Shown here: positions 1 through 10,020 of the stretch, piece by piece | Numbering within the stretch: the stretch's first letter is position 1 | Layout: every line of letters begins with the position of its first letter | Assembly: GCA_019058245.1 (NCBI GenBank) | Contig: JAHPZJ010000028.1 | Coordinates: forward strand, 224,503-234,522 | Length of the DNA stretch: 10,020 nucleotides | Direction of reading: 5' to 3' | Origin: Promethearchaeota archaeon | GTDB lineage: Archaea > Asgardarchaeota > Lokiarchaeia > Sigyniarchaeales > SOKP01 | Made by a program: the position numbers and the translations under genes | The notes under the pieces: model-generated | What the model was told of the DNA's origin: nothing | The model's database searches: none | What the model saw: the letters and a program-made list of their open reading frames with translations, nothing else

Positions 1-828
1 GAACCACTCATCCAAGCTTTAAAGGATGAAGATGAAATGATTCGAGCGTGGACAGCAGAAGCTCTCGGGAAAATGGGAAAACTTGCAGTAGAACCTCTCA
101 TTCATGCTCTAAAGGATGATCATAGATGGGTTCGAGAGAACGCAGCAGTAGCACTTGGGAAAATAGGAGATACAAGGTCAGTAGAACCTCTCATTCATGC
201 TCTAAAGGATGATCATAGATGGGTTCGAGAGAACGCAGCAGTAGCACTTGGGAAAATAGGAGATACAAGGTCAGTAGAACCTCTCATTCATGCTCTAAAG
301 GATGATCATAGATGGGTTCGAGAGAAAGCAGCAGGAGCTCTTGGGCAAATCGGTAATCCAAGAGCAGTAGAACCACTATTTCACACTTTAAAGGATAAAG
401 ATTCATATGTTCGAAAAGAGGCAGCAGAAGCACTTAAATTACTAAATTGGGAACCACTTAAAGAAACGGAGATGGTTTATTATTTTTTAGCGAAGCAAAA
501 TTGGGAAAAATTAGTAAAACTTGGGGAAATCGCGGTGGAACCTCTCATTCATGCTCTAAAGGAAGTAGCTGTTCGACAGAATGCAGCAGTAGCACTAGGG
601 GAAATAGGTGACACAAGGGCGGTCAATCCCCTTTTAAAGGTGGTAAGAGATAATTCAATTAATATGGACAGTAGAGTGGAGATAGTGTATGCAGTAAGGC
701 ATTTATCGGGAGATTGGCCCATTATTAAGTTAGATAGAAGTAATCATCGTGATAATACTATACCTGCTCATGGTCTTTGTCCTGGATCTCATACAGATGT
801 GGGTACTAAGAAATACCTTGAATTTTAA
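1..828 (+). CDS. HEAT/PBS-lyase-like repeat protein with C-terminal HxD-x8-C-x3-HxD tail (5'-partial)
   Basis: Frame 1 is open from base 1 ([17 protein letters not shown]...), so the ATG at 37 is internal and the gene starts upstream of the window. It has 31-aa repeats of the type [29 protein letters not shown] and a non-repeat tail [28 protein letters not shown]. Stop TAA at 826-828. Confidence 0.92.
86..326 (+). repeat. Perfect 93-bp coding tandem repeat (about 2.6 copies), one HEAT unit per copy
   Basis: GTAGAACCTCTCATTCATGCTCTAAAGGATGATCATAGATGGGTTCGAGAGAA... recurs at 88, 181 and 274. No mismatches were seen until position 327. Confidence 0.95.
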
Positions 829-1143
829 GAGTATTAACTTTTTTTAATAAATATATTATTAAAACCTTTATTAACTAAAAGAGAATCTTATTAAGATTAA
901 TTTATGTAATAATTATCATGATTTAATATATTACAATTATTTTTCAAGTTATAATAATAAATATAATCTGGAAAATTAAAGGCTTGATTCAAATCTTTCT
1001 TAATTTTATACTTCAGGAAAAATAGTATTGTTAATTTATAGATTCCATATCTAATTATCACATAAACTTAAATAAAAAGCCAAAATTAATTAACATTAAA
1101 ATTTAGATATACACAAATGTGAAAATCTATTCCATTTAAATTA

Positions 1144-1150
1144 AGGTGAT
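1144..1150 (+). promoter_or_regulatory. Archaeal-type Shine-Dalgarno (AGGTGAT)
   Basis: AGGTGAT ends 5 nt before the ATG at 1156. Confidence 0.7.
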
Positions 1151-1155
1151 TATGA

Positions 1156-3294
1156 ATGCCTTCTATTGAGGAATTGCTAAAAAAGAATGATGCTAAAGGT
1201 TTGATAAAGACTTTAAAAAATGAACGTTCTTATATTAGAGAAAGTGCTGTTAAGGCTCTTGGAAAGATTGGAGATCCAAGGACTGTAAAACCTCTCATTA
1301 AAGCTTTAAAAGATGAAAATAAGAATGTTCGAAAATTCACAGCAGAGACTCTTGGGAAGATTAAAGATCCAAAAGCCGTAGATCCACTACTTCAAGCTTT
1401 AAATGATGAAAATAAGGATGTTCGAAGATTCACAGCAGAGGCTCTTGGGAAGATTAAAGATCCAAAAGCCGTAGAACCATTAATTCAAGCTTTAAATGAT
1501 GAAAATACGGATGTTCAAGAATATGCAATAAAGGCACTAGGGTGGATAAGAGATGCAAGAGCAATAGATCCGCTAATTCAAGCTTTAAAAGACGAGAGTA
1601 AAGAAGGTCGAGATTACGTGACAATAGCATTAGGGTGGATTGGCGACACAAGAGCAATAGATCCACTCATTCAAGCTTTAAAAGACAGAAATATAAAGGT
1701 TCGAGAAAGTGCTGCAGAAGCACTAGGGAAAATAGGAGATCCAAGAGCAATTGAACCACTAATTCATTCTTTGAATGACATTAGTGAATTTGTTCAATGG
1801 AGAGCAACGGAGGCACTTGGGAATATAGGAGATCCAAGGGCTGTAGAACCTCTAATTCAACGTTTAAAACATAAAGATCCTATCAAACGCCGGAAAGCAG
1901 TGGTTTCTTTAGGGAAAATAGGAGATTCAAGAGCAGTAGAACCTCTAATTCAACTTTTAAAAGATAAAAATAGCGATGTTCGAAAGTTCACAATAGACGC
2001 ATTAAAAAAATTAAAATGGGATCCAATTAGTGAAATTGACAAAGTTTATTATTTTTTGGCTATAAAAAATTGGGAAGAATTAGTAAATCTAGGGAAAATC
2101 GCTGTAGAACCTTTGATCCAAACTTTAAACGATGAAAATAAAGATATTCGAGAGGGGTCAGCAAAAACTCTAGAGAAAATCGGGAATTCAGCATTGGAGT
2201 CATTAATCCAAGCCTTAAGAAACCAGAATTCTTTAGTTCGATGGAATGCAGTAGAATTACTTAAAAAATTGAAGTGGGAACCTATTAGTGACATAGACAA
2301 AGTCTACTATTTTTTGACCGTAAGATATGCTGAAGAATTAGTAAATCTAGGGAAAATTGCTGTGGAACCTCTAATTCAAGCGTTAGATGATGAAAATAAA
2401 GAAGTAAGAATTTTTGCGGCTTTAACTTTAGAAAAAATTGGAGATCCAAGAGCAGGAGACTCTCTAATCAAAAAGCTAGAAGATAAAGATGTTCGATCAT
2501 ACGCAAAAAGAGCTCTCGAGAAAATAGGGACCCCTACGGTAGACTTTTTAATTAAAACCTTAAAACATAAAAAAAAAAATGTAAGAATAAGTGTGATTGA
2601 ACTTCTTAATCTGATAAAAGATACAAGGGCAGTGGAACCTCTAATTCAAGTATTAAATGATGAGAATATTGATGTTCGAGCGAATGTAGTAGACGCTTTA
2701 GGGAATTTAGGAGATCTAAGGGCAGTAGAACCTCTAATTCAAGCATTAAAAGATAAAAATGACTTTATACGTAAAAGCGTAGTCATAGCTCTCGGAGAAA
2801 TAGGAGATCCTAGAGTAGTTGAGCCCCTAATCCAAACTTTAAAAGACAGAAATGAGTCTATACGTGAAAGAGTAGTTATTGCTCTTGAAAAAATAGGAGA
2901 TCCTAGGGCTGTTGAGCCGCTAATCCAAACCTTAAAGTATAAAAATAAATATTTTCGTGATTACTCCATCATCGCCCTAGGGAATATAGGAGATTCAAGA
3001 GCAATAGAACCATTAATCCAATTATTAGATGATGAATTTCATAGACGGGAGGTAGCAATAGCTCTAGGAAAAATAGGAGATACAAGAGCGGTCACCCCTC
3101 TTTTAAAGGTTGTAAGAGATAATTCGATTGATATGTGGAAAAGGGTGGAGATAGTGAGAGCAGTAAGACATTTAGCGGGGGATTGGCCTACTATTAAGAC
3201 AATTAAAAATCATTATGATTATACTGCAGATCCGGGAACAGTATGTGGTGGTTATCATAATGATAAGGGACCCGAAGAGACTCTTCTATTTTAA
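1156..3294 (+). CDS. 712-aa HEAT/PBS-lyase-like repeat protein with C-terminal HxD-x8-C-x3-HxD tail
   Basis: Roughly 20 repeats of about 31 aa ([30 protein letters not shown]), preceded by an SD. Tail NHYDYTADPGTVCGGYHNDKGPEETLLF. Paralogous to the upstream gene, with a shared VVRDNSI...RVEIV.AVRHL.GDWP cap. Confidence 0.95.
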   Translation: MPSIEELLKKNDAKGLIKTLKNERSYIRESAVKALGKIGDPRTVKPLIKALKDENKNVRKFTAETLGKIKDPKAVDPLLQALNDENKDVRRFTAEALGKIKDPKAVEPLIQALNDENTDVQEYAIKALGWIRDARAIDPLIQALKDESKEGRDYVTIALGWIGDTRAIDPLIQALKDRNIKVRESAAEALGKIGDPRAIEPLIHSLNDISEFVQWRATEALGNIGDPRAVEPLIQRLKHKDPIKRRKAVVSLGKIGDSRAVEPLIQLLKDKNSDVRKFTIDALKKLKWDPISEIDKVYYFLAIKNWEELVNLGKIAVEPLIQTLNDENKDIREGSAKTLEKIGNSALESLIQALRNQNSLVRWNAVELLKKLKWEPISDIDKVYYFLTVRYAEELVNLGKIAVEPLIQALDDENKEVRIFAALTLEKIGDPRAGDSLIKKLEDKDVRSYAKRALEKIGTPTVDFLIKTLKHKKKNVRISVIELLNLIKDTRAVEPLIQVLNDENIDVRANVVDALGNLGDLRAVEPLIQALKDKNDFIRKSVVIALGEIGDPRVVEPLIQTLKDRNESIRERVVIALEKIGDPRAVEPLIQTLKYKNKYFRDYSIIALGNIGDSRAIEPLIQLLDDEFHRREVAIALGKIGDTRAVTPLLKVVRDNSIDMWKRVEIVRAVRHLAGDWPTIKTIKNHYDYTADPGTVCGGYHNDKGPEETLLF
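1301..1516 (+). repeat. Near-identical 93-bp coding tandem duplication of a HEAT unit
   Basis: TTCACAGCAGAG(A/G)CTCTTGGGAAGATTAAAGATCCAAAAGCCGTAGA occurs twice, 93 nt apart. AAGCTTTAAAxGATGAAAATAxGxATGTTC occurs three times. Confidence 0.85.
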
Positions 3295-3417
3295 AATTTA
3301 TTAATACAATGATTATATCTCTTTAATGATAATGAAAATGATATTAATCAATTTTATTAATTTTAGGGAGTAAATAGAAAAAAGTAAAACGGTAATTAGA
3401 AATATAACTATAAAGAT

Positions 3418-5868
3418 ATGATTAACACAAATTTTAAGAATTTTTATCCTCAATTTATGATAATCCCTAGTTCTAAGTGTCAAGCAACTTGTCAATATTG
3501 TTTTGGTCCACATAAAGGAGAAATAATGACTATTAAACAATGGGATAAGACTTTACAATACATTATAAAAATAACAAGTAATTGGGATGCATCTAACACC
3601 ATTCGGTTTCTATTTCATGGTGGTGAGCCTTTACTTGTTGGTCACCAATTCTTCAAACAATGTTTAAAAGATATTGAATCGGCTTTTGGTTTAAATCGCG
3701 TTAAAATCAATATTCAGAGCAATCTTTGGGAGTTAGATAGTGAATTTATAAAATTGTTTCGAAACTATAAGGTAAATTTAAGTACTAGTCTTGATGGTCC
3801 TGAAAAAATTACGGACACTCAACGCGGTAAAGGATATTTTAGGAAAACATGGGATAGTATCAAGAAAGCTCGTGAAAATGGGATTGAAATAGGGTGTATA
3901 GTTACATTCACAACCCAATCATCTTCGCATTGGAAAGAAATTCTGGAGTTTTTCAAAGAAAATCACATTTTAATTCACCTTCATCCTGCAATTCCAACTT
4001 TAGGAGCAAATGAGAACAATAAATATGCCATCTCCCCTGAACAATATGCACTATTATTATCAGAAATGTTTGCTTATTATTTAAAACATTACCAAGATTT
4101 GATAATTTCTTCTTTTGAAGAAATGATACATTTTGTTGTAAATGGAAATCATAAAACTTGTGAATATGGAGATTGTTTGGGTAAATTTCTTGCAATAGAT
4201 TCTTATGGAAATATTTATCCATGTCAACGATTTATTGGAAATTCAGAATTTTGTATTGGTAATATTTCTGATCATGAAGGTTTTAATAATTATAATATTT
4301 GGACACATCCAAACCTCTCAAAGTTCTACAATCGTAAACAGTTTTTAGAAGCTCAAGCGTCTAGAGCTCTACCAGGTCTTAAGAAGTATGTTCTTGGTGG
4401 TTGCCCTTATCAAGCATTCTCAGCTAAATCTAAAAACTTACATGATCCATATTGGGTTACCAAGAAAGCATTTTTTGATGAAATAGAAACAAAATATATT
4501 AAAGAATACGTTCATCTTTTGGATATACCAGAAGCTTCGTTAGGTACAAGAAAACTTGTAAATGATTTTCCTATTACCACAATTATTAAAAGTGGCAAGA
4601 ATCAAGATTACTTGACGCGAAATGCTAAAAGAATCATTGCTGCTTATTTATTAGGGATTGATCAAAACATTTATTCTGTAAATGAATCTTTAATTCGACT
4701 TGGTCTTATAAAAAACAAAAAATCGGGGCTTTATACTTTAAAATCATTTAAAAAGCGATTATTAGCAATGCAGTACAACAATCTCTATATACATTTAACA
4801 TGGTCATGTAATCTCAAATGCAACCATTGTTATGCTCCGACAACGCAATATTTAGAACAAAAATCAGATGATGAGAGAGAAAAGAGTCGACAAAATCAAA
4901 AGAGGATTCATTTCCCAATTGAAAAAAATCTTCTAAAACAGATCTTTTTTGATGCGAAAAATGTAAATTTTCAAAAAATCGTAATTACTGGAGGTGAACC
5001 TACATGTCATCCTCAATTTGAACAATTTGTATATTTTCTTAAGGGTATAAAACAAGAATTATCACCTTTAAAATTGGTCTTGAGAAGTAATTGGACTTTG
5101 AATTTAACGGAGAAACTTATGACTACTATCTCTGAAGTATTTGATCAAATTGTAGTAAGCGTTGATGGAGATCAAGCCTCTCATGATAAAAGACGGGGGA
5201 AAGGCTCATATCAAAATACAATTAATAATTTAAAGAAATATAAGGAATTAACTTTTAATACCCATAAATCTGCTAGATTACACCTTGCATGTACTTCTGA
5301 ATTTGAACATTTAACTTCCGAACTCAAGAGTAGTGTTTATAATCTTGCACAACAACTAGGAGACGAGGTTGGTGTTCGTTACCGTCCTATTTTACCAATT
5401 GGGAAAGGTAAAAGCTTAAATCTTGCCTTAAAAAAATATATATCTTCGGATCCATACCATGCATTACGATTTTTAGCATCTGATTACACTCCAACGGCAA
5501 CTTGTGGATTAGGACGGAATCTATATGTTGATCCATCGGGAGATGTTTATCCATGCTATGCATATAAACCTAAGGGTTCAATACTAGGAAACATCTTTGA
5601 ATCCAGTCTTGAAGTAATATTAAACTCTAAAAAATTTCAAGATTTATATAATTACGACGTTGATAAAAACGATTTTTGCAGATCTTGTGAGGTTCGATAC
5701 TTATGTGGAGGTGGATGTCAAGCATGGAATATAATCTCCGATAAAGATTCAATAAAGAAACCTCCCTCGTTCTGTGATGGAAAAACAAGTCCATATTATG
5801 AAAGAGCTCTTGATTGGATAAAAATCGCTAAGGAATTCTTAGGTATCAATATAAAGATAATATCTTGA
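3418..5868 (+). CDS. Tandem (double) radical SAM/SPASM domain protein, putative peptide/protein maturase
   Basis: Module 1: MIIPSSK-CQATCQYC (3478-3501), FHGGEP, STSLDGP, then CEYGDC...GNIYPC. From memory its N-terminus resembles archaeal TIGR04083-type peptide-modifying rSAMs, which is not verified by HMM. Module 2: LYIHLTWS-CNLKCNHC (4807-4830), ITGGEP, VSVDG, then SPASM TCGLG...GDVYPC...CRSCEVRYLCGGGC...FC. Confidence 0.93.
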   Translation: MINTNFKNFYPQFMIIPSSKCQATCQYCFGPHKGEIMTIKQWDKTLQYIIKITSNWDASNTIRFLFHGGEPLLVGHQFFKQCLKDIESAFGLNRVKINIQSNLWELDSEFIKLFRNYKVNLSTSLDGPEKITDTQRGKGYFRKTWDSIKKARENGIEIGCIVTFTTQSSSHWKEILEFFKENHILIHLHPAIPTLGANENNKYAISPEQYALLLSEMFAYYLKHYQDLIISSFEEMIHFVVNGNHKTCEYGDCLGKFLAIDSYGNIYPCQRFIGNSEFCIGNISDHEGFNNYNIWTHPNLSKFYNRKQFLEAQASRALPGLKKYVLGGCPYQAFSAKSKNLHDPYWVTKKAFFDEIETKYIKEYVHLLDIPEASLGTRKLVNDFPITTIIKSGKNQDYLTRNAKRIIAAYLLGIDQNIYSVNESLIRLGLIKNKKSGLYTLKSFKKRLLAMQYNNLYIHLTWSCNLKCNHCYAPTTQYLEQKSDDEREKSRQNQKRIHFPIEKNLLKQIFFDAKNVNFQKIVITGGEPTCHPQFEQFVYFLKGIKQELSPLKLVLRSNWTLNLTEKLMTTISEVFDQIVVSVDGDQASHDKRRGKGSYQNTINNLKKYKELTFNTHKSARLHLACTSEFEHLTSELKSSVYNLAQQLGDEVGVRYRPILPIGKGKSLNLALKKYISSDPYHALRFLASDYTPTATCGLGRNLYVDPSGDVYPCYAYKPKGSILGNIFESSLEVILNSKKFQDLYNYDVDKNDFCRSCEVRYLCGGGCQAWNIISDKDSIKKPPSFCDGKTSPYYERALDWIKIAKEFLGINIKIIS

Positions 5869-5997
5869 AAAAAAAGATTTAAAATTTAAAGTATTCATGA
5901 ACCTTCTAGAAATCCTTATGAGTATAACTGCCAATTCCTACCACTGACCAATAATTAGATTATAACCACTAAGGAAATTTTCTAGAAAATAATCAGG

Positions 5998-6009
5998 TTT
6001 CTTTTTTTT
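5998..6009 (+). terminator. Possible oligo-T archaeal terminator in the convergent intergenic gap
   Basis: TTTCTTTTTTTT run downstream of the rSAM gene, between convergent genes. A 14-bp palindrome ATTTTCTAGAAAAT lies just before it at 5977-5990. Confidence 0.3.
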
Positions 6010-6037
6010 CAAACTTATAATTGGATTTTTGAAAAAA

Positions 6038-6334
6038 TTATATATCAAAAATTTCCCGTGCCTTTTCTTCGATAATAGAGTTATTCACTAAATCCCATAT
6101 TTCTGAATAATAAAATTTTTCGTCGTTCTTAACAATCAGGGGTAAACTTTCAACACACGCACTCATATCACAATAAAGACTATTAAATGTTGGATTTTTC
6201 ATCAATGGATCATCAAAATCTTTAGGATCTTGATAATCTAAAATAATATGAACTACATTCTTATCTGACAACCATTTAATTAATAAATCACAGAAAAAGC
6301 AATGCTTTTTAACTACTATTTTAAATTTAGCCAT
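6038..6334 (-). CDS. Small glutaredoxin/thioredoxin-fold-like protein (CxxC)
   Basis: 98 aa. An N-terminal beta strand is followed by KHCFFCDLLIKWL (CxxC at a helix start). A later ESLPLIV resembles the cis-Pro strand of the Grx fold, with an extra YCDMSAC just before it. Confidence 0.7.
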   Translation of the reverse strand: MAKFKIVVKKHCFFCDLLIKWLSDKNVVHIILDYQDPKDFDDPLMKNPTFNSLYCDMSACVESLPLIVKNDEKFYYSEIWDLVNNSIIEEKAREIFDI

Positions 6335-6356
6335 GAATGAAATACTACTTGATAAT

Positions 6357-6364
6357 TATTTAAA
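6357..6364 (-). promoter_or_regulatory. Putative TATA box for the glutaredoxin-like gene
   Basis: TTTAAATA on the minus strand, 23-30 nt upstream of ATG 6334, preceded by purine-rich AAAAATAAGA (BRE-like). The spacing suits a leaderless transcript. Confidence 0.4.
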
Positions 6365-6482
6365 TCTTATTTTAATTAATTATTATTCTTATCCTTAAAA
6401 ACACTATACTTGTAAATAATACATTTTAATATAGAAAAAGGTGATAGGATTAGCCAGTCTAGTGATTCTTTAAATTAGATAA

Positions 6483-6875
6483 TTACACACGGCGACCACG
6501 ATGCCCACCTTTTCTACGACAGTGGTCATGTGATTTGGGTGTAACTTCTTCAATCCTACCGACTTGTAGACCTGAACGAGCAAGTGCTCGGATGCATGCT
6601 TGAGCACCAGGACCAGGAGTTTGCGATTTGTTTCCCCCAGGAGCTCTTACTTTAATATGAATACCAGTAATTCCTTTATCTCGAAGTTCATTTGCGACAC
6701 GGAATCCCGCTTGCATTCCAGCGTATGGATTCGATTCATCTCTATCTGCCTTAACAACCATACCACCAGTACATTTTGCGAAGGTTTCTGCTCCGCTGAG
6801 ATCTGTAGCTGTAACAATAGTATTATTATAAGAGCTGAAAATATGTACAATTGCCCATTTAATATCTTTGCTCAT
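6483..6875 (-). CDS. rps11: 30S ribosomal protein S11 (uS11)
   Basis: Archaeal uS11 signatures [46 protein letters not shown] and RGRRV. SD-like AGGTAA at 6881-6886. Confidence 0.98.
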
Positions 6876-6887
6876 TTTTATTACCTA

Positions 6888-7391
6888 CTAAGTTTTATCT
6901 TTTGCTACGGTTAATGGACTATTAGGAGCGAAATTGATCATATCTTCTTCTTCTTTTTTTACAATATAAGAAGGGGCGTTAATTTTTTTTCCTTTAACTT
7001 GAATATGTCCGTGGGTAATATATTGTCGTGCTTGATAAACAGTGCTAGAAAGCCCTTTTTCATAAACAAGGGTTTGTAATCTTCTTTTTAAGACATCTTC
7101 TACAGTTAAAAGAAGAACATCTTCAAATTCTGCTTCTGATCCGATAATGCCAAGACGATTTAATTTTTTAATAAGCGTTTGTTGTACTTCTAAAGCGTTT
7201 TCTTTGGATAAGGTTCTTGATTGTCGAGCAAGATTACGCCAGTTTCCTAGCATCGTACGCACTTTCCAATATTCCCTTTTGTTTCTAAGTCCATATTTGC
7301 CAATAAATTCGAGTTCTTCCATTATTCGATCTTTTTGATATGGATGTTTTGGTTTTTTAAATTTCTTCTTTAAGCGTCTTGGATCTCCCAT
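6888..7391 (-). CDS. rps4: 30S ribosomal protein S4 (uS4)
   Basis: Archaeal uS4 signatures MGDP, YGLRNKRE.W, RRLQTLV, ARQYITHGHI and PSYIV. SD AGGTGA at 7398-7403. Confidence 0.98.
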   Translation of the reverse strand: MGDPRRLKKKFKKPKHPYQKDRIMEELEFIGKYGLRNKREYWKVRTMLGNWRNLARQSRTLSKENALEVQQTLIKKLNRLGIIGSEAEFEDVLLLTVEDVLKRRLQTLVYEKGLSSTVYQARQYITHGHIQVKGKKINAPSYIVKKEEEDMINFAPNSPLTVAKDKT

Positions 7392-7408
7392 ACTTTTTCA
7401 CCTTTAGA

Positions 7409-7906
7409 TTATTTTTGTTGTTGTTTTTTAATTTGTTTCTTTCGTACGACACCAACAACTAATCCATGACGACCTGTACTTTTTGTTCGTTGTCCTCGAA
7501 CTTTTAATTTTAAGTGATGTCTAACTCCTTTATAGTTTTTCATTTTTTTCATTCTATCTATGTCTCTTTTGACGGTAATTTCCAATTTATTACTAATGAT
7601 ATGGAGATCTTCACCAGTACGTAAATCTTTTGGTCTATTTACCATCCAGTTAGGAATACCATTAACAACGGGATTTAGGATTATTTCTTCGATTTGGTTT
7701 AATTCTTTTTCGGAAATTGCTCCAATTCTTATGTTTGGGTCGATTCCTGCTACTTTTACAATAGCTTGAGCGAATCTCCTACCAATACCCGTAATTTGTG
7801 TTAGAGCATGTTCAATTTTGGCATTACCATCTACTTGTGATCTCAAATTGCGAAAAAATATCTTTTCTTTGAAATTTTTCGGTCGAATAGCAGATAAAGA
7901 ACTCAT
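7409..7906 (-). CDS. rps13: 30S ribosomal protein S13 (uS13)
   Basis: Signatures ALTQITGIGRRFA, IPNWMVNRPKD.RTGED.H and YKGVRH..LKVRGQRTKSTGR. First gene of the S13-S4-S11 cluster. Confidence 0.97.
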   Translation of the reverse strand: MSSLSAIRPKNFKEKIFFRNLRSQVDGNAKIEHALTQITGIGRRFAQAIVKVAGIDPNIRIGAISEKELNQIEEIILNPVVNGIPNWMVNRPKDLRTGEDLHIISNKLEITVKRDIDRMKKMKNYKGVRHHLKLKVRGQRTKSTGRHGLVVGVVRKKQIKKQQQK

Positions 7907-8197
7907 TCGAATACAATCAATTAATATTATATTTTATTTTTTGATATAGTAGTTGAAAATACAGAATTTAATAATAAATTTTTGCTTTTATCTAAGAATT
8001 AGGTGATAGCATATCAAAATTCTTTAAATTTTAAAATCTTATCTTGATTAAGGTTTTCAATGGGATGAAGATTTAATTGTTGAGTAATTCCAATACTTTA
8101 ACTGTAATTTCCAGATAATGTTTGTTTATATTCATTTATCACTTTTTATAGTAGTATAGGAGAGATCTTAAGAGTATAGTTATTAGGAAAATCGAAT

Positions 8198-8794
8198 TTA
8201 ATAATTTGGAGTTCTTTTTTTTTCTTCCATTTTTGAATTAATGTGCTTTTTGCATGTATTTCTCTTAGAGCCCGCAATTCTTAATAAAAGTGACAAACCA
8301 GGTTTCACTTCTTCAATAGGTTTAGATTCAATTAACTTATTATTAATTAATTCATTATAAAGTTCTTTACCTTTTTCCGTTCTAATAAGTACGGTATTCC
8401 ATCCCGAAGGAGACCCTATAGATCCTACTGAAATATCTGCTGATTCTGAGGTTAAATCATAGCATATTTCACAATCTTCACGGGCTAAATGAGAGATTTC
8501 TTTAATAGGCACACTTAATTCATCTCCTTTAATGGTATAGATAAAAAATTTTCCTTTATTGATATCCATCTTTTTAACATTTTTAATATCGACATTTGCT
8601 TTTTCACAGATTTTTAAAAGCGATTCATAAGAAAATGATTCCATGCAAAATATTCCAATCCTATATTCGATATTATCTAAGGAGGGGAATCCAATATTAT
8701 AAATCTTGGATTTAAGAAGTGCTTGCATTTGACAAGGTACGCCTACTACAGCAATTTTTTTATTCTTTAGCTCGGGTAAGTTAAGTATCTGTAA
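8198..8794 (-). pseudogene. N-terminally truncated coenzyme F420 hydrogenase/dehydrogenase beta-subunit (FrhB family) C-terminal domain
   Basis: Contains IGIFCMESF, CEICYDLTSESADISVGSIGSPSGWNTVLIRTEKG. The frame continues upstream of ATG 8728 as LQILNLPELKNKKIAVVGVPCQ, the canonical first motif of the FrhB C-terminal domain. It then reaches an in-frame stop at 8849-8851 with no ATG/GTG/TTG, and the N-terminal domain is absent. The 5' boundary is approximate. Confidence 0.8.
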
Positions 8795-9064
8795 TTTAAT
8801 CTTATATTCATGTTCATAATCAGTGATTAATGTTAACTTCGGTAAAATTTATTTATTTTTTTATTAAATTAATTTGTTAAATAATGAAATATCTAATAGA
8901 GAGAATTTAAATATCAAAATTTTGATTTTATTTTTATATTTGAAGATCAATAAAAAATGATCATTTTGACGGAAGAACAAATATTATCAAAATTAAATGA
9001 TTTAATTAATGAATTCACAGATTCTCTAGTTATAATCAAAAAATTAAAATAGAGATTGATAAAT

Positions 9065-9475
9065 ATGTCTCAAGAAAAAATTATGGCAGATATAGATGTG
9101 CTTCTTAGAGATTTTACTGATTCACAGAGTGATGTTCAAGGACAAATCCTTATCGCCTATCCACAAGGATTACCTATCGGAGAAACCTGGAAAGGTGCTG
9201 TAGATCCAATTATGATTGGTGCTCTTTCAGCAGCAGTGAAATTAACCTTTCAGAATCTATGTAAAAATCTAAAAAAAGGAAATTTAAAGCGTTTATTTAT
9301 GAACAGTGAAAAAGGAAGAGTTATTATACAAAATGCGGGTGATAAAGCTATTTTATCAACAATAATTGATCAAGAAGCTGATATTGTGAGGATTTCATTT
9401 GAAATGAGTAATATAGCAGTCAGATTGGAAAAATTATTAAAAGATTTTGATTACGACAAAGCATTTGAGGTGTAG
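9065..9475 (+). CDS. Roadblock/LC7 domain protein
   Basis: Pattern DVQGQILIAYPQGLPI...IGALSAAV...GNLKRLFMNSEKGRVII..AGDKAILSTI matches the roadblock/LC7 (MglB/LAMTOR2-like) fold. ATG at 9065 is preferred over TTG at 9056. Confidence 0.85.
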   Translation: MSQEKIMADIDVLLRDFTDSQSDVQGQILIAYPQGLPIGETWKGAVDPIMIGALSAAVKLTFQNLCKNLKKGNLKRLFMNSEKGRVIIQNAGDKAILSTIIDQEADIVRISFEMSNIAVRLEKLLKDFDYDKAFEV

Positions 9476-9479
9476 AAAA

Positions 9480-10020
9480 ATGGAATTAATTAATTTTTTA
9501 CAAGAAATAGAAGATATTACAGATATTAATGGAACCTTCTTCATTAATATTGAAGATAACAAGGTGATTGAATCAACTATCCAATTTCAAATTCCAATAG
9601 AAATATTATGGGAAATTGGTGTTTTAAGAGATACTTTTCAACAGTTTGCAAATGGAATAGAACATGGACAGCTTCGTGACATTATGATAGAAGGAGATAA
9701 GGGATATATATTAATTTATAATGTTTCTGATTATGTGATTTTAATGGCAATGGCAGCTAATGATATCAATCTTGCTTATGTTAAATTAGCAATGATTAAC
9801 ATTCTTGATAAAATTAGAACACACTTTAAAACAATGGGAGAACAATTACTTAAAATTGGAGCAAAAGAGCTAGGTGTTGTTGGAGGGAGAACTGGTTTAG
9901 TTGTACAATCGGCATTTACTACAACTCCTGTTGAAAACCCTATTGCTGCAAAAGTCGAACCAGAACCTATTGCTGCAAAAGTCGAACCAGAACCTATTGC
10001 TGCAAAAGTCGAACCAGAAC
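9480..10020 (+). CDS. Roadblock/LC7-domain protein with repetitive Pro/Ala/Glu linker (3'-partial; not in the ORF track)
   Basis: Manual translation from ATG 9480, 4 nt after the upstream stop: MELINFLQEIEDITDINGTFFINIEDNKVIESTI...FQQFANGIEHGQLRDIMIEGDKGYILIYNVSDYVILMAMAANDINLAYVKLAM...PVEN(PIAAKVEPE)3. The frame is open to the window end. Confidence 0.85.
   Translation, partial: MELINFLQEIEDITDINGTFFINIEDNKVIESTIQFQIPIEILWEIGVLRDTFQQFANGIEHGQLRDIMIEGDKGYILIYNVSDYVILMAMAANDINLAYVKLAMINILDKIRTHFKTMGEQLLKIGAKELGVVGGRTGLVVQSAFTTTPVENPIAAKVEPEPIAAKVEPEPIAAKVEPE
9939..10020 (+). repeat. Perfect 27-bp coding tandem repeat, at least 3 copies (PIAAKVEPE)
   Basis: CCTATTGCTGCAAAAGTCGAACCAGAA at 9939, 9966 and 9993, head-to-tail with no spacers, running off the window. 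Confidence 0.97.

Follow-up and report, generated by a model that had tools for sequence, protein, structure and literature searches.

A candidate two-component cassette pairing a fused double radical SAM/SPASM enzyme with HEAT-repeat proteins that end in a predicted HxD/Cys hairpin

Locus comparisons have shown, at the level of sequence, that a fused double radical SAM/SPASM enzyme and a short tail module with His-x-Asp (HxD) units around a Cys are inherited jointly across bacteria and archaea. In a 10,020-nt stretch of archaeal DNA (the window), the enzyme gene follows two genes for HEAT-repeat proteins that end in this tail. By analogy with known maturases, we consider it about evenly balanced that the genes form a dedicated two-component cassette which matures the whole HEAT protein and leaves it with a stapled terminal hairpin. 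The mirrored hairpin, the last-helix docking, the CteB-like second module and the loss of the AuxII cluster are new in this analysis.

The initial annotation described two same-strand HEAT paralogues followed 123 nt later by a double radical SAM (rSAM)/SPASM protein, a layout confirmed by ORF and Pfam analysis. All three genes are on the forward strand. HEAT2 (positions 1156 to 3294) encodes a 712-aa PBS-type (alphaRep-like) HEAT-repeat protein without signal peptide or membrane helix. The 816-aa enzyme (3418 to 5868; two Radical_SAM and two SPASM matches) starts 123 nt past its end. Positions 1 to 828 hold the 3' part of HEAT1, also of PBS type, and Pfam HEAT_2/HEAT_PBS matched both proteins. 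The HEAT1 start had been placed at position 37; the frame really opens at about window position -872 (~566 aa), and a scaffold gap (N) lies upstream of the window. No small ORF with HxD/Cys content was found in the intergenic gaps, which agrees with the earlier statement that a stand-alone precursor is missing. An accessory insert of 7.8 kb spans about -1796 to 6025 and is absent from that site in a congener; positions 1 to 6024 are its right-hand part. An unrelated P-loop gene in the insert was not found at the other loci and was ruled out as part of the system. The host is of Asgard type, the best of its five actin-family matches scoring 441 bits; archaeal S13/S4/S11 genes and a roadblock gene are near the locus. 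A profilin search gave no match anywhere and is uninformative.

The tail core reads HRD ... Cys ... HTD in HEAT1 (745 to 798, +) and H686-x-D688 ... C697 ... H701-x-D703 in HEAT2 (3211 to 3264, +), the latter a predicted beta-hairpin with the Cys in the loop. In a genome-wide search the regex H.D.{8}C.{3}H.D matched only the two HEAT ends among 51,042 six-frame ORFs, as did a looser regex; a much looser motif within the last 45 aa was found in 2 of 2,398 long ORFs. The shared His/Asp/Cys tail was thus upheld, but its 8/3 spacing is confined to the two paralogues and was ruled out as a family signature, since spacing varies among homologous tails. A profile search gave a tail family of 766 clusters at 50% identity, and because of this result a word-based search with the HEAT2 tail, which found nothing at E ≤ 0.001, is uninformative. 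Exactly one Cys is present in 136 of 150 tails and none in six, and the gap from Cys to the next His spans 0 to 10. Between two anchor motifs Asp stands at +2 of His in 97/172 cases, compared with 11% outside and an Asp background of 12%. HxD is enriched as a unit, so that an aromatic-X2-X3 substrate motif is present.

A tail protein is adjacent to the enzyme at 23/23 distinct double-type loci with flanks. In a blind forward test on six loci picked after the idea had been formed, an adjacent HEAT protein was found at all six (four with at least two HxD, two with one HxD plus Cys), and in the reverse test a double rSAM lay within 8 kb of 3/3 new tail proteins. Double rSAMs generally away from tail proteins, or tail proteins mostly without such an rSAM, both named beforehand as observations that would speak against the pairing, were not seen. 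Among 400 genomes of the phylum, enzyme and tail occur together in the same three and 397 have neither; the tail is missing from some 50 TIGR04083 loci of the single-module type. A single-protein scan of the genome contigs found only two distant rSAMs. The proposal that HEAT proteins are maturase partners therefore held in both directions, but the distribution is mainly bacterial (the fused family has 790 matches) and archaeal specificity of the pairing was ruled out. In bacteria and archaea the enzyme is hardly ever seen without such hairpins, so that chemical modification of the hairpins by it is very likely. It could be argued that the rSAM gene and the HEAT genes have no functional tie and just happen to share an insert, given the P-loop gene beside them and the abundance of HEAT genes. 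This chance neighbourhood is extremely improbable and largely refuted: the two-way co-occurrence extends over many lineages with the tail gene on either side and either strand of the enzyme, and five further HEAT genes of the host genome have no tail.

HxD number and spacing are mirrored across the Cys loop (odds ratio 16, p = 4e-10; arm spacing correlation 0.71; 10 concordant and 0 discordant independent pairs), statistics derived from bacterial-type tails; those in the window carry a single HxD on each arm. HxD units have thus been shown by genomic comparison to be acquired as mirrored pairs flanking the single Cys. AlphaFold2 strands were read at 81-85/109-113 and 89-91/102-104 (register from the DSSP string, pLDDT 67-84). 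By this prediction the tail adopts an ordered hairpin, its HxD units on facing strands and its Cys in the loop, and is not a disordered core. When the tail model was used in a fold search, the matches (alphaRep-type) were confined to its helical part, and an atlas search returned generic HEAT clusters. Two His and two Asp are a usual metal-ligand set, and the mirrored gain and predicted hairpin would put these on one face. Each rung of facing HxD pairs (two His, two Asp) might then bind metal without being modified, with the enzyme altering only the loop Cys, for which the near-invariant Cys and the CteB-like module 2 would be suited, or helping to build a metal or cofactor site. We regard this as unlikely, although a serious competitor: one of two intact rSAM modules would be left jobless, the Cys-less tail of G044 is still accompanied by an enzyme with both modules, and module 1 is closest, after TIGR04083, to aromatic cross-linkers.

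The cap helix of HEAT2 (residues 660-676; 3133 to 3183, +) is a predicted leader-like docking element; the HEAT1 cap helix (664 to 714, +) was placed by alignment and its equivalence is by homology. Co-folding of the HEAT2 part with the enzyme, a check proposed with the initial annotation, supported docking with a score of 0.67 vs 0.31 for the best control (the mark used is passed by 58/80 solved complexes and 2/110 mismatched pairs). Runs had at least 49% of contacts in common and partner pLDDT was at least 62. Confident placement is limited to the cap helix and does not extend to the HxD and Cys residues, and a memory effect is possible as enzyme-leader complexes of the same fold have been solved (ChlB, 9gm3). 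Module 1 offers its C-terminal helix (residues 357-369; 4486 to 4524, +) as the main predicted docking surface, and residues 318-321, within its degenerate AuxII site, form a further part of the predicted surface. Of the HEAT protein, just the helix directly ahead of the tail is predicted to behave like a leader. The earlier term giant leader is inapt because the HEAT body varies in length and type and only this docking helix is conserved.

In a classical RiPP pathway the HEAT body would act as an outsized leader, and cleavage would free the modified tail as a small peptide. Such a pathway would share this leader-like docking. It would also agree with the C-terminal placement of 131/150 tails, their core-like variability and short carriers of ~135 aa (L015). 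We consider it quite improbable, as tail modules also occur mid-protein, duplicated or followed by a zinc ribbon (L011, L093, L106, L107), carrier bodies range from ~135 to 970 aa, some with non-PBS repeats, and conserved residues lie C-terminal to the last HxD. No conserved protease or transporter was found near the 23 loci (a housekeeping protease might serve instead), and for this reason the protein itself is favoured as product over a released RiPP, the two alternatives that had been left side by side.

Module 1 (3418 to 4524, +) is TIGR04083/DynA/anSME/ChlB-like. It carries the CX3CX2C triad (C21/25/28) and the AuxI ligands C248/253/269/329, and GGEP is invariant in both modules. Its fold resembles ChlB/anSME, and DynA is its second family match after TIGR04083. 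Both modules score below the cut-offs of all characterised maturases, and full-length similarity is a poor predictor of chemistry in this superfamily (PMC10288494). Formylglycine formation of the anSME type was ruled out: Gln replaces the catalytic Asp that follows the AuxI Cys, and there is no CxPxR motif. The alignment register of H189 with the HaaB/HtkB specificity residue is ambiguous. The AuxII site is degenerate (4345 to 4455, +), with all four Cys ligands replaced, and the same four are gone in seven related enzymes: a mostly Loki-associated clade has lost them. Sequencing error was ruled out by these relatives and by independent contigs from public runs, which span 297-1378 and 1446-6400 with zero indels and an identical Cys-less segment (three runs compared, two of which may be the source of the window's DNA). 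The loss could mean that module 1 is impaired in this clade. In the extreme case it would be a docking domain only, leaving the chemistry to module 2 alone, and the freed segment does touch the substrate helix in the co-fold. This is improbable, given that all seven relatives retain the SAM-cluster triad (where sequenced), four AuxI ligands, GGEP, H67, Q100, Q270 and R271, and that one-cluster twitch enzymes are active (PMC6231123).

Module 2 (4765 to 5868, +) has its own CX3CX2C triad (C464/468/471), a seven-Cys SPASM domain (C696, C713, C754, C757, C763, C767 and C786) and an invariant R556. Its cysteines align one-for-one with CteB, and the extra AuxI Cys is missing in 111/120 cases. AuxI of CteB has an open site that is bound by the substrate Cys (PMC6231123); the analogy suggests that module 2 takes the tail Cys.

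In the preferred whole-protein maturation, the last HEAT helix would dock at the end of module 1 in leader-peptide style, as modelled. By analogy, module 1, which is closest to the aromatic cross-linkers DynA, ChlB and YhhB and to anSME, would generate a radical on the Asp C-beta and couple it to the His ring. The link would lie within one HxD, as in triceptides, or join the two arms of the hairpin; there is precedent for His-C2/C-beta and for Tyr-x-Asp i,i+2 links (PMC11499958, PMC11002830). Module 2, with its CteB-like open AuxI and invariant Arg, would bind the loop Cys and form a thioether; the tails without Cys, among them that of G044 with its two-module enzyme, speak against this. The product would be the entire HEAT protein, cytoplasmic and with a rigid, stapled hairpin at its end, and no peptide would be released. 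The HEAT body would serve as a variable binding domain, and module 1 of this clade would work in twitch-like fashion with a single auxiliary cluster. An accessory function in conflict or signalling would suit the patchy, inserted distribution of the system. More speculatively, and probably going too far, cross-strand His-Asp staples arranged as a ladder, together with a Cys thioether, may zip the terminal hairpin of full-length cytoplasmic repeat proteins as a portable protein tag, which the Loki-associated lineage would do with one SPASM domain reduced to a single cluster; if true, the ladder would be an unreported cross-link topology. There are few worked examples of radical SAM maturation of whole proteins (HXS, anSME, QhpD), and a ~55-residue module of docking helix and hairpin, carried by bodies of widely differing size, would amount to such a tag. 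For a large orphan family (mislabelled TIGR04083) the tail is a specific candidate for the substrate, and the proposed sharing of tasks by its two active sites can be put to the test. The clade-wide AuxII loss is a natural experiment on the role of that cluster, a long-standing SPASM question, and a cultured carrier, Lamprocystis purpurea, is at hand.

The literature examined on TIGR04083, rSAM/HEAT-repeat RiPPs, HxD cyclophanes and Asgard rSAM RiPPs, with most subscription journals outside the search, does not describe the system, and PADLOC gave only generic HEAT and viperin-fold matches. As radical SAM/SPASM proteins, both modules have the triad and GGEP and module 2 has the SPASM cysteines, but module 1 does not keep both auxiliary clusters. 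TIGR04083, a hypothetical peptide-modifying rSAM of methanogens without assigned function, is the named family nearest to module 1, and NCBI gives this name to the fused homologues. Module 1 alone scores 284.9, under the cut-off of 300, and the whole enzyme (313.3) exceeds it only by adding two domains; bacterial fused homologues reach 354-376. True members are single-module (615.8 bits) with a TIGR04165 Cys-rich peptide adjacent in L065, whereas the present enzyme has a second module and has lost AuxII; TIGR04165 had no match in the host genome (76% complete). The triceptide/cyclophane synthases (HaaB, HtkB, YhhB, YxdB, ChlB) and the dynobactin maturase offer precedent for His at position 1 of aromatic-x-X and for an Asp C-beta acceptor. 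Their substrates are short peptides, however, and the scores are far lower than the cut-offs (YhhB 98/445, AmcB 85/425, GrrM 76/310, FxsB 66/370); a His-x-Asp link, mirrored pairing or protein carrier was not found in the cyclophane literature examined. Module 2 shares the seven-Cys SPASM layout of CteB, and PapB and QhpD make Cys-to-Asp C-beta links, those of QhpD inside an enzyme subunit. Unlike these three, the present enzyme has no RRE domain and its substrate has one Cys, and scores of 60-90 bits are below the cut-offs. The fixed CX3D spacing of ranthipeptides and sactipeptides is also missing.

In the HXS system (HxsA with HxsB, HxsC and HxsD), a +8 Da modification maps to the His-x-Ser motif; two radical SAM activities, a folded His-x-X protein as substrate and the protein as product are shared with the present case (PMC13128918). 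Here mirrored HxD pairs and a single Cys make up the motif, and the enzymes are fused and score low with HxsB (83 vs a cut-off of 370 bits) and HxsC (29.5 vs 267.9). HxsA (TIGR03979) gave no match and no HxsD-like partner was seen. The HEAT substrate has an acidic tail, that of HXS being basic, and both HEAT proteins are without a signal or membrane segment and do not show the HxS repeats, peptidoglycan-binding domain and export of HxsA. The cassette is best read as a whole-protein maturation system that is analogous to HXS and stands outside it.

Two HEAT genes followed on the same strand by a double radical SAM/SPASM gene, the layout proposed in the initial annotation, were confirmed by ORF reading and Pfam. 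The 3' part of HEAT1 extends to window position 828 (+ strand), HEAT2 (712 aa, PBS-type HEAT repeats) is encoded at 1156-3294 (+) and the enzyme (816 aa, two Radical_SAM and two SPASM domains) at 3418-5868 (+), 123 nt after HEAT2. The true HEAT1 start lies at about -872 (negative positions are upstream of the window), and the part of the gene before the window is interrupted by a scaffold gap. Public contigs support the HEAT1-HEAT2 and HEAT2-enzyme-downstream gene joins without indels. The host is assigned to the Asgard archaea because its genome has five strong actin matches. The HEAT proteins here carry no signal or membrane segment and their repeats structurally match alphaRep-type binders in a fold search.

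Both HEAT proteins end in an HxD/Cys tail. The shared motif (H.D.{8}C.{3}H.D) is restricted genome-wide to the HEAT1 and HEAT2 ORFs, and five further HEAT genes of this genome are without it; the spacing, thought at first to be fixed, varies across 150 tails, each with two to five HxD units. A 344-aa ORF (G000:C29:28986-30020, minus strand) with a long, gap-interrupted, low-complexity His-x-Asp repeat tract has neither a Cys module nor a match to the tail profile, and is probably unrelated.

A search for enzyme relatives found 790 full-length proteins with 33-79% identity. The system is present in this archaeon but is not an archaeal specialty: the named relatives are from bacterial groups (Planctomycetota, Pseudomonadota, Eubacteriales, Anaerolineales, Hydrogenedentes, Armatimonadetes) and the pairing is general. 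Enzyme and tail are inherited together, and the proposed co-occurrence held in both directions. In 23 of 23 distinct double-type loci with flanking DNA, one to three tail-bearing helical-repeat proteins adjoin the enzyme, upstream, downstream or on the opposite strand; no further gene family recurs widely around these loci. Six loci picked after the hypothesis was set all have a HEAT neighbor, with at least two HxD in four and a reduction to one HxD plus Cys in two. In reverse, a tail profile search gave 766 clusters at 50% identity, and three clusters chosen for long contigs all have a double rSAM within 8 kb. Among 400 genomes of the phylum, enzyme and tail occur in the same three and neither in 397; the latter are the informative part because the three positives belonged to the tail training set. 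The tail is missing at about 50 single-module TIGR04083 loci of the methanogen type, of which a few carry a TIGR04165 peptide instead. Several bacterial loci (L095, L097, L107, L009) lie among toxin-antitoxin genes, WHH nuclease, Ser/Thr kinase-FHA-vWA genes or IS elements. Double enzymes at L022, L018 and L079 appear split or frameshifted in the contigs.

The tail lies no more than 25 residues from the C terminus in 131 of 150 cases, follows a conserved helix motif in 124 and has exactly one Cys in 136. Between two anchor motifs, Asp occupies the +2 position of His in 56% of cases vs 11-12% background, and HxD is thus selected as a unit. The carrier bodies range from about 135 to 970 aa and include other repeat types; some have two modules or run into a zinc ribbon. 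Two short carriers at locus L015 (4791-5249 and 5586-6008), each of about 135 aa and with three HxD-like units on either arm, are near-minimal natural substrates. A 904-aa protein (L011:3297-6011) has two complete modules, one mid-chain. A C-terminal zinc ribbon follows the module at L093 and L107, and a second carrier at L093 has many HxD and no Cys.

An AlphaFold2 model of HEAT2 599-712 (57 sequences) gave four short strands with tail pLDDT 67-94. As deduced from its DSSP string, the only sensible pairing is a predicted long hairpin in which H686-x-D688 faces H701-x-D703 and C697 is in the loop. Extra HxD units are therefore expected in pairs. Among 128 tails, such units are found on both arms in 26, on neither in 79 and on one arm in 23 (odds ratio 16, p 4e-10). 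The spacing is mirrored in the 25 tails that have two HxD per arm (e.g., 4/4, 6/6, 9/8, 11/10; Spearman 0.71), and independent pairs on a rough flank tree were 10 concordant, 0 discordant and 15 tied (p 0.001). This symmetry is not required by independent three-residue rings alone; it is required by a hairpin with facing His/Asp rungs.

The enzyme model (pLDDT 88.9, pTM 0.87) has anSME, ChlB and CteB as best fold matches. TIGR04083, one of the profiles that the initial annotation proposed to run, is the best profile match of module 1, but at 284.9 it is below the cut-off of 300 and proper membership was rejected; DynA, anSME and YhhB follow. Module 2 matches StsB and PapB weakly. Its cysteines align one for one with those of CteB, in which the open AuxI cluster site is occupied by a substrate Cys (PMC6231123), and its invariant Arg556 is at the position held by Gln100 in module 1. 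The usual SPASM complement of module 1 is eight cysteines. Enzymes P0001-P0007, a single clade (support 0.997) that includes the window's enzyme, have lost all four AuxII ligands but retain all four of AuxI together with the conserved core residues. The AuxII site persists in the remaining 62 aligned enzymes, one of which lacks a single ligand. P0005 is the enzyme of genome G044, and neighbors of P0003, P0004 and P0007 share 70-75% identity with proteins encoded here, so most of the clade is Loki-associated. Its substrates have tail flanks of their own type. Under midpoint rooting, the single-module TIGR04083 enzymes of methanogens group as one clade within the doubles (support 0.88; L102), adjacent to the G367 double enzyme, and by this tree may derive from doubles.

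Co-folding of the enzyme with HEAT2 599-712, a check proposed at the outset, scored 0.67 vs 0.31 for the best control, a result to which memorized structures may contribute because solved leader complexes exist for this enzyme fold. For scale, 58 of 80 solved complexes reached the mark used, as did 2 of 110 mismatched pairs; these counts are rough with the alignment used. Runs shared at least 49% of contacts, with partner pLDDT of at least 62. The confident contacts join the cap helix (M660-D676) to two stretches of the enzyme, residues 357-369 and residues 318-321; the second stretch belongs to the segment from which AuxII has been lost. Confident placement does not extend to the HxD or Cys residues. 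The model supports binding of the tail module via its cap helix, a predicted docking.

The tail is very probably the enzyme's target in some way. Module 1 would couple His to the Asp C-beta, or alternatively form a cross-strand link; precedents exist for His-C2 links and for i,i+2 links in Tyr-x-Asp (PMC11499958, PMC11002830). Module 2 would form a Cys thioether, and the product would be the whole protein. We give this joint reading an even chance. Its main rival, in which the His/Asp rungs would form a metal-binding ladder and only the Cys would be modified, seems rather unlikely. G044 calls for caution, as its sole tail is without Cys.

The enzyme is absent from all 53 congeners examined. 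The flanks of congener G024 are collinear with the window (82-91% identity) up to -1796 and from 6025; between them G024 has about 960 bp, including a short-chain dehydrogenase gene, vs 7.8 kb here. The enzyme and HEAT genes are thus part of an accessory insert. Its third-position GC (0.20-0.24 vs genome median 0.19) is inside the genome's range, so the insert did not arrive recently from a foreign source. The same insert contains, divergent from HEAT1, a 183-aa P-loop gene (G000:C28:222722-223273, window -1780 to -1229, minus) with a weak AAA_18 match, nucleotide-kinase-like and seen at no other locus of the system. A 98-aa ORF (6038-6334, minus) with CxxC near the N terminus is glutaredoxin-like by appearance only, without Pfam or NCBIfam match; congeners conserve it, at 93% in G024, and distant paralogues stand at 25-29%. 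At the site of window 7935-8195, an additional gene of 261 aa lies between S13 and the FrhB-like gene in G024 but is missing here, and rpoD was not found at its usual place after S11.

The enzyme-tail system belongs to no known triceptide or ranthipeptide family and failed the HXS membership tests. It is a real variant of radical-SAM protein maturation, undescribed in the literature searched. Closest in working is the HXS system, in which two rSAMs mature a His-x-Ser repeat protein (PMC13128918).

Follow-up and report, generated by a model that had tools for sequence, protein, structure and literature searches.

Tandem radical-SAM/SPASM enzymes and the H-x-D tails of HEAT-repeat proteins, a candidate in-protein modification system in a Promethearchaeota archaeon and in bacteria

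Gene content of the window

The window analyzed here is a stretch of 10,020 nucleotides from contig JAHPZJ010000028.1 (assembly GCA_019058245.1) of a Promethearchaeota archaeon. Two genes encoding HEAT-PBS repeat proteins, each ending in a short tail with two H-x-D motifs and one Cys, are followed by a gene encoding two radical-SAM/SPASM modules. The features are listed below.

1 to 828, + strand: 3' part of the gene for HEAT-PBS repeat protein 1 (566 residues in the genome; start upstream of the window; spans a run of N)
643 to 714, + strand: cap helices of protein 1, the conserved pre-tail segment and putative enzyme-recognition element (38 of 47 residues identical in protein 2, whose corresponding segment was docked)
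745 to 753, + strand: first H-x-D of tail 1, a motif conserved in the family
778 to 780, + strand: loop Cys of tail 1, the sole Cys in the in-window part of protein 1, tied to module 2
790 to 798, + strand: second H-x-D of tail 1, from translation and paralogue alignment
799 to 828, + strand: follower of tail 1, with a G after the last H-x-D and a terminal hydrophobic-x-F, then the stop codon (from family counts)
1156 to 3294, + strand: HEAT-PBS repeat protein 2, 712 residues, paralogue of protein 1
3112 to 3183, + strand: cap helices of protein 2, predicted enzyme-docking segment (complex model, partner residues 17 to 40)
3208 to 3291, + strand: tail 2 including its follower (H-x-D at 3211 to 3219 and 3256 to 3264; the only Cys of protein 2 at 3244 to 3246)
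3418 to 5868, + strand: tandem enzyme, modules 1 and 2 in one polypeptide of 816 residues, 3' of both HEAT-PBS genes
3418 to 4620, + strand: radical-SAM/SPASM module 1, TIGR04083-like, HGGEP type (AuxI Cys kept, four AuxII Cys lost in its clade)
about 4486 to 4524, + strand: predicted cap-binding helix of module 1 (complex model)
4741 to 5868, + strand: radical-SAM/SPASM module 2, TGGEP type, with seven conserved SPASM Cys

The first-pass annotation had singled out the two tails for eleven residues held at fixed spacing. The translations (positions 742 to 825 and 3208 to 3291) were as described, and their gapless alignment revealed exactly the 11 named residues shared out of 28. At the DNA level, 50 of 87 nucleotides are identical. 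The two paralogues share 81% of the 47 residues that precede the tail (38/47) versus 39% of the tail itself (11/28), which makes the tail a variable core located behind a conserved cap. In the 3.09-Mb, 76% complete genome (G000), the sequence H-x-D-x8-C-x3-H-x-D occurs only in tails 1 and 2 among the open reading frames (ORFs), and two H-x-D motifs within the last 45 residues were found in 3 of 1921 ORFs of at least 200 residues, two of which encode proteins 1 and 2. The two other HEAT-PBS proteins of this genome have no such tail.

The downstream part of the window (6038 to 10020) contains neighbors unrelated to the HEAT/radical-SAM cassette. These include a small ORF (6038 to 6334) with a CxxC motif, glutaredoxin-like by eye and without a Pfam match, ribosomal S11-S4-S13 genes (by sequence), the C-terminal part of FrhB, and two roadblock-family genes, the second of which ends in a 10-residue tandem repeat. 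The genome encodes five actin-family proteins and roadblock pairs, a gene content that would point to an Asgard archaeon. A P-loop kinase gene located upstream of HEAT protein 1 was considered as an AAA_28 accessory gene of the type described below and was discarded, being divergent, AAA_18-like, and clustering apart.

Conserved and variable positions in the tail family

Collection of homologous tails confirmed the conservation of the H-x-D pair. At least two H-x-D motifs were present in 201 of 202 distinct homologous tails, and H-x-D, Cys, and H-x-D followed each other in that order, at any spacing, in 176 of the 202. The fixed spacing did not hold as a general rule, since the full motif was confined to two of the 202 tails, both of them the window paralogues, and the 8/3 spacing to six. 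Likewise, the N, T, G (of C-x-G), and L positions that had appeared invariant in the paralogue pair were variable in the family: N-H-x-D was found in 23, H-x-D-x-T in 36, C-x-G-x-H-x-D in 7, and the terminal L-x-F in 8 of the 202 tails. The closest orthologue found, whose enzyme is 73% identical, has tail spacings of 5/3 and 4/1, and the nearest relatives in the window's clade have spacings of 5/3, 4/1, or 4/4 or lack the Cys. The general plan of the tail comprises a helical cap, two to six H-x-D motifs, in most cases evenly distributed on both sides of a loop that contains a single Cys of variable position, and a short G/F follower, in which a G is present within 1 to 3 residues after the last H-x-D (188/202) and a hydrophobic-x-F sequence near the end (170/202).

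In a set of 138 distinct tails, the H-x-D motifs numbered two (68 tails), four (37), three (27), six (3), five (2), or one (1), and the Cys residues one (119), two (8), or zero (11). Asp was present at position +2 of 120 of 179 inner His residues, versus a background of 13%. Equal numbers of motifs preceded and followed the Cys in 94 of the 122 tails counted as single-Cys, and 30 of 32 four-motif tails were of the 2+2 type. The position of the Cys floats, the D-to-C gap varying from 2 to 13 residues and the C-to-H gap from 0 to 9. The spacing of H-x-D motifs within an arm was mostly 6 and was even in 73 of 100 cases, so that His and Asp would share one face. The 2+2 tails showed no significant mirror symmetry in their spacings (P of about 0.05), most of which are 6 anyway. 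The sequence R-(V/T)-N occupies the slot of a missing H-x-D, in three different slots, in 6 of 27 odd-count versus 1 of 98 even-count tails (representatives P0131, P0135, P0189, P0264, P0265, and P0269). This replacement would fit equally well with hydrogen-bond pairing and with chemistry.

A profile of the cap and tail matched 2517 representatives at E values up to 0.001, in part via HEAT similarity; it contains H-x-D and Cys columns, and motif frequencies are inflated among these representatives but not among locus-derived tails. The tail matches no family in Pfam or NCBIfam, and a CDGSH-like or other known metal-binding domain was discarded on this ground. Sequence and fold searches of the PDB and a search of the ESM Atlas returned generic HEAT and alphaRep matches only (best Z of 6.2), which are uninformative for the core. 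The tail proteins comprise 137 to 1571 residues, and hydrophobic stretches were present in 5 of 80. One 901-residue protein (L114:3621-6326) contains two cap-tail modules, one of them internal. An ORF of 59 codons that encodes nothing but a cap and tail is located head-on, downstream of the enzyme gene, in the closest relative (L193:4938-5117, - strand), and may be a remnant or a minimal precursor.

Linkage of the tail to the enzyme

One to five HEAT proteins with tails of this kind are encoded in the loci of enzyme homologues, which were found in Chloroflexota, Armatimonadota, Acidobacteriota, Actinomycetota, Thermodesulfobacteriota, and metagenomes. Conversely, all eight tail proteins fetched blind to their neighbors adjoin an enzyme gene or, at a contig edge, the end of one. 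In the source phylum, the tail was found in 2 of 400 genomes (G000 and G068), and the same two were those with an orthologue of the enzyme when 101 relatives were considered. Of 401 genomes that represent the class of G400 (an Anaerolineae-level sample), at least 7 encode the tail, at least 8 the enzyme, and at least 6 both, these counts being lower bounds obtained with only some of the candidates scored. Co-occurrence of enzyme and tail in the same genome holds even when the genes are apart. In an Anaerolineaceae-level lineage (G401, G892, G928, G953, G402, G985, and G1012), the two genes are far from each other (about 545 kb in G892), yet they co-occur and co-vary. None of the 69 loci encoding methanogen single-module TIGR04083 enzymes carries the tail; some of them encode a TIGR04165 peptide instead.

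No protease or transporter gene recurs in 37 loci, no signal peptide recurs with the tail proteins, and no other candidate substrate or small partner, including HxsD, recurs in the loci. In eight loci (L043, L116, L117, L200, and L202 to L205), the HEAT array is followed by an AAA_28 kinase-like gene, in some cases accompanied by a TrmO-like SAM-binding domain or fused to it; this gene is absent from the window. Viral contigs contained no orthologue of the enzyme (best E value of 1e-19). The first-pass annotation had proposed that the tails are RiPP core peptides modified by a radical-SAM enzyme. Two-way co-occurrence, combined with the joint loss of Cys and module 2 and with the docking model described below, gives good support to the idea that the tail is acted on by a radical-SAM enzyme, its reactive residues being conserved and its spacers free to vary, but a RiPP core in the strict sense is disfavored by the lack of any recurring protease, exporter, or signal peptide.

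Coupling of the loop Cys to module 2

Of the 70 tails associated with two-module enzymes, 65 have the loop Cys (39 of 40 systems), which is missing from all 10 tails associated with one-module enzymes; the H-x-D motifs were retained in the single-module systems. The tails of the first four module-1-only loci were all Cys-less. Absence of the Cys was then predicted for six single-module genomes (G665, G402, G985, G1012, G926, and G968, which account for 6 of the 10 cases) and was found in all of them, the two-module genomes checked alongside all having the loop Cys. According to the module 1 tree, the single-module state must have arisen five separate times, each change being forced by branches with good support, and the ten cases therefore count as five. 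In one lineage with orthologous tails, loss of module 2 left the four H-x-D motifs in place while the loop around the former Cys drifted freely. Module 2 was not found elsewhere in the genome of six single-module MAGs with the queries used, bearing in mind that MAGs may be incomplete. The exceptions were one-way and consisted of Cys-less tails despite the presence of two modules (G068, in which module 2 is intact, and four tails).

This coupling points to a division of labor in which one head is devoted to the H-x-D motifs and the other to the Cys. Where the enzyme has module 1 only, nothing in the core but H-x-D is conserved, which makes these motifs the likely target of this module. The same coupling would also be expected if the Cys merely bound module 2 and was left unmodified.

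Families and cluster ligands of the enzyme modules

The whole enzyme scored 313 against TIGR04083, above the cutoff of 300, module 1 alone scored 285, and a single-module relative (L125) scored 406; TIGR04083 is the only family reflected in the name given by NCBI. The best families for module 1 were TIGR04083, DynA, anSME, and YhhB, all but the first being far below cutoff, as were the best families for module 2, StsB (score of 89, cutoff of 625) and PapB (83, cutoff of 340). The cutoffs were not reached for the cyclophane formers YhhB (99/445), AmcB (86/425), GrrM (77/310), and XyeB (56/450) or for HxsB (83 to 110, cutoff of 370). A Pfam search of the enzyme detected no RRE or PqqD domain. 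The nearest solved structures are those of ChlB and anSME.

Seven SPASM Cys residues are invariant in module 2, whereas module 1 has eight, and only four in the window's clade. The four AuxII Cys of module 1 (window positions 4320 to 4460) are all lost in a clade of four enzymes, including those of L032, L193, and L194 (support of 100/100), and are kept in all members outside that clade, including the methanogen TIGR04083 enzymes. The caps found with this four-enzyme clade diverge from the bacterial cap. Without the AuxII ligands, module 1 of the window's clade may be altered or weak; AuxII is not essential in CrpC (PMC13692751). Binding of a substrate Cys at an open AuxI site has been reported for CteB, PapB, and Tte1186 and proposed for CrpC, whereas anSME and SuiB are fully ligated (PMC6231123, PMC10177961, PMC13692751). 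The seven-Cys SPASM of module 2 appears to match that of the open-site thioether formers, although a non-Cys fourth ligand is still possible, and the eight-Cys SPASM of module 1 would be of the fully ligated anSME/cyclophane type.

Structure models

The model of the complex between the enzyme and the cap-tail segment scored 0.65 versus 0.01 for the best control, with at least 35% shared contacts and a partner pLDDT of about 51. The mark applied to such models, built from custom-made alignments, was reached by 58 of 80 solved pairs and 2 of 110 mismatched pairs. Contacts involve the cap, not the core, and enzyme residues 318 to 322 and 357 to 369, at the end of module 1. The model thus supports a leader-like role of the cap.

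For a four-motif bacterial member, AlphaFold with a 60-row alignment predicted a confident helical cap followed by a low-confidence hairpin with strands at residues 62 to 68 and 80 to 86 (pLDDT of 57 to 71). Single-sequence prediction for a six-motif member gave a coil for the tail (pLDDT of <50). A His2/Asp2/Cys metal-binding hairpin had been put forward initially as the alternative to a RiPP core. The hairpin itself is plausible in view of the balanced motif counts and the low-confidence AlphaFold model, but the variable position of the Cys, and the fact that entire lineages do without it, make a metal site of that composition unlikely.

Proposed modification and alternatives

We favor as the probable explanation a modification within the protein, module 1 acting on the H-x-D motifs, module 2 forming a thioether from the Cys, and the product staying on the HEAT protein. 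The cap helices would be gripped by the C-terminal helix of module 1 in the manner of a leader peptide. Comparative genomics suggests that module 1 would most likely abstract an H atom from C-beta of Asp and join this carbon to the His ring, the link being formed either within a motif, as in cyclophanes of the three-residue type, or across the hairpin; the balanced motif counts favor some pairing between motifs. The loop Cys would be bound at the open AuxI iron of module 2 and a thioether would be formed, leading to a rigid cross-linked hairpin kept on a cytoplasmic HEAT solenoid. Metal binding by the modified hairpin is compatible with this scheme.

The system might instead be a true RiPP pathway, with the HEAT solenoid serving as a giant leader from which a housekeeping protease frees the cross-linked tail as a small peptide. 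A conserved cap followed by a hypervariable core, the up to four or five paralogues with different cores per locus, the miniature members of 137 residues, and the fit of H-x-D to the aromatic-x-x motif of triceptides (PMC12912966) are in agreement with such a pathway. It is nevertheless unlikely, since proteases and transporters do not recur in the 37 loci, the core is closed by a conserved follower, the module also occurs internally in a chain (L114), and solenoids of 137 to 1571 residues, with hydrophobic stretches in just 5 of 80 tail proteins, would be a costly leader.

Slightly less credible is an unmodified metal hairpin in which facing H-x-D motifs provide His2/Asp2 rungs, the enzyme acting elsewhere or obtaining metal or sulfur from the tail. 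Such a hairpin would leave unexplained the strict tie to one enzyme family and the disappearance of the Cys together with module 2, in spite of the balance of the motifs about the loop, their mostly even spacing within arms, and the two strands predicted by AlphaFold. The floating Cys, the R-x-N substitutes, which are poor metal ligands, and the coil obtained in the single-sequence model also argue against it.

HEAT-PBS proteins are commonly binding scaffolds, and the HEAT protein could serve the enzyme as a scaffold or chaperone, or inhibit it, with the tail as a substrate mimic or docking tag, the true substrate being elsewhere. This role would account for the cap alone being the confident part of the predicted interface, and the AAA_28 kinase-like and TrmO-like genes of eight loci hint at small-molecule chemistry. 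We consider it improbable, because no other candidate substrate recurs, the TIGR04165 peptide was not found in the three genomes searched, and arrays of paralogues and motif repeats that vary in number suit substrates more than tags. Finally, chance or mere paralogy, that is, duplicated genes sharing a drifting, functionless C-terminal end, could explain the spacing and the N, T, G, and L positions as shared by descent only but has a negligible probability for H-x-D and Cys, being refuted by the family counts in several phyla, the two-way gene linkage, and the coupling of Cys to module 2.

Biological role

The biological role is the weakest step of the proposal. A conflict or defense effector is tentatively favored over metal handling, which has lower odds, and over a released peptide, which has lower odds still. 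The preference for conflict or defense is based on the patchy spread of the system, the paralogue arrays with hypervariable loops, the toxin-antitoxin, helicase, and insertion sequence neighbors, and the analogy with HXS. AbiEi/AbiEii toxin-antitoxin pairs lie beside the cassettes of L200 and L205, large helicase genes beside L033 and L121, and insertion sequences beside the G068 cassette (L032), which hints at mobile or defense-island settings. PADLOC identified no specific defense system and returned generic HEAT and radical-SAM matches only. More speculatively, and with doubt, the tail could be a tip staple on the HEAT solenoid, with His-Asp links in one to four rungs and a loop thioether, forming a tunable effector exchanged between bacteria and Asgard archaea and used in defense or competition.

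Comparison with known systems

The tail is widespread and is undescribed in the literature searched, outside which most subscription papers lie. That literature contained no substrate or reaction for TIGR04083 and nothing combining radical SAM, HEAT repeat, and RiPP or HxD and SPASM. If our proposal is correct, the uncharacterized TIGR04083-like clade gains a first substrate and a division of labor, the known radical-SAM chemistry is extended by a His-Asp cross-link formed on whole proteins, and the natural one- and two-module versions allow each reaction to be tested separately. The system would be one of few candidates for RiPP-like protein modification in an Asgard-type archaeon, and an enzyme that recognizes a short cap and tolerates very variable cores would be of interest for peptide and protein engineering.

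The methanogen TIGR04083/TIGR04165 system, known as hypothetical equivalogs of NCBIfam, provides homologues of module 1, the methanogen enzymes forming one clade of the same tree. It differs by a single module with both SPASM clusters, in place of two modules and a module 1 whose AuxII ligands are lost in the clade, and by its partner, which, where seen, is a small CxxC peptide and never a HEAT-HxD protein. The TIGR04165 Cys-rich peptide had no match in G000 (76% complete), G068, or G892 and none in the window. Methanogen TIGR04165 peptides (L049:9778-9978 and others) share a turn of the H-x-A-H-A-like type, conserved and flanked by two CxxC motifs, possibly a His-centered target for the same enzyme clade.

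In the HXS system, HxS repeats are modified by a radical-SAM pair (PMC13128918). Like the window system, HXS combines two radical-SAM units with a protein substrate in which His-x-(polar) triplets are repeated, and the modification stays on a protein effector, as proposed here. Unlike HXS (HxsA, HxsB, HxsC, and HxsD), the window system has H-x-D rather than H-x-S motifs, fused enzymes, and no HxsD, and the exported peptidoglycan-binding protein is replaced by a HEAT solenoid with a loop Cys tied to module 2. Triceptide formation targets aromatic-x-x sequences, His being possible at position 1, and there is precedent for a His-x-Ser cyclophane (PMC12912966). The triceptide formers YhhB, ChlB, and MicB, and DynA, resemble the window system in the aromatic-x-x motif and the HGGEP-type radical-SAM/SPASM enzyme, whereas the window substrate is a large folded protein with motifs paired about a loop and without a protease or exporter, and the scores are far below cutoff.

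QhpD/QhpC, CrpC/CrpA (TIGR04463; PMC13692751), and the sactipeptide and ranthipeptide maturases share with module 2 a seven-Cys SPASM and a Cys-bearing protein substrate, with an archaeal precedent. The enzyme-dependent substrate Cys that characterizes sactipeptides and ranthipeptides was found by comparison (65/70 versus 0/10, five lineages). The differences lie in the single Cys per tail rather than Cys-rich repeats, the absence of a detected RRE, and the fusion behind a different module. The short precursor, leader removal, and export genes of a strict RiPP were not found, and cleavage of the tail by an unlinked protease is possible. The system works like HXS, triceptides, and CrpC/QhpD but is not a member of any of these three groups on the basis of enzyme family, motif, or gene set.
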